DNA from: an uncultured Acidimicrobiia bacterium | GTDB lineage: Bacteria > Actinomycetota > Acidimicrobiia > IMCC26256 > JAENVU01 | Direction of reading: 5' to 3' | Assembly: GCA_963796755.1 (NCBI GenBank) | Contig: CAWCMX010000005.1 | Span: 840,805 to 904,804 of the forward strand | DNA: 64,000 bases | Shown: piece after piece, positions 1 through 64,000 of the stretch | Layout: every line of letters starts with the position of its first letter | Numbering within the stretch: position 1 is the first letter of the stretch | Translations under genes and position numbers: made by a program | The notes under the pieces: generated by a model | The model's input: the letters and a program-made list of their open reading frames with translations, nothing else | Told to the model about the DNA's origin: nothing | Database searches by the model: none

Positions 1-639
1 AGATGCTGGAGGAACCGCCGGTGCCACCGGTAGGCGGACGCGAGGTCGGCCTCGTCGAGGAGCCAACGGTTGTACGACGGCACGCGGTACTGCGTCGGGA
101 ACATCATGCTGCGGAAGTCGCCCGCGGTGATGCGCACGCACTCCTGGGCCAGCTGCGCGCCCATCGGGTGGAAGTCGGTGAAGCCGGGGAGGATCGCGTC
201 GACCATGTCCAGGTTCGCCTGGACCTCACCGATGCGCGGATCCGTGGCGAAAGTCGCCGTCTCCGGGGCGGGCACCGGGCGGTCGACCTCCCAGGTGAGT
301 GGCGCGCGCAGCTGCGGGTCCTGCGCGAGCAGGTCGTGGAGGATCGTCGTCCCGGTGCGGGGCTGGCCGACGATGACCAGCGGCTGCTCGATCGTGCCCG
401 CGGCGACCTCCGGGTGGTCACGGCGCCAGCGCGTTGACGGCGAGCCGGCTGCCGAGGTAGCCGCTGACGTCGCTCGTCGCGATCTCGACGCCGAGGTCGT
501 TCAGCCGGGCCTCGTTCACGAGCGAGTCGAGGAAGACGTCGAGCCCTTCCTGCCAGCTGCCCTCGCCGAAGTCGTCCTCACCGGTCGTCTCGATGGCCTG
601 GGCGATCAGCTGGTCGCGGTCGAAGCGGTCGGTGGGCAT
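1..639 (-). pseudogene. sulfotransferase family protein (3' end leaves the window; one apparent frameshift near 425)
   Basis: N-terminus MPTDRFDRDQLIAQAIETTGEDDF... is the tail of ORF 418..1098(-). After the stop at 418 the minus strand continues in another frame (hand translation): RWRRDHPEVAAGTIEQPLVIVGQPRTGTTILHDLLAQDPQLRAPLTWEV...YRVPSYNRWLLDEADL. The GQPRTGTT loop is PAPS-binding-like. ATG overlaps the upstream stop (ATGA). Confidence 0.75.
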
Positions 640-1747
640 CAGTGCTCCAGTTCGTCGATGCGGGCGACTCGGGTGGTGACCGGGGGAGGGTCGGGGTTGT
701 CGAGCCAGCGCAGCACGAGGAAGCCCCGGTGCCGGCCGCCCGTGTCCAACCAGTTCGCGACGCCGGGATCGTCGGCCGCCGCGACGATGCGCACGCGGCC
801 GTCGGCACCCGGCACCGCGCCCGCGTTCGTGATCGAGCTGCGACGGCGGCGGGGATCGATGCACTCGTGCCAGATGTTCTCGAGCGTGACGCTCCAGTAC
901 CGCGTGCCGGGAGGCTCCAGGTCGATGACCAACGCCTCGCCCGGCGCGAGCCGGAAGGTCCCGATCATGTAGAGGTTGTCGGGCGTGGAGTCCGCGGCTC
1001 CGAGCTCGGCCGCCTCGGCGGTGACGAGCTGGTTCGGCTGGTCGAGAAGCTCGGGCTTGATCGTGCGGTGCAGCGTGGTGAGCTTGGCGATGGTCCACGC
1101 CATGCCGGTCATCTGCTCGCCGATCAACGCATCGGTCGGGAGCGATGGCGGCCCCGGGGGATCGAGGGGCTCGATGTCGAGCGACGCGAGCAGCTCGAGG
1201 TTGCGGTCCGCGATGTACTCGCGCACCACGATGGCCGAGGCGTCGTCAGGGATCGCGACCCAGGGGTCGCCCGCGAGCTCGTCGTCGCTCGGTCGTTGCT
1301 GCGACAGCACGAACGCGAACGAACCATCCGCCGCGACCTGCAGGTCGCGGTCCGACACGTAGGCCGCCATGTGGCGCGGCGTGAGACCGACGCCGGCCAG
1401 CACCTGGAAGCCGAGGTAGGCGGAGGTCCCGCGGAGACCCGCGCACCCGGTAGCGGTGCTTTCCGTCGATCATCGCCAGGAAGTACTCGCCGTCCGGGTT
1501 CGGCCCGCCGATGAGCCGCACTTCGTCGTTCATGCTGAAGAACCACGGCGCTGTCCGCGTCGACGTCGAGCGACAGCTCGGAGCAGAGGGCAGTGGCCCG
1601 GCCGAGCACCCGCAGGCCTTCGATCAGCTCCAGCTCGGTCTCGGCGTCGGCCTCGATCGAGGCGGTCAGGTCGTCGAGCATCCGGCGCACGAGCTGCCAG
1701 CCTTCGCGCGCACGGGATCCTGGTTGGGCGTCCGTCATGGAGTCCAT
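639..1747 (-). pseudogene. DUF1214-type conserved protein, two apparent frameshifts (~1550, ~1435)
   Basis: Three minus-strand ORF pieces join into one protein. They are MDSMTDAQ...LSLDVDADSA (1124..1747), PWFFSMNDEVRLIGGPNPDGEYFLAMIDGKHRYRVRG (1246..1533) and GTSAYLGFQVLAGVGLTPRHMAAYV...GTRYWSVTLENIWHECIDP...LRWLDNPD (639..1403). Confidence 0.7.
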
Positions 1748-1757
1748 CCTCGAAGGG

Positions 1758-3185
1758 TCAGACGCCGGTCGCGAGCAGCGCGTCGAACGATTCGTCGAGG
1801 CACTCGACGAATGCTTCGGGATCCGTGAGCGCCGCCGGATCCGAGTGGATCCCGAGACAGAGGTCGCCGCGGTACGAGAGCGCGGTGACGTTCACCGCGC
1901 AGCCGCTGCGCGGCCCCATCGGATAGCTCCCCGTGATGCGCGCGCCACCGAGGTAGAGGTCGATCGGGCTGCCGCGCAGGTTGGACGTCGCGAAGTCCAC
2001 CGACTTCGTCTGGTTCCGGAGCAGGCCGACGATCACCGACGTCGGCAAGCCCGGCGGCCAGCCCCGCGAAGCTGTCGGCGGCGGCGAGCGCGGGCTCGTG
2101 GCGCACGTTGGTGATCTTGTCCTTGACCCGCTGGAACCGCGGCGCCGGCTCCTTCGGTGTGATGGGCACGACCATGCGGGTGGGCACGAACTGGTTGCCC
2201 GCGTGGTCGTCGTGGTCGGCGCGGGTGCTGACGGCCATCGCCATGCGGAGCTCGTCGACGGGCAGACCGAGGCGCTCGTGGTAGAGGCCGAGCCCGCCGG
2301 CCACCCCCGTGACGAACACGTCGTTGATGCTCCCTCCGAGCGCGTGCGCGGCGGCGCGGGTGTCCTCGAGGCCGATCGTCAGGATGTCGTAGCGCCGGCC
2401 GAGCGACCGCGTGGCGAGGAGCGGCGACTTCGCCCGGCCCGCGACGAGGACCTGACGGCGCACCGACGCGGCCATGCCGATCGCGTCCTGCGCGCGCTGG
2501 GGGACGGCCATCGGGTGCAACGCGATGTCAGCGCCCGTTGCGACCCCCTGCGCCGCGCGATGCCGAGGTTCCGGTGCCAGGCGAAGCCGAGGGCATCGCG
2601 CAGCACCGTCATCGGCGAGTCCCGGTCGAGGGGGTCCTCGATCATGTTGTGGAGCTGGCGGGCCTGCTCCTCGTCGGCGAGCGCGCGCACCGTGTCGTGC
2701 ACGTCCGGAACCGGGTCGCGCTCGAAGTCGACGAGGCTCAGCGACAGCTTCAGTCCGCCGACGCCGTCGGTGACGGTGTGGTGCACGCGCTGGAGCAACG
2801 CGGCGCGTCCGTCCTCGAGCCCCTCGATGAGGGTGAACTCCCAGAGCGGACGGGACCGGTCGAGCGGAGTGGAGGAGAGCGTCGCAGCGACGTCGAGCAG
2901 GGTGCGCAGCGAGCCCGCGTCCGGCAGCGCGACGCGGCGGAGGTGGTAGTCGAGGTCCAGGGTGGGATCGGCCCGCCACTCGGGCGGCGCGATGCGCAGC
3001 GGCGCACTGACCACGCGCTCGGTCAGCCGGGGCAGCGACACGAGCGCCTGCTCGACCTTGGCCCGGAGCCGGTCGGTGTCCGGCACCTGATCGAGCAGCG
3101 TCAGGTTGAGGAAGTCCGAGCGCAGCGACGGGTCCTTCTCCGCGGCCCACATGATCGCCTCGCTCGGCGACATCCGATCGGTCAC
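1758..3185 (-). pseudogene. wax ester synthase/diacylglycerol acyltransferase (WS/DGAT) family, two apparent frameshifts (~2550, ~2050)
   Basis: The N-terminal piece 2379..3185 carries the acyltransferase motif HHTVTDGVGG. The middle lies in frame of 1735..3150 (…SINDVFVTGVAGGLGLYHERLGLPVDELRMAMAVSTR…NQFVPTRMVVP). The C-terminal piece 1758..2048 reads …ATSNLRGSPIDLYLGGARITGSYPMGP…. Confidence 0.8.
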
Positions 3186-3212
3186 GGGCTCGTCACCGGG
3201 TTGCTCACGTGG

Positions 3213-3872
3213 TCATGCCTCCGCGCCTCGGCCTGCGGGACCCTGCCGTGAGGATCGTACCGACCGGAGCGGAGGCGGGACGCGGCAGCGGGCGATCTTG
3301 GTGCGCTTGAACTCGTTGAGGCGGGTCCACTCGAGGAGATCGAGCGCCCGGAGGAGGTCATCGGCGCGGCCCCGCTCCATGAACCGGATGAAGACGGCTT
3401 CTTCGCCCTCGATGTACGTCGGCACCCCGAACACGGCCCAACGCTCGACCGCCTCGGTGTGCTCGGCCGCGAGGGTCTTCAGCGGGCGACCGCTCCAGAC
3501 CTCGTCCTTCACCGCGTCGACGTCGAGCCCGACCCGCTCGATGGCCGCCTGGACCACCGCTTCCTTGCCGAGCTGCAGGCCGTGGTCGTGGCGCTGGGCG
3601 AACAGCTCGACGTGGGCCTCGAGGAACTTGTCGGGGAAGTTGTCCCGCACCGCGATGCCGTACAGCAGCGCGGTCGTGCCCGTGCCCCACTCGCTCGGAT
3701 CGCGCTCCCACACCGGGGTGTCGCCCTCCTCGACGTGGATCTGGTCAAGGGAGAAGGCCTGGAAGTGGACGTCGAGATCGGCGCCGTCGCGAAGGGCGTT
3801 GACCAGCGCCTCATGGCCATTGCGGGCGAACGGGCAGCGGTAGTCGAACGTGGCGGCGATCTGACGGGGCAC
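3213..3872 (-). CDS. DsbA-family thioredoxin-fold oxidoreductase
   Basis: ORF 3213..3980(-). The likely start is GTG at 3872, preceded by GGAGGA. It has a thioredoxin-like CPFA site (FDYRCPFARN) and the end …AVFGVPTYIEGEEAVFIRFMERG typical of DsbA/HCCA-isomerase-like proteins. The Arg/Pro-rich last ~30 aa may be an artefactual tail. Confidence 0.75.
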   Translation of the reverse strand: MPRQIAATFDYRCPFARNGHEALVNALRDGADLDVHFQAFSLDQIHVEEGDTPVWERDPSEWGTGTTALLYGIAVRDNFPDKFLEAHVELFAQRHDHGLQLGKEAVVQAAIERVGLDVDAVKDEVWSGRPLKTLAAEHTEAVERWAVFGVPTYIEGEEAVFIRFMERGRADDLLRALDLLEWTRLNEFKRTKIARCRVPPPLRSVRSSRQGPAGRGAEA

Positions 3873-4005
3873 GGCAATCCTCCGGGAGCGACCTGTGGCC
3901 TCCCCCGGCTGCACCAACCACGTGGCGCCCGGCCGGGGAGACCTTCGTAGTCGGAGGATAACTCCGGTTCCGCGGGTCACATTCCGGCGCGAGCCGGATT
4001 CTCAG

Positions 4006-4564
4006 CTAGGAGGTCGGGAAGAAGCGGCGGACCGCGCGCCCGAGCGCGAGCCCGACGAGCGCCCCGACGACCACGTCCGAGGAGTGGTGCATCTTCACGT
4101 ACACGCGGCTCCCGGCGACGACGGTCGCGAGCGCGTACCAGAGCGGGTCACCGCCACCGGTCCGGGCGAGGATCGTGGCCGCGGTGAACGCGGCGGTCGC
4201 GTGGCCCGACGGGAACGAGCGAGGTGATGGGCCGGCGCATGCCGTAGGGGAGCGGGCCCTCGGCGATCGGTCGTGCTCGGGCCGCACCCGCCGGAACGCG
4301 GACTTGATGGCGCCGTTGGTGAGCGCCGACTCGAGCCCCATCGTCACGGCGAACTTCAGTGCGAACGGCAGGTCTCCCCGCTTGAGCGAGCGCACGCCGG
4401 CGACCCCGAACCAGAGCAGGCTGTGGTCCGCGGCGCTCGACAGGGTGTACATCGCGGTCGAGCACCGGGTTGCGGATGTGCTCGAGCCAGCCGTCGACCG
4501 CGCGATCGAACGCCCGGACCGCGGGGTACTCCTCGGGGCTGGGAAGCCGGAAGGCCGGGGCCAT
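4006..4564 (-). pseudogene. PAP2-family phosphatase, about three apparent frameshifts (~4450, ~4275, ~4215)
   Basis: PAP2 motifs are KSAFRRVRP, FPSGHATAAF and SRVYVKMHHSSD (frame of 4006..4908). The N-terminus MAPAFRLPSPEEYPAVRAFDRAVDGWLEHIRNPVLDR and an internal stretch PIAEGPLPYGMRRPITS lie in the frame of 4148..4564. Confidence 0.7.
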
Positions 4565-4580
4565 CGGAGGAGGGTCGCGC

Positions 4581-5446
4581 TTACGCGGGGGTGGATGCCA
4601 AAGGCAGCGGTGGTGCGATCACGGTGCCCGGCCCCAGGAGCTCCGCGGCCAGCGTGGGATCGCCGCCGAACGCGGGGCAGTAGGCCTGATAGCTGCAGTA
4701 GCTGCACAGCGGACCGGTCCGGGGGCGGAAGTCGTCGCGCGACGCACGAGGACTGGATCGCGCTCCAGAGGGCCTGGGTCTTGCGGGCCACACCGGTGAC
4801 GGACTGCTCGGACGGCACCGCGATGATGGCTTCGGGCTTCGAGAGGTAGAGGAGCTGCACCCGCACCGGCCGCTTGCCGAGCATCTGCTCGACCATCAGC
4901 GCGTACATGTGGACGCCCGGAGAGTCGCTGGAGCTCGTGGCGCTCTCCCGGCACCGCGCCGGTCTTGTAGTCGGTGATGACGAGCTCGTCGTCCTCCACC
5001 AGCTCGAGCCGGTCGATGATCCCGCGTAGCTCCACCGACCCCACCGTTGCCGCGAGCCGCAGCTCGAGGCCGATCGGGCGCACGGTGGTCGGGTCCTCGA
5101 GCTCGAAGTACCGGTGCACGAGCGTCTCGGCCTCGGCGTGGAACCCGTCCCACTCGGCCTCGGTCAGCTCGAGCTCGGTGAAGTCGGGGTCGGCGGCCAG
5201 ATCGGTGCGGGCCCGCGCCAGATCGTCGAGCGCGGCACCGATCGTCCGGTCCGGCTGGTCGCGCAGCATGAGCAGCTCCAGCGCGCGGTGCACGAGCGTG
5301 CCCTTGCTGGCCGCGGCGGACGGCGGCTGGGGCAGGCGGTCCAGATACGAGAACTTGAACGCGAGGGGGCAGCTCTTGAACGCGCTGAACGAGCTCGGCG
5401 ACAACCCCCTCGGCAGTCCTACTCCCATGTCCCCGAGGGTACTCAC
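4581..5446 (-). pseudogene. PD-(D/E)XK (RecB/Cas4-like) exonuclease family protein, two apparent frameshifts (~4915, ~4745)
   Basis: 4619..5446(-) reads LSPSSFSAFKSCPLAFKFSYLD…GIIDRLELVEDDELVITDYKTG (nuclease core). It continues as …MYALMVEQMLGKRPVRVQLLYLSKPEAI (4006..4908 frame). It ends RDDFRPRTGPLCSYCSYQAYCPAFGG (4581..4793), a Cys-cluster C-terminus. Confidence 0.75.
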
Positions 5447-5498
5447 GGGGTGGGACAGCTACGTGGACACGGGGGCGGCGGCCCCGAGCCCGGCGCCG

Positions 5499-6482
5499 TC
5501 AACGGACGACGGCCAGGTCCACGATGATCGGCCGGTGGTCCGATCCCACGCCGTGCCCCTCCCGGACGTGCAGCGGGACGATTGGGGGGTCGACGAAGAG
5601 GTGGTCGAGCAGCAGCGGGGGGACGAGGTGCTCACCGTTGGGCCAGGTGGTCGCGAACGGCCGGCCGACGGCCTGGTGCGCGTCGCGGAGGCCGAGGCCG
5701 AGCAGCTGATGGAGCCAACGGTTGTACGGGCTCGCGTTGAAGTCGCCGACGACGAGTCGGGGCCGGGCGAGATGGCGGGCGATGTCGGTGATCTGGCGTT
5801 GCGCACGCTGGTTGCGACCGAAGGTCTCGAGCGGTGCGATGAGGTGCACGCCCTCGAGATGGATCGCCTCGCCACCGAGGACGACCGTCGCCGTGATGAT
5901 CGGCCAGCCTCCCGCGTGGTGCACGACGACGTGCGTGAGCGGATGCCGCGACAGCATCACCATCCCGCCCGGGTCGGGTCGCACCGCCTTGGCGACGATC
6001 GGGTGCGACTGCAGCAGTCCGCTCGCGACGATCGCCTTCCACCACACCGGGGTGACCTCCTCCATCACGATGACGTCGGCGTGGGTGCGGTTGAGCTCGG
6101 CCAGCAGCGGCTTGTGGTCGAGGTTGTCGAACCGCACGTTGGCGCTCGCGATGCGCACGTGTGGCGCGTGCGCGGCCGCCGGTGTGACCGGCACCGTCGA
6201 GAACGTCGGCGGGATCACCCAGATCAGGTGCGCGATCACGATCAGCCCGGCCGCGAGGGCCAGCGGCCACGCGCGGAAGCAGAGCGCGGAGATCGCGATC
6301 GGGTAGGCGGGCAGGAGGATCCAGAGCGTGTACGAGTCCGCCAGGTAGAAGAGGTGGTCGTGGTCGAACGCGACGACGTGCGCGACGACGAAGGCCAGGA
6401 GGCCCAGCACCACGATCCACACCGGGATCAGCAGAGCGTGACCGACCCACCTCGCAGCGCGGCCGTCCGGTGCACGTTTCAC
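5499..6482 (-). CDS. endonuclease/exonuclease/phosphatase (EEP) family membrane protein
   Basis: C-terminal 328 aa of ORF 5499..7043(-). The start is taken at GTG 6482 (AAGGTGG 8 nt upstream). There are N-terminal TM helices (HALLIPVWIVVLGLLAFVVAHVV…), then EEP motifs VRIASANV, VIVMEEV, VVGDFN and GSDHRPIIVDL. Confidence 0.8.
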   Translation of the reverse strand: MKRAPDGRAARWVGHALLIPVWIVVLGLLAFVVAHVVAFDHDHLFYLADSYTLWILLPAYPIAISALCFRAWPLALAAGLIVIAHLIWVIPPTFSTVPVTPAAAHAPHVRIASANVRFDNLDHKPLLAELNRTHADVIVMEEVTPVWWKAIVASGLLQSHPIVAKAVRPDPGGMVMLSRHPLTHVVVHHAGGWPIITATVVLGGEAIHLEGVHLIAPLETFGRNQRAQRQITDIARHLARPRLVVGDFNASPYNRWLHQLLGLGLRDAHQAVGRPFATTWPNGEHLVPPLLLDHLFVDPPIVPLHVREGHGVGSDHRPIIVDLAVVR

Positions 6483-6657
6483 TCCGTTGCCACCTTTGCG
6501 CCGATTGATATTCAGGTACACCCCGGCGATTCGCGTGCGCCGAGCACGGGAAGGGTGGCATTGTGCCTCTCGATCCCCACTTGTGTACTTCCGGCAGGAC
6601 GCGCGTGGGCCGAAAGGAACGGAATCCCGAAGCATGGAAGGGAACGGAGTCCCGAAC

Positions 6658-7959
6658 ATGGTCACAGCTCGACGCCCACCAGTCGGACGCGCGCATCCGC
6701 TGCGGCGCACCGGCGTCCGCGTCACGATCCTGACCGCCGTCGTGGTCCTCGTGGCCGCGCTGGTGACACCGAGCGCATTCGCCACCGCACGCAGCCAGCT
6801 CCTCGCCACGGGCTCGACGTTGTCCGTGCGCTCGGGCGACGGGTGCTCGATCAAGCCGGCCCCACCGACGACGAACCGCCAGTACGTCCGGAACTTCACC
6901 TGCACCATCAAGAAGACGCCGGGGGTGCTGCCGGTGATGCCGGCGGCTCCACACATCGCGACGATGTTCAACGGCGACACCCTCGCGCTCCTCTCCGTCG
7001 ACGGGTGCAAGATCAAGCCCGCACCGCCGTCGAGCAAGTACATGCGGAACTACACCTGCACCGGTGGATCCACCCCGCCGCCCGCCACCGGACAGCCCCC
7101 GGCCGCGGTGACGGGTGGCGCAACCTGGCGCGAGGTCTTCGCCGACGAGTTCTCGGGGACGAAGGTCGACTCCACGAAGTGGAACGTCGGCGACAACTCG
7201 AACTTCGGCTCCAGCAACGACGAGGACGAGTGCTACAAGACGGCGAACGTGACCGAGGCGGGAGGCACGCTGCGCCTGACCGGCAAGCGTCAGACCGTGA
7301 CCAACTGCGGGTCGAACCCGAACGGCGGCAGCACCTACTACTTCACGTCGGGGCTCGTGACGACCCGCGCGCAGGACGGCGGGATGAAGATGCGGTTCAA
7401 GCAGGGCTACGCCGAGGTCCGCATCCGCGTGCCCCGCGGCAACATCTACTGGCCCGCGTTCTGGCTCGCGGACCCGGGCGACGGGTCGGCACCGGGCTGG
7501 CCGGCGTACGGCGAGATCGACGTGTCCGAGATCTACGGCTCGCGCCCCGACGTCAGCGAGAGCAACTTCCACAAGACCGGTGGCGACATCGGCGCGGGAG
7601 TGCACAACGTCAACAAGCTCGGGTCGGCAAGCATGGGGATCGACGTCAACCCGCCCAACGCGTTCGTGGCGGGAGGTACCCAGAACTGGCACACCTACGG
7701 CATCAACTGGACCGCCGGCCGCCTGGATTGGTACATCGACGGCGTCAAGGTCCGCACCTACAACGCGGTGAACGCCGCCGACCTCAACGGCCTGTCGTAC
7801 TACCACTCGATCATCCTGAACCTGGCGATGGGCGGCAGCGGACCTCAGGACGAGGGCTACAGCGGCCACGAGTCCGGTTCGACCTACAGCAACGGCAACC
7901 TCGTGGCGGACCTCCCCGGGACGATGGAGATCGACTACGCCCGGGTCTGGCAGAAGTAG
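6658..7959 (+). CDS. secreted glycoside hydrolase family 16 (beta-glucanase/laminarinase-like)
   Basis: ORF 6487..7959(+). There is a signal-like N-terminus from ATG 6658 (MVTARRPPVGRAHPLRRTGVRVTILTAVVVLVAALVTPSAFA); ATG 6634 is an alternative. The GH16 catalytic motif is GEIDVSE, with …WHTYGINWTAGRLDWYIDG… and MEIDYARVWQK. Confidence 0.85.
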   Translation: MVTARRPPVGRAHPLRRTGVRVTILTAVVVLVAALVTPSAFATARSQLLATGSTLSVRSGDGCSIKPAPPTTNRQYVRNFTCTIKKTPGVLPVMPAAPHIATMFNGDTLALLSVDGCKIKPAPPSSKYMRNYTCTGGSTPPPATGQPPAAVTGGATWREVFADEFSGTKVDSTKWNVGDNSNFGSSNDEDECYKTANVTEAGGTLRLTGKRQTVTNCGSNPNGGSTYYFTSGLVTTRAQDGGMKMRFKQGYAEVRIRVPRGNIYWPAFWLADPGDGSAPGWPAYGEIDVSEIYGSRPDVSESNFHKTGGDIGAGVHNVNKLGSASMGIDVNPPNAFVAGGTQNWHTYGINWTAGRLDWYIDGVKVRTYNAVNAADLNGLSYYHSIILNLAMGGSGPQDEGYSGHESGSTYSNGNLVADLPGTMEIDYARVWQK

Positions 7960-7986
7960 CCGGGTCGCCCGGGTAGCGTCCCGGCC

Positions 7987-9001
7987 ATGAAGGTCGACGG
8001 GGGACTGGACAGCCGGCTCGACAAGGTCGGGCCGAAGGCCAAGGAGCTCGAGGACGTCGGGTACGACGGCGCGTTCTCGGCGGAGACCGCGCACGACCCG
8101 TTCTTCCCGGTGCTGCATCGGCGCCGAGCACACCGAGCGGCTCGAGCTCGGTACGGGGATCGCGGTGGCGTTCGCGCGCAACCCGATGATCCTGGCCAAC
8201 ATCGGCTACGACCTGCAGGCGTACTCGCAGGGCCGGTGCATCCTGGGTCTCGGCAGCCAGATCAAGGCGCACATCGAGAAGCGGTTCTCGATGCCGTGGT
8301 CGCACCCCGCGCCGCGCATGCGTGAGTTCATCCTCGCGATGCGCGCGATCTGGGCCGCGTGGAACGACGGCGAACGGCTGAACTTCCAGGGCGACTTCTA
8401 CCGTCACACCTTGATGACGCCGTTCTTCAACCCGGGCCCGAACGAGTTCGGCAACCCGAAGGTCTTCCTCGCCGCGGTGGGCGAGAAGATGACCGAGGTG
8501 GCCGGCGAGGTCGCCGACGGCATCCTGCTGCACGGCTTCACGACGGAGCGGTACGTGCGCGAGGTGTCGCTTCCCGCGCTGGAGCGCGGATGGGCGGCGG
8601 CGGGCAAGGCGCGTGACCAGTTCGAGGTGACCGGACCGATGTTCGTGGTCACCGGCGCGACCGAGGAGGAGATGGCCGCCGCGCGCGTCGGGACGAAGCG
8701 CCAGATCGCGTTCTACGGCTCGACGCCCGCGTACCGCGGCGTCCTCGAGCTCCATGGGTGGGGAGACCTGCAGACCGAGCTCAACCGCCTCTCGAAGCAA
8801 GGCGAGTGGGAGGCGATGGGCGAGCTCGTCACCGATGACGTGCTCGACACGTTCGCGGTGGTCGGCGAGCCCGAGGACATCCCGAAGCTCATGCTCGCCC
8901 GCTACGGCGACGTGCTCGACCGCATCTCGTTCTACGCGCCGTACCAGACCGACCCGGAGCGGTGGAGTCGCATCCTGGCCGGGTTCCACGCCGAAGGCTG
9001 A
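7987..9001 (+). pseudogene. LLM-class F420-dependent oxidoreductase, one apparent frameshift (~8115)
   Basis: MKVDGGLDSRLDKVGPKAKELEDVGYDGAFSAETAHDPFFPVL (7987..8325) continues in ORF 8165..9001 (…GIAVAFARNPMILANIGYDLQAYSQGRCILGLGSQIKAHIEKRF…FYGSTPAYRGVLELHGW…). This is typical of the luciferase-like monooxygenase fold. Confidence 0.8.
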
Positions 9002-9013
9002 GCCGGCCGCGAA

Positions 9014-9031
9014 CCTCAAGGTCGCTTGAAG
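9014..9031 (+). promoter_or_regulatory. SoxR-type operator (CCTCAAG-N4-CTTGAAG)
   Basis: The sequence is CCTCAAGGTCGCTTGAAG. It matches the 18-bp SoxR palindrome CCTCAAG-N4-CTTGAGG with one mismatch. It lies 24 nt upstream of the soxR GTG. A TAGCGT (-10-like, TANNNT) sits at 9041..9046. Confidence 0.55.
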
Positions 9032-9054
9032 TCCAGCGGGTAGCGTCTCGGTTC

Positions 9055-9492
9055 GTGGAGCTGGAGCACGAGCTGACGATCGGCGCCTTGAGCGAGCGGA
9101 CGGGTGTCGCGACCTCCGCGCTGCGGTTCTACGAAGCGGAAGGGTTGCTCCACTCGACGCGGTCGGAGGGCAACCAACGGCGATACGCGCGAGATGCGCT
9201 CCGGCGCGTGTCGTTCATCCGGGTCGCCCAGCAGGTCGGCCTCAGCCTGGACGAGATCCGCGAATCATTGGCTTCGTTGCCGGAGAGCCGGACGCCGAAC
9301 CAACGGGACTGGGAGCGGCTCTCCAACTCGTGGCGCCCCCGGCTCGACGCCCAGATCGCGATGCTCGAACGGCTGCGCGACGAGCTCGACGGGTGCATCG
9401 GCTGTGGGTGTCTCACACTCAAGGTCTGCGCGCTGTACAACCCCGACGACCAGGCTGCCGCGCGGGGCGGGGCCGCGCTACCTGATGGGTGA
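9055..9492 (+). CDS. soxR: redox-sensitive MerR-family transcriptional activator SoxR
   Basis: ORF 8962..9492(+), start taken at GTG 9055. The MerR HTH reads LTIGALSERTGVATSALRFYEAEGLL and the [2Fe-2S] motif is CIGCGCLTLKVC. The last ~10 aa look shifted: the frame of 9104..9511 gives the usual …GAGPRYLMGD ending, so there is a possible indel near 9460. Confidence 0.85.
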   Translation: MELEHELTIGALSERTGVATSALRFYEAEGLLHSTRSEGNQRRYARDALRRVSFIRVAQQVGLSLDEIRESLASLPESRTPNQRDWERLSNSWRPRLDAQIAMLERLRDELDGCIGCGCLTLKVCALYNPDDQAAARGGAALPDG

Positions 9493-9496
9493 TCCG

Positions 9497-10372
9497 TCAG
9501 TCGGCGGTTGACGCGGCGAAGCGGAGCATCGATGCCACCGCCTGCTCGGGATCCTCGATGGGACCGAAGTGCCCGCGGCCGGCCCAGACCTCGAGCGTCG
9601 CGTGCGGGAGCTGGTCGACGAGTGCCCGCGCGAAGGCCGGTGTGATGGACGCCGTCGTCTCGCCGCACGCGACGAGCACCGGGACCTCGACGCGGACGAG
9701 GTCCGGGTAGAGGCCGAGGCTCGCGCCCATCATGTAGATGGTGGCCTCGTCCTCCGGGCGGCACTTGAGCTCGACGCTCCCGTCGGGCCGGTCGCGCAAC
9801 CCGTGGTCGACGTAGGCCTCGAGCGCGTCCGCGGTCAGGACGTTGAGCGGCGGCTTCGACGAGTAGGACGCGAACGCCTCGGCGCGTGACGGCCACACGT
9901 CGCGCCGCCGGCGCGCACCGGCCGAGAGCGGGTTGTCGGATCCGGCGAGCACCGGGCTCTCCATGGGGACGACGATCGGCTCGAAGCACCAGATCCGCGG
10001 GTAGGTGTCCGGTTCGCGCACCGCGCCCCAGAGCAGTGACGCGCCACCCTTCGAGTGACCGACGGCGAGGAGCTCGGGCACGCCGGCGAGCTCGAGGTGA
10101 TGGACGACCGCGAGGGCATCCGCGGCGAACTCCTCCCACCGGTACGTCGATCCGGGCGAGGGATCGCTGTCGCCGTGACCGCGGAAGTCGAACGACCACA
10201 CCTTGCGCCCGGCGTCGACGAGCCGGGCCGCGACCGGCGCCCAGACCCGCCCGTGGAAGCCGGTGGGGTGGGCGAGCAGCACCGGATCGCCGTCACCGCC
10301 CCAGTCGTGCACCGCGAGCGAGAGTCCGGACGGCGCGAGAAAGCGGTGCGAGATCGGTACGTTGGCGGGCAC
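9497..10372 (-). CDS. alpha/beta hydrolase
   Basis: Intact ORF. It has an HGxxxxxxW-type N-terminus (LLAHPTGFHGRVW), the nucleophile elbow GHSKGG, and a C-terminal …GRGHFGPIEDPE (catalytic His region). Confidence 0.85.
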   Translation of the reverse strand: MPANVPISHRFLAPSGLSLAVHDWGGDGDPVLLAHPTGFHGRVWAPVAARLVDAGRKVWSFDFRGHGDSDPSPGSTYRWEEFAADALAVVHHLELAGVPELLAVGHSKGGASLLWGAVREPDTYPRIWCFEPIVVPMESPVLAGSDNPLSAGARRRRDVWPSRAEAFASYSSKPPLNVLTADALEAYVDHGLRDRPDGSVELKCRPEDEATIYMMGASLGLYPDLVRVEVPVLVACGETTASITPAFARALVDQLPHATLEVWAGRGHFGPIEDPEQAVASMLRFAASTAD

Positions 10373-10383
10373 GGTGCGCCATC

Positions 10384-10827
10384 ATGGCATTCGTGTCCGA
10401 GCGCGAAGCTGCCGTCGCCGCGGCGAACTCCGCCTACTACGCCGCGTTCGAGTCCCGCGACCTCGACCAGATGGCGGAGGTGTGGGAGCGCACCGACCGG
10501 GCGACGGTCACCCATCCCGGCTGGCCGACGCTGCACGGCTGGGCGCGCGTCGCCGGTTCGTGGGACGCCATCTTCGCGAACACCGCGTTCATCCAGTTCG
10601 TCCTGACCGACGAGGTGGTGCACGTCGCCGGCGAGGCCGCGTGGGTCACGTGCGACGAGAACATCCTGCAGTCCGGCAGCTCGCGCGAAGGCGGCGAGGA
10701 CCTGGCCGAGCTCCAGGGCGGTCGCGTCGCCGCGGTGAACGTCTTCGTGTTCGACGGCGGCCGCTGGCGCATGGTGCTGCATCACGGCTCGCCCGTCGCG
10801 GGCGAGGCCGAGGGCGACGCCGAGTAG
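10384..10827 (+). CDS. SnoaL/NTF2-like (DUF4440-type) protein
   Basis: Last 147 aa of ORF 9886..10827, from ATG 10384. The sequence AANSAYYAAFESRDLDQMAEVWERTDRATVTHPGWPTLHGW…VNVFVFDGGRWRMVLHH is typical of NTF2-fold proteins. Confidence 0.75.
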   Translation: MAFVSEREAAVAAANSAYYAAFESRDLDQMAEVWERTDRATVTHPGWPTLHGWARVAGSWDAIFANTAFIQFVLTDEVVHVAGEAAWVTCDENILQSGSSREGGEDLAELQGGRVAAVNVFVFDGGRWRMVLHHGSPVAGEAEGDAE

Positions 10828-10835
10828 CCCGGGAC

Positions 10836-11981
10836 CTACTTGGCCCGCTCGGCCTCGTGGTCCTGGATGGCCTTGTTGATCGCGTTCGCGGCCTGACCGA
10901 CGAACTCGCCGCCGCTGCCGGTCACCCAGTCGCACGACGCCGCCGTCGCGTCGAGCTGGCCCTTGTACTTCGGCATCACGTACTGGGCGAACAGCTCGGC
11001 GGACCGCAGGGTGGCCGCGGGGGTGGCCCAGTCGTGGCCGAAGAGGAGGAACGCACCGAACCCGCCGTTGCTCGACTCGACCAGCTCGTCGATCTTGGCG
11101 ATCGCGTCCTCCGGGGTCCCGATGACCGCGAAGCCGGCGGCCTTGTTGTTCTCGATGATCTCCTTCGGCGTCTCGCCCTGCACGGGACCGGCCGGGAGGA
11201 TGTGCGTGAAGTAGCGGGAGAACTGCGCGATGCCGTACTCGACCTCCCGCTCCGCCTGCTCGCGGGTCTCGGCGAGGTGCATCGGGCCGACGAGACGCCA
11301 CTTCGAGCGGTCGGCGATGTGCCCGTGCTCGAGCGCGATCTCCTCCCACAGGTTCCAGTGGTGGCCGAGGAGGTCCATGCCCTGCTTCGCGGTGGCCGCG
11401 ACCGAGAGCATGCCGATGCCGTGCTTGCCCGCGGCCCGCGCGCCGGTGGGGGAGAACGAGGCGGCGACCGCGATGTCGAAGCACGGGTCGCTGTACGGCT
11501 TGAGCTGCAGGCGCGCGTCGCGCAGGACGAACCCGTCGGTCTCCATGTTGACGGTCTCGCCGCGCAGCAGCGCCATGATCGCGTCGAGCGACTCTTCCAT
11601 GCGCGGCCGCTGCGAGTCGGCGGGGATGCCGAGCATGTGCGCGTCGGACGTCAGCTGACCGGGGCCGCAGCCGAGCATCGTGCGGCCGCGGGTGAGGTGG
11701 TCGAGCAGGACCATGCGGTCGGCGAGCATCAGCGGGTGGTGGTAGGGCAGCGAGCTCACGCCGGTGCCGAGCTTGATGTGCTTCGTCCGCTCGGCCGCGA
11801 TCCCGATGAAGACCTCGGGCGACGCGATGATCTCGTAGCCGGCCGAGTGGTGCTCACCGACCCACGCCTCGTCGAACCCGAGGCGGTCCAGGTGCTGGAT
11901 CAGCTCCAGGTCGCGCTCGAGCGCGAGCGTCGGGTTCTGTCCCACCGGGTGGAACGGGGCCATGAAGATGCCGAAGTCCAT
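10836..11981 (-). CDS. LLM-class flavin-dependent monooxygenase
   Basis: Intact 381-aa ORF. MDFGIFMAPFHPVGQNPTLALERDLELIQHLDRLGFDEAWVGEHHSAGYEII… is the luciferase-like monooxygenase signature. Confidence 0.85.
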   Translation of the reverse strand: MDFGIFMAPFHPVGQNPTLALERDLELIQHLDRLGFDEAWVGEHHSAGYEIIASPEVFIGIAAERTKHIKLGTGVSSLPYHHPLMLADRMVLLDHLTRGRTMLGCGPGQLTSDAHMLGIPADSQRPRMEESLDAIMALLRGETVNMETDGFVLRDARLQLKPYSDPCFDIAVAASFSPTGARAAGKHGIGMLSVAATAKQGMDLLGHHWNLWEEIALEHGHIADRSKWRLVGPMHLAETREQAEREVEYGIAQFSRYFTHILPAGPVQGETPKEIIENNKAAGFAVIGTPEDAIAKIDELVESSNGGFGAFLLFGHDWATPAATLRSAELFAQYVMPKYKGQLDATAASCDWVTGSGGEFVGQAANAINKAIQDHEAERAK

Positions 11982-12012
11982 AGGCCCATTCGACCTTCAC
12001 TTGACCGCTCGG

Positions 12013-13402
12013 TCAAGACGGGGCCCCGGGAGCCGTCGTGACCGCGGCCGCGGGCAGCTCGAAACCGACCGCGGCACCACCGCCGGCGCGGTTCGTGGCC
12101 CACACGGTGCCGTCGTGGCGCTCGACGATCTGCTTCACGATCGCCAGCCCGAGGCCCGACCCCGGCTCGGTCCGGGCCACGGCGGACCGGTAGAAGCGGT
12201 CGAAGACGAGCGCCTGGTCGGCGGGGTCGATGCCCGGGCCGTCGTCGCGGACCTCCACCCGGCGCCCGTTGAGCGACGATCGCGCGATCGCGCCGGAGCT
12301 GTACTTGACCGCGTTGTCCACGAGGTTCGCGAGCGCGCGCTCGGCCATGTGCGGCCGCACCAGCACGGTGGCGGGCGCGCCTTCGGCGGTGACGGTGATC
12401 TCCCGGCCCGTGCGCCGGCGGGCCCGTTCGGCGATGTCGTCCGCGAGCGCGCGCAACGGGACTGGCTCGGGGGTCTCGTCGTCGGCGCGGTCCGTGGCGA
12501 GCTCGACGAGCTCGGAGACGAGATCCGTCAGCTCGTTGACCTCGAGCCGGATGCCCTGGACCGCCCGCTGCTGCTGCTCCGCGTTGAGGGCATCGGGCCG
12601 GTCGAGGAGCTCGGCGTTGGTGCGCAAGCTGGTCAGGGGCGTGCGCAGCTCGTGGCTCGCATCGGTGACGAGCTGCTGCTGCTGGCGCTTCGAGACCGCG
12701 AGCGCGTCCACCATCGTCGAGAAGCTGGTCGCGAGGCTCCCGACCTCCCCGCCGCCGGTCTCGGGGATCGGTGCTTCGAGGTCCTGGGTCCGGGCGATAC
12801 GCTCCGCGGTGTCGCGCAGCCGCTCGATCGGGCGGACGAGCCGCCGGGCGAATGCCCAGCCCAGGATCGCGGCCGCCGCGATCCCGACGAGGCTCAGTGC
12901 GAGCAGCTGCAGGCGCAGCGACGACAGGACGTTCTCGGTCTCGTCGAGCGAACGGGCGGTCTGGAGCGCGCCACCGTCGAGCCACGGCGTGGTCAGGACG
13001 CGGTAGTTGGTGCCGCGCGACGCTGACGGTGTGCAGCCGGGGCCGGCCGCCCGTGCGCACGACCGCGAGGTCCGACGACCCGACGGGCAGCTTCGCTCCA
13101 CCCGCGATGCACACGTGCACGGTGCCGTGCGCGTCGATCACCTGCGCGGCGGCGGCCGGCTGCACCGCACCCGGTGGCGGGCAACCCTGCAGCGTGCCGA
13201 ACCGGTTCCCTCCGAACCCGGGGTCGGGGTTGCGCTCGCCGCCGTTCTGCCCGTCGAACGACTGGGCCCGGGCGAGGAGGGAGTCGTCGATGCTGCTGTA
13301 GAGCTGGTGCGACGTCGTGAGGTACGCGCCCGTCGCGCCGATGGCGCAGACGAGCGCGGCGATCAGCGCGAGGCCGAGCGCGATGCGCCAGCGGAGGCTC
13401 AT
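12013..13402 (-). pseudogene. two-component sensor histidine kinase (HAMP-HisKA-HATPase), one apparent frameshift (~13015)
   Basis: The N-terminus [28 protein letters not shown]… lies in frame of 11900..14119. The rest lies in 12013..13101 (…FVTDASHELRTPLTSL… H-box; NLVDNAVKY, DDGPGI, GSGLGLAIV). The start ATG overlaps the regulator stop (ATGA at 13399..13402). Confidence 0.8.
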
Positions 13403-14095
13403 GGCTCGCGCACCACGTACCCGACGCCGCGGACGGTGTGGAGGAGGCGGGGCTCGCCGTCGGCCTCGGTCTTGCGCCGGAGGTACCCGATGTACACGTC
13501 GAGCGAGCGTGACCCGGTCTCGAAGTCGAAGCCCCAGATCCGGTCGTAGATCGTGTCGCGGCCGAGCACGATCCCCGCGTTGAGCATGAGCAGCTCGAGC
13601 AGGTCGAACTCCGTCTTGGTGAGCTCCAGCACCCGTTCCGCCGCGCTCGGCGCGGCGGCGCAACGGGTCGAGGCTGAGGTCCGCGACGCGGAGCAGGTCC
13701 TCGCTCCCGGAGACGCTCGTGCGGCGCAGGAGCGCACGGAGGCGGGCGAGCAGCTCGTCGAGCGAGAACGGCTTGGCGAGGTAGTCGTCCGCGCCGGCGT
13801 CCAAGCCGGACACGCGGTCGGAGACCTCGTGGCGGGCGGTGAGCATCAGGATCGGCGTGCGGCACTTTCCCGCGCGCAACCGCCGGCACACGGTGAGCCC
13901 GTCGAGGACCGGCATCATGATGTCGAGGATGATCACGTCCGGTTCGCGCAGTGCGATCGACTCCAGGGCCTGCGCCCCGTCGTTGACTGCCTCGACGTCG
14001 TAACCCTCGACGCCGAGGGCGAGGACGAGCGACTCGCGCACGCTGCGGTCGTCCTCGGCGATGAGGACTCGGGAACCCGGCTCGATCGTGGCCAT
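13399..14095 (-). pseudogene. OmpR-family response regulator, one apparent frameshift (~13640)
   Basis: The receiver domain starts at ATG 14095 (MATIEPGSRVLIAEDDRSVRESL…DVIILDIMMPVLDG…LMLTAR…DDYLAKPF). The winged-helix part lies in 13399..13737 ([18 protein letters not shown]…[11 protein letters not shown]…[11 protein letters not shown]). Confidence 0.8.
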
Positions 14096-14278
14096 GGTCA
14101 CGAACGATACGAGGCCCACGCGAGAGCGACGTAAGACCGTCGTCAGACCGTCGTCGGACTTTTCTTACCGGCCTTTCGCGCCGCCTCTTCAGGATCTCTT
14201 ACCTCGCCCTCCGACGATGTCCTCCACATCGAGAGCGTCATCACCACGATCCGTCCTCCCCCCATGAAGGAGCGTGAG

Positions 14279-15505
14279 ATGCCCGACGCGAACCCCCGCC
14301 GGAAGCGAGCGCATCCGGCCCGTCGAGCCCGGAAGGCCGCAGCCGGCGCGAGCGTTGCCGCACTGCTCGGCCTCGGTGGCGTGATGGCGGTCCAGGCGAC
14401 CGACGCGACGGCCACCGCCGCGACCGTCGGCGAGCAGCCAGCGCGACCACGGCGACGACCGCGACCACGGCGGCGACGACGGCGGCTGCGAGCACGTGGG
14501 CCGCGACCGGCGCGACGTCGTCCACCGGCTCGTCCACCTCGTCGAGCGGCTCCACGAGTGCGGACACCTCCAGTCGTGCGAGCTGACGCGTCGTTCCCCG
14601 TCATGGGCACGACCGCCGACGTCACAGTCGTCGGCGGGCCCCGTGCGCTGCTCGACGTGGCCCGCGGCCGGCTCACCGATCTGGAGCACCGCTGGAGCCG
14701 CTTCATCCCGACGAGCGAGGTCAGCCGGCTGAACCGCGCCGACGGGTTGCCCACCCGCGTGTCGTCCGAGACCCGGTTGCTCGTGCAACGCGCGCTCGAA
14801 GGGCACGAAGTGACCGGCGGGCGGTTCGATCCGACGCTGCTCGGTGCGGTGCTGCGGGCCGGGTACGTCGAGTCCTTCGACCGGATCGGGCGCCGGCCGC
14901 GGCGCGTCGCGTCCAGCCTCGTCACCGGGGCGCGACGGATCGAGGTCGACGAAGCCGCGGGCACCGTGCGGATCCCGGTCGGCGTCGGGTTCGACCCGGG
15001 CGGGATCGGGAAGGGGCTCGCGGCCGACCTCGTGGCCGAGGAGCTGTTCGAGCTCGGCGCCGGCGGGGCGTGCGTCAACGTCGGTGGCGACGCGCGCGGT
15101 CCTCGGCGCGCCGCCCGACGGCGAGGCCTGGCGGGTGTCGGTCGAGAGCCCGTGGGCGCACGACGCGCCGCTCGCGCAGCTCCGCCTGCAGGACGGCGCG
15201 GTGGCGACGAGCTCCCGGTTGCGCCGTCGTTGGGTGCGCGAGGACGGCGTGCCGCAGCACCACCTCGTCGATCCCGCGACCGGGATCAGCTCGCACTCGC
15301 CGGTGCTCGCCGCGACCGCGTGGTCGCGTCCGAGGGCTGGAAGGCCGAGGTGCTCTCCAAGGCCGCGTTCCTCGACGCGGGCCGTGGGCTCGAGCTCATC
15401 GATCAGCTCGGCGCGGCGGCCCTCGTCATCGTCCCCGACGGCTCGCTCACGACGTCGACGTGGGCCGCGCTCACCGACGACCGGACCGCGGAGGCGCTCC
15501 CGTGA
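14279..15505 (+). pseudogene. FAD:protein FMN transferase (ApbE family) with N-terminal signal/anchor; at least two apparent frameshifts (~15093, ~15320), possibly two more in the leader
   Basis: ATG 14279 is preceded by GAAGGAG. A signal-like RRKRAHPARRARKAAAGASVAALLGLGGVMAVQA is present. ApbE motifs are FPVMGTTADVTVVG, FDPGGIGKG and CVNVGGD. The middle AVLGAPPDGEAWRVSVESPW…HHLVDPATG lies in frame of 14844..16217, then the sequence returns to the original frame (VVASEGWKAEVLSKAAFL). Confidence 0.75.
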
Positions 15506-16119
15506 CCAGCCAGCTGTGGTGGTACACCGCGCGCGCCGGCGGCATCGTCGCGTGGGCGCTGCTCGCCACGAGCGTCGTGTGGGGTCTGCTCCTCTCGACC
15601 CGCCTTCGCCCGGGCGGGGTACGGCCCGCGTGGACCCTCGACCTCCATCGCTTCCTCGGTGGGCTCGCGGTGATCTTCGTCGGCGTCCACGTCGCGGGGA
15701 TCGTCCTCGACTCGTACGTCCACTTCGGTCTCGCCGACGTGCTGGTCCCGTTCGCCGCGTCCTGGCATCCGACGTGGGTCGCGTGGGGCATCGTGTCGAT
15801 GTACCTGATGCTGGCCGTCGAGCTCACTTCGCTGACCCGGCGCTGGCTGTCGCCCCGGCTCTGGCGGCGGATCCACGTGCTCTCCCTGCCGCTCTTCGCG
15901 CTGGCCACCGTGCACTTCGTCCTGACCGGGACGGACGCGGGCAACCCGTTCGCGATCGCCGGCATCGCCATCTCGTCCGTGGCCGTCGCCGGGCTCGTGT
16001 TCCGGCGCATCGTGCGCAGCCGGCTCCGCCCGCCCCACCTGCCCGGGGCCGGTGGGCCGGCTGCGCCACAACCGGTGCGCGTCCGGATCCCGGAGTCAGT
16101 GGGAGCACCCGGAGCCTGA
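15502..16119 (+). CDS. ferric reductase-like transmembrane domain protein
   Basis: GTG 15502 overlaps the ApbE stop (GTGA). VTSQLWWYTARAGGIVAWALLATSVVWGLLLS…LHRFLGGLAVIFVGVHV…IHVLSLPLFALATVHFV carries multiple TM helices with conserved His pairs. Confidence 0.8.
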   Translation: MTSQLWWYTARAGGIVAWALLATSVVWGLLLSTRLRPGGVRPAWTLDLHRFLGGLAVIFVGVHVAGIVLDSYVHFGLADVLVPFAASWHPTWVAWGIVSMYLMLAVELTSLTRRWLSPRLWRRIHVLSLPLFALATVHFVLTGTDAGNPFAIAGIAISSVAVAGLVFRRIVRSRLRPPHLPGAGGPAAPQPVRVRIPESVGAPGA

Positions 16120-16147
16120 GGGCGCGCGCGGAACGCGGGCTGTGGCG

Positions 16148-16870
16148 CTACGGGAGCTGCGTGGTGACCCAGCGCTCGAGCGCGGGACCGCTCTCGAAGG
16201 AGCTGATCAGCGCGTAGCGCGGCTCGGTGCCGTTGTGCACCACGACGTGCCAGAGCCGCTGCGTGTCGACGACGAACTGCGACCCCCGCTGCAGCGGGAC
16301 CCGGATCTCCGTGGCCGGATCGGGCAGCCCGTCGGCGCCCGACTCCATGAGCAGCATGTAGCTGTCGGGGTTGTCGGTGAGCTCGAGCCACGACCGGACG
16401 ACCCAACCCTCGGTGTCGGGATTGAACCGGTTGTTGTCGTCACGGTGGAAGTTGCGGATCGCCGTGGCGTGGTCCTGGGGCTCCAGCTTGATCGTGCGCA
16501 CCCGCCCGAAGTTCGCGCCGACGTCCTCCACGTACTGCTTGATGGTGGGGCACAACGCCGCATTGGTCGTGAAGATCGCGTTCTTGTCCGAGCGCTCGTT
16601 GCCCTGGTTCCAGAACCCGCGGCAGTCGAGCCGGCCGTCCGCCGTCGCGATCGGGGCGAAGTTCGTGTCGCCTCCGCTCTTCCAGTCCAGGTACTCCAGG
16701 TCGAGGTACTCGTGCGCCGGCACCGGCTCGGCGAGGTCGCGCAGCTGCACCAGGCCGCGCTCGCGCATCACGCCGAGTCGGGGGTGCGGGGTGTCGAGCG
16801 GGATCTCGACCGACCAGTGCTCCTGGTTCGGCCAGAACGGCTTCGCCGAGTCGACGGGGGAAGAGGCCAT
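16148..16870 (-). CDS. conserved hypothetical protein (possible cupin/2-His-1-carboxylate dioxygenase-like)
   Basis: Intact 240-aa ORF with non-biased composition. HxD…H-like residues are present (IRNFHRDDN … LWHVVVHNG). I recognise no family with confidence. Confidence 0.55.
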   Translation of the reverse strand: MASSPVDSAKPFWPNQEHWSVEIPLDTPHPRLGVMRERGLVQLRDLAEPVPAHEYLDLEYLDWKSGGDTNFAPIATADGRLDCRGFWNQGNERSDKNAIFTTNAALCPTIKQYVEDVGANFGRVRTIKLEPQDHATAIRNFHRDDNNRFNPDTEGWVVRSWLELTDNPDSYMLLMESGADGLPDPATEIRVPLQRGSQFVVDTQRLWHVVVHNGTEPRYALISSFESGPALERWVTTQLP

Positions 16871-16943
16871 GGGATCCAGTCTAGGGACGGGCCCCGCCGG
16901 ATCGCCGTACCGCGTCGTGGACGCCGTGCCCAGGGCTGTCTCG

Positions 16944-17873
16944 TCAGGCCGTGCCGCGTGTGGCGGACCACGTCCGCTGCAGCCACGCGACCGTCACGCG
17001 GCCCTGCGCGCGCTGGAACTCGCGCAGCGTGGGCAACCCCGGCGGGTCGCGGTGCCGTCCTCGCTCGGTGAAGTACCCCGCCAGCGCGGCGATGACCGGG
17101 AGCAGCGCGTGCGGGTCGAGATCGCCGAGGCCCGCGAGCTCGAGCACCGACTCGGGTGCGCCACCGCCTTCCAGCTCGATCGACGGCAGCATGCAGGCGA
17201 GGTCGAACCAGCCGGCGCCGACGCAGGTGGCGGTCCAGTCGACGAACACGATGTCGCCCGCCTCGGTGATGAGCGTGTTGTCGCTGCGCAGGTCACCGTG
17301 CACGAGTCGGTCGCCGCGCGCCGCCTCGGCCCAGGTCGCCTCCAGCGCGGCGAGCTCCATGACGACGCTCGCGACACCACGGATCGTCGACGGCCTCCGG
17401 CGAGCCGGTCAAGATGCGCCAGCCGTCGAACAACGGGCCGAACTCCTCGGCGACCGTTTGTAGCGGCGCGCGCGGCTCCAGGTCGGCGAGCGCGACGACG
17501 GCCTGGACGACCGCGGCGAGCTCGGCGTGGTCCCACGGCGTGGTGGGCAACCGACCGTCGACGGATTCGAAGACGAGCACGATCCACGGTTCGTCGTCGA
17601 TGACGTGCAGGAGCTGCGGCGCCGGTGTCCCCGCAGGGAGCGCGGCGGCGATGGCGATCTCGCGCCGCACCCCGCGGGCGTCTCCGGGTTCTGCGCCGGC
17701 GACGCGGCCTTGATGAAGACGCGGCGGCCGTCGGCGAGCGCGCACTTGGCCGCGAGCCCCGGTCCGTAGCCGCCGGTCTGGCCGACGGCGTCGACCACCC
17801 GGCTCCCGCACGCCCGCGCGATCTCTTCACGCACCGGGGTCGGAAGCTCGGTCCACTGCAGCCGGTGGCTCAT
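16944..17873 (-). pseudogene. aminoglycoside-phosphotransferase-fold (APH) kinase family protein, two apparent frameshifts (~17680, ~17365)
   Basis: MSHRLQWTELPTPVREEIARACGS…RVFIKAASP lies in the 17409..18248 frame. …REIAIAAALPAGTPAPQLLHVIDDEPWIVLVFESVDG… lies in 17293..17811. The catalytic part LVHGDLRSDNTLI…IVFVDW lies in 16944..17360. Confidence 0.75.
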
Positions 17874-17893
17874 CGCAGGACGCCTCGGCGCGC

Positions 17894-18571
17894 TCAGGTC
17901 GACAGACCGGCCCAGCCGCTGCCGATGAGCTTGGCGCCGAGCACGAGGAGCACGACCATCATGATCACGGCGTTGTGGCCACCCATGACGTCCTTGATGG
18001 ACGCGAGCGGCTTGGTGGCGCGGTCGCCGCCGAACAGGAAGAAGATCACGGGTCCCGCAACCGTGAACGACCCGATGATGACGAAGACGGCGACCGCGGT
18101 CGCGCTGTCCGTCGTGCTGAGCCCGGCCTGGGCGATCGACGCGGCGGCCGCGAGGGTGAGTGCGAGGTTCTTCGGGTTGACGCCGGAGAGGAGCGCCCCG
18201 AACAGGAACGAGCGGCCGGGGGTGAACTTGTCGATCGCCGCCATCCACTTCGGCAATGCCGGCGTCTCACCCTCCTTCGGGCGACTCCGCCACTGCTTCA
18301 GCGCCATGAACAGGAACGCGACCCCGAGGGCGAGCTTGATGACGTCGACGGTGTCCGACGATCCACTGTTGGGCTTGTCGGAGCCCCCGGCGGCCACGAG
18401 CACCACGACGCTGACCACCACCAGTCCGACGACCCAGCCGAGCGCGAACGCGGGACCGTTCGATCGAGCCTTGGGCGTGCCGAGCATGAGGATCACTGCG
18501 ACGATGGGAATCGGGCTGAGCGCGACGCCGACTGCGACGGGCAGCAGATCTCCGATCACCTGACTCAGCAC
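17894..18571 (-). CDS. GAP-family (DUF2910/Sap-like) integral membrane protein
   Basis: C-terminal 226 aa of ORF 17894..19039, from GTG 18571 (GGGAG 7 nt upstream). VLSQVIGDLLPVAVGVALSPIPIVAVILMLGTPKA… has about six TM helices. Confidence 0.7.
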   Translation of the reverse strand: MLSQVIGDLLPVAVGVALSPIPIVAVILMLGTPKARSNGPAFALGWVVGLVVVSVVVLVAAGGSDKPNSGSSDTVDVIKLALGVAFLFMALKQWRSRPKEGETPALPKWMAAIDKFTPGRSFLFGALLSGVNPKNLALTLAAAASIAQAGLSTTDSATAVAVFVIIGSFTVAGPVIFFLFGGDRATKPLASIKDVMGGHNAVIMMVVLLVLGAKLIGSGWAGLST

Positions 18572-18667
18572 ATCGCGCTCCCTCTGCCGGGCGTGTCCCC
18601 GGCGCATTGTGCCCCGTCGGCGACGGTCCGACCGGGCATTCACCGTTTGCGGAAGAGTGTGCCGGTG

Positions 18668-19394
18668 ATGTCGGCCGAACGAGACGCCACGCGACGCGTT
18701 CGGGTCGCGGCGCGGAACAACGCGGAGCTGTGCGATCTCGTGTGCAGGGGACAGGGCGTGGTCGGATCGTTCGCACCGGACGCGTGGACCAGCCCCCGCC
18801 GAACCCCGCGCTACTACCCGGACGCAGTGACGCTCGATCCGCGTGTGGAGATGGGCGGGCTGCTGGCGCGGCATCGACGCGTCGGCCGGCGCGTCGGTCA
18901 AGGACAGCTTCGCGACGTTGGACCTCGGCGGCGAGTCGTTCGGGGAGCTGTTCGCGGCGGAATGGGTCGCGCGGTCTGCGGATGCTCCGGTGGCTGGATG
19001 GTCCGACGGTGCTCGGAGGTTCCGGTGGTCGAGCGTCACCGACGCCCGTTCGCTCGAAGCCTGGGAGTCCGCGTGGAGCGAGGACGACGTCGCCCGCGGG
19101 TTGTTCGCACCGGCGCTGCTCGACGCGCCGGAGATCGTGGTCCTGCGCGGCGACCTCGACGGCGCGATCGTCGCGGGTGCAATCCTGAATTGCAGCGAGT
19201 CGGTCGTCGGCGTGTCGAACCTCTTCGCATCGACGGGCGATCCCGTGGAGGTGTGGCGCGGTTGCGTCGACGAGGTGGTGACGCGGTTCCCGGGCTCCGA
19301 GATCGTCGGCTACGAATCCGGCCCGGCACTGGACGTGGCGCTTCGCGCCGGCTTCGAGTCGATCGGCCCCCTGCGCGTCTGGATCAAGGAGTGA
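18668..19394 (+). pseudogene. hypothetical protein, acetyltransferase-like neighbourhood, one apparent frameshift (~18850)
   Basis: MSAERDATRRVRVAARNNAELCDLVCRGQGVVGSFAPDAWTSPRRTPRYYPDAVTLDPRV (frame of 17975..19849) joins ORF 18843..19394 (…GIDASAGASVKDSFATLDLGG…VVLRGDLDGAIVAGAILNCSESVVGVSNLF…). Confidence 0.55.
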
Positions 19395-19849
19395 GCGTGA
19401 CGCCGGTCCGCCTCGACCTCGACGACGACGTGACGAGCGTCTCGGTGCTCGCCCTGCAACGCGCCGCGTACGCGGTCGAAGCGCGGCTGATCGGCTCGGA
19501 CGCCATCCCGGCGCTGCGCGAGACGCTGGGCGAGCTGCGACGCGCACCGGAGCAGTGGATCGGGTGCGGATCCGGCCCGGAGCTCGTTGCGGCGCTGGCG
19601 TACCTGGAGACGCCCGAGGTGCTCGACATCTCGCGGCTGATGGTCTCGCCGGCCGCGGCGCGCCGGGGCTTCGGCGAGCGACTGGTGCGTTCGATCCTCG
19701 AGCTGGTGCCGCGGCCGATGACCATCGTCTCGACCGGTTCGGCGAACGCGCCTGCGGTTGCGCTGTACCGGAAGCTCGGATTCGATGCGGTCGGTGAGGA
19801 AGAGGTCCGGCCCAGCCTCACCGTGACCCACTTCGAGCGGCGGCGATGA
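19391..19849 (+). CDS. GNAT-family N-acetyltransferase
   Basis: Last 152 aa of ORF 17975..19849. GTG 19391 overlaps the upstream stop. …LDISRLMVSPAAARRGFGERLVRSILE…ANAPAVALYRKLGF is the acetyl-CoA-binding R-x-x-G-x-G motif region. Confidence 0.75.
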   Translation: MSVTPVRLDLDDDVTSVSVLALQRAAYAVEARLIGSDAIPALRETLGELRRAPEQWIGCGSGPELVAALAYLETPEVLDISRLMVSPAAARRGFGERLVRSILELVPRPMTIVSTGSANAPAVALYRKLGFDAVGEEEVRPSLTVTHFERRR

Positions 19850-20313
19850 GCGGGCCCCTCGGCATCGCGGAGTTCCACCCTGACGACCAGGCTGCCGTAC
19901 GGCGATTGATCCTCGACGGCCTCGAGGAGCACTGGGGTGTGCTCGATGCCGCGCTCAACCCGGATCTGGAGGACATCGCGGCGAGCTACGAGCACGGTCT
20001 GGTCCTGGTGGCGCGACGCGACGGTGTCGTCGTCGGTGCGGGCGCGGTGGTGCCGATCAGTGCGGATGAGGGCGAGGTGAAGCGGATGTCCGTCGCGCGC
20101 GATCAACGCCGGACCGGGGTCGCGAGCACGCTCCTGCGGGCGATGGCCGCGATCGGGTCTCGGCGCGGCTGGCGCGCGCTGGTGTTGGAGACGACGGCGA
20201 CGTGGACGGATGCCGTCGGGCTGTACGAGCACTTCGGCTTCACGCTGACGCACCACGAAGACGGTGAGTTCGGCCGCGACGCCTACTTCCGGCTGGAGCT
20301 CCCCGCCGGCTGA
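19846..20313 (+). CDS. GNAT-family N-acetyltransferase
   Basis: Intact ORF overlapping the previous stop (ATGA). …GEVKRMSVARDQRRTGVASTLLRAMAAIG…AVGLYEHFGF. Confidence 0.8.
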   Translation: MSGPLGIAEFHPDDQAAVRRLILDGLEEHWGVLDAALNPDLEDIAASYEHGLVLVARRDGVVVGAGAVVPISADEGEVKRMSVARDQRRTGVASTLLRAMAAIGSRRGWRALVLETTATWTDAVGLYEHFGFTLTHHEDGEFGRDAYFRLELPAG

Positions 20314-20371
20314 GTTCGCGGTGAAACGCAGGGCCCGGCTCAGGAGAGTGTCTCTCGGAGGGCACGATGCG

Positions 20372-20893
20372 ATGCTCGTGGGAGTGACCGACAGAGGCAG
20401 GGCCGAAGGTCTCGACTTCGACGACTTCTACGGCCGCGAGTACGGGCGGATCGTCGCGCTCGGGTACGCGCTGACCGGAGATCGGGGCGCGGCCGAGGAC
20501 GCCGCGCAGGACGCGTTCCTCGCCGCGCATCGGGACTGGGACCGTATCGGCCGGTACGACGCGCCGGGAGCCTGGGTTCGTCGGGTCGTCGTGAACCGAT
20601 CCCGTTCCCGATTCCGCCGGCGGGGTCGGGAGAGCTCTGCGCTGGCGCGGGTCGCATCGGCCGAGCCTGCTTTCACCGAAGCGAGGTACGACGAGTCCGA
20701 GGAGTTCTGGCGGGCGGTGCGGGCGCTGCCGCCGAAGCTCGCCCGCTGTGTCGTGCTGCACTACGTCGACGACCTCGATGCCGCGGCGATCGCCGACGTG
20801 CTGGGCGTCGCGCGGTCGACCGTCCGGGTGCACCTCCACCGGGCTCGGCAAGCGCTGGCGAAGTCCCTCGGGCTCGAGGAGGAGGACGCATGA
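20372..20893 (+). CDS. ECF (sigma-70 family) RNA polymerase sigma factor
   Basis: From ATG 20372 within ORF 20264..20893. Region 2 reads FDDFYGREYGRIVALGYALTGDRGAAEDAAQDAFLAAHRDWDRI…WVRRVVVN. Region 4 reads LPPKLARCVVLHYVDDLDAAAIADVLGVARSTVRVHLHRARQAL. Confidence 0.85.
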   Translation: MLVGVTDRGRAEGLDFDDFYGREYGRIVALGYALTGDRGAAEDAAQDAFLAAHRDWDRIGRYDAPGAWVRRVVVNRSRSRFRRRGRESSALARVASAEPAFTEARYDESEEFWRAVRALPPKLARCVVLHYVDDLDAAAIADVLGVARSTVRVHLHRARQALAKSLGLEEEDA

Positions 20894-22158
20894 ACGTCGA
20901 CGAGACCGGTCGGCGCGCCGGAGCGGACCTGCGCGCTCGCTTCGACACCGCGTCCACGCCCGCGCCGGATCTCTCGTTCGCGCGGCGCGGTGGGGGACCG
21001 CAGTCGCGACGACGCGGCGCGCTGGTCGGGGTCGCGCTGGTGCTGTTGATCGCGGTGATCATCGGGTTGATCCTGTCGGAGCGGGATCCGGAACCGGCGT
21101 CGGGTCCTGGCGGGGCCTGGAAGCGGATCGACCTTCGTACAGGGTTCGGTCGGGACGTGGGGACGGTCCAGATCGTTGCCCGCGGCACCGGCTTCGTCGC
21201 GGTCGGAACTCGCGGCGTCCCCAAGACGGGCCTTCGACCCGCAGTGTGGACGTCGACGGACGGGCTGCATTGGGACGCGGTACAGGGGACACGGTTTCCG
21301 TCCGGTCGTCCGTTCTCCGGGTTCAGGAGCGTCGCGGCGCGCCACGGTGAGCTGGTGGCGTCGACCGAAGCAACGAACCAGCTGTGGTACTCGGCAGACG
21401 CGAAGACGTGGCGCCGTGCGTCATTTCCCAGCGCGCCCCAACTCGACGGGATCTACGTGACGGGCGATCCCGGTGCGTTCATCGCCCTCGGTTCGGCTCC
21501 GGGCTCGGCCGTGAGCAATCCGCCGCAGCCGGCACCCGTCTGGACGTCCGTGCGCGGCCACAGCTGGTCGTCGGTCGCATCGACCGGAGCACCGCCGCTG
21601 GGGATCGGTCTGTTCCCGGCGGCGCGGCTACACCGGACCTGGCTCGCGATCGAGTCAACGGCGCTCAGCGATCCGGACGGTCGCGCCGCGTTCGCTTCAC
21701 GCGACGGCCTGCACTGGGCCGAGCTCGCGAAAGCGAACGTGCCGGACCGCTTCGGCAACGTCCTTGCGAGCAATGCGGCCCGGACGCGCGTGTTGGGCAT
21801 CCAGTTCGAGCACTACGAACCCCGGTACTCATTCGGGGGTCGGCTGTGGTTCACGAGGAATGCCAAGAAGTGGATCGAGATCACGTCGTTCCACCGTCAG
21901 CTGCCCGCGGCCAACCCCGATCACCTGGTCCGGCTCGGTCACTGGTGGGTTCTCGGCGGGAACACCGGCGCGGCAGACGGCCTGCGTAGCGCGTCGATGT
22001 GGACGTCGCCCGACCTCCGGCACTGGTACGAGATGCCCAAGCATCTCGAGGGCCCCGAGTCCTACGGCGCGGCGGTCGCGGTCACCGCGAGCTCCGGGAA
22101 GGTTGTAGGAGTCGCGAACGTCGCCCACCTGCTCTGGGTCTGGTCGCCGCCGGATTGA
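20890..22158 (+). CDS. membrane-anchored protein with six BNR/Asp-box-like repeats (putative beta-propeller; candidate sigma-factor partner)
   Basis: The start overlaps the sigma stop (ATGA). There is one TM helix (ALVGVALVLLIAVIIGLIL). Six spaced repeats follow: VWTSTDGLHWDAV, LWYSADAKTWRRA, VWTSVRGHSWSSV, FASRDGLHWAEL, LWFTRNAKKWIEI, MWTSPDLRHWYEM. Confidence 0.7.
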   Translation: MNVDETGRRAGADLRARFDTASTPAPDLSFARRGGGPQSRRRGALVGVALVLLIAVIIGLILSERDPEPASGPGGAWKRIDLRTGFGRDVGTVQIVARGTGFVAVGTRGVPKTGLRPAVWTSTDGLHWDAVQGTRFPSGRPFSGFRSVAARHGELVASTEATNQLWYSADAKTWRRASFPSAPQLDGIYVTGDPGAFIALGSAPGSAVSNPPQPAPVWTSVRGHSWSSVASTGAPPLGIGLFPAARLHRTWLAIESTALSDPDGRAAFASRDGLHWAELAKANVPDRFGNVLASNAARTRVLGIQFEHYEPRYSFGGRLWFTRNAKKWIEITSFHRQLPAANPDHLVRLGHWWVLGGNTGAADGLRSASMWTSPDLRHWYEMPKHLEGPESYGAAVAVTASSGKVVGVANVAHLLWVWSPPD

Positions 22159-22178
22159 TCTCGAGGTCTCCCTTGCGG

Positions 22179-22194
22179 TCGAACGTATGTTCGG
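22179..22194 (+). promoter_or_regulatory. LexA-type SOS box (TCGAAC-N4-GTTCGg)
   Basis: TCGAACGTATGTTCGG matches the Gram-positive/mycobacterial SOS (Cheo) box TCGAAC-N4-GTTCGA at 15 of 16 positions. It lies about 70 nt upstream of the HNH/DUF222 gene. Confidence 0.6.
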
Positions 22195-22261
22195 TGTGAG
22201 GTGTCGTTACCTCCCCCCGTGCTTCCCCGACTCGTGTTGGTTCGTCTGGTTGGGAGCGCTC

Positions 22262-23446
22262 GTGTTGGAGGTGGTGGCGGAGTCGATCGCGTCGTTGCGG
22301 CAGGTGGTGGCGACGTTGGATCCTTCGGTGCTGTCGGGGCCGGACGCGAAACGGTTGGTGGAGGACTTCGCGGCGGTGGAGCGGTTGGCCGGGGCGGGCA
22401 AGACGTTGGCTGCGGGCCGGTTGGCGCAGACCGGTGCGTGGGTGGGTGACGGTTCGCATCGCGATGTCGGGTCGTGGATGGCCGCAGCGACCGGGACCAC
22501 GGTCGGTCAGGCCCGTCAGACCCTCGAGACCGCGCAACGGTTGGGTGGGTTGGCGGCGACGGAGTCGGTGTTCCGGGCGGGGTCGCTGTCGGGGGTCCAG
22601 GTCGACGCGATTGCGACGGCCGCGTCCGCCGATCCCAGCGCCGAGTCTTCGTTGTTGGAGCACGCGTCGAGCGATGGGGTGCGCGGGTTGCGCGCCGCGT
22701 GCGCGGCGGTCGAAGCCGCGGCGTCGAGGGACCAGGCCGCCCGGTACGAGGCGTGCCGCGCCCGCAGAAGCCTCCGACACCGGCGCGTGTCAGACGTCGA
22801 GGGCGTCTTGGAGATGCGCGGACCGTTGGATGTCACCGCCAGGGTCATGGCCGCGCTCGCGCCGCACGAAGCCGAGCTGTTCGACCAGGCTCGTTCGTCG
22901 GAGCGGCGGGAGCATCCCGAAGCGCTCGCCTTCGACGCGTTGGCGCAGATGGCCGACGAGTCCGCCGCGGTCGCAGCGGAGTCGAACGGGAACCGCGCGC
23001 CGGCGACCGTGGTCGCCCACGTCGATCACACCGCGTTCACCCGCGGGTGGACCGAACCCGGTGAGACCTGCCAGATCGCCGGGATCGGAGCGGTCCCCGT
23101 GTTGGTCGTGCGCAAGCTCGCCGGCGACGCCATCCTCAAAGCCCTGATCACCGACGGCACCGACATCCGTTCGGTCAGCCACCTCGGCCGCACGATCCCC
23201 GCCCGGTTACGCACCGCGATCGCAGCGTTGTACCCCGAATGTGTGATCGCCGGCTGCCACGTCGATCGACACCTCGAGATCGACCACAACACCCCCGTGT
23301 GCGCGGGCGGGCGCACCGACGCCGAGAACCTCGCCCCGCTGTGTCACTTCCACCACGACGAGAAGACCATCAACGACCTCCGCGTCGAAGGCACCGGCAC
23401 CCACCGAACCCTCGTTCCCGCCCCACGACCACCACCCGAACCATGA
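22262..23446 (+). CDS. HNH endonuclease with N-terminal DUF222-type domain (13E12-repeat-like family)
   Basis: ORF 22187..23446. The ATG at 22187 lies inside the SOS box, so I prefer GTG 22262 (GGGAG 5 nt upstream; VLEVVAESIASLRQVV…). The HNH motif is CHVDRHLEIDHNTPVCAGGRTDAENLAPLCHFHHDEKT. Confidence 0.8.
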   Translation: MLEVVAESIASLRQVVATLDPSVLSGPDAKRLVEDFAAVERLAGAGKTLAAGRLAQTGAWVGDGSHRDVGSWMAAATGTTVGQARQTLETAQRLGGLAATESVFRAGSLSGVQVDAIATAASADPSAESSLLEHASSDGVRGLRAACAAVEAAASRDQAARYEACRARRSLRHRRVSDVEGVLEMRGPLDVTARVMAALAPHEAELFDQARSSERREHPEALAFDALAQMADESAAVAAESNGNRAPATVVAHVDHTAFTRGWTEPGETCQIAGIGAVPVLVVRKLAGDAILKALITDGTDIRSVSHLGRTIPARLRTAIAALYPECVIAGCHVDRHLEIDHNTPVCAGGRTDAENLAPLCHFHHDEKTINDLRVEGTGTHRTLVPAPRPPPEP

Positions 23447-23496
23447 CCACGCGGCGGCACATGCTTGATGCGCGGTTCGGTCGGCGCGGTCGCGCC

Positions 23497-25047
23497 CTAC
23501 GGGCGGACGGTCGGGCGCGGACCGCCGCTCGCGCGCCGTGGGGCCGCGAGGTTCGCGAACTCGCAGAGCAGCGGGCGGGTGTCGCGGGGGTCGACGATCT
23601 CTTCGATCATGAAGGCCTCGGCGGTCTTGAACGGGTTGCGAGCGCGGGCGAGGCGCGCTTCGATCTCGGCCCGCAGGGCGACGGGATCCTCGGCGGCTTC
23701 GAGCTGCGCCCGGTACGCGGCTTCGATCCCGCCTTCGAGGGGGAGCGAGCCCCACTCGCCGGACGGCCACGCGAAGCGGTACGAGAAGCGCGACGCGTTC
23801 TGATGGGCCGCGCCGGCCACGCCGTAGACCTTGCGGAGCAGCACGGAGCACCACGGCACGGTCGCCTGGTACACCGCGGCGAGCGCCCGGGCGCCGTGAC
23901 GGATGGTGCCGGCCTGTTCCGCGGCGGTGCCGATGAGGAAGCCGGGGTTGTCGACGAGGTGGACCACGGGGAGACGGAACGTCTCGGCCAGGTCCACGAA
24001 GCGCTCGACCTTGCGGGACGCGTCGGCCGTCCAACCGCCCGCGTAGTGATACGGGTCGTTGGCCAGCACCGCGACCGGCCAGCCGTCGAGGCGCGCGAGC
24101 CCGGTCACGGCGGAGCGGCCCCAGAGCCGGCCGATCTCGAGGAACGAACCCTGGTCGACGACGGCGCCGATGATCGACCGCACCTTGTAGACGGTGCGCC
24201 GGTCGCGGGGGATCGCGTCGAGGAGCGTGGGGTCGCGCCGCTCCGGGTCGTCGGCGATCGCGGCGCGCGGGGGGAGCTCCTCGATCGAGCTCGGCAGGTA
24301 CGAGAGGAACCGACGGGCCCGCGCGAACGCAGCCTCTTCGGTCGCGACCTCGTCGTCGACGGTGCCGTTGCGGGTGTGGATGCTGCTCCCGCCCAGCGAC
24401 TCCTTGTCGACGGTCTCCACGCCGAGCTGGTTCACGATCACGGGCCCGGCCACGAACAGGTGACTCGTCTCCTTGACCATCAACGAGTAGTGGCTCGTCA
24501 CGACCCGGGCCGCGCCGAGCCCCGCCACCGATCCGAGGCACAGGCTGACGACCGGCACGCGGCTGAGGTTCGCGACCACCCATTCCCAGCCCGGGTTGAA
24601 CGGCACGAACGCCCGTCGCTCGGTCTCCAGGGTCTTGACGGAGCCGCCGCCGCCCGAGCCGTCGACGAGACGCACGATGGGGAGGCCGAGGTCGTGGGCC
24701 ATGCGCTCCGCGTGCACCTGCTTCTGGAAGATCGCCGCGTCGGCCGCGCCGCCCCGCACGGTGAAGTCGTCGCCGCCGACGACGACGGTGCGGCCGTCGA
24801 CCCGGCCCCGGCCCATGACGAAGTTCGCGGGGGTGAGCGCGGTGAGCTCGCCGCTCTCGTCGTAGGTGCCCCGGCCGGTGAGCGCGCCGATCTCGTGGAA
24901 CGAGCCGGGGTCGAGCAGGCCGGCGATGCGATCGCGGACCGTGAGCTTGCCGAGGTCGCGGTGGCGCTTGACCTTCTCGTCGCCCCCCATCTCGTGCGCG
25001 AACGACGTCCGGCGGCGGAGATCTTCGAGCTCGGGTTCCCAGGTCAC
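23497..25047 (-). CDS. acyl-CoA carboxylase carboxyltransferase (beta) subunit
   Basis: Intact 516-aa ORF. …GRVDGRTVVVGGDDFTVRGGA…PIVRLVDGSGGG…VVSLCLGSVAGLGA…PVVHLVDNPGFLIG…VLLRKVYGVAG… shows both carboxyltransferase halves. Confidence 0.85.
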   Translation of the reverse strand: MTWEPELEDLRRRTSFAHEMGGDEKVKRHRDLGKLTVRDRIAGLLDPGSFHEIGALTGRGTYDESGELTALTPANFVMGRGRVDGRTVVVGGDDFTVRGGAADAAIFQKQVHAERMAHDLGLPIVRLVDGSGGGGSVKTLETERRAFVPFNPGWEWVVANLSRVPVVSLCLGSVAGLGAARVVTSHYSLMVKETSHLFVAGPVIVNQLGVETVDKESLGGSSIHTRNGTVDDEVATEEAAFARARRFLSYLPSSIEELPPRAAIADDPERRDPTLLDAIPRDRRTVYKVRSIIGAVVDQGSFLEIGRLWGRSAVTGLARLDGWPVAVLANDPYHYAGGWTADASRKVERFVDLAETFRLPVVHLVDNPGFLIGTAAEQAGTIRHGARALAAVYQATVPWCSVLLRKVYGVAGAAHQNASRFSYRFAWPSGEWGSLPLEGGIEAAYRAQLEAAEDPVALRAEIEARLARARNPFKTAEAFMIEEIVDPRDTRPLLCEFANLAAPRRASGGPRPTVRP

Positions 25048-25104
25048 TCGGGCGAGTGTCCCCGCCGCTTGACCGAGTGGTCAAGCGGACCGAGGATGGC
25101 GGTC

Positions 25105-26157
25105 ATGCGTGCAGCGATTGCCCGACGCGGGCAGATGGTCGTCGAAGATGTGCCGGAGCCGAGCCCGGGCGCGGGCGACGCGCTGGTGGAGGTGCGGGCC
25201 TGCGGGATCTGCGGCTCGGATCTGCACACCCTCCATCACGCGGACAGCCTGCTCGCGGTCGCGGAGCTCGGCGGCGGTGTGAGCTCGTTCGATCCCAACG
25301 CCGACTTCGTGATGGGTCACGAGTACTCGGGCGAGGTGGTGGAGCTGGGGCCCGAGACCGACGGGGCGCCGGTGGCGGTGGGGGACCTGGTGGTGTCGAT
25401 GCCGTTCGCGATGGTCGGCGCCGGGATCGAGCCCATCGGGTTCTCGAACACCTACAACGGTGCGTACGCGGACCGGATGCGGCTCACGGCCGGGATGTGC
25501 CTGAAGGTCCCGAACGGGCTCGACGCCCGGCGCGCCGCGCTGACGGAGCCGATGACCGTCGGCCTGCACGCGGTGAACAAGTCGGGGATCAAGCCGGGGG
25601 AAGGTGCGCTGGTGCTCGGTTGCGGTCCGGTCGGGCTGGCGCTGATCGCCGCGCTGAAGTCGAAGGGCATCGAGCCGATCGTCGCGGCGGACTTCTCGCC
25701 CCGGCGCCGCGCGATCGCGACGGCGATGGGCGCGCACGAAGTCGTGAGCCCGAACGAGGAGTCCGCGATCGACGCGTGGAACCGGATCGGCGCGCCGCGC
25801 CCGGTCGTGCTCTTCGAGGCGATCGGCATCCCGGGCATCATCGATCAGGCGATGCGCGACGCACCGCCGCTGAGCCGCATCGTGATCGTGGGCGTCTGCA
25901 TGGAGACGGACCACATGCTGCCGCTGGTGGGCATCGTCAAGGAGCTGAACCTGCAGTTCACCTTCTATTACGACCCGATCGAGTTCGGGGAGACGCTGCG
26001 CGCGATCGCCGAGGGTGAGCTGGACGTCACGCCGATGATGACGGGCGTCGTCGGCATCGACGGTGTTCCCGCCGCGTTCGACGCGCTCGCGAACCCGGAA
26101 GAGCAGATCAAGATCCTCATCGAGCCCGGCGCCCCCGCCGCCCTCACCGACATCTGA
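25105..26157 (+). CDS. zinc-binding medium-chain alcohol dehydrogenase/reductase
   Basis: End of ORF 23239..26157. ATG 25105 (GAGGA 9 nt upstream) or ATG 25096. MRAAIARRGQMVVEDVPEP…VEVRACGICGSDLH…GHEYSGEVVELG…LVLGCGPVGLALI. Confidence 0.85.
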   Translation: MRAAIARRGQMVVEDVPEPSPGAGDALVEVRACGICGSDLHTLHHADSLLAVAELGGGVSSFDPNADFVMGHEYSGEVVELGPETDGAPVAVGDLVVSMPFAMVGAGIEPIGFSNTYNGAYADRMRLTAGMCLKVPNGLDARRAALTEPMTVGLHAVNKSGIKPGEGALVLGCGPVGLALIAALKSKGIEPIVAADFSPRRRAIATAMGAHEVVSPNEESAIDAWNRIGAPRPVVLFEAIGIPGIIDQAMRDAPPLSRIVIVGVCMETDHMLPLVGIVKELNLQFTFYYDPIEFGETLRAIAEGELDVTPMMTGVVGIDGVPAAFDALANPEEQIKILIEPGAPAALTDI

Positions 26158-26176
26158 CCTGACCCATACCCTCTGC

Positions 26177-26223
26177 TTCTCGGCCCGCTGAACCGCGCTG
26201 GGCGCGGTCGAACGGGCCGAGAA
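26177..26223. terminator. long GC-rich hairpin between convergent genes (candidate bidirectional terminator, no U tract)
   Basis: The outer arms are TTCTCGGCCCG…CGGGCCGAGAA (11 bp). They enclose an inner ACCGCGC-TGG-GCGCGGT (7 bp). The hairpin sits between the ADH stop (26157) and the GNAT stop (26249). Confidence 0.4.
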
Positions 26224-26248
26224 CGGTGGCGAGCGGGTGCGGGCGCGG

Positions 26249-27049
26249 TCAGGCGGGTGGGAAGAGGGTGCGGTAGTGGTAGCGGTAGGTGTCGACGAAC
26301 CCGGCGCGGGTGTAGAGCGCGCGGGCGCCGGTGTTGCTCTCCTCGACCTGGAGGTAGAGGCGGGGCGCGTCGCGGTCGACGGCCCACTGCGTCAGCGTGT
26401 GCAGGACCGCGGTGGCCGCGCCCCGGCGACGGGCTTCGGGGCGGGTGCCCATGCCGAAGATGCCGGTCCAACCGCGGTCGAGCACCGCGAAGCCGATCGC
26501 GACGGCCGGCCCGTCGGCGGGCGCGACCACCGCGGTCGCGGGACCCTTCAGGGAGTGGATCGCCCGGCCGTAGGCGAGGACCCGTTCGCGCGCGTCCTGG
26601 ACGTCGCCGTGCAGTGCGGCGTTCGCCGCGCTCCCACTGCCGCTTGCCCCGCTCGGCGGTGACGCGACCCTCGCCTTCGGTGCGCGCCAGGACGATCGTC
26701 GCGCCGGCGCACATGACGACGACCGGCGCCTCGATCTCGTAGCCCCGCTGCTCGAGCACCTGATCGAGCTCGGGTGGCTGCGCCGCGTCCGAGATCTGGA
26801 ACCGGGCCGGTCGATAGCGCTCGGCGTAGAACTCCTCGACGGTGTCGATCGCGTCGTCGAGGTGGACCTCAGTGAGCTCGCCGTTGGGAAGCACGGAGTT
26901 CGCGCGGCGAAACGGCGCGTCGGGAGTGGACCGCAGCTGCCAACCGTCGAGCGCGCGCACGAGCGCGGGTGCCGTCGCGCGCCCGCGAGCTCGTCGAGGA
27001 GCCGCACGACGAGCTTCGCAGGCGCGGGTGGCTGCTCGGGACCTTCCAT
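26249..27049 (-). pseudogene. GNAT-family N-acetyltransferase (two-domain type), compensating pair of apparent frameshifts (~26975, ~26645)
   Basis: The ends lie in the frame of 26249..27049 (MEGPEQPPAPAKLVVRLLDELAG… and …AIGFAVLDRGWTGIFGMGTRPEARRRGAATAVLHTLTQWA…ALYTRAGF). The centre lies in the frame of 25968..27377 (ALVRALDGWQLRSTPDAPFRRANSVLPNGEL…YEIEAPVVVMCA). Confidence 0.75.
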
Positions 27050-27084
27050 CGGCTCGAAGGTATCCCGGGCTAGCGTCCGGCCCG

Positions 27085-28059
27085 ATGCCGGTGATCGAGC
27101 TCGTCGGGCTCCGCAAGCAGTACCGGCGGGGGAAGACGGTCGCCATCGCGGGTCTCGATCTCGAGGTGCCCGAGGGCGGGGTCTTCGGCTTCCTGGGGCC
27201 CAACGGGTCTGGGAAGACGACGACGATCCGGTGCGTGCTCGGGCTCGTCCGACCGACCGGCGGTCGCGCCGCGATGCTCGGCGCCGAGGTGCCGCGACAC
27301 CTCGTCCGGGTGGTGGGGCAGGTCGGCTCGATCGTCGAGACCCCGGCGCTGTTCCCGGCGTTCTCGGCCCGGCGCAACCTCGAGCTGCTGGCCCAGCTGG
27401 AGGGGATCGGGCCGCGGGCGGTCGGGGCGATGCTCGAGCGGGTCGGGCTTGAGGGGCGGGAGGACCATCCCGCGCGGAGCTACTCGCTCGGGATGCGCCA
27501 GCGGCTCGGGCTCGCGGCCGCGCTGCTGAAGGACCCGGCGCTGCTGATCCTCGACGAGCCCTCGAACGGCCTGGACCCCGCGGGCATCAAGGAGTTCCGC
27601 GAGCTCATCCGGTCGCTGGGCGCCGAGGGCCGGACGGTGTTCGTGTCCAGCCATCTGCTGGGCGAGGTGCAACAGATGTGCGACCGCGTCGCGATCATCG
27701 CCCGCGGCCGGTTGGTGACCCAGGGCTCGGTCGCCGAGGTGCTCTCGCTCGGGCACCAGGCGAAGCTGCTGGTGCGCGTCCCCGAGCCCGGCGTCGCGAC
27801 CGCGGTGCTGGCGGCCGCGGGGATCGTAGCGAGCGCGTACGACCCCACGACCGAGCTGCTGCACGTCGACGCGACGGCGGACGACGGCGCGCGCGTCACC
27901 GAGGTGCTCGCGCGCGCCGGCATCTACCTCAGCGAGCTGCGCACCGAAGCGGTCGACCTCGAGACCGTCTTCCTCGAGCTGACCGAAGGCCGCGGCCCGG
28001 GCGGCCCCGGCGGCGCGGGTGGACCCGGCGGCGCGCCCGACCCGGGAGCCGGCGGATGA
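27085..28059 (+). CDS. ABC transporter ATP-binding protein
   Basis: From ATG 27085 in ORF 26842..28059. Walker A is GPNGSGKTT, the signature is YSLGMRQRLGLA and Walker B is LLILDEPSNGLD. There is a Gly/Pro-rich tail. Confidence 0.9.
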   Translation: MPVIELVGLRKQYRRGKTVAIAGLDLEVPEGGVFGFLGPNGSGKTTTIRCVLGLVRPTGGRAAMLGAEVPRHLVRVVGQVGSIVETPALFPAFSARRNLELLAQLEGIGPRAVGAMLERVGLEGREDHPARSYSLGMRQRLGLAAALLKDPALLILDEPSNGLDPAGIKEFRELIRSLGAEGRTVFVSSHLLGEVQQMCDRVAIIARGRLVTQGSVAEVLSLGHQAKLLVRVPEPGVATAVLAAAGIVASAYDPTTELLHVDATADDGARVTEVLARAGIYLSELRTEAVDLETVFLELTEGRGPGGPGGAGGPGGAPDPGAGG

Positions 28060-28868
28060 GGCTCCTGCGCAGCGAGGTCCGCCGGCTCGCGGGTCGGCGG
28101 CTGTTCTTCTGGTTCACCCTCGTCGCCGTCGGGTTCGTCCTGATGCTCGTCGTGATCAACACCCTGCGCAGCGACACCGCGGCGTTGGACCAGAGCCAGG
28201 TGATGCGCATCACCGACCTGTGGCTGAGCGACCGCGCCGCGGCCCGCCTCGGGCTGACGAGCCAGAGCGGCATCGCGACGATCTCCGTGCTCACGTACCT
28301 GTTGATCGTCGTGCTCGGCGCGAGCGCGGTCGGCGCCGAGTACCGGGCGGGAACCGTCACGACGATCCTGACCTGGGAGCCGCGTCGCAGCCGGCTGCTG
28401 CTCACCCGCCTCGGTGCCGCGGCGATCGTCAGCATGCTCCTGTTCGTGATCGTGCACGCAGTGTTCATCGGGGGTTGGGCCCTCGGTGCGTCCGCGCGCG
28501 GTTCCACCACCGGTGCCGACGCGGACTTCTGGCGGACCCTCGGCTTCGTCGTGCTCCGGGGGACGCTGCTCGCCGGCGCGCTCGCCGCGATCAGTGGCGC
28601 GCTCGCGACGCTGGGTCGGAACACCGCAGCGGCGATGGGGGTCTGGTTCGGCTATCTCGTCGTGGTCGAGGCGATCGTGCGGGGGCAGATGAAGGACACC
28701 GTCCCGTGGATGCTGACCTCGGTGGGCGGCGCGTTCTACGCATGGGACCGGGTGATCTACGACGAGCGGGCGGTGTCGGCCGGATCGGGGACGCTGCGCC
28801 TCGCCCTGTACACCGTGCTCATCGGGGGCGCGGCGCTCGCGGTGTTCCACCGCCGGGACGTGACCTGA
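28056..28868 (+). CDS. ABC-2-type transporter permease
   Basis: ATG 28056 overlaps the ATPase stop (ATGA). Six predicted TM segments are present (…LFFWFTLVAVGFVLMLVVI…, …ISVLTYLLIVVLGASAVGAEYRAGTV…). Confidence 0.8.
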   Translation: MRLLRSEVRRLAGRRLFFWFTLVAVGFVLMLVVINTLRSDTAALDQSQVMRITDLWLSDRAAARLGLTSQSGIATISVLTYLLIVVLGASAVGAEYRAGTVTTILTWEPRRSRLLLTRLGAAAIVSMLLFVIVHAVFIGGWALGASARGSTTGADADFWRTLGFVVLRGTLLAGALAAISGALATLGRNTAAAMGVWFGYLVVVEAIVRGQMKDTVPWMLTSVGGAFYAWDRVIYDERAVSAGSGTLRLALYTVLIGGAALAVFHRRDVT

Positions 28869-28977
28869 GCCGAGCCGCCGGGCCCCGCTTCGACACTCGG
28901 GCGCGGAACAGGCCAGAATCTCGCCCGTCACCTGCGGTGCGTCCTCTTCTCGGCGCGCCCCGACCCCTCGGAGACCG

Positions 28978-29748
28978 ATGAACATCGTCGTCACCGTCAA
29001 GCAGATTCCCGACCCTGCGGTACCGGGCGAGCTGAACCCGGACCACACGCTGAAGCGTGAGGGCAAGCTGATCCTGGACGAGTCCGACAGCTACGGCGTC
29101 GAGATGGCGCTCCAGCTCGCGGACAAGGCCGGCGGGGGAGACGTGATCCTCGTCTCGATGGCTCCGAACGGCGAGGTGTCCGGGCTCCGGACCGCGCTGG
29201 CCATGGGTGCCGCGAAGGCGATCCTCGTCTCCGACGACGCCCTCCACGGCGCCGACGCGCTGACCACCGCCAAGGTGCTGGCCAAGTGCGTCGAGCGCGC
29301 GGGCGAGGTCGACCTCGTCATCACCGCGACCGAGGCCACCGACGGCTACACCGGGACGGTCCCCGCGCAGGTCGCCGAGCTGCTCGACTGGCCCTCGCTC
29401 ACCTTCACCAAGGAGATCGAGATCGCGGACGGCAAGGCCAAGGTGCAGCGCCAGACCGAGGCCGGCTACGACGAGGTCGAGGCTTCGCTGCCCGCCGTCG
29501 TGAGCGTGACCGCCGGCGTCGTCGAGCCCCGCTACCCGTCGTTCAAGGGGATCATGGCGGCCAAGAGCAAGCCGGTCGACCAGGTCAGCGCGGCGGACCT
29601 CGGCCTCGGCGCCGACGACATCGCCCCGCACCAGAAGATCGTGAACGTGGAAGCTGCGCCGGCCCGCGAGGCGGGCGAGAAGATCGAGGACGACGGCGAC
29701 GCGTACGAGCGCGTCGTGGAGTTCCTCGAGCAGCTCAAGGTCATCTGA
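28978..29748 (+). CDS. etfB: electron transfer flavoprotein beta subunit
   Basis: Intact ORF. MNIVVTVKQIPDP…DESDSYGVEMALQL…VSMAP…LITATEATDGYTGTVPAQVAELLDWP…. Confidence 0.9.
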   Translation: MNIVVTVKQIPDPAVPGELNPDHTLKREGKLILDESDSYGVEMALQLADKAGGGDVILVSMAPNGEVSGLRTALAMGAAKAILVSDDALHGADALTTAKVLAKCVERAGEVDLVITATEATDGYTGTVPAQVAELLDWPSLTFTKEIEIADGKAKVQRQTEAGYDEVEASLPAVVSVTAGVVEPRYPSFKGIMAAKSKPVDQVSAADLGLGADDIAPHQKIVNVEAAPAREAGEKIEDDGDAYERVVEFLEQLKVI

Positions 29749-29760
29749 GAGAGGATTGAC

Positions 29761-30720
29761 GTGAAGATCTGGGTGTTCGCAGAGTCCGAAGGTGACAAGC
29801 CGTCCACGGCAACGCTCGAGCTGCTGACGAAGGCGCGCGAGATCGGTGACGCCGTCGAGGCGGTCTACGTCGGCCCGAATGCGGACGTCATCGCCCCGCA
29901 GCTGGGCGAGTACGGCGCGGCGAAGGTGTTCACCGCCGACCAGGGTGACTCCCTGAGCGGCGTGATCGGCGCCGCCGTCATCGCCGGCATCGTCGAGGCG
30001 GAAGCGCCGGACGCGATCCTGTTCGTGCAGAGCTACGACGGCCGTGACGCGCTCGGCCGCTTGTCCGCCAAGCTGAACCGGACGGTGCTCACCAACGTCA
30101 CCGGCCTCTCCGTGGACGGCGACTCGCTCAAGGCCCGCAACGCGATCTTCGGCGGCAACACCCTCGTGGATGCCGAGTTCGACGGCCCGAAGCCGTACCT
30201 GGCGGCGGTCCGTCCGAAGTCCTTCGTCGCCGAGCCCGGCGGTGCCGGTCCGGCCGAGGTCGTTCCCGTCACGGACGTCAACGCCGGTCGTGGCGCCGAC
30301 GCCAAGCTGATCGAGCGTCACGTCGAGGAGCGCGAGGGCCCGAAGCTGGAAGAGGCGACGATCGTCGTCTCCGGAGGCCGCGGTCTGGGCGAGGCGGAGA
30401 ACTACGACCCGCTGGTCGAGCAGCTCGCGAAGCTGCTCGGCGGTGCATCGGGTGCGTCGCGCGCGATCGTCGACGCCGGTTGGGTGCCGTACTCCAAGCA
30501 GGTCGGTCAGACCGGCAAGACGGTGAAGCCGAAGGTGTACATCGCGCTCGGCATCTCGGGCGCGACGCAGCACATGGTCGGCATGAAGGGCTCGGACAAC
30601 ATCATCGCCGTGAACAAGGACGCGGAAGCACCCATCTTCTCGGTTGCGGACCTCGGCATCGTCGGTGACGTCAAGAAGGTCGTCCCGAAGCTGATCGAGG
30701 CCCTCAAAGCCCGCAGCTGA
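29761..30720 (+). CDS. etfA: electron transfer flavoprotein alpha subunit
   Basis: Intact ORF (GTG start) 12 nt after etfB. …[10 protein letters not shown]…[10 protein letters not shown]…[25 protein letters not shown]…[13 protein letters not shown] is the FAD-binding C-terminal domain. Confidence 0.9.
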
Positions 30721-30745
30721 ACCAACCGCGCGCCGCGCCTCCGGT

Positions 30746-31291
30746 CTAGGACTGGTACTCGGCGACGGTGACGAGCGGTCGCATCTGCTCCAGCTTGGCG
30801 AGCTCCTGCTGCATGGCGGTCAAGGTCGCCTCCAGCTTCGCGAAGTCGTCCTTGGTGGCAGTCTTGACGGCGGCCGTCGGATCGACCGCCGCCGCGGCCG
30901 TGGCCTGCGCTGATGCCTCCGACGCGGCCTGCATGAACTCACCCGCGATCGAGGCGCGCGCCGCATAGATCGCCTGGGCGCCGGCCGCTCGACCCCGCAC
31001 GTCCGCGCTGACGATCATCGCGAGCGCGATCGCAGCCGCCACGATGATCGCGCCCGTGGCCGCCACGAGGGCGATCCGCACCCCACCGGTCTCGCCGTCC
31101 CAGAAGCCGCTGACCGCCGTCGCGATCACGGTCGTGCCGCCGAGTGCGCCGACCGCCACCGACCACCACTTCGACAACGCGGTGGCGTTGGCTTCGATGA
31201 TCGCGACGCTCTGCGCCGGGGCCGAGAACGCGCCGCCCTGGGCATCGCCGTCGCCGCCCAGGAGGTCGACGCCGGTCAAGATCTCCTTCAA
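30746..31291 (-). CDS. hypothetical membrane protein with C-terminal coiled-coil-like tail
   Basis: The ORF has non-random composition. There are two hydrophobic segments ([19 protein letters not shown]; [22 protein letters not shown]) and a tail …[21 protein letters not shown]. The start in the track is a TTG, so the start is uncertain. Confidence 0.5.
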
Positions 31292-31317
31292 GGGTTCGAG
31301 GTCTCAACCACCTCGCG

Positions 31318-31698
31318 ATGAGCGTCGCGCTCGGCACGCTGACGGACGCGTTCCGCGTCGAGCTGCTCGACTTCTATGGCGGCTACTTCGAGTGGACCGA
31401 GCTCGTCGAGCTGCGTCGGCCCGACCGGCTGACGCTCTCGGTCGGGGGCGGCACCTACGTCAACATCCGTGAGCGCCCCGAGCCGATGGTGTGCCACGGG
31501 TACGAGCACTTCGGGTTGGTCGTCACGTCGACGGACGCGGCCGAAGCGGCCTGGACCCGACTCGACCGCGAGTCGCGCGCGGTCAACCTCGAGCCGATCA
31601 AACGCGGCGACGACGGCTACCGGTTGTTCCGGTTCCGTTACCTGCTGCCGCTCACCGTCGAAGTCCAGTACTTCCCGCGGGCGGGCGTCGTAGCGTGA
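31318..31698 (+). CDS. hypothetical protein, VOC (glyoxalase-fold)-like
   Basis: Intact 126-aa ORF. …MVCHGYEHFGLVVTSTDAAEAAWTRL…DDGYRLFRFRYLLPLTVEVQYF resembles a single glyoxalase/bleomycin-resistance module. Confidence 0.55.
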   Translation: MSVALGTLTDAFRVELLDFYGGYFEWTELVELRRPDRLTLSVGGGTYVNIRERPEPMVCHGYEHFGLVVTSTDAAEAAWTRLDRESRAVNLEPIKRGDDGYRLFRFRYLLPLTVEVQYFPRAGVVA

Positions 31699-31754
31699 CC
31701 GGGTGCTGCGCGCCGGGGACGTCGCCCACCCGCGCCACCTCGAGGAGATGCTGG

Positions 31755-32534
31755 TCAGACGGCCACGTCGATGACGACCGGGGTGTGGTCCGACGGCTGC
31801 TTCCCCTTGCGCGCGTTGCGGTCGATGATCGCCCAGGTGATCTGGTCCGCGAGCGGCTGCGTGACGAGCACGAGGTCGATCCGCATGCCGCGGTGCTGGT
31901 GGAAGTCACCGCGCCGGTAGTCCCAGTAGCTGTAGAGGCCGTCGTCCTGGTATTCGTGCCGGAACGCGTCGACGAGACCCCACTGCTCGAGCTTGCGGAC
32001 CGCGGCACGCTCGGGCTCGGTCACGTGGGTTGATCCCTCGAACGCCTTCGCGCTCCAGAGGTCGCGGTCCTCGGGCGCGACGTTGAAGTCGCCGGCGACC
32101 ACGAGCTGGTCACCCGCGGAGTACTGCTGCGCGATCCAGTCGTGCAGCGTGTCGAGCCAGACGAGCTTGCGGTCGTAGAACTCGGTCCCGACCTCGCGCC
32201 CGTTCGGCACGTACACGGAGACGACCTTCACCCCACCGCACGTGGCGGCGACGAGGCGCGCGTCGCCTTCGTACGGATCGACGGACTCGGCGTCGAAGCC
32301 GGTGGTGACGTCCTCGATGCCGACCCGGGACAGGATCGCGACACCGTTCCACTGGTTGTAGCCGTGCGCGGCGCTGTCGTAGCCGAGCGCGGAGAACGCC
32401 ATCGACGGGAAGTTCTTGTCCGCGAGCTTGGTCTCCTGGAGGCACAGCACGTCGGGCTGGGCGTATTCGAGCCACTCCTCGACCCGGGGGAGCCGCGCCT
32501 TCAACGAGTTGACGTTCCACGTCGCGATCCGCAC
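31755..32534 (-). CDS. xthA: exodeoxyribonuclease III
   Basis: Intact ORF. MRIATWNVNSLKARL…DVLCLQETK…NGVAILSR…VAGDFNVAP…RIDLVL…SDHTPVVIDV. Confidence 0.9.
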   Translation of the reverse strand: MRIATWNVNSLKARLPRVEEWLEYAQPDVLCLQETKLADKNFPSMAFSALGYDSAAHGYNQWNGVAILSRVGIEDVTTGFDAESVDPYEGDARLVAATCGGVKVVSVYVPNGREVGTEFYDRKLVWLDTLHDWIAQQYSAGDQLVVAGDFNVAPEDRDLWSAKAFEGSTHVTEPERAAVRKLEQWGLVDAFRHEYQDDGLYSYWDYRRGDFHQHRGMRIDLVLVTQPLADQITWAIIDRNARKGKQPSDHTPVVIDVAV

Positions 32535-32584
32535 CGCGCACCCTGCTTTCTCTTCGTCTCGTCTCCGGCGGTGGTTCGAGCCAC

Positions 32585-32941
32585 TCAGCTCAGGTAGCGG
32601 GGATTGGCGATCTCGAGCTTGGCCCGGACGGTACCGCGGACGGCCTCGACCAGCTCCGACCAGGGGACCTCGAGCGAGTCGTCCCGGATGCCCCGGGCCA
32701 ACGCTTCGGTCAGCTCCCGCACGGTGCCCTCGCGCCCGAGCAGGGCCACGAGCCGCGCGTGCTCCTCGGTGTCCTGGGCCGCGCCGAGCTCGAGCTCCCG
32801 TTCCACCATCCCGAGCACGTTCACCGCGACCCGCACGTGGAACGCCACCCGACCCTCGGTCGCGGTCATCACGTCGCGCTCGAGGTACTCGCGCACCGCG
32901 GCCACCAGCTCCGACGCGGTCGGACGGTCGTGCAGCGTCAT
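32585..32941 (-). CDS. small conserved protein (DUF6285-like), coupled to the phosphotransferase gene
   Basis: Last 118 aa of ORF 32585..33220, from ATG 32941, which overlaps the upstream stop. MTLHDRPTASELVAAVREYLERDVM…RVAFHVRVAVNVLGMVEREL…. Confidence 0.65.
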   Translation of the reverse strand: MTLHDRPTASELVAAVREYLERDVMTATEGRVAFHVRVAVNVLGMVERELELGAAQDTEEHARLVALLGREGTVRELTEALARGIRDDSLEVPWSELVEAVRGTVRAKLEIANPRYLS

Positions 32942-33924
32942 GCGATCAGCTCCAGCAGGTCCCACTCCATCTCGGCGATCCGGCGGCCGAGCGCGGCGAG
33001 CTCGACCGAACGCACCAGGCCGTGGAGGTGGCTGAAGCACTGCATCTCGCAGATGACCCCCCACTTGAGCGTCCCGAACGTCTCCCAGTAGTGCAGGTCG
33101 TCCGGATCGACGGCGGGTCCGCCCGCGGCTTCGTACGCGGCCAGCAGGTCGTCGGTCGTGCCGAAGCCACCCACCGGCTGGTCGACGTTGCCGAACCGCC
33201 ACGACTTCACGCAGAGCCACCCGAGGTCCTCGACCGGGTCACCGAGGTGCGAGAGCTCCCAGTCCAGGACCGCGCGGATGCCCTCGGGACCGACGATGAA
33301 GTTGCCGTTGCGGAAGTCGCCGTGCACGAGCCGCGGCGCGACGGCCGCGGCGGTTCGGGGGATGTGGTCCTCGAGCCAGCGCAGGCCGAGCTCGAACGCC
33401 GGATGTGGCTCGCCGAGGGCGTCGAGGATCCCGCGGTACTGGTCGATCTGGACCTGCGGCCCCTGGACCTGGAGCTCGGGCAGCACGTCGACGTCCACCG
33501 CGTGGATGTGGGCCGCGATCGCCCCGCACTGCGCCGCGAGCTCCGGGCGCGCGCCGGCGTACTCCTCGTCGCGCAGGATCCGGCGGGGAATCGTCTCGCC
33601 CTCGATCCGGTCCATCACGAACCCGTCGCCCAGGTCGTCGGCGGGCTCGAGCAGGAACCGGACCGTCGGCACGGGCACTCCGGCCGCCGCGGCGGCCTCG
33701 AGCAGGCGGTACTCGGTCGAGCGGTCCGAGCCGCCGAGGTTCGAGCCGGGGTCGCGGCGCAGCACGAGTCCGTGGCGGTCGTCATCGTCGACCGCGTCGA
33801 ACGACCAGCTCTCGCGCGACGCGCCGCCGGAGAGCCGGCGGAGCGCTTCGATGCCGACCGAATCGCCCAGATGGCGCGCGCAGACCGCCCGGAGGTGCTC
33901 GACGTCGATGCTGCGGGGGCTCAC
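32938..33924 (-). CDS. phosphotransferase (APH/ChoK-fold) family protein
   Basis: From GTG 33924 in ORF 32938..34170. …LSGGASRESWSF…FVMDRIEGE…LVHGDFRNGNFIV…AVLDWELSHLGDP are kinase-fold catalytic motifs. Confidence 0.8.
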   Translation of the reverse strand: MSPRSIDVEHLRAVCARHLGDSVGIEALRRLSGGASRESWSFDAVDDDDRHGLVLRRDPGSNLGGSDRSTEYRLLEAAAAAGVPVPTVRFLLEPADDLGDGFVMDRIEGETIPRRILRDEEYAGARPELAAQCGAIAAHIHAVDVDVLPELQVQGPQVQIDQYRGILDALGEPHPAFELGLRWLEDHIPRTAAAVAPRLVHGDFRNGNFIVGPEGIRAVLDWELSHLGDPVEDLGWLCVKSWRFGNVDQPVGGFGTTDDLLAAYEAAGGPAVDPDDLHYWETFGTLKWGVICEMQCFSHLHGLVRSVELAALGRRIAEMEWDLLELIA

Positions 33925-34003
33925 GCGGGCCACGCTAGCGGTGCGCGTGCACGTGTCCACCGGTAGCCTCGCCGTGGGGACGGAGTGGGTCAGGGGGTGC
34001 GGA

Positions 34004-34432
34004 GTGCCGAAGTCGCAGAGCGCGCTCGAGCTGCTGGCGCGGGTCGAGCTGTTCGCCGAGCTCACGCGGTCCGAGCTCCGCGCGGTCGTCGCGCTGGCCA
34101 AGCCCGGGACCTTCGCGGCCGGGGAAGCAGTCACCGAAGAGGGGACTCCCGGTGGCCGCTTCCACGTCATCGAGTCCGGTACCGCGAAGGTCGTGGCCGG
34201 AGGCCGGACGCGCGCGACCCTCGGTCCCGGCGACTACTTCGGCGAGCTGTCGCTGATCGACGGCGACCCCCGCACCGCGAGCGTGATCGCGATCGAGCCG
34301 TTGCGGACGTGGTCGATCGCGGAGTGGAACTTCCGACCGTTGCTCAAGACCCAGGGCTTGATCACCTACAAGCTGCTCGTCACCCTGACCCGCCGCCTCC
34401 GCGCGGCGGAGAAGAGGGCCTACACCGCGTAA
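34004..34432 (+). CDS. cyclic-nucleotide-binding domain protein
   Basis: End of ORF 33158..34432, start GTG 34004. …LFAELTRSELRAVVALAKPGTFAAGEAVTEEG…GDYFGELSLIDGDPRTASVIA is the cNMP-binding FGE…RTA motif. There is no DNA-binding domain. Confidence 0.8.
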   Translation: MPKSQSALELLARVELFAELTRSELRAVVALAKPGTFAAGEAVTEEGTPGGRFHVIESGTAKVVAGGRTRATLGPGDYFGELSLIDGDPRTASVIAIEPLRTWSIAEWNFRPLLKTQGLITYKLLVTLTRRLRAAEKRAYTA

Positions 34433-34454
34433 ACGCCGCCGACCGGCGGAGGCC

Positions 34455-35477
34455 TCAGGGAGTGGCGCCCACGGGGGAGCCGTCGACGATCTGATCGAGG
34501 TACTCGGAGAGGCCGTACCCGGAGCGGCCGTCCCAGCTCCACTCGGTCATGCCCTCGGAGATGCGGGTCACGAGCTGCTCGCCGTCGGGGGTGGCGCGCC
34601 GGTTGCGCAACGGGATCATGCTGAGCACGCTCCCGGTGATCTCGTAGCTGCGGTCGCCGGCCTTCGCCACGATGCGCATCTGCTCGTGGTACTTGTCGGC
34701 GCCGACCCAGTCGGTCTCGATCGTCGCCTCGTCGAGGTGGTGGTACTTCCCGTCCTCGAACGCGACCCCGCCGACCCGCTCGGAGCCGTCCCGCGCCGTG
34801 ATCACCGAGACCACGAAGCCGGCGTCGTCACCGAAGTTCATGGTGAGCCAGCGGTAGTACCAGGGGGCCTGCCAGTACCGCGGGCCCCACGAGTGGTCGC
34901 GGAGGCCGTACCCGTCGACCTCCCACTCCTCGTCGCCGACCCGGATCACGCCACGCGCGCCGACGTGCTGCTCGTAGTGCCCGCGCGCGAAGCCGCCCGA
35001 GAGGTCCTCGGTGAGTGCGGTGCCGTCGTCGTTCACGGGCTCACCGCCGAACGCCGGGACCAGGCCGCGGTACCCGAGGTCCGCGGCGCAGTCGACCCAC
35101 GGGTTCTCGGTGAACGCCTTGCGGGGGTTCGCCATCTGCAGCGGCTCGTCGAGCAGCACGACCTTCCCGGTGTACGTCACCCGGAGCTCTTCGAACGGCG
35201 CGATCACCTCGAAGCGCATGCCGCCCGCGTCGAACGCGTCGTTGTCCGAGATCTCGGGCCGGGCGAACATGAACCCGACGCGACCGTCGGGGAGGTAGAT
35301 GCACGTCGTCATCTCGGCGTAGCCCTCGTTGGCGCGGTTGCCGAGACGGAAGAACCCGCCGACGCGCTCGTGCGGGTCGTACACGTTGAAGTACATGCTC
35401 TCGTTGAAGTTGGACGCGGACTCCAGCGGATGCAGGTATTCGTCGGACGGTTCGAGGCGCAGCTTCATGCTTCGCAT
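34455..35477 (-). CDS. conserved hypothetical protein
   Basis: Intact ORF 34455..35504. The first codon in the track is TTG, so I take ATG 35477. The sequence is rich in aromatic residues and looks globular (…SNFNESMYFNVYDPHERVGGFFRLGNRANEGYAEM…WGPRYWQAPWYYRWLTMNF…). I do not recognise the family. Confidence 0.6.
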   Translation of the reverse strand: MRSMKLRLEPSDEYLHPLESASNFNESMYFNVYDPHERVGGFFRLGNRANEGYAEMTTCIYLPDGRVGFMFARPEISDNDAFDAGGMRFEVIAPFEELRVTYTGKVVLLDEPLQMANPRKAFTENPWVDCAADLGYRGLVPAFGGEPVNDDGTALTEDLSGGFARGHYEQHVGARGVIRVGDEEWEVDGYGLRDHSWGPRYWQAPWYYRWLTMNFGDDAGFVVSVITARDGSERVGGVAFEDGKYHHLDEATIETDWVGADKYHEQMRIVAKAGDRSYEITGSVLSMIPLRNRRATPDGEQLVTRISEGMTEWSWDGRSGYGLSEYLDQIVDGSPVGATP

Positions 35478-35564
35478 TCGACTCGACGGCTCCCCGATGG
35501 TCAAGCCACCGCCGGCGGGCTACGTTGCGCCGCCGTCGGCGTCGTGCGAGTGGGGGAGACCAAC

Positions 35565-36485
35565 GTGACCGAGCCCGTCGTCACCGAGATCGCGACCGGA
35601 CTGCAGTTCCCCGAGGGCCCGGTGTGGATGCCCGACGGCACCGTGCTGTGCGTCGAGCTCAAGCGGCGGACCGTCGACCGCGTCCACCCGGACGGCACGG
35701 TCGAGGTGATCGCGGAGCCCGGGGGCAGCCCGAACGGGCTCGCGATCGGCCCGGACGGCGCGGGCTACGTCTGCAACAGCGGCGGCTTCGCCTTTCACGA
35801 GGTGTTCGGGATGACGATCACCGAGCTGAACCAGCCCGACGACTACTCGGGCGGCCGGATCGAGCGCGTGGATCTGGACTCCGGCGCGGTGACGGTGCTC
35901 TACACCGAGTGTGACGGCCATCCGTTGATGGGACCGAACGACCTCGTGTTCGACGCGACGGGCGGGATGTGGTTCACCGATCACGGCAAGATCCGCGAGC
36001 GGGAGCGCGACCACGGTGGCGTCTACTACGCGGCGCCGGACGGGTCTTCGATCACCGAGGTGATCTACCCGCTCGAGTCGCCGAACGGCATCGGCCTCTC
36101 ACCGGAGGGCGATCGGCTGTACGTGGCCGAGACGCACACCGGGCGCGTGTACTGGTGGCCGGTCGAAGGCCCGGGTGCCGTCGCGAAGCCGAATCCCGTC
36201 GGTCACGGCGGCCACCTGCTCGCCGGGCTCCCCGGGATGCAGCTCCTCGATTCGCTGGGGATCGACTCCGCGGGCAACGTCGTCGTCGGCACGCTGGTCA
36301 ACGGCGGCCTCACGGTCATCCCGCCCGAGGGCGACGCCATCGAGCACGTCCCGCTGCCCGACCTCATGGTCACGAACGTGTGCTTTGGTGGCGACGACCT
36401 CTCGACCGCGTTCGTCACCGGTTCGGCCACGGGCAAGCTGTTCTCGCTGCCGTGGCCCCGCTCGGGGCTCGCGCTCGCGTTCTGA
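35565..36485 (+). CDS. SMP-30/gluconolactonase/LRE-family protein
   Basis: End of ORF 34686..36485, from GTG 35565 (GGGGGAG upstream). …LQFPEGPVWMPDGTVLCVE…SPNGLAIGPDG…GPNDLVFDATGGMWFTD…PNGIGLSPEGDRLYVAET…TNVCFGG. Confidence 0.85.
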   Translation: MTEPVVTEIATGLQFPEGPVWMPDGTVLCVELKRRTVDRVHPDGTVEVIAEPGGSPNGLAIGPDGAGYVCNSGGFAFHEVFGMTITELNQPDDYSGGRIERVDLDSGAVTVLYTECDGHPLMGPNDLVFDATGGMWFTDHGKIRERERDHGGVYYAAPDGSSITEVIYPLESPNGIGLSPEGDRLYVAETHTGRVYWWPVEGPGAVAKPNPVGHGGHLLAGLPGMQLLDSLGIDSAGNVVVGTLVNGGLTVIPPEGDAIEHVPLPDLMVTNVCFGGDDLSTAFVTGSATGKLFSLPWPRSGLALAF

Positions 36486-36554
36486 GTCTGACGTACGCGT
36501 CAGGTACGGCGTAACGTCGGCGGGAACCGTCGTCGAACGTCGTGGGGGAGCTCC

Positions 36555-37697
36555 GTGTCGGGACCGTTGTCGGGCATCAAGGTCATCGAGATCGCCGGGA
36601 TCGGGCCCGGCCCGTTCACCGCGATGATGTTGGCGGACATGGGCGCCGAGGTGATCCGGGTCGATCGCGCGGGCTCGGTCGGCGGCGACCCGTCGAAGCC
36701 GAACCTCGAGATCCTCAACCGCGGCCGGCGCTCGATCGGGGTCGACCTCAAGTCACCCGACGGGGTCGAGACCCTGCTCGCGCTCGTCGAGCAGGCCGAC
36801 GCGCTGATCGAGGGCTTCCGGCCCGGCGTCACCGAGCGGCTCGGCATTGGTCCCGACGTGTGCCTCGCCCGCAACCCGAAGCTGGTCTACGGACGCATGA
36901 CGGGCTGGGGCCAGGAGGGTCCGTACGCGCAGGCCGCGGGCCACGACATCAACTACATCGCGCTCGGTGGCGCGCTCGCCCACTTCGGCCGCGCGGGCAC
37001 GAAGCCGACGCCGCCGATCAACGTCGTCGGCGACTTCGGGGGCGGCGGGATGCTGCTCGCGTTCGGCGTCGGGTGCGCGCTCGTCGAGTCGGGTCGCTCG
37101 GGCCAGGGCCAGGTGATCGATGCCGCGATGGTCGACGGCTCCGCGACGCTCATGACGATGATGTGGGGCTTCCAGGCTCTGGGCATCTGGGGGGAGTTCG
37201 GCACCAACGTGCTCGACACCGGGGCGCCGTTCTACGACACGTACGAGACCTCCGACGGGAAGTTCATCTCGCTCGGCTCGCTCGAGCCGCAGTTCTACGC
37301 CGAGCTGCTCGCGCGCTCGGGTCTGGCCGACGAGGTCGACGCGGCGCGGCAGATGGACCAGACGACGTGGCCGGAGCTGCAGGCGAAGTTCACCGCGCTC
37401 TTCAAGTCGAAGACGCGCGACGAGTGGGACGAGATCCTCGAGATGACCGACGCGTGCTACGCGCCGGTGCTGACGATGCCGGAAGCCGCGGAGCACCCGC
37501 ACCTCAAGGCCCGCGGCACGATCATCGAGGACAACGGGCTGCCGCAGCCCGCTCCCGCCCCGCGCTTCAGCCGCACCCCCGGCGCGATCTCCCGTCCGCC
37601 CGCGTGGCCGGGCCAGCACACCGACGAGGTCCTCGCGGACTGGGGCTTCGCCGCGGACCGGATCGCCAAGCTCCGCGAGTCCGGCGCCATCAGGTAA
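36555..37697 (+). CDS. CaiB/BaiF family CoA-transferase (alpha-methylacyl-CoA racemase-like)
   Basis: Intact ORF. …LSGIKVIEIAGIGPGPFTAMMLADMGAEVIRVDR…GRRSIGVDLK…LIEGFRPGV…GHDINYIAL…. Confidence 0.85.
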   Translation: MSGPLSGIKVIEIAGIGPGPFTAMMLADMGAEVIRVDRAGSVGGDPSKPNLEILNRGRRSIGVDLKSPDGVETLLALVEQADALIEGFRPGVTERLGIGPDVCLARNPKLVYGRMTGWGQEGPYAQAAGHDINYIALGGALAHFGRAGTKPTPPINVVGDFGGGGMLLAFGVGCALVESGRSGQGQVIDAAMVDGSATLMTMMWGFQALGIWGEFGTNVLDTGAPFYDTYETSDGKFISLGSLEPQFYAELLARSGLADEVDAARQMDQTTWPELQAKFTALFKSKTRDEWDEILEMTDACYAPVLTMPEAAEHPHLKARGTIIEDNGLPQPAPAPRFSRTPGAISRPPAWPGQHTDEVLADWGFAADRIAKLRESGAIR

Positions 37698-37703
37698 CCC
37701 CGG

Positions 37704-38825
37704 TCATCCAGGGGCGGTGAGGGCGGACTCGAGCTGGGTGAGGCGGGACTCGAGCTCCGGCGCGGTGGCCGCGGTGATGGTGATGTGGCCCACCTTGCGG
37801 TTGGCCCGCGGTGCCTTGCCGTAGCGATGGAGGTGCGCGCCGTCGACCGCGAGCACCGCAACGGGGTCGGGGAGGTCACCGATCAGGTTCACCATGACGC
37901 TCACGCCGCGCGCGTCGGTCGCGCCGAGCGGCCAACCGAGGATCGCGCGGAGGTGGTTCTCGAACTGGCTGGTGACCGCGCCCTCGATGGTCCAGTGGCC
38001 CGAGTTGTGCACGCGGGGAGCCATCTCGTTCGCGAGGAGCGAGCCTCCGACCTGGAACAGCTCGACCGCGAGCACGCCGACGTAGTCGAGCTCCTCGAGC
38101 AGCGAGCGCGCGTATCCCTCGGCAGTGGTCTGCAGCGACGGATCGAGGTTCGGGGCCGGCGCTCGTGACGTCCGGAGGATGCCGTCGTCGTGCCGGTTCT
38201 CGACGAGCGGCCAGCACCGCACCTCGCCGTCGCGGCCGCGCACCGCGAGGATCGAGAGCTCACGCTCGAACGGCACCATCGCCTCGAGGATCAGCGGACG
38301 CGCCTCGGTCAGCTCGGAGAACCCGGCTTCCAGCTCGCTCTCGTTCCGCACGACGACCTGGCCCTTGCCGTCGTAGCCGCCGCGGCGGGTCTTCAACACC
38401 CCGGGAAGGCCGACGGTGTCCACGGCGGCGCGGAGGTCGTCGAAGCTCTCGACGTTCGCGAACTCGGCGACGGGGATGCCGAGCGCCCGGAACGCCGTCT
38501 TCTCGACCAACCGGTCCTGGGAGATCTCGAGCGCGCGCGTCGACGGGTGGACGGTGTGGCCCCGGCCCTCGAGCAGGCGCGCCGCGTCGGCGGGGACGCC
38601 TTCCCACTCGTAGGTGACGACGTCGGCGTGCTCGGCCGTCTTCAGCAGCGAGACGTCGTCGCCGAGCGCACCGACCACCAGCAGACCGACCGACTGCGCG
38701 GGCGCGGCCGAGGACGGATCGAGGAACCGGAACCCGAGGCCGAGCGGGACTCCCGCCAGTCCGAGCATGCGGCCGAGCTGGCCGCCGCCGAGCACGGCGA
38801 CGAGCGGCGGGGTGTACCGGTCCAT
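37704..38825 (-). CDS. purK: 5-(carboxyamino)imidazole ribonucleotide synthase
   Basis: From ATG 38825 in ORF 37704..38909. …VAVLGGGQLGRML…ATP-grasp…LPGVLKTRRGGYDGKGQ…ELFQVGGSLLANEMAPRVHNSGHWT…. Confidence 0.85.
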   Translation of the reverse strand: MDRYTPPLVAVLGGGQLGRMLGLAGVPLGLGFRFLDPSSAAPAQSVGLLVVGALGDDVSLLKTAEHADVVTYEWEGVPADAARLLEGRGHTVHPSTRALEISQDRLVEKTAFRALGIPVAEFANVESFDDLRAAVDTVGLPGVLKTRRGGYDGKGQVVVRNESELEAGFSELTEARPLILEAMVPFERELSILAVRGRDGEVRCWPLVENRHDDGILRTSRAPAPNLDPSLQTTAEGYARSLLEELDYVGVLAVELFQVGGSLLANEMAPRVHNSGHWTIEGAVTSQFENHLRAILGWPLGATDARGVSVMVNLIGDLPDPVAVLAVDGAHLHRYGKAPRANRKVGHITITAATAPELESRLTQLESALTAPG

Positions 38826-38832
38826 CGGTTCC

Positions 38833-39381
38833 TCAGGGGTTGGCGAGCTGGAGCGTGGGATGTGGGTCGTAGCCGTCGAGGTTTGCGACGATGCTGCGCA
38901 GCGTGCCATCCCGGTTCCGCTCGTAGCGAAGCACGGTGTCGTTGTACGTGTTCACGAGCTTGGCCGGGACCTTGGCCGCGTCGAATCCGGCGATGGCCTG
39001 GGTCAACGCCGCATCCGTCTGCAGTCGCGCCGAACCCGCGGCAGTCGCCCGAATCCGCGACGCCAGCCCCTCGAGCTGGTTCGCGGTGCGGGACTGGGCG
39101 CCGTCGTCGGTCGTCCCCACGAGCAGCGACCAGTCGCTCAGCGCGCGCTTGAGCTCCTTGGTCTGGTCGCGGTTGCCGTTGCCGGCCGCGACCAGCGCGA
39201 CCTCGACCCCGTTCAGCGCCGTGTATCGGGCCGCGAGCGGCTGGAGGAGCGGCTCCCACGTGCGCCGAACCTCCTGAGCATCGTCCTGGAGTCCCGGCCG
39301 GACGGTGACCACGAGGATCACGGTTCCGGTCACGATGACCACGACGAGCGCGAGCACGGTCCAGCGGATCCAGCGGCCCAT
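38833..39381 (-). CDS. hypothetical membrane-anchored protein (weakly LemA-like)
   Basis: Intact ORF with an N-terminal TM (WTVLALVVVIVTGTVILVV). The C-terminus …LVNTYNDTVLRYERNRDGTLRSIVANLDGYD is reminiscent of LemA. Confidence 0.55.
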   Translation of the reverse strand: MGRWIRWTVLALVVVIVTGTVILVVTVRPGLQDDAQEVRRTWEPLLQPLAARYTALNGVEVALVAAGNGNRDQTKELKRALSDWSLLVGTTDDGAQSRTANQLEGLASRIRATAAGSARLQTDAALTQAIAGFDAAKVPAKLVNTYNDTVLRYERNRDGTLRSIVANLDGYDPHPTLQLANP

Positions 39382-39502
39382 GACGACGACTCACCCTATC
39401 GAGAGGGGCCGTCGCCGTACGTGACCGGCACTGATGAACACGGGACCGGTGTCGCCCGGTTTGTGCCTGGGTGCTGTCCCACCCGGCGGCTACGGTCGCC
39501 CC

Positions 39503-39991
39503 ATGGTCCGCACCCGGGCCGTGGTCGTGGCGATCCTCGCCGCCGCCTCGCTCGGGGGGTGGTGGCTGGGCCGTACCGATCGCGGCAGCGCATTCCAAAC
39601 TGCATACGTCACCCGCGCCGTCGACGGCGACACGGTTGACGTCCAGATCGGCAACCAGGCCGACATCATCCGCCTGCTCGGGATCGACACACCCGAGACG
39701 CACCATCCGACCAAGCCGGTGCAGTGCTACGGCCCCGAAGCGGCGGCGTACACGAAGGCCCACCTCGAGGGGCGCACCATCCAGCTCGAGAACGACGTCG
39801 AGCTGCGGGACCTCTACGGTCGCCGGCTCGCGTACATCTACGTCGACGGTCATCGCTTCAACGACGTGCTGCTGGAACAGGGGTACGCCCGCCTGCTCGT
39901 CATCCCACCGAACGGCTCGCACGCGCGGACGATGCTCGCCGAGGAGCTCGCGGCCAAGCGCGCGGGCAAGGGCCTGTGGGGCGCGTGCTGA
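39503..39991 (+). CDS. thermonuclease (SNase-like) family protein, membrane-anchored or secreted
   Basis: From ATG 39503 in ORF 39434..39991. After a signal/anchor MVRTRAVVVAILAAASLGGWWLG comes …VTRAVDGDTVDV…IRLLGIDTPE…YGRRLAYIYVDG…NDVLLEQGYA. Confidence 0.8.
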   Translation: MVRTRAVVVAILAAASLGGWWLGRTDRGSAFQTAYVTRAVDGDTVDVQIGNQADIIRLLGIDTPETHHPTKPVQCYGPEAAAYTKAHLEGRTIQLENDVELRDLYGRRLAYIYVDGHRFNDVLLEQGYARLLVIPPNGSHARTMLAEELAAKRAGKGLWGAC

Positions 39992-40037
39992 TTGGGGCTG
40001 GGTACCGTGATCGTGAACCCCAGCGCAGGAGTCCGTG

Positions 40038-40367
40038 ATGGCCGCACCGACCGACGTTCCCCAGATCATCGAGCGCTACTTCCGGCAGGCGGTCAATCCC
40101 GACCGGGAGCAGTACTTCGCGCTCTTCGCCGACGATGCCACCGTCGAGGACGAGGGCGAGGAGCATCACGGGATCGACGCGATCCGGGCCTGGCGCGTGA
40201 GCATCCCGAAGGTCTCCTACACGATCACCGGTCTCGAGCAGATCGAAGGCGCGACGGTGATCGTCGCGGAGGTGTCCGGCGACTTTCCCGGCAGCCCCGT
40301 GTCACTCACGTTCCGGTTCGAGGACTACGACGCCGGCCACATCCGGACGCTCCGGATCCGCGTCTGA
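40038..40367 (+). CDS. SnoaL/NTF2-like protein
   Basis: ORF 40035..40367. ATG 40038 lies 6 nt after AGGAG. …IIERYFRQAVNPDREQYFALFADDATVEDEGEEHHGIDAIRAW…. Confidence 0.7.
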   Translation: MAAPTDVPQIIERYFRQAVNPDREQYFALFADDATVEDEGEEHHGIDAIRAWRVSIPKVSYTITGLEQIEGATVIVAEVSGDFPGSPVSLTFRFEDYDAGHIRTLRIRV

Positions 40368-40407
40368 CCGCTCGTCGCGAGCGCTGCCTGACCGACAGTG
40401 TTGGCCC

Positions 40408-40426
40408 GGCTACGCTCGGCGTAGCC
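40408..40426 (+). terminator. perfect 8-bp GC hairpin downstream of the NTF2-like gene (weak terminator candidate)
   Basis: GGCTACGC-TCG-GCGTAGCC lies 40 nt after the stop at 40367. There is no U tract. Confidence 0.3.
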
Positions 40427-40565
40427 CGATCCGGACCCAGTCGTGGCGCTTGTTCGTCGAGCATCGGAGTCCGGGTGATTGCACGTCTGGTAGCCGCGCT
40501 CCTCGGACCTCCGCTCCGCAGGACCACCCAGGCTCCGCCTGCCGATTTGTCCGTGGACGGCTGAC

Positions 40566-41264
40566 GTGGAGCCGGAAGCGATGCGCCGAATCCTCGACGG
40601 GTTGGAGCGCGATCTCGCGGAGGGACAGGGCACGCCGGCGCGGCTCCTGAACGCCTGCGTCGATGTGGTGGAGGTGACCGGCGCCGGCATCATGCTGATG
40701 GTCGACGACGAGCACCGAGGATCGCTGGGCGGATCGGACGACGCGATCCGCGCCGTGGAAGAGCTCCAGTTCACGCTGGGCGAGGGGCCGTGTGTCGACA
40801 CCTACCGCACGGGTCGTCCCGTGCTTGAGCCACACCTCGCCGCTCCTGACGTGGCGAGGTGGCCCGAGTTCTCGGGGGCGGCAGTGGATGCGGGGATCGA
40901 GGCGATCTTCGGGTTCCCGCTCCTCGTCGGGGTGATTCGCATCGGCGCGCTCGACCTCTACTCGGACCGGCCGGGCGGGCTCCGCCCGAAGCAGTTCACG
41001 GACGCGCTCGTCATGGCCGATGTTGTCGCAAATGCGGTCCTGGACATTCAGGCCGGAGCCGCGATTGGAACGCTCGCGTCGGAGCTCCAGGAGGGCACAA
41101 AGCTGCGGATGGTGGTCCACCAGGCCTCAGGCATGCTCTCGGTGCAACTTGACCTCCCGATCCGCGATGCGCTCAGCCGGCTACGCGCCTACGCCTACGC
41201 TGAGAGCAGGCCGGTCAACGATGTCGCTCGGGAAGTCGTCGACCGACGGCTCCGGATCGAATAG
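40566..41264 (+). CDS. GAF + ANTAR domain RNA-binding regulator
   Basis: Intact ORF (GTG start; ATG 40581 is an alternative). The GAF part reads …VTGAGIMLMVDD…GEGPCVDTYRTGRPV…FGFPLLVGVIRIGALDLY. The ANTAR part reads …LRMVVHQASGMLSVQLDLPIRDALSRLRAYAYAESRPVNDVAREVV. Confidence 0.85.
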   Translation: MEPEAMRRILDGLERDLAEGQGTPARLLNACVDVVEVTGAGIMLMVDDEHRGSLGGSDDAIRAVEELQFTLGEGPCVDTYRTGRPVLEPHLAAPDVARWPEFSGAAVDAGIEAIFGFPLLVGVIRIGALDLYSDRPGGLRPKQFTDALVMADVVANAVLDIQAGAAIGTLASELQEGTKLRMVVHQASGMLSVQLDLPIRDALSRLRAYAYAESRPVNDVAREVVDRRLRIE

Positions 41265-41299
41265 GACCGGCTCGGTGGGACTCAATCGGGAGGTGGCAC

Positions 41300-42028
41300 A
41301 TGCCATCACGTGAGATGCTCCTGGCGCGCACCTTCGTCGAGGCCGCGGACACCTTGGTCGCCGAGTTCGACGTCGTTGACTTCCTGACCACGCTCGCGAC
41401 TCGGTGCGTCGAGCTCTTTGACGCGTCCGAAGCCGGCATCATGCTCGCCGGCCCCGGGGGCGGCCTCCAGGTCGCGGCATCGTCGAGCGTGTCGATGAAC
41501 CACCTCGAGCTGTTCGAGATCCAACACAACGAAGGTCCGTGCGTGGACTGCTACCGGAAGAGTCTCGCCATCAAGTCCGAAGAGCTGCGCAACGATCTCG
41601 AGCGTTGGCCGACCTTCGGGCCCGAGGCATTGCGTGCGGGGTTCCACTCCGCGTACGCCCTCCCGATGCGGCTGCGCGACACCACCATCGGGTCGCTCAA
41701 CTTGTTGCGCATCGAGACCGGTGCGCTTGTGGAGGACGACCTCATCGACGCTCAGGCGCTGGCCGACATCGCGACGATCGGGATACTGCATCACCGCGCC
41801 GCAGACGACTCACAGCTGCTCACCGAACAGCTCCAGTACGCCTTGAACAGCCGTGTTGTGATCGAGCAGGCCAAGGGCGTGCTCGCACAGCAGGGCAATC
41901 TCACGATCGACGACGCATTTGCCGCGCTTCGCCGTTACGCCCGAGACCACAATCGCGCGCCTGATCGACGTCGCGCACGCCGTTGCGGAGCGCACTCTTA
42001 CGGCCGCAGTGGTCGTGAACGTCCTTGA
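41300..42028 (+). CDS. GAF + ANTAR domain RNA-binding regulator (paralogue); C-terminal tail probably frameshifted near 41955
   Basis: GGGAGGTGG lies upstream of ATG 41300. …EAGIMLAGPGGGL…NEGPCVDCYRKS…ALPMRLRDTTIGSLNLL… is followed by the ANTAR part RVVIEQAKGVLAQQGNLTIDDAFAALRRYARDHN. The alternative frame gives the expected RLIDVAHAVAERTL… and would end at 42065. Confidence 0.8.
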   Translation: MPSREMLLARTFVEAADTLVAEFDVVDFLTTLATRCVELFDASEAGIMLAGPGGGLQVAASSSVSMNHLELFEIQHNEGPCVDCYRKSLAIKSEELRNDLERWPTFGPEALRAGFHSAYALPMRLRDTTIGSLNLLRIETGALVEDDLIDAQALADIATIGILHHRAADDSQLLTEQLQYALNSRVVIEQAKGVLAQQGNLTIDDAFAALRRYARDHNRAPDRRRARRCGAHSYGRSGRERP

Positions 42029-42091
42029 CAAACATCGAGTGGACGAACAACCGCAGCATCGTTGAGCGACGTGGGTCGCACGGAACGCGGC

Positions 42092-42484
42092 TCAGCCCGA
42101 GATCGCGCCCGGATCCGCGGGCACGTCCACCGCGTGCTGCTGCAGCACCTCGAGCGGGATGATCTCCAGCGCGCGCTCGTGGGTCGAAGCGAGCACGACC
42201 GGCGCGGCCGCGCCGTCCACGTGAGCTTGCAGCCAGTTCCGAGCGGTGACGCACCACCGGTCGCCGGGGACCAGGCCCGGGAAGTGGTACTGCGGCATCG
42301 GCGTGCTCAGGTCGTTGCCGATCCGGCGCTGGTGCTCGAGGAACTCCGAGCTGACGACCGCGCACACGGTGTGACTGCCGATGTCCTCGGGCCCGGTGTT
42401 GCAGCACCCGTCGCGGAAGAAGCCCGTAACCGGGTCGGTGCCACACGGCTCGAGCTCCCCGCCGAGCACATTCCTCTCGCTCAT
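42092..42484 (-). CDS. DUF2237-type small Cys-rich protein
   Basis: Last 130 aa of ORF 42092..43816, from ATG 42484. MSERNVLGGELEPCGTDPVTGFFRDGCCNTGPEDIGSHTVCAVVSSEFLEHQRRIGNDLSTP…. Confidence 0.75.
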   Translation of the reverse strand: MSERNVLGGELEPCGTDPVTGFFRDGCCNTGPEDIGSHTVCAVVSSEFLEHQRRIGNDLSTPMPQYHFPGLVPGDRWCVTARNWLQAHVDGAAAPVVLASTHERALEIIPLEVLQQHAVDVPADPGAISG

Positions 42485-42632
42485 CGTCCCCGCTCTCGGT
42501 CCTGCGGACCGGGCCGACAACCGGTCCCTTGGCGAACCGCTCCGCTGCTCGTGCGGCCGCCGGCGCGCGGTGTCGTCGCTCCGCTCATGCGCCCAGTATC
42601 CCTCGCGAAGCCGGGCGATGGAGAGGGGAGGC

Positions 42633-43989
42633 TCAGCGCATCGACTCGATGAGGTCCTCGACGATCTCGGGTGGGCACTCGGGGTTGAGGAAGACGGCCC
42701 GGGCGACGGTCTCGCCGTGCCAGGTCGTCGGCACGATGAACGCCCGCTGCTCGAGGAGCAGCTGCTGGGACCATGCGGTGTAGTCGGCCGCGCTCCAGCC
42801 GGGGCGGCGCCAAAGCACGACCGTGAGCTCGGGGTGGCGCACCAGCTCGAGGTGGGGAGCGGCATCGATGCGACGGGCTGCGTCCACGCGATCTCCAGCG
42901 TGCGTTCGACCGCGGTCGTGTAGGCGTCGGTGCCGTGGACCGCGAGCGAGAACCAGAACGGGAGGCCACGCGCCCTTCGGGTCAGGTGGTACGCGTAGTC
43001 CGACGGGTTCCACTCGTCCCGGCGCTCGATCGCGTCGAGGTACGCCGCGTGCTGGGTGTGCGCGAGTCGAGCCAGCTCGGGGTCCCGGTACACGAGCGCG
43101 GCGCAGTCGAACGGCGCGAACAGCCACTTGTGCGGGTCCACGACCAGCGAGTCCGCGTGCTCGATCCCCCGGAACCGTTCGCGCACGCTCGGCGCCGCGA
43201 GCCCGGCGAGCCCGTACGCACCGTCGACGTGGAACCAGAGGTCACGCTCGCGCGCGACGGCCGCGATCCCGTCGAGGTCGTCGATCTGGCCCGTGTTCGT
43301 GGTGCCGCCGGTGCCGACGACCGCGAACACCGAGCTCGGATCGGCGTCCGCGTCGAGCGCGGCCCGCAGGTCCTCGCCGTCGAGGCGGTCGTCGTCGCCG
43401 GTGGGCACGACGAGCGGGACCGCGTCCATGATCCGAATGGTGTTCTCGAGCGACGAGTGCGCCTGATCGCCGAGCGCGACCCGCCACCGCGCCGGCCGGT
43501 CGCCCCCGCGGCGTGAGGCCGCGGTCTCGCGCGCGGCCACGAGGGCCGAGAGGTTGGCCGCCGAGCCGCCCGAGACGAAGCACCCGCCCGCGCCGTCCGG
43601 GAGGCCGGCGAGATCGGACACCCAGCGCAGCGCCTGGTTCTCCGCGAACACCGCGCCACTGCCCTCGAGCCACGATCCGCCGTAGATCGCGGATGCCGAC
43701 ACCACGACGTCGAACAGCTGCGACGCCTTGGTCGGCGCACCGGGGATGAACGCGAGGAACTTCGGACTGTCGTTCGAGACGCACACGGGCGCGAGCACCT
43801 CGGCGAAGAGCGCCATGACGTCCTCGGGGGCCCGGCCCTCCGCGGTGATCGTCCGGCCCGCCCAGCGCGTCGAGCTCGGCGAGCGTCAGTGGCCCGTCGA
43901 GCGGGACGGGGTGCATCCGCAGCCCGCGCGATCGAATAGTCGAAGCACAGCCGCGCGATCTCTTCGGTCCCCGCGTCGTATCGATGCAT
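42633..43989 (-). pseudogene. pyridoxal-phosphate-dependent (group II) amino-acid decarboxylase, three apparent frameshifts (~43925, ~43860, ~42895)
   Basis: The core lies in 42092..43816 (…FIPGAPT…GGSAANLSALVAAR…TGGTTNTGQIDDL…FHVDGAYG…SLVVDPHKWLFAP, with the PLP Lys). The N-terminus MHRYDAGTEEIARLCFDYSI lies in 42982..43989, with PVPLDGPLTLAELDAL in 43242..43916. The C-terminus …HLELVRHPELTVVLWRR…VFLNPECPPEIVEDLIESM lies in 42633..43127. Confidence 0.75.
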
Positions 43990-44093
43990 GCCCCGGAGCG
44001 TAGGCAGGCGCGGACACGAAGTGGGGATGCCCTCGCGATCCTGAGTGGTGCGTACGACGCGCGGGCCGGGGCTCGAGCCGGCGAGGTCGAACG

Positions 44094-44420
44094 TCAGGCG
44101 TCAGAGGCGAGGCGCACGCGCACCTTGTCCACGGCGTGGCCCAGCACGGCCGCAGCTTCGGCGTGGGTGCAGCCGAGGTGGCGAGCCATGTCTTTCATCG
44201 ACTCGCTCTTCCAGAACCGCAGGTCGAGCGCGTCGCGCTCCAATGCGGTCAGTCCGTCGAACGCGTGCACGTTGGCGACGAGCTGCAACGCATCGAGGTC
44301 GACGTCCTCGTCGACGATGAGTCCCTGCCGCAGGAGCTCGGCTTCCGCCGCACCGTCGGCATCCGGGTAGGGCCAGCCTTCGTCGGTGAACAGGGGCGGA
44401 GACATTGATTGCAAGTCCAT
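44094..44420 (-). CDS. small acidic protein with sigma-70 region-4-like HTH
   Basis: Intact ORF with AGGAGGAG upstream of ATG 44420. …GLTALERDALDLRFWKSESMKDMARHLGCTHAEAAAVLGHAVDKVRVRL resembles a region 4.2/LuxR-type HTH. The N-terminal half is Asp/Glu-rich. Confidence 0.6.
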   Translation of the reverse strand: MDLQSMSPPLFTDEGWPYPDADGAAEAELLRQGLIVDEDVDLDALQLVANVHAFDGLTALERDALDLRFWKSESMKDMARHLGCTHAEAAAVLGHAVDKVRVRLASDA

Positions 44421-44486
44421 GGCTGCTCCTCCTGGGAGTAGATCAGCCCGTCCGCCCCTCGATCGTGCCCCCCGATCCGGCGGGCG

Positions 44487-46491
44487 TCAACCGCTGTGGT
44501 GGCCGACCACCTCGAGGAGCGCAGCGCCGTAGCGCTCGAGCTTCACCGGGCCCATGCCGGGCAGGGCCAGCAGCGCGTCGGATGAACGCGGCCGACGGGT
44601 CGCCACGTTTCGCAATGTCTTGTTGTCGAGGATGACGTACGGCGGCACGGCCGCGGCACCGCGCGAGCTCCCGGCGCCAGGTCACCAACGCGTCGTAGAG
44701 CGGGCGGTCCGACATGGGGATCTCGCCCTGCTCCAACGCCGCGAGCCGCTGGCGTGCGCCGGCCGGCCCCCGGGCTCGATCCGCCGCGGTCTCGACGACG
44801 GCGGGGGAGTCGTCGATCACGCGCGCGATCTCATTGAGGTACGGGCTCTTGGTCCGCGACGGACACACGCGCGCCCCCGCGCCCGCTCCTTCGCCCACGA
44901 CAGGTGCAGATGGCGCTCGGCCCGGCTGAGCGCGACGTAGAGCAGCCGCCGCTCTTCGTCGATCGCGTCGGGCTTGCCGGTCGCATGCGAGATCGGCACC
45001 AATCCGCGCTCGAGCCCGGTCACGAACACGGTGTCCCATTCGAGCCCCTTGGCGCGGTGGAACGTCAGCAGGTCCACGGCATCGTCGTGCAGCCCACCGT
45101 CGTCGCCACCGCGCAGCGACACGCGCGAGGTAGTCCAGGAAGCCCTTCACCGATCCGGTGCTGCCCTCGGCGGCCAGGTACTCCCGGCCGAGCGCCGCCA
45201 CCGCGTCGACATGCTCGCGCCGATCCTCGGAGAGGTCGTTCGCGTCGGTGGCGAGGTCGGTCAGGTGCTCCGCGAACGTGCGTCCCGGCGCGGTCTTCGC
45301 GCCCTTGCGGAGCGCTTCGATGACCACCTTGACCTCGGGGCGGTCGAGGAACGCCGACGCCCCGCGCACCCGGTAGGGGACGCCGGCTCGGTTGAGCGCT
45401 TCCTCGAACGGCGCCGACTGCGCGTTCACCCGATAGAGGACCGCCATCGACGACCACGGCCGCATCGAGTCGTGGGCCCGGTACAGCGCCTCGGCCACTC
45501 CGTGCGCCTCCTCGGCATCGGTGGCGTAGGCGGTGATCGTCGGCGGCGGCCCCTCCACACCGGCGGCCCGCACCGTCGCCCGCTCCAGCTCCGGCAGCAC
45601 CGCCCGGGCCGCGGTGACGATCTCGGGTGTGGAGCGGTAGTTCGCGCCGAGACGGACGACGGTGGCCCCTTCGAACCAGTCGCCGAAGCGGGCCAGCAGT
45701 CCGGCGTCGGCCCCCGCGAACGCGTAGATGGCCTGATCGGGATCGCCGACGACGCAGAGATCGGTTCCCGCGCCGAGCCACGCGCGCAGGAGCCCGAGCT
45801 GTGCGCGGGTCACGTCCTGGAACTCGTCGACGAAGAGATGCCGGAACCGCCAGCGCTGGGTCGCCGCGAAGGCAGGGTCGGTCTCGAGGGCGTCGGTGCA
45901 CGCGGCGATGAGGTCGTCGAAGTCGAGGAGGCCCTTCTTCTTCTTCTCGCGCTCGTACGCGGTGTAGATGGTGGCGATCTCGGCGGGGGACCGGGGCGTG
46001 GCGCGCTCGGCCCGATGCACCTGCGCGGCGTAGCTGTCCGGCCGGATCCGGCGGGCCTTGGCCCACTCGATCTCGGCCGCGATCTCGTTGATCGCAACCG
46101 CGAGCTCGGCGCCCCGGGCCTTCCCGAGCAGCGGGCCGAGCAGCCGGGCCTTGCGGTCGAGCAGCGCGGGCATCGCGGTCCCCGCATCCGCGTGGCGGCG
46201 CCGGAGCTGCGCGAGCGCCACGGCGTGGAAGGTGCCGGCGGTGACCGCGCCCCGGACGCCGAGCCGGGAGAGCCGGCCGCGCAGCTCACCCGCGGCCTTG
46301 CGCGTGAACGTGACCGCGAGGACGTGGTTCGGGTCCAGGTTCCCGGCCGCGGCCTGCCACGCGATCCGGCGGGTCAGCGCGCGCGTCTTGCCGGAGCCCG
46401 CAGGCGCCAGGATCGCGAGCGGCACGACGGGCTCGGTCACCGCGGCGCGTTGGGTCGGATCGAGGTCCAGGAGGAGCTCTTCGGCGCGCAC
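44487..46491 (-). pseudogene. UvrD/Rep-type DNA helicase with C-terminal HRDC-like domain (UvrD2-like), three apparent frameshifts (~45125, ~44875, ~44655)
   Basis: Motifs in 44443..46491 are LAPAGSGKTRAL, VTFTRKAAGEL, LFVDEFQD and NYRSTPEI. The piece 44817..45122 gives LLTFHRAKGLEWDTVFV…LLYVALSRAE. Hand translation of the last piece gives VPPYVILDNKTLRNVATRRPRSSDALLALPGMGPVKLERYGAALLEVV, stopping at 44487. Confidence 0.8.
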
Positions 46492-46940
46492 GTCGTCAAC
46501 CTACCGGTGGGTTGGGACAGGGGGCTCGGGGCCGGTGCGAGCGGCGGTTGGCGCCGCGGTGCGAGTGCCGCGAACCGGGCCCGGACGCGAGCGAGCCCCG
46601 AGTAGTCTCGGCGCCGGAGCGCTCCAACTTCTCGGGGCGTCGCCCTGCACACACCGTCGGCGCCGGGTTCAACACCGCTTCGCCAGCGCCAGGGCCGAAA
46701 CCCTTTCGCCGCTACCGCAGCTCCACCGTCGCCCACCGGCTCGATCGCCTGACCCGAGGGCCCGACCACCGCTCCGGATTCGGGAGTGATGCACCGGCCT
46801 TCCCGGGACTCGTCTTCCGGGGGCCCTCCGCTCCGGCCGCCCTTGCGGGCCACCCTCGCTTCCGACACCCGGTACCGAACCTCGTTCCGACCGGACCTGC
46901 ATGCTACGGAGAGGGGCTCGAACCGTCAAGGGAGTTTCTT

Positions 46941-47337
46941 GTGTCGGGTACCTTCGCGAACGTGACGCAGGTCGAGGTCTCCGAGGAGCGGTTCGAGGCG
47001 ATGGTGGCCGACGCACTCGACGAGATCCCCGAGGAGCTCGCGTCGAAGTTCGAGAACGTCGCGGTGATGGTCCAGGACTGGCCGACCGCGGCCCAGCTCG
47101 GTGGCCGCCGCGGCACGTTGCTCGGTCTCTACGAAGGCATCGATCTGCCCCGTCGGTCTCCGCTCGGCTACAGCGGGGTCATGCCGGACCGGATCACGAT
47201 CTTTCGCGGTCCGCTGTGCGCGCGGGCGCACGACGAGGTGGAGCTCGCGGCGCAGGTGCGCGTCACGGTGCTCCACGAGGTCGGCCACTACTTCGGCATG
47301 TCGGAGAACGCGGTTGCGCGAGCTGGGCTGGGCGTAG
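46941..47337 (+). pseudogene. zincin-like metallopeptidase family protein (DUF1025-type), one apparent frameshift near 47305
   Basis: GTG 46941 follows AAGGGAG. …FEAMVADALDEIPEELASKFENVAVMV…ITIFRGPL…VTVLHEVGHYFGM carries the HExxH motif. The usual ending …RLRELGWA* appears in the frame of 47101..47337. In the uncorrected frame the ORF runs on into the next gene. Confidence 0.7.
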
Positions 47338-47342
47338 CGCGG

Positions 47343-48655
47343 GTGTTCCGAACGACGGACCGCTGGCGCAACTGGGGACGGAACCAGCACAGCACGCCGG
47401 CCGCGATCGACGAGCCGCGGAGCCTGCTGGAGGTGGTGGAGTCCGTCGAGACCGCGGCGTCGGCGGGGCAGACGGTGAAGGTGGTCGCGTCGGGGCACTC
47501 GTTCTCGGACGTTGCCGTCACCACCGGTCGCATGTTGCGCATCGGCGCGCTGGACCGTGTCGTCGCGGTCGATCGCGACGCGATGACTGCGACCGTCGAG
47601 GCCGGGATCCCGCTGTGGGTGCTGAACGACGAGCTCGCCAAGCGGGATCTCGCGCTCTCCAACCTCGGCGACATCGATCGCCAGACCATCGCCGGCGCGA
47701 CCTCTACCGGGACGCACGGCACCGGCTTGCGCTACGGATCGATCGCCGCCGCGATCGTCGGGCTCGAGCTCGTGACCGCGAGTGGCGACGTCGTGCGCTG
47801 CTCCGCCACCGAGGAGCCCGAGATCTTCCATTGCGCGCGTGCGTCGGCCTCGGGGTGCTCGGCGTCGTGACCCGGCTGACGTTGCAGTGCGAGCCGTTGT
47901 TCAGGCTCCGGGCGGTCGAGGTGCCCAAGCCGTGGGACGAGTTCCTCGTGGAGTGGGACGCCATCGTCGAGGCCAACGACCACGTCGACTGCTACTGGTT
48001 TCCCCACACCGACACCTGCACGGTGAAGACGAGCAACCGCACGGACGATCCGATCCGCACCCGGCGCGGCTACAAGAAGTGGAAGAGCGAGATCTACTAC
48101 GGCAACTTCCGCCACGGCGCGAACGCGGCGCTGGGTCGCCGGCGGCCGCAGAAGATCCCCGGGCTCGCGCAGGGTGTCGTGGCGGGGATGCACCGCACCG
48201 AACGCGTCGACGTGAGCTACCACGTCTTCTGCACCACGCGTCTCGTGCGCTTCGTCGAGATGGAGTACGCAATCCCGCGCGCTGAGATGGCGACGGGTCT
48301 GCGCGGCATCCGCGACCTGATCCAACGCGAGGGGCTCCTCGTCGACTTCCCGGTCGAGATCCGTGGCATCGGTCCCGACGACATCCCGCTCAGCATGGGG
48401 TCGGGTCGCGAGACCTGTTACCTCGCGGTCCACATGTCGACGGGCACACCGTACGAGCGGTACTTCCACGGCGTCGAGGAGATCATGAACGGGCTCGGCG
48501 GGCGCCCGCACTGGGGCAAGATGCACTTCCAGACCGCCGCGTCGCTGGCGCCGCGATACCCCGAGTGGTCGCGGTTCCAAGCGGTGCGGCGACGGCTCGA
48601 TCCGGACGGCAGATTTGGCAGCGCGTTCGCTGATCGCGTGCTGGGCGCGCCGTAG
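47343..48655 (+). pseudogene. FAD-linked D-arabinono-1,4-lactone/L-gulonolactone oxidase-like oxidoreductase, one apparent frameshift (~47835)
   Basis: …WRNWGRNQHSTPAAIDEPRS…VKVVASGHSFSDVA…GATSTGTHGTG lies in the frame of 46512..47870. It continues …GLGVLGVVTRLTLQCEP…DHVDCYWFPHTD…VEMEYAIP…GGRPHWGKMH… in 46901..48655. Confidence 0.8.
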
Positions 48656-48664
48656 GCTGGGCGC

Positions 48665-49331
48665 ATGCCGCCGTATCCGAGGAAGCTCATCAATGAGGGT
48701 GAGAACGTCGTCCTCGACCTCAAGCCCCACTGGTTCTTCTTCTGGAAGCACATCGTGGTCGGGATCGTGTTCCTCGTGGTGTTCGTGCTCTGGCTCGGGC
48801 CCGCGAACGGCACGAGCTGGCTGGGCTGGCCGCTCGGGATCGGCCTGCTGGTCTTCGCCGCCTTCGTCGTCGAGAAGTACCTGGTGTGGACCTACACGCA
48901 CTTCGTGCTCACCGACCGGCGTGTGATCTCACGGTCCGGCATCGTCTCGAAGCGCGGCACCGAGATCCCGCTCGAGCGCATCAACAACATCGACTTCCAC
49001 CAGAACATCCTGCTGCGGATGATCGGCGCCGGGGACCTGGACATCGAGTCGGCGGGCAAGGACGGTCAGAGCCACTTCGACAACGTCCGGCACCCGGACA
49101 TGGTCCAGCAAGAGGTGTACCGCCAGATGGAGGCGAACGCGCGCCGTCAGGCCTCCTGGTCGGGTGAGGCTGCCGCGGCAGGCGGGGCTCGGCGCGCCGA
49201 CCGCGATCCCGGTGCACGAGTCGCCGGACATCGCGGACCAGATCACGAAGCTTGCGGCCTTGCGCGACCAGGGCCACATCACTCCCGCGGAGTTCGAGGC
49301 GAAGAAGGCCGAGCTGCTCGAGCGGATGTGA
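48665..49331 (+). pseudogene. membrane PH-domain (bPH_2/YdbT-like) protein with C-terminal SHOCT-like tail, one apparent frameshift (~49190)
   Basis: MPPYPRKLINEGENVVLDLKPHWFFFWKHIVVG…THFVLTDRRVISRSGIVSKRGTEIPLERINNIDF…GDLDIESAG lies in the 48665 frame. Hand translation of the end gives IPVHESPDIADQITKLAALRDQGHITPAEFEAKKAELLERM*, with the stop at 49329..49331. Confidence 0.7.
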
Positions 49332-50037
49332 GGGTCGTCTCCCTCGTACCGTCCGCAACGGAGACGCTCGTCGCGCTCGGCGTGATCCCCGTCGCGTGCA
49401 CCCGCTTCTGCGAGCAGGACGGGATCCCGACGGTCGGCGGCACCAAGGATCCGCACATCGACGAGATCGTGGCGCTCGCCCCGGACCTGGTCGTGGTCAA
49501 CGACGAGGAGAACCGGCATCGCGGACGCCGAAGCGCTGACCGTCGCGGGCCTCGAGCTCCACTCGATGTCACCGCGCTCGGTCACCGACGTCGGTCCCGC
49601 GGTCTCGGAGCTCGCCGTGCGGGTGGGCGCGACCGTCGACCCGGTCTTCGGTCGGGAACGCTGGCGGGCGTTGCTCGAGGCCGCGCGGCAGCCCCCACAC
49701 GGGCGCGTCGCCGTCCTCATCTGGCGCCGACCCTGGATGACCATGACGGCCGACACCTACGGGGCGTCGGTCCTCGCCCTGCTCGGCTGGAGAGAGCGTG
49801 GTCGGCGACGCGCCCGACCGCTATCCGGAGGATCTCACTCGGTGAGCTCGGCGCGGTCGGGCCAGGTGTCGTGCTGCTGCCCGACGAGCCGTACCCGTTC
49901 GCGGATCGCCACATCGCCGAGGTCGGCTGCTGGCGTCCCCGATGCCCGCGTTGCGCTGGTGGACGGCCAGCGACCTCTTCTGGTGGGGGATTCGCACCCC
50001 GGATGCGCTCGCGCGCCTGTCGGCGGCGGACTGGTAG
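49328..50037 (+). pseudogene. cobalamin/metal-binding 'helical backbone' (BtuF/TroA-fold) protein, about five apparent frameshifts
   Basis: GTG 49328 overlaps the previous stop. VRVVSLVPSATETLVALGVIPVACT…TVGGTKDPHIDEIVALAPDLVVVNDEEN is followed by IADAEALTVAGLELHSMSPRSVTDV…RVAVLIWRRPWMTMTADTYGASVLALLGW. Further pieces are …VVGDAPDRYPE…, …GVVLLPDEPYPFADRHIAEV…, …VPDARVALVDGQ… and DLFWWGIRTPDALARLSAADW*. These are read across all three frames. Confidence 0.65.
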
Positions 50038-50056
50038 CGGCAGTACCTTCGTAGGC

Positions 50057-51208
50057 ATGCAGCGCACCCTCTTCGACTCAGATCACGAGCTGTTCCGCGA
50101 CTCCGTGCGGGCCTTCATCGCCAAGGAGCTCGTGCCGCACTCCGAGGAATGGGAGCACGCCGGCATCGTCGACCGCGAGGTGTTCGCCAAGGCCGGCGCG
50201 CAGGGCTTCCTCGGCATCGCGGTACCCGAGGAGTACGGCGGCGGGGGAGTCGCCGGACTTCCGCTACAACGTCGTGATCGCCGAGGAGATCCAGCGCGCG
50301 GGCGTGAACGCCGCGGGCCTCGGCTGGACGCTGCACAACGACATCTGCCTGCCCTACTTCCTCACCCTGTGCACCGACGAGCAGAAGGCCCGGTGGATCC
50401 CCGGGATCTGCTCGGGCGAGCTCATCACCGCGATCGCGATGACCGAGCCCGGCATCGGGTCGGACCTCGCCTCGCATGAGCACGAGTGCGATCCTCGATG
50501 GCGACCACTACGTCGTGAACGGCTCGAAGACGTTCATCACGAACGGGATCAATGCGGACCTCGTCGTCACCGCAGTGAAGACCGACCCGACGCAACGACA
50601 CACGGGCATGAGCCTGATCGTGCTCGAGCGCGGCATGGACGGCTTCGAGCGGGGCCGCAACCTGGACAAGATCGGCCTGCACGCCCAGGACACCGCCGAG
50701 CTCTTCTTCACCGACGTGCCGTTCCCGTGGCGAACCGGCTGGGCGACGAGGGCCAGGGCTTCCTGGGTCTCGTGGACAAGCTGCCCCAGGAGCGACTCTC
50801 GATCGCGGTGACCGCAGTGGCCGCGGCCGCGCCAGGCACTCGACATCACCCTCGAGTACGTGAAGGAGCGCACCGCGTTCGGCAAGCCGATCGGGACGTT
50901 CCAGAACAGCCGGTTCCGCCTCGCCGAGATGGCCACGGAGATCGACATCGGGCAGACCTACGTCGACCGGGCGGTGCTCGCCTTGAATGACGGCGAGCTG
51001 ACGGCCGAAGAGGCCGCCATGGCGAAGTGGTGGTGCACCGAGCTGCAGAAGCGCGGTCGTCGACACGTGCCTCCAGCTGCACGGCGGCTACGGGTACATG
51101 AACGAGTACCCGATCGCCCGGGCGTACGCCGATGCCCGCATCACCACGATCTACGGGGGCACCACCGAGATCATGAAGGAGATCATCGGGAAGTCGCTCG
51201 GCGTCTGA
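50057..51208 (+). pseudogene. acyl-CoA dehydrogenase, about five apparent frameshifts (~50262, ~50470, ~50725, ~50835, ~51055)
   Basis: The pieces are: MQRTLFDSDHELFRDSVRAFIAKELVPHSEEWEHAGIVDREVFAKAG…; IAEEIQRAGVNAAGLGWTLHNDICLPYF…GELITAIAMTEPGIGSDLAS; MSTSAILDGDHYVVNGSKTFITNG…; NRLGDEGQGFLGLVDKLPQERLSIAV; EYVKERTAFGKPIGTFQNSRFRLAEMATEI…; and a hand-translated end VVDTCLQLHGGYGYMNEYPIARAYADARITTIYGGTTEIMKEIIGKSLGV*. Confidence 0.8.
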
Positions 51209-51211
51209 GGC

Positions 51212-51476
51212 CTAGTGGTCCAGGGCCTCGATGACCCAGGCGATCACGAAGCCGGAGACGACTGCCGCGACACCGCGTGATGACGATGCTGTCCGTGAGC
51301 ACGTAGGCCAGACCGCCCGGCAGGACGCACGCCACGGCCCCCAGGGCAATCGAGCCCGGGATGTTCGACAACAGGTGATGGCGGTTGGTCGTCCGCTCGT
51401 TCTTCGCGATGACCGTGAGGATTCCGAAGAACGTTCCGGCCGCGCCCGCGAGGACGATCAACACAAGAATGGCCAC
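51212..51476 (-). pseudogene. small hydrophobic membrane protein, one apparent frameshift (~51275)
   Basis: MAILVLIVLAGAAGTFFGILTVIAKNERTTNRHHLLSNIPGSIALGAVACVLPGGLAYVLTDSIVIT (51183..51476) continues by hand translation as GVAAVVSGFVIAWVIEALDH*, with the stop at 51212..51214. Confidence 0.55.
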
Positions 51477-51665
51477 AGGCGAAAAAGTGTACTGAGGTCA
51501 GATCGGAACGAAGCTGCATTGCCGCGACAAATCCTGGAGTGAGAACGGCGCTGCAATCATCGCTATGCTGCACCGCGAGGCAGGGTCTTTCCCCATATCT
51601 ACTAGCCCAAGGAGAACACCTCCACATGCCTCCCGCAAAGAAGGCCACCAGTCACGCGCGCCTCG

Positions 51666-52088
51666 GTGCCCGGAGCGAAAAAGCGTGGCCCCGCGAAGAT
51701 GACTGCGTCGCACAAGCAGGCGCTCGCCGAAGGACGCGAAGCATCCCGTCACGTGCGGGCGTACCTCGAGGCGTTGCAGGCCAACAAGCCCAAGCGCGGC
51801 CGCAAGCGCACCAAGGAAACCGTGCAGAAGCAGCTCGACGACGTCTCCGCACAGATCGGTCCGGCGACCGGGCTGAAGAAGCTGGAGCTCGCGCAGCGCC
51901 GCATCGACCTCGCCGCCGAGCTCGAGAACTTTGCCGTGAAGGTCGACCTCTCGGATCTCCGGCGCAACTTCATCAAGCACGCGAAGCCGTACGCGAAGCG
52001 CAAGGGCATTACCTACGGTGCGTGGCGCGAAGCGGGCGTTCCGGCGGAAGATCTCAAGGCAGCCGGCATCACGCGCGGCGCGGCCTGA
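51666..52088 (+). CDS. basic (Lys/Arg-rich) hypothetical protein
   Basis: This is the ORF as listed (GTG start). …KMTASHKQALAEGREASRHVRAYLEALQANKPKRGRKRTKETVQKQLDD…KPYAKRKGITYGAWREAGVPAEDLKAAGI. An ATG at 51626 with a strong AAGGAG upstream (MPPAKKATS…) lies in another frame, so the true N-terminus may need a frameshift near 51660. Confidence 0.6.
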   Translation: MPGAKKRGPAKMTASHKQALAEGREASRHVRAYLEALQANKPKRGRKRTKETVQKQLDDVSAQIGPATGLKKLELAQRRIDLAAELENFAVKVDLSDLRRNFIKHAKPYAKRKGITYGAWREAGVPAEDLKAAGITRGAA

Positions 52089-52103
52089 ACCAGGCCCGGA
52101 TCC

Positions 52104-52609
52104 TTGGTTGATTGCGACGAGTGCGGGCTCGTCTATGCATCAATTCCGGTGACCGACATTCCGAATGCGCTCGGAGCATTCGGGCCGATGTACCGGGCTC
52201 GGCTCGACGCCGAGCCGGCAGTGCTCCGCGCCCGTCCGAGCCCGCAGATCTGGTCGGCGCTGGAGTACTCGTGCCATGTCCGCGACATGCTCGACGTGCA
52301 GCGGGGCCGATTGCAGCTGGCCTTGGCGGAGGATTGTCCGACGTTCGTCCCGATGGGCCGGGACGAGCGGGTCACGCGGGACCAGTACAACGGGCAGGAC
52401 CCGTTGGTGGTCGCCGACCAGCTCGCCGCCGCGGCGGTCGCGATCGGGGCCGAGTTCGCGGGCTTGCGGGCCGAGCAGTGGGAGCGGACCGCGATCTACA
52501 GCTGGCCGACCGAGAGCGAACGGTCGATGGTGTGGCTCGGGCGGCACACGATCCACGAGGGCCGTCACCATCTTCGGGACATCGACGCGGGGCTGAGCGG
52601 CGGCGCTGA
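52104..52609 (+). CDS. DinB-family protein with N-terminal CxxC; 3' end uncertain
   Basis: (TTG)VDCDECGLVYASIPVTDI…WSALEYSCHVRDMLDVQRGRL…RSMVWLGRHTIHEGRHHLRDIDAGL. As given, the frame has no stop and reads through a low-complexity linker into the sigma gene (ORF 52104..53042). The end at 52609 is the stop of a neighbouring frame and is a guess. Confidence 0.5.
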
Positions 52610-52706
52610 CCTGAGCTCATCGGGACCCGTGCCGCGCCCCGGCGGGCGGCGCCTCCGCTCGAGCCGTGCGGTAACCGGACCGGCGCGGGCAGGCTCCTCT
52701 CTGGTG

Positions 52707-54642
52707 ATGACGCTTTTCGAGGATCGGGATCGTTGGGCGGCGCTGGTCGGCGCCGCCCAACGGGGCGATGCCAGTGCCTGGCCGGAGCTCATCGACCGAT
52801 TCGAAGACATCGCGGTCGCCTCCGCCGTCGGGCTGTGCGGCGATCTGGACGAGGCGCTGGACATCGCGCAGGAAGCGTTCGTCCTGGCCTTCCGCCACAT
52901 CGCCAGCCTCCGGGACCCGGCTGCGTTCCCGGCCTGGCTCCTGCGGCTCGTCCGCACCGCGACCAACCGCCGGACCCGCCGCCGCCGGCCCACCACCGTG
53001 CCGCTCGACGCCGTACCCGCGGCGACGGTCCCGTTGCGCTGATGGACCCGGCCGCCGGGCCCGAGGAGGTCGTGCTCGCCGCCGTCGAGGCGGCCGAGGT
53101 CCGGGCCGCGGTCGAGCGCCTGCCCGAGGGCGAGCGGTGCGTGGTCGCGCTGCATCACCTGGCCGGGATGCCCTACGCGGAGGTCGCAGCCTTCCTCGGC
53201 ATCACCGTCCCTGCCGCCAAGAAGCGGGCGTGGTCCGCCCGCACCCGATTGCAGGAGCTGCTCCCCATGGTCGCCGACGCCCTCGCCGCCGCCCGCCCCT
53301 CTGGTACCGAATCGTTTCGGGACACGATCCTGCTGTTCCAGGCCCTCCGCGCCCAGGACGCCGATGGGCTGGCCCGTCTCCTGGCCCGGAACCCCTCATT
53401 GGCCACCGCCACCGAGGACTGGTCGCCGGTCGAGGGCAACGAGGCGCGGCTCGGGTTCTCGGATCGGGCGACCGCGCTGATCCGCGCGGCCGGCATCGGC
53501 GACCTCCGGCTGGTGCGCCTCCTGGTCGAGGCCGGCGCCCCGGTCGCTGACGTCGTGCCCGTGCGCGAACCACGAGAGCGCGCTGTGGGCGGCGGTCAAC
53601 ATCGGCGCGGCCGATGTCGTCGAGTACCTGCTCGATCACGGCGCCTCCGTCGACGGCGGGGCGTTCGACGGGGAGGCCACCGCCCTCCACGTCGCCGTGT
53701 ACCGCGAGCGGCACGATCTCGTGCGCCGGCTGCTGGCGGCCGGGGCCGACCCGGCGGCGACCGACGCGCACGGCCGCACCGCCGCGGACTGGGGTGTGCT
53801 GAAAGCGGCCCGCCGGTCCGAGGTGCACGACGGCGATGTCCTGTGGACCCGGATCCGGGCCCTCGACTTGTTCGCGCCGCTGCGGCGAGGGGCGCTGGTG
53901 CACATCCCGCCCGCCTACGGGCTCGGCGCGATCGTCGCCATGCTCGGCGTGGTCGACGCTCTCGCTCCCGCGCACTGGTGGATGATCGGGTTCGAGCACG
54001 GACCCTACGAGCCGGTGGAGTTGAAGCGGGACGTGCGCGAGCGTGCCATGACGGCGACGATCGACCTGATCGGGCCGGGCCATCCCGGCGACCGCCGCCG
54101 GCAGTTCGCCGACACCCTCGAGCGGCTGGCCGCGACGCCCGGCCCCAAGGTCGTCACGTGCGTGCCCGCGCCGGGGCACGAGCACGACGTCACCGTCGGC
54201 CTTCCCGGCCTCGCGGCCGACCCGTCGGTGCTGGCAACCCTCGTACTGGCGACGTACACACCCGAGCCTGCGCCGGTCCCCGAGGCGCTCCCCGAAGGCT
54301 TCGACGCCCGCATCACCTTCGACCCGGCCCGCGCCCGCGCTCGCCGCTGGCCCGCGATCGATCCGGACCGCACCAGCGTCCGGACCTACCCGGACGAGCG
54401 CCACAAGCACATCGCCCACGCCGCGCGCGCCGCCCTCGCCGACTACGCCGCGGTCGACCCCGCGTTCGCTCTCGCCGACCCGTCCGCGTTCGCCGACCCG
54501 GCTGCGGCCGAGCGGGCGCAGGCGCTCGTGCGCTACCTGGCCCACTCGTTCCGCGTGGTTCGAGCTGTTCTCCGCGCTGCCGACGGTCGAAACGCCGATG
54601 GCCGAGGTCCTCGACAGTGTCGAGGACCTGCTCGACCTCTGA
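52707..54642 (+). pseudogene. ECF sigma factor fused to ankyrin repeats and an F1-ATPase-beta-like (Walker-A-less) C-terminal domain; three apparent frameshifts (~53030, ~53550, ~54555)
   Basis: Sigma region 2: MTLFEDRDRWAALVGAAQRGDASAWPELIDRFEDIAVASAVGL…AQEAFVLAFRHI…WLLRLVRTATNR. Region 4: ERLPEGERCVVALHHLAGMPYAEVAAFLGITVPAAKKRAWSARTRL. Ankyrin: …ALIRAAGIGDLRLVRLLVEAGAP…SALWAAVNIGAADVVEYLLDHGASV…TALHVAVYRERHDLVRRLLAAGADPAATDAHGRTAADW. Then WTRIRALDLFAPLRRGALVHIPPAYGLGAIVAML…RWPAIDPDRTSVR…AERAQALVRYLAHSF…. Region 4 plus the first ankyrin repeats share one frame. The later ankyrin repeats plus the ATPase-like part share another. Confidence 0.65.
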
Positions 54643-54741
54643 GGGGGTCGAGGGACCGTCCCCGAACGCGCGGACACATCGACCTGGGGCATCGCCCTGA
54701 GGGGCCGTTGGAGGACGGGGAGAACGCTGCCTGGCGGGGCA

Positions 54742-56649
54742 CTAGGTGCGCAGGACCCGCGCGCCGTGCGCGGGGATGGTGAGCGTCGTGCCGTCGGGTG
54801 CGGTCCGGTCGGCCGCGGCGTCGGTCCAGTTGAAGAGCGCGACGACCGGCCCGCCGTCGCGCTCGGCCACCCACACGGAGGCGAGATCGTCGGGGAGGTC
54901 GTACGCGTGCTGCCGGCGGGCGTCGGCGTGGTCGAAGAGGTCGATCGGACGGAACCCGCGCTCGTCCCACGCGAGATCGAGCACGTCGGGATCTTCGAGG
55001 ACCGCCCGCTCCTCGGGGAGCAACGTCGAGAGCTGGTCGGCGAGCAGGAACGGTCCGCCCACCAGCGCGGCCACGACGGCCTGGGTGTGGGACTCCTCGA
55101 GGCGGTACCCGTCGGGGCCCCCGCGGCCGTCGCTGCCCCACGCCATCACGATCTCGGGGTCGTTCTGGAACCACCGCCCGTGCAGTGCCCACCGGCTCGC
55201 GGCCTGGCGCGCCTGTGCCTTGATGCCCTTCCAGCCGGTCCAGTCGTCGTCGAGGGGCTGGCCGTAGGCGCGCCCGAGCACGGGGACGGCGAGGTCGTGG
55301 CCGATGCGGTTGGCGTGGCAGATGCCGACCATCGGCAGCATCGGCGCGCCACACCCGAGCACGTAGACGTCCTCGCCGAGCGGATCGACGAACGCGCGGC
55401 AGGCCGCGGCGCAGCGCCTCCGTCCCGGTCACCCGCGCGTCATGGCGCCCGCCCTCCTGCGCACCGAGGTAGAGGAAGTCGAGCTTGACCATGTCGACGC
55501 CCCAGCTCCGCACCTGCGCCCCGAGGTCGCGCAGGTACTCGACGACGGCGGGGTTCGAGGCGTCGAGGGCCCAACGCCCGTGGCGGTCGCGCAGCCGTGG
55601 TGCCGCTCGCCCGGTCGATCACGCACCAGTCCTCGTGCTCGGTCCCGAGGCCCGGTGCACCCGGCTCGACCATGAAGGGCGCCAGCCAGAGCCCGCACCG
55701 CTGGTCGAGGCGATGGATCTCCTCGACCAGCTCGCCGAAGTCGTCGGGGAACCGCTCGCGGGGCCACCACGCCCCGTTGGCCTCCTGCCAGCCGTCGTCG
55801 ATCTGGAGCAGGTCGAAGCCCGGTCGATGGCCGAACCGCTCGCGCAGCAGCTGCGCGTTCTCGAGCAGGCGGCCGGTGCTGATCCGGGTCGCGTAGTGGT
55901 ACCAGGACTCCCAGCCGAGGGCCGGTGGCCCGGCCCACGGGCGGCGCGGCGTCAGCGCCGCGACGGCCTCGGTCACCGCGAGCGGGTCGGGCCCGGCACT
56001 GATCGCGATCGACTCCGACGCGATCTCGTCCCCCGCCGCCACGGGCCGGGTCGCCGTCGCCACCTGCATCTCGTGGCCCCAGCTGCCGTCGACGAGATGA
56101 TGCGTCGGCGCGGGCTCGGCGTGGACGATCAGCTCGTTGCCAGTGCGGTTGACGCGGGTGACGAGCTGCTCGCAGGTGAGCGCTTGGATCGCGAGTGCGC
56201 CCGACGCGGTCGTGACCGTCGAGCTCCAGTACGAGTCCGTCGCTGTCCGGGTCCGCGCGCGCACGCCGGCGTACGACCACGAGTCGTACCCGTTCACCAG
56301 CTGCCGGTCGAGGTCCGGGGTCACGACGCCGGCGAGGCGGGATGACACTGCGCACGCGGTCGTCGCGTTCGGGCCGGTATCCCGCTTGCACCTCGAGGAT
56401 GTCGCCGTCCGCCGGGAGCCGGAGCTCGAGCCACGCGGTGCCGTCGGTGAGGGTCCAGCGGGCCCGGGCGCCGGTGCGCGTCGTCTCGACGTGCCAGACG
56501 CCGCGGGCCCGGCTCGGGGTTCCAGGCGTCCGATTCGACGCGCATGCGCACACGGCCCGAGGGTCACCGCGGCACTGCGTCCAGCGTGCGGTCCAGGTTC
56601 CCGATCCGAGCTCGAGCCGGACCGCGCCGTTGCCCAGGGTTCGGCTCAT
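54742..56649 (-). pseudogene. alpha-galactosidase (clan GH-D, GH36-like), at least three apparent frameshifts (~56340, ~55620, ~55390; probably two more near 56500-56545)
   Basis: The pieces are: MSRTLGNGAVRLELGSGTW…WLELRLPADGDILEVQAGY (55429..56649); …LGWESWYHYATRI…LLQIDDGWQ…WLAPFMV (55440..56567); …VRSWGVDMVKLDFLYLGA (54533..55513); and …LGCGAPMLPMVG…WFQNDPEIVM…VALFNW… (54742..55362). Confidence 0.75.
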
Positions 56650-56659
56650 CCAGTCCCAC

Positions 56660-59073
56660 TCATCGAACGCGGCTCAGTCCGGGCGGGTACGACGTGCCCG
56701 CGGCCGGGCAGTGCAGGTGCACGAAGTTGGTCTCATCGCCCCAGCGGAGCTCGACGGTCCGGGAGGACCCGGGCTCCAGCGGGACCGCGACCTCGCCGAT
56801 CGGACTGGATCCGTGCGGCGGGCCCGGACGTCGAAGCGGCCCGAGTCGAGGACCTCGCCCGCCCCGTCCGGCACCGCGATCGAGGACGCCGTCGTCCGGG
56901 AACGCGAGCCCGATGCGGAACCCGTCGGGATCGGGTGCGATCACCGCGGAGGTCGCGTCGCGGATCTCCCAGCGCAGCGGCCCGTGCCACGCCGCTTCGG
57001 TGTCGTTGACCAGGAAGACCGGCAGCGTCACCTCGCCGGGCTCGTAGACCGACCGGTCCGTGCGGGCGGTGGCGAGCACCGGGCGGGAGGCCTCCCGCCA
57101 CGCGGTGTACGTGCGCTTCGGGGCGCGCTCGAGGTCCACGAGCCCGCCGCCCGCGTAGCCCCACCAGTCGGCCCAGAAGTGCCAGCGGTAGCCCATGAAC
57201 GGCGCCCCGCGATGGATCCGGAACCACTCGGTCTGGTGCTTGGCGAGCGCGGCGCCGTACGTCTCGGTCGCGTCGGCCCACTCGCGCAGGGAGTCGTAGC
57301 GGTCGGGCATGCCCGCGAAGCCCACCGTCGAGCCGATGAACGACAGGCGACTCACCCACTCGCGCATCTGCCCGGTGGTGGGAGGCCAGCCGCGGTCGCC
57401 CCACTTCTCGGCTTGCGGGCCCGACGGTCCAGAAGCCGTACTCGCTGACGAACCACGCGGGGAGCTCGGAGACCCGGTAGAGGTTCCGTCCCGTGAGCGA
57501 GCCCGCGTAGGAGTGGACGTCGTCACCGATGCCCGACGCCTCCTGCACGTGGCGCGAGTCGTCGATCGACTGCAGCGTCGCGAACAGTGCGGCATCGAGG
57601 TGCCGTTCGCCGACGTCGCGCTCGGGCGTGTCGTCCTCGGGCGCGGTCGGGACGAACATCCGCAACGGCTCGTTGTGGCACGCGTAGTAGACGACGCTCG
57701 GATGGGAATGGAGCAGGTACGCCATGTCGGCGATCTGGCGTTGGGCCTCCGCGACGAACCCGGGGTTGGTCTCGGTCCCGGAGTCGTAGAACCACTGGAG
57801 GGGGAAGTCCTGGAACGTGAGGACTCCGGCGGCGTCGGCCGCGTCGTACGCGTGCGGCGACTGGACGTTCGCGTGCACCCCGATGGAGTTGCCGTGCGCG
57901 TCGGCGATGAGGCGCATGTCGCGGTCGTAGAACGCGCGGCCGACCTCGGCGAAGTGCTGCCACGGGATGTAGTTGACCGCCTTGACGAACACCGGGTGAC
58001 CGTTCACCTCGAGGTGCCGCGCGTGGCCCTCGGCGTCGGTGACCACCCGTGCGGTGCGGAGCCCGAAGCTCACGGTGCGGCGGTCGGTGACCCGGTCCGC
58101 CACGACCGCGACCGCGGTCAGCGTGTGGAGATCGGGCGCGCCGTGCGGTGAGTGCACCGGCTGCCACCGACCCAGCTCCGGCAGCTCCGTGATGACGTCG
58201 ATGCGTGCCGACCCGGGAGCGAGCGTGACGTCGAGCGCGGCGCTGCTCGCCCTCGATCGTGAGGTGGATCGTGGCCCCCCGGACCGCGTCGGCATGGTTC
58301 GTGAGGACCGCCGCGATCTGGATCGCACCGGTCTCGTGGTCGAGCGGGGTCACGAAGAGCGCGCTGATCGCGACGTCGCCGGTGCGAGCGAGGCTGACCG
58401 GTCCGGTGATCCCCGCCGTCGTCATCGACTGTCCCCACTCGGGGGTCCAGACCGCGGGGGAGTCGTCGCCCTCGAGGGCATGGCTCATGCGGCCGGGCAG
58501 CCCACCGGGCCGGCTGTCGTGGTACTTCAGCGTGCCCTTGATGATCCGCTTCTTGTGCCTGAAGAAGAACTGGTCGGGGTCGAGCTCCTCGAGCGGGTCC
58601 TGCACCCGCACCAGGACTTCGTTGTTCTTCTGCAACCGGTCGGTCACGTCGAAGCCGAAGGGCGCGAAGTACCCCTCGTGGTGCCCGAGCGGCTCGTCGT
58701 TGAGCCAGACGTCGGCGAAGTAGTCGACCGCGGCGAAGCACAGTCGGGCGTGCTGCGGGTTGCCTTCGGGCGCATCGACGCGCGGATCGGCGAACTTCCG
58801 GCGGTACCACATGGGCCCGAAGAAGTCGGAGAACTCGTTGTCGTACCCGAAGTTGTCCGGCACCACGATCTTCTGCCACTCGGCGTCGTCCGCCCGCCGT
58901 TCCCACCGGCCGCCGAGATCGATGACGATCCGGCCCCCGCCCGGCGGCGGTGCCGCGTCATCCGTGTGGTCGGTCCAGTCGATGCTCGTCGCGACCGCGA
59001 CCGGCGCGAACTCCGACGTCTCGGCGACCGGCGCGGGCGCGGGGCGAAGCCGGTCGACGGGCCGGAGCTTCAT
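56660..59073 (-). pseudogene. glycoside hydrolase family 2 (beta-mannosidase/beta-galactosidase-like), about four apparent frameshifts (~58215, ~57420, ~56878, ~56815)
   Basis: ATG 59073 overlaps the galK stop (ATGA). The sugar-binding domain reads …MWYRRKF…LCFAAVDYFADVWLNDEPLGHHEGYFAPFGFDVTD (57523..59970). The TIM barrel reads …VNYIPWQ…YACHNEPL…WFVSEYGF (56733..58328). The C-terminal part lies in 56660..57595. Confidence 0.75.
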
Positions 59074-60157
59074 GGCCTGTTCTCCGGGACCGCCGCGACC
59101 GGTCCCGCACCGTCCACCGCCCGGACGACGAACGCGTGGGCCTGGAGGCCGGTCTGCTCGTCGTACGCGGCCACAGTCTTGGCCGCGCAGTCGTCGGCGT
59201 GGTTCCGTTGCACCATCGCGACGACACAGCCGCCGAATCCGGCGCCGGTGAGCCGAGCGCCGATCGCCCCGTGCTCGACGGTCAGGTCGACCAGCAGGTC
59301 GAGCTCCGGGGTCGATACCGCGAAGTCGTTGCGCAGGCTGGCGTGGCTCGCGAGCAGCAGCGGGCCGAGGGCATGCACCTCGTTGTCGGTCAGTGCCCGG
59401 GCGAAGTCCAGCACGCGCTGGTTCTCGGTGACGACGTGACGGGCGATCGGGTCGTCCGCGACCTGGTCCAACGTCGCGTCGCGCGAGCGCAGCCACACCG
59501 ACTCGGTGGGCCGCGGCTTCGCAGGCCGCGCGCCGTGCCGCGTACGCGGCTCCCCACCAGGGTGCGGGCGACGCCGGAATGGACGACGAGCACCGCGTGA
59601 GAGCGGGGGAGGGCCACCGGCGTGACGTCGAGTGAGCGGCAATCGAGCAGGAGCGCGTGCTCCGCGACGCCGAACAGCGAGGCCATCTGGTCCATGAGCC
59701 CACCCGGCACCCCCGTCGCGAGCACCTCCGCCCGGAGCGCGGCCCGGGCCACGACCCGGCGGTCCGGCAGGTCGAGCGCGCCGGCGTCGCCGAGCGCGAG
59801 GGTGAGCGCGACCGACAGCGCGGAGCTGGACGAGAGGCCGGAGCCGGGCGGAACGGTGGAGGCGATGGTGCCGTCGAATCCGGTCGGGGGTCGCCCCAGC
59901 TCGCGGAGGGCCCGGAGCACCCCGGCCACGAAGCGGCCCCACGCCGGCTCGACGCCGCTCGGATCGTCACTTCCGTCCGCGGCCAGGTCCACCGGGCCGT
60001 CCAGCTCCCGGGACCGGACCCTCACCCGGCCGTCGGCTCCGGGGGTCCCGGTGACGAGGCACTCGCGGTCGATGGCGAGCGGGAGGCAGAACCCGTCGTT
60101 GTAGTCCGTATGGTCGCCGATGAGGTTCACCCGGCCCGGCGCCCGCAGCCCGATCAC
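59070..60157 (-). pseudogene. galK: galactokinase, two apparent frameshifts (~59560, ~59500)
   Basis: APGRVNLIGDHTDYNDGFCLP and PPGSGLSSSSAL lie in 59390..60157. AYAARRAACEAAA is a short piece in the 57523..59970 frame. …ENQRVLDF…ASHASLRNDFAVSTPELD…GARLTGAGFGGCVVAM lies in 59070..59942. Confidence 0.8.
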
Positions 60158-60218
60158 CGCCGGGACCTTAGAAGAGCCGCGACATCAAGTGGGGCGCCGC
60201 ATGGTCGATAATGCACCC

Positions 60219-61125
60219 ATGACTCGCATGCAACGCTCCTGGGCCCTGGCGAAAGCCAGCTGGGCCGTGTTGAAGTCCGAGAAGGGCTTGCTGTGGCTGC
60301 CGGTGCTGTCGTTCGTCTTCTCGGCGCTCGTCGTCGGCATCTTCGCCCTCGCGGTCTGGGCCACGCTCGGCAAGGACACCGGCATCAACGGTGACACCGA
60401 GTACTCCGCCAACGTCGTGACCTACGTCCTCGGGTTCTGCACCTACATCGGTGTGGCGCTCGTGCAGACGTACTTCCTGGCGGCGCTCTGCGCCGGCGCG
60501 AACGAGAAGCTCGAGGGTCGCGACACGAACCTCGGCATGGCGCTCGGCGTCGCCCAATCACGGCTGCACCGGATCCTGCCGTGGGCCGTGGTCTCCGCCA
60601 CCCTGTCGGTCATCATCCAGGCCATCGAGGAGCGCTTCGGCCTCCTCGGCCGGATCATCGGCGGCCTCATCGGCGCCGCGTGGAACGTCGTGACGTTCCT
60701 CACCGTCCCGATCATCGTGTTCGAGGACCTCGGTCCGTTCGCCGCGCTGAAGCGCTCCGCGCACCTGCTGAAGCAGACCTGGGGCGAGAACCTGATGGCG
60801 CAGATCGGCCTCGGGCTCATCGGGCTCATCGCGTTCATCCCGGGTGCCATCGTGATCGCGCTCGGCATCTCGGCGGGCGACGTGGTCATCACGGTCCCGC
60901 TGGTCGCGGTCGGTGCCGTGCTCCTCGCGATCGCGGCGCTCGATCGTCTCCGCGCTGAGCGGGATCTACCGCACCGCGCTCTACCGCTACGCGGTTGACG
61001 GCCAGGTTCCGCCGGCCTTCGGCAGCACGGACATGGAGCACGCATTCGGCAAGCGCAAGAGCATCGGCGGGTTCGGCTCGGGATCGACCTCGACCGGCGG
61101 CTTCGCCGGCCCGTCACCCAACTAG
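60219..61125 (+). pseudogene. DUF6159-like integral membrane protein, one apparent frameshift (~60940)
   Basis: The gene starts at ATG 60219 (MTRMQRSWALAKASWAVLKSEKGLLWLPVLSFVFSALVV…) in ORF 60120..60998. The tail IVSALSGIYRTALYRYAVDGQVPPAFG… lies in ORF 60913..61125. Confidence 0.65.
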
Positions 61126-61129
61126 CCGG

Positions 61130-62057
61130 TCAGGCGTCGCGCAGGGCCGCCGCGGCGGCTTCGGGCGCGACCGGGTTGCCCAACGTCCCGGTCCCCACCT
61201 CGGCCGAGGCGACGTAGCGCTGCGAGTCAGCGGACCGGGTCGGTGGCGCGAAGTGCACGTGGACGTGCACGCCGTGGTGCACCCACATCAGGTACGGCAT
61301 CTCCCGGTCGAAGAGTCGGTCGTAGCGCGCCACGAGGTCGACGAGCGCGGCCGCGAGACCGTCCCGTGACGCGCTCGTCGAGCGCGGGGAGTCCGTCGTG
61401 ATGCTCGTGCGGCGCCATGATGACGCCGTACGGATACGCGGACGCGAAGGGGACGTAGGTGACCCACCCGTCGTCATCGCGCACCACCCGCGCTCCGGCC
61501 GCAACTTCGTCGTGGACGGCGGCGCAGACCGGGCAGCCGTGCTCGGCGGCGACCGCGGCCTCGGTGCGGGGGACCGGCGGAACGAACGGGAAGGCGTAGA
61601 TCTGTCCGTGCGGGTGCGGGATGGTCGCGCCGACGACCGCGCCGCGGTTCTCGAACACGAGGACGTATTCGTTCTCCGGCCGCGCGAGCAACGCCTCGGT
61701 GCGATCGGCCCAGAGGTCGACGACCCGGCGCGAGCCCTCGACCCCGATCGTGGCGAGGGAGCCGTCGTGGGAGGGGGAGTAGAGGACGACCTCCGAGGCA
61801 CCGCGACCGGGGAGCGCGACGAAGCCGGAGCCGTGGGCGAGCGCCCCGTCGACATCGATCGGCGCGCCCGGTGCCAGCGTGGGCCACCGGTTCTCGAAGG
61901 CGCGCACGGTGTAGGAGTCCGGCGCTTCGAGGCCGCCGACGCAGAACGGGCACGGCGTGGACGCCGCCGTGTCGGGCGCGAGGTTGGGCCGAGCCTGGCG
62001 GTCCGCCACGATCGCCACCCACTCGCGGGTGAGTGGATCGAGCCGCAGCTCGCTCAC
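61130..62057 (-). pseudogene. galT: galactose-1-phosphate uridylyltransferase, one apparent frameshift (~61375)
   Basis: GTG 62057 overlaps the upstream stop (GTGA). …RLDPLTREWV…CPFCVGG…ENRWP…VLVFENRG…GATIPHPHGQIYAFPF (HxHxQ) lies in 61227..62138. The C-terminus …ALVDLVARYDRLFDREMPYLMWVHH… lies in 61130..61855. Confidence 0.8.
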
Positions 62058-62953
62058 GCGAGCTGCGGGAGCACCTCGGCGGCGAAGCGGTCGAGCCCTT
62101 CGACGTCGAACGGCGCGCGGATCGCGAGGATGAGCCACTCGGCGCCGGCGTCGCGATATTGGCCGGCCCGGTCGATCATCTCGTTCACACTCCCGGTGAG
62201 CACGCCGGGGCGGACGAACTCGGAGATGTTGCCGAACTGTGCTCTGAGTGCTTCGTCGCTGAATGCGATGCCGACGTTCACCGAGCGCGTGATCTCCGCC
62301 GGGTCGCGGTTCGCAGCTTCACAGTGCCGGTCGAGCACGCCGACCTTGTGCGCGTAGTCCTTGGGCGAGATGAACGGCACGTTCCAGCCGTCGGCGTAGC
62401 GCGCCGCGGTGCGCAGGGTGACCTTCTCGCCGCCGCCCCCGATCCAGAGTGGGAGGCGCGCCTGCACCGGCTTCGGCTCGCAGCGCGCGTCAGCCAGGGT
62501 GAAGTACTCGCCCTCGAAGCTCGTGACGTCCTGCGTCAGCAGTCCGCGCACGCACTGGATCGCCTCCTCGACCTGGCGCAGCCGTACTCCCACCGCCGGG
62601 AAGTCGATGCCGTACGCGCGGTACTCCTCCGCGAGCCAGCCCCCGCCCAACCCCATCGTGATCCGCCCGTCGGAGAGCTGGTCCAACGTCGCCGCGGCGT
62701 TGGCGAGGACCGCTGGATGCCGGTACCCGACGGAGTAGACGAGGCTGCCACAGCGGACGCGCGACGTGGTCGCGGCGAGTGCCGCGTGGCTCGCCACCGC
62801 CTCGAGGCAGTGCGGGTTCCCCGTGCCGTCGGCGGCGTAGAAGTGGTCCCAGATCGAGATCCAGTCGAACCCGAGATCCTCGATGTGCAACCACAGCGAC
62901 CGGAGCTCCGGGATGCTCGTGTTCTGCAGGCCGGTGTGCACGCCGAACTTCAT
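62054..62953 (-). CDS. LLM-class F420-dependent oxidoreductase
   Basis: Intact 299-aa ORF. MKFGVHTGLQNTSIPELRSLWLHIEDLGFDWISIWDHF…LDQLSDGRITMGLGGGW…LPLWIGGGGEKVTLR…. Confidence 0.85.
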   Translation of the reverse strand: MKFGVHTGLQNTSIPELRSLWLHIEDLGFDWISIWDHFYAADGTGNPHCLEAVASHAALAATTSRVRCGSLVYSVGYRHPAVLANAAATLDQLSDGRITMGLGGGWLAEEYRAYGIDFPAVGVRLRQVEEAIQCVRGLLTQDVTSFEGEYFTLADARCEPKPVQARLPLWIGGGGEKVTLRTAARYADGWNVPFISPKDYAHKVGVLDRHCEAANRDPAEITRSVNVGIAFSDEALRAQFGNISEFVRPGVLTGSVNEMIDRAGQYRDAGAEWLILAIRAPFDVEGLDRFAAEVLPQLA

Positions 62954-63006
62954 CGCGCGGACCCTAGCGAACGGGTCCCGGCGACGGCCTCCCCTACAGT
63001 GGGAGC

Positions 63007-63834
63007 GTGCTCGACGTCGAACAGTGGCCCACCTTGCGCGACCCGGTGATGCTCGTCGCGCTGACGGGCTGGGTGGACGGTGGGCTCGCCGGGACCGGCA
63101 CGCTGGCCGCGGTCGCCGAGGCGCTCGAGTCTCCCCGGAAGTTCGCGTCCGTCGATCTCTCGGACCTGTTGGACCTGCAGCAGACGCGGCCGACCGTCTC
63201 GCTCATCGACGGCGTGACGCGCCGGATCGAGTGGCCGTCGATCGAGCTGGTCGCGGGCCGCGCCGGCCGCGACGTGGTCATCGTCGCGGGTCCCGAGCCG
63301 TCGGTGCGCTGGCGCGACGTCACCTCCGACCTCGTGCAGGTCGCACAGCACCTGGACGTCAAGCTCGCGGTCACGCTCGGCGGCATGCCGGCACCGGTCT
63401 CGCACCGGCGCCCGGTGAGCGTGCTCGCGACCGCGTCGAGTCGTTCGGTGGCCCAGGAGGTCGGCGCGCTGCGATCCGACTACTTCGGGCCGACTGGCGC
63501 GCAGACGGTGCTGCAGGTCGCGCTGGGCGAAGCCGGGATCCGCGCGGTCGGCTTCTGGGCCCAGGTGCCGCACTACGTCGCGGCCACCCCGTCGCCGCCC
63601 GCGATCCGGGCGATGCTCGAGCGGCTGCGCGAGGTCGCGGGCCTGACCGTCGACCTGCACGCGCTCGACGAGCAGAGCGACGCGTACTTCGAGCGGGTCG
63701 AAGAGGGGTTGAGTGAACGGCCGGACGTCGCCGACATGGTGACCCAGCTGGAGTCCGAGGCCCCGCCCGACGAAGCGGTGTCGGGTGAGGACCTCGCTCG
63801 CGAGATCGAGCGGTTCCTGCGCGACGAGCGTTGA
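63007..63834 (+). CDS. PAC2 (proteasome-assembly-chaperone-like) family protein
   Basis: Intact ORF (GTG start). …LRDPVMLVALTGWVDGGLAGTG…VIVAGPEPSVRW…VTLGGMPAPVSHRRP…GFWAQVPHYV…. Confidence 0.8.
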   Translation: MLDVEQWPTLRDPVMLVALTGWVDGGLAGTGTLAAVAEALESPRKFASVDLSDLLDLQQTRPTVSLIDGVTRRIEWPSIELVAGRAGRDVVIVAGPEPSVRWRDVTSDLVQVAQHLDVKLAVTLGGMPAPVSHRRPVSVLATASSRSVAQEVGALRSDYFGPTGAQTVLQVALGEAGIRAVGFWAQVPHYVAATPSPPAIRAMLERLREVAGLTVDLHALDEQSDAYFERVEEGLSERPDVADMVTQLESEAPPDEAVSGEDLAREIERFLRDER

Positions 63835-63862
63835 GCCACCCCGAACGGACAAGGAGATCAGT

Positions 63863-64000
63863 GTGAGTGTCGTCAAGATCAACGCGATCACGGTGGAGCC
63901 CGAGCGGGCCGAGGAGCTGGTCGCCCGGTTCGCGGCCCGCGCCGGCGCCGTGGGTGGCTCCGAGGGCTTCGAGGCGTTCGAGCTGCTGAAGCCCAACGAC
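63863..64000 (+). CDS. antibiotic-biosynthesis-monooxygenase (ABM) family protein, 5' part only (runs off the window)
   Basis: AAGGAG lies 6 nt upstream of GTG 63863. Hand translation gives VSVVKINAITVEPERAEELVARFAARAGAVGGSEGFEAFELLKPND…, a typical ABM-fold N-terminus. Confidence 0.7.
   Translation, partial: MSVVKINAITVEPERAEELVARFAARAGAVGGSEGFEAFELLKPND

Follow-up and report, generated by a model that had tools for sequence, protein, structure and literature searches.

An ECF sigma factor gene encoding ankyrin repeats and an F1-ATPase-beta-like domain in an uncultured Acidimicrobiia bacterium

The sigma factor gene and its reading frame

The window, a stretch of 64,000 nucleotides from an uncultured Acidimicrobiia bacterium, carries a gene that encodes an N-terminal sigma factor core, an ankyrin-repeat (ANK) block and a C-terminal F1-ATPase-beta-like domain (Table 1). 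Sigma regions 2 and 4 were both matched by their Pfam models, in agreement with an earlier reading made from the letters alone (the sequence-only reading), which had claimed a complete ECF sigma factor, and both matches recurred in the intact orthologue L010. The L010 sigma core also exceeded the cut-off of the sigma70-ECF model TIGR02937 (53.7 versus 42.9 bits) and reached none of the equivalog or subfamily cut-offs. Neither the window gene nor the intact orthologue contained a further sigma Pfam domain corresponding to region 1.1 or region 3, and the linker of ~20–25 residues between sigma2 and sigma4 was disordered in the AlphaFold2 (AF2) model. The protein is an ECF (group IV) sigma factor.

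Table 1. Positions of the gene, its modules and motifs, the upstream element and the three indels within the window.
Feature	Coordinates	Strand	Basis or remark
Bipartite promoter-like element GGTAACC-N15-GGCTCCTCTC	52670..52701	+	Ends 2 nt before GTG 52704 / ATG 52707
ECF sigma–ANK–beta-like gene	52704..54642	+	644/645 aa; assembled with three 1-nt indels; stop TGA 54640-54642
Sigma region 2 (residues 29-94)	52791..52988	+	PF04542, E 1.2e-9; dN/dS 0.16
Indel 1 (deletion, one base)	53013..53025	+	Frame 0 to 2; in the disordered sigma2–sigma4 linker
Sigma region 4 (residues 131-184), continuous with ...RLQELLPMVADAL...	53096..53257	+	PF08281, E 6e-11
Ankyrin-repeat block (residues ~200-366)	53303..53804	+	N-cap, three canonical repeats and C-cap
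Indel 2 (insertion, one extra base)	53553..53556	+	Frame 2 to 0; alignment of relatives, also versus L028
CxC motif (CPC), loop of ankyrin repeat 3	53556..53564	+	C286 invariant and C284 nearly so in clade
F1-ATPase-beta-like domain (residues 369-644)	53811..54639	+	Profile versus PDB and Foldseek; dN/dS 0.26
Degenerate P-loop PPAYGLGA replacing GGAGVGKT	53907..53930	+	HMMER alignment to beta; PPAYG.G invariant in clade
WPAIDP, counterpart of beta YPAVDP	54348..54365	+	HMMER alignment; kept across wider family
Indel 3 (insertion, TT versus T)	54555..54561	+	Frame 0 to 1; alignment of relatives, also versus L028

As assembled, the coding sequence changes frame three times. In the Pfam scan of the window, frame 0 from the ATG at 52707 encoded Sigma70_r2, frame 2 encoded Sigma70_r4_2 followed by the first ankyrin repeat with no stop codon between them, and frame 0 from ~53556 encoded the Ank and Ank_2 matches together with the beta-like stretch. 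Frame 1 from ~54560 supplied the last 27 amino acids and the stop codon. The stop-free run from sigma factor into ankyrin repeats that had been read earlier corresponds to the frame 2 segment. GC3 periodicity shifted in step with these frame changes, and the coding signal was kept across all three.

Comparison with intact relatives showed that the window gene is exactly three 1-nt indels apart from them, one deletion and two insertions. The deletion was positioned by alignment to five loci (L006, L008, L010, L011 and L013), and alignment to L028 placed it at 53017. Repair of the three indels yielded a stop-free frame of 644 aa with 91% identity to L010 and L013. A single open frame of 642–662 aa is present in 14 related loci (exactly 644 aa in 10), most of which come from short-read assemblies, and these 14 intact relatives read from sigma region 4 into the ankyrin repeats without interruption; databases hold more than 120 full-length proteins of this architecture. 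Indels are abundant throughout the window. Relative to the syntenic locus L028, 49 indels with lengths other than multiples of three were found in 13.4 kb, same-strand frame switches numbered 68 across the window, and all of its genes carry indels at roughly one per 300–600 bp. Because 14 loci have one intact frame and the window is ridden with indels, we conclude that one 644-aa polypeptide is encoded at the locus. The same comparisons indicate that each of the three switches arose from a 1-nt error in an assembly rich in indels. The sequence-only reading had made its single polypeptide of sigma factor, ankyrin repeats and Walker A-less beta-like domain depend on the switches being such errors, and this polypeptide is what the intact relatives encode. 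Purifying selection, with dN/dS values of 0.16–0.26 for each structured module compared with 0.64 for the linker, indicates that the gene is functional rather than decaying.

It is very improbable that the locus is truly broken in this organism, whether as a recent pseudogene or as separate sigma and ANK–beta fragments. The three indels do occur in the sole sequence for this organism, and fragmentary copies are also common among database entries. However, the break points of those copies differ and their source is long-read metagenome-assembled genomes (MAGs), whereas short-read MAGs carry intact 644-aa frames. The indel load common to all window genes, the intact codon periodicity and the stop-free repaired frame likewise argue against a broken locus. 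Separate sigma and ANK–beta genes were suggested by many 456–463-aa database proteins beginning with MVADAL, and were rejected because the source contigs begin in-frame inside sigma region 4 (L003 and L004). Programmed frameshifting was ruled out, as the break positions vary by locus and intact frames exist.

The ankyrin block and the beta-like domain

Four to five ankyrin repeats are present in the window gene, with Pfam scores of 43.7 bits for Ank (E 2e-11) and 41.4 bits for Ank_2 (E 2e-10); the intact orthologue L010 gave 72.8 bits for Ank_2 (E 3.5e-20). The ankyrin fold was apparent from helix pairs in the AF2 model and from Foldseek matches to DARPins with target TM scores of 0.77–0.83. 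The CxC motif is found in 36 of 45 family representatives.

The tail of ~275 aa comprises the nucleotide-binding fold and the C-terminal helical domain of F1-ATPase beta. Single-sequence Pfam and NCBIfam scans of the tail gave only sub-threshold matches to beta, and detection needed a profile, this clade lying below the curated thresholds for both PF00006 (11.6 bits; gathering score 29.5) and the atpD model TIGR01039 (16.3 bits; cut-off 462.85). When a profile was compared with PDB sequences, the top matches were all ATP synthase beta (E 1.9e-19), and the top Foldseek matches of the AF2 structure were also beta subunits (E ~1e-8, probability 1.0). AF2 pLDDT values were 79.8 and 89.0. In the full-length AF2 model, which was made from database representatives, the hinge between sigma4 and the ankyrin block had low confidence, and the pTM of 0.72 is explicable by a rigid ANK–beta body alone. 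HMMER alignments agreed with the matches to beta previously drawn by eye at the P-loop region, at WPAIDP/YPAVDP and at RYLAHSF/RFLSQPF. Both the profile and the fold show the tail to be genuinely homologous to F1-beta, as had been proposed.

In addition to the two domains, the tail and AtpD share the motifs TG(I/L)(K/R)A(I/V)DL(F/L)AP, (W/Y)PA(I/V)DP and R(Y/F)L.Q/H.F. Unlike AtpD, the tail is fused to a sigma factor and lies outside any atp operon, with DinB and Melibiase as neighbours. The N-terminal beta-barrel crown is absent, the alignment beginning at beta residue ~135 with the ankyrin repeats in its place upstream, and the Walker A Lys/Thr, the Walker B Asp and the Glu-Arg catalytic pair are also missing. 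In the alignment to beta, the Walker A and Walker B positions read PPAYGLGAI and VVTCVPAPG. Ala and Ile occupy the Walker A Lys/Thr positions in the window clade, and Ala and Met in most relatives; the window clade has VPAPG at Walker B, and its catalytic-pair motif GERTREG has become FEHGPYE. The HMMER alignment thus contains the same P-loop replacement that the sequence-only reading had described, and the absence of the Walker A Lys/Thr and the Walker B Asp accords with its view that the domain is probably a non-catalytic pseudo-ATPase. Phosphate binding may be lost because the P-loop opens with Pro-Pro. In F1, the aromatic residue at the WPAIDP/YPAVDP position stacks on adenine.

The gene family and its upstream element

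An exhaustive HMM search recovered a family of at least 476 clusters that was confined to uncultured bacteria in the search results. The named members come from Acidimicrobiia and Ca. Dormibacteraeota MAGs, and the rest are of unknown origin. The family forms a series that leads from near-canonical AtpD fusions to the degenerate clade of the window gene. Distant members match atpD with E values down to 1e-78 and exceed the gathering score of PF00006. Of the 45 family representatives, none contains GK[ST] and just four retain the Walker B Asp. Three members of this fusion family, P0194 (sigma–beta without ankyrin repeats) and P0193 and P0153 (sigma–ANK–beta, with PF00006 above threshold), share the N-terminal ECF core and the module order with the window protein. 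They differ in retaining far more of AtpD (atpD E 1e-44 to 1e-78), with GVGK and Walker B in some, and in having no CxC motif, unlike the window clade.

The bipartite element GGTAACC-N15-GGCTC occurs in one copy, with constant spacing, at all 27 family loci whose sequence covers the 5′ end; by chance, 0.03 copies would be expected in the window. Four of five very distant homologues have a relaxed pattern, GGTAWCC-N15-GG(G/C)(A/T)C, upstream, and the fifth (L066) has a close variant outside this pattern, GGTAACC-N14/15-GGATCC. P0193 and P0200 (P0194's cluster) carry GGTAWCC-N15-GGGAC upstream, a motif in common with the window gene. No Shine-Dalgarno sequence was found between the element and the start codon. 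Together with the close approach of the element to the start, this suggests that the mRNA is leaderless in this clade, in contrast to the P0194, P0193 and P0153 mRNAs, which have a 35–45-nt leader. The element is most likely the gene's own ECF-type promoter, recognised by the encoded sigma factor itself. Searches of the window, the fetched loci and the metagenome contigs gave the gene's own promoter and chance matches only, with no second motif copy or regulon member, and the argument for autoregulation is therefore drawn from conservation.

Proposed function of the extension

According to the main text of the ECF classification and a review, ECF groups that are regulated through an extension typically have no anti-sigma factor (PMC7826278, PMC8999054). 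Like these groups, the window protein has a sigma2–sigma4 core without sigma3, is extended far beyond that core at the C-terminus and has no anti-sigma factor encoded alongside it. Its CxC motif and its repeat-type interaction module, with ankyrin repeats in place of TPR or WD40, recall ECF42/57 and CorE. It differs from the known extension groups in that its 455-aa extension combines ankyrin repeats with a probable pseudo-ATPase derived from F1-beta. None of the domains of the named extension groups (SnoaL-like, TPR, Cys-rich, DUF1835 and TM helices; ECF41/42/56/238/264 and others) was found in the extension, in which Pfam identified Ank only and the tail is beta-like. Neither ankyrin repeats nor F1-beta appears among the ECF extension types in the main text of the classification or in the review (PMC7826278, PMC8999054). 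The earlier statement that no ECF group has this combination also agrees with the ECF literature searched.

The reading towards which we lean is that the protein is a self-regulated ECF sigma factor with a new kind of cis-acting sensor extension, the ANK–pseudo-beta module. The gene would be a stand-alone unit transcribed from the conserved GGTAACC-N15-GGCTC promoter, and recognition of this promoter by its own sigma factor would result in positive autoregulation. Within the 455-residue extension, the ankyrin block is followed by rigidly joined nucleotide-binding and C-terminal domains of beta; the module as the regulatory or sensory part would act in cis, locking sigma2/sigma4 in one conformation, inactive or active, pending a signal. 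The signal might be received at the nucleotide pocket, which is remodelled yet invariant (the PPAYGLG loop and the aromatic residue kept in WPAIDP), or at the conserved CxC motif of ankyrin repeat 3, and the module would bind a ligand without hydrolysis. No conserved neighbours, anti-sigma genes or alpha-like partners were common to the loci compared, and the lack of a co-encoded anti-sigma factor points to the ANK–pseudo-beta module as the cis regulator. Given this lack, the purifying selection on all modules and the known extension-regulated ECF groups, it is plausible by analogy that the tail gates sigma activity, as the sequence-only reading had inferred. A more specific proposal, which we regard as tentative and rather unlikely, is that the module, as a dedicated sensor descended from the ATP synthase catalytic subunit, senses adenine-nucleotide or energy status, or F1 assembly, possibly with redox or metal input through CxC, and thereby directly sets promoter choice by the fused sigma factor.

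It is unlikely that the tail is instead a targeting or partner module, that is, a beta mimic that oligomerises or docks on F1 components such as ATP synthase alpha, such that the sigma factor is localised or sequestered and transcription is tied to ATP synthase assembly or energy state. The descent of the domain from a bona fide AtpD, the nature of ankyrin repeats as protein–protein interaction modules and the partial retention in the alignment of an acidic loop at the DELSEED position would be consistent with docking. However, the tail lacks the crown, the domain that keeps alpha3beta3 assembled, and no alpha-like or atp genes lie near the loci examined.

A further rival, in which a mobile or defence-type cassette carries the gene as cargo and its role is not that of a housekeeping stress regulator, seems to us less likely still. 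Between species, nucleotide sequences are up to 94.7% similar, but only across the gene and 40–90 nt upstream of it, the flanks being unrelated; some MAGs contain two copies; and an integrase with PemK, or an IS110 transposase, adjoins the gene in two loci. In contrast, PADLOC returned only generic matches to the ANK region (PDC-M72A, Ankyrin and MzaA), and neither IMG/VR viral contigs nor PLSDB plasmids yielded any relatives; on these grounds a defence, phage or plasmid link was rejected. Terminal repeats and recombinases also showed no consistent linkage to the gene. That the beta-like domain is still an active ATPase, with the sigma factor or RNA polymerase as the target of its remodelling, is barely credible, for although a few distant members retain GVGK and the Walker B Asp, GK[ST] is found in no family member and the window clade carries the Walker A, Walker B and catalytic-pair substitutions described above.

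New types of regulatory extension have each so far uncovered another way to gate transcription. If the more specific proposal of an energy-status or F1-assembly sensor is true, a single protein would link bioenergetics to transcription initiation and would represent a new ECF group. The extension is built from a probable pseudo-enzyme form of ATP synthase beta, and its relatives form a clear evolutionary gradation, with near-canonical AtpD at one end and a dead P-loop at the other. The family numbers several hundred sequence clusters, and its hosts are uncultured Actinomycetota and Dormibacterota that abound in soil. The conserved upstream motif is a ready candidate cognate promoter for reporter assays. 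It can now be tested whether the F1-beta fold lends itself to reuse as a ligand sensor, whether transcription is coupled to energy state in these uncultured lineages, and whether the sigma–promoter pair can serve as an orthogonal switch. On the practical side, the beta-like domain is missed by current annotation and the gene is fragmented in long-read MAGs. Members of the family in databases are labelled with generic sigma-70 names.

Reading frames and domains of the gene

Translation of positions 52500-54900 in three frames identified four successive coding segments in this ~73% G+C window (table). Pfam recognized both ECF sigma regions, and region 4 ran in frame 2 through RLQELLPMVADALAAARPS into the first ankyrin repeat without a stop, as the sequence-only reading had described. 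About 250 aa downstream of the frame-0 ankyrin repeats were not named by Pfam and gave weak beta-subunit matches in NCBIfam (atpD, E 3e-3). The sigma protein reached the cut-off of TIGR02937 and that of no NCBIfam subfamily; its sequence places it in the ECF sigma family. GC3 periodicity and frame-aware Viterbi segmentation placed frame changes at 53037, 53568 and 54559, and thus the coding signal tracks the path proposed by eye.

Coordinates of features in and around the gene, and domains of the full-length model
Feature	Position	Strand	Evidence
Sigma region 2	frame 0 from ATG 52707	+	PF04542, E 1.2e-9
Sigma region 4	frame 2 from ~53040	+	PF08281, E 6e-11
Ankyrin repeats	frame 0 from ~53556	+	Ank E 2.4e-11, Ank_2 E 2.2e-10
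Last 27 aa	frame 1 from ~54560	+	stop 54640-54642
Indel 1	~53013-53025	+	base missing vs intact relatives
Indel 2	~53553-53556	+	base extra vs intact relatives
Indel 3	~54555-54561	+	base extra, TT vs T
Conserved ~45-nt block	52618-52662		
Acyl-CoA dehydrogenase gene	49925-51231	+	split over 3-4 frames
Lysine/arginine-rich ORF, 140 aa	51666-52088	+	
DinB_2-family gene	52104-52703		PF12867, E 3e-11
Melibiase-like gene	54727-56518	-	split over 3-4 frames
Sigma2 helices	P0053 residues 2-96		AlphaFold2
Disordered linker	P0053 residues 97-117		AlphaFold2
Sigma4	P0053 residues 121-187		AlphaFold2
Low-confidence hinge	P0053 residues 191-200		AlphaFold2
Ankyrin block	P0053 residues 204-370		AlphaFold2
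Beta-like domain	P0053 residues 380-645		AlphaFold2

A scan of GTDB species representatives yielded 25 related loci (L-numbers), all in metagenome-assembled genomes (MAGs) and all except one labelled Acidimicrobiia, Acidimicrobiales, Ilumatobacteraceae or, more broadly, Actinomycetes/Actinomycetota. The exception, L024 (CAZLEC010000554.1), is a 3.5-kb contig assigned to an 'uncultured Burkholderiales' MAG; it shares 92% identity with the window gene and is probably a mis-binned Acidimicrobiia contig. In 14 loci a single unbroken frame of 642-662 aa (exactly 644 aa in ten) extended from MTLxEDRDRW to the stop; most of these were short-read megahit assemblies, including L006, L007, L008, L010, L012, L013 and L019-L022. 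Alignment of the window gene with L010, L008, L011 and L006 required exactly three gaps of 1 nt each, and the repaired gene encodes 644 aa with no stops and 91% identity to the L010 and L013 proteins. Similar disruptions occur throughout the window: GC3 segmentation of the 64 kb counted 68 same-strand frame switches, comparison with L028, the sole syntenic relative, gave 49 indels of lengths not divisible by three in 13.4 kb, and the adjacent acyl-CoA dehydrogenase and Melibiase genes are cut off inside their Pfam domains, which end at switch points. In many related loci, which belong to long-read bins ('MFD' and others), the gene was broken at positions unlike those in the window. We considered the alternative that the window gene is a real pseudogene in this organism. 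The intact frames, the three single-nucleotide gaps and the window-wide indels argue that the three switches are assembly errors and that the product is a single polypeptide, on which the earlier interpretation had depended. Because 1-nt indels occur throughout positions 1-64000, frames have to be repaired before any ORF-based reading; long-read assemblies fragment this gene. The many database proteins of 456-463 aa that start with MVADAL were rejected as separate proteins and are artefacts, since their contigs (L003, L004) begin within sigma region 4 and keep its frame.

The beta-like domain and the fusion family

A profile of the C-terminal domain, hereafter the tail, was built from 12 intact family members and searched against all PDB sequences. 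The top 58 matches were ATP synthase beta subunits (E 1.9e-19 to 1.5e-9), followed by type III secretion ATPases (1.6e-7). Two stretches aligned, one around the P-loop (profile 4-62 with beta 138-193) and one covering the end of the nucleotide-binding domain and the C-terminal helical domain (profile 155-275 with beta 326-452), and all three matches to beta previously noted by eye were recovered. We also modelled the ankyrin block and tail of the database protein P0004, 78% identical over the tail, in AlphaFold2 (pLDDT 79.8, pTM 0.75). Foldseek searches of PDB with this model returned F1 beta subunits first (E ~1e-8, probability 1.0, ~320 aligned columns), and its ankyrin part matched DARPins. 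Thus profile and structure searches both led to beta subunits for the region after ~53820, where an ATP synthase-type fold had been proposed, and the alignments and model identify the tail as a true homologue of F1 beta. A full-length AlphaFold2 model of P0053 (645 aa; 62% identity with the window protein after repair), made with 45 diverse sequences, had pLDDT 89.0 and pTM 0.72 (table).

Homologous as it is to AtpD, the tail nevertheless failed every functional hallmark of that protein. In the profile alignment GGAGVGKT was replaced by PPAYGLGA, the same replacement as originally noted, with Ala/Ile in the window and Ala/Met in most relatives at the Lys/Thr positions. GERTREG was replaced by FEHGPYE and the Walker B strand LLFID by VVTCVPAPG; the N-terminal crown domain is missing, and the ankyrin block occupies its place. 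Residual ATPase activity of the tail was considered as a rival reading. PPAYG.G was invariant within the window clade, and dN/dS was 0.26 for the tail, 0.21 for the ankyrin block, 0.16 for sigma2, 0.17 for sigma4 and 0.64 for the sigma2-sigma4 linker. These values show purifying selection on all modules, and the replaced P-loop is not decaying.

The tail profile, run in an exhaustive HMMER search against 1.84 billion representatives, matched 816 proteins at E<=1e-3, 241 of them at E<=1e-10, and showed the fusion family to be far larger than the initial search implied. Dozens of matches were 580-750 aa long with the tail at the C terminus, and every one started with an ECF sigma core. Pfam assigned Sigma70_r2, Sigma70_r4_2, Ank and ATP-synt_ab to ten distant representatives, and ATP-synt_ab exceeded its gathering score in P0133, P0153, P0162, P0173 and P0193. 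In P0194 (545 aa) sigma is joined straight to beta without ankyrin repeats; NCBIfam atpD E-values were 1.7e-78 for P0194, 7e-76 for P0193 and 2.5e-44 for P0153. At the DNA level, P0200/P0194 (L063, 8001-9638) is an ECF sigma with an almost canonical AtpD in 545 aa, and P0193 (L064, 2956-5205) has ankyrin repeats and a longer beta part in 749 aa. Among 45 family representatives none contained GK[ST]; GVGK followed by a hydrophobic residue occurred in four and GxGR in seven, the remainder having no basic residue at the Walker A Lys position, and the Walker B Asp was kept in four. By these counts and the atpD scores, the family grades from near-canonical AtpD fusions down to the window clade, which is fully degenerate; the P0200/P0194 and P0193 types are probable early stages of the fusion. 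In 36 of the 45, the loop of ankyrin repeat 3 carries a CxC motif (window 53556-53564), possibly a redox or metal site; the nine that lack it make up the more AtpD-like subgroup.

At E<=1e-40, a profile search retrieved at least 476 clusters from a collection of 5.8 billion proteins, with more than 120 essentially full-length among the matches listed. The clusters carry generic names, either 'sigma-70 family RNA polymerase sigma factor' or 'ECF subfamily'. Current annotation overlooks the beta-like domain. Named sources among the matches listed were Acidimicrobiia, Acidimicrobiales, Ilumatobacteraceae and Candidatus Dormibacteraeota MAGs, with no cultured organism. The family is large, conserved and, among these matches, confined to environmental assemblies.

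Upstream element and proposed regulation

Directly 5′ of the start, GGTAACC-N15-GGCTC(C)TCTC-N2-3-(G/A)TGATG occurred in all 27 loci that reach the 5′ end of the gene, once per locus, with a spacer of constant length and variable sequence and no Shine-Dalgarno sequence. Very distant homologues (DNA 54-69% G+C) carried a similar motif 34-72 nt ahead of the start: GGTA(A/T)CC-N15-GGGAC or GGGTC in four of five, and in the fifth (L066) a close variant, GGTAACC-N14/15-GGATCC, that the relaxed pattern did not match. Since the element accompanies the gene over large evolutionary distances, it is best read as a cognate ECF-type promoter, probably autoregulated. The mRNA of the Acidimicrobiia clade would be leaderless. 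No second copy of the motif was found in the window or the fetched loci, and a metagenome scan gave chance matches only. Upstream of the motif lies a second conserved block, CATCGGGACCCG...CGGCCGGTCGGGCGGCGCCTCC, also present in L007, L008, L013, L017, L025, L028 and L029 and containing the inverted repeat CCGACC...GGTCGG in several loci; it may serve as an operator or terminate the upstream gene.

ECF groups regulated through C-terminal extensions (PMC7826278, main text; PMC8999054) provide a model for control in cis. By analogy, the ankyrin-pseudo-beta module would substitute for an anti-sigma factor and govern the sigma core in cis in answer to a ligand or partner. The likeness to those groups lies in this putative mode of working, whereas none of their extension domains is found here. 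Candidate input sites are the remodelled, invariant P-loop, the CxC motif and a retained aromatic residue, which we take to correspond to the adenine-stacking Tyr of beta. We also considered docking of the tail to F1 or other partners.

Full-text literature searches returned no paper that links ankyrin or ATP-synthase-like extensions to ECF sigma factors, and such extensions are mentioned neither in the main text of the reference classification (PMC7826278) nor in the review of non-canonical ECFs from 2022 (PMC8999054). As first suggested, the combination thus appears new among ECF groups in the searchable literature, the classification being covered by its main text; the family may equal an uncharacterised ECF Hub group. 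The sequence-only reading was essentially correct, and the finding is real: an ECF sigma factor with an extension of a new type, undescribed in that literature and, by analogy, regulatory.

Genomic context

In 24 of the 25 genome loci, similarity to the window reached no further than 40-90 nt 5′ of the start and ended at the stop codon or shortly past it. Identity inside the gene reached 94.7% between species (window 52618-54645 against L006-L030) with unrelated flanks, and L028 alone was syntenic, no common neighbour genes being found across the genome loci. Distant members were likewise monocistronic with unrelated neighbours, and no anti-sigma, alpha-like or atp genes lay near them; the sigma gene has no co-encoded partner. 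The alignments show the gene behaving as a self-contained unit. We considered that it could be cargo of a mobile cassette, a reading prompted by its variable context, by two copies per MAG in two cases (L009 and L017; L007 and L016) and by an integrase with PemK upstream in L002 and an IS110 transposase downstream in L005. Neither repeats nor att sites were detected around the gene in the comparison with L006-L030, and searches with PADLOC and of viral contigs and plasmids yielded ankyrin matches only.

No stop separates the upstream DinB_2-family gene from the sigma gene in frame 0. In L028 a TGA lies directly past the counterpart of window ~52595, and the window differs from L028 by indels at 52599 and 52626; the apparent read-through is thus probably another indel artefact. 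The 140-aa ORF between the acyl-CoA dehydrogenase and DinB genes had no Pfam match and lies in a region of lower G+C, 63-65%.
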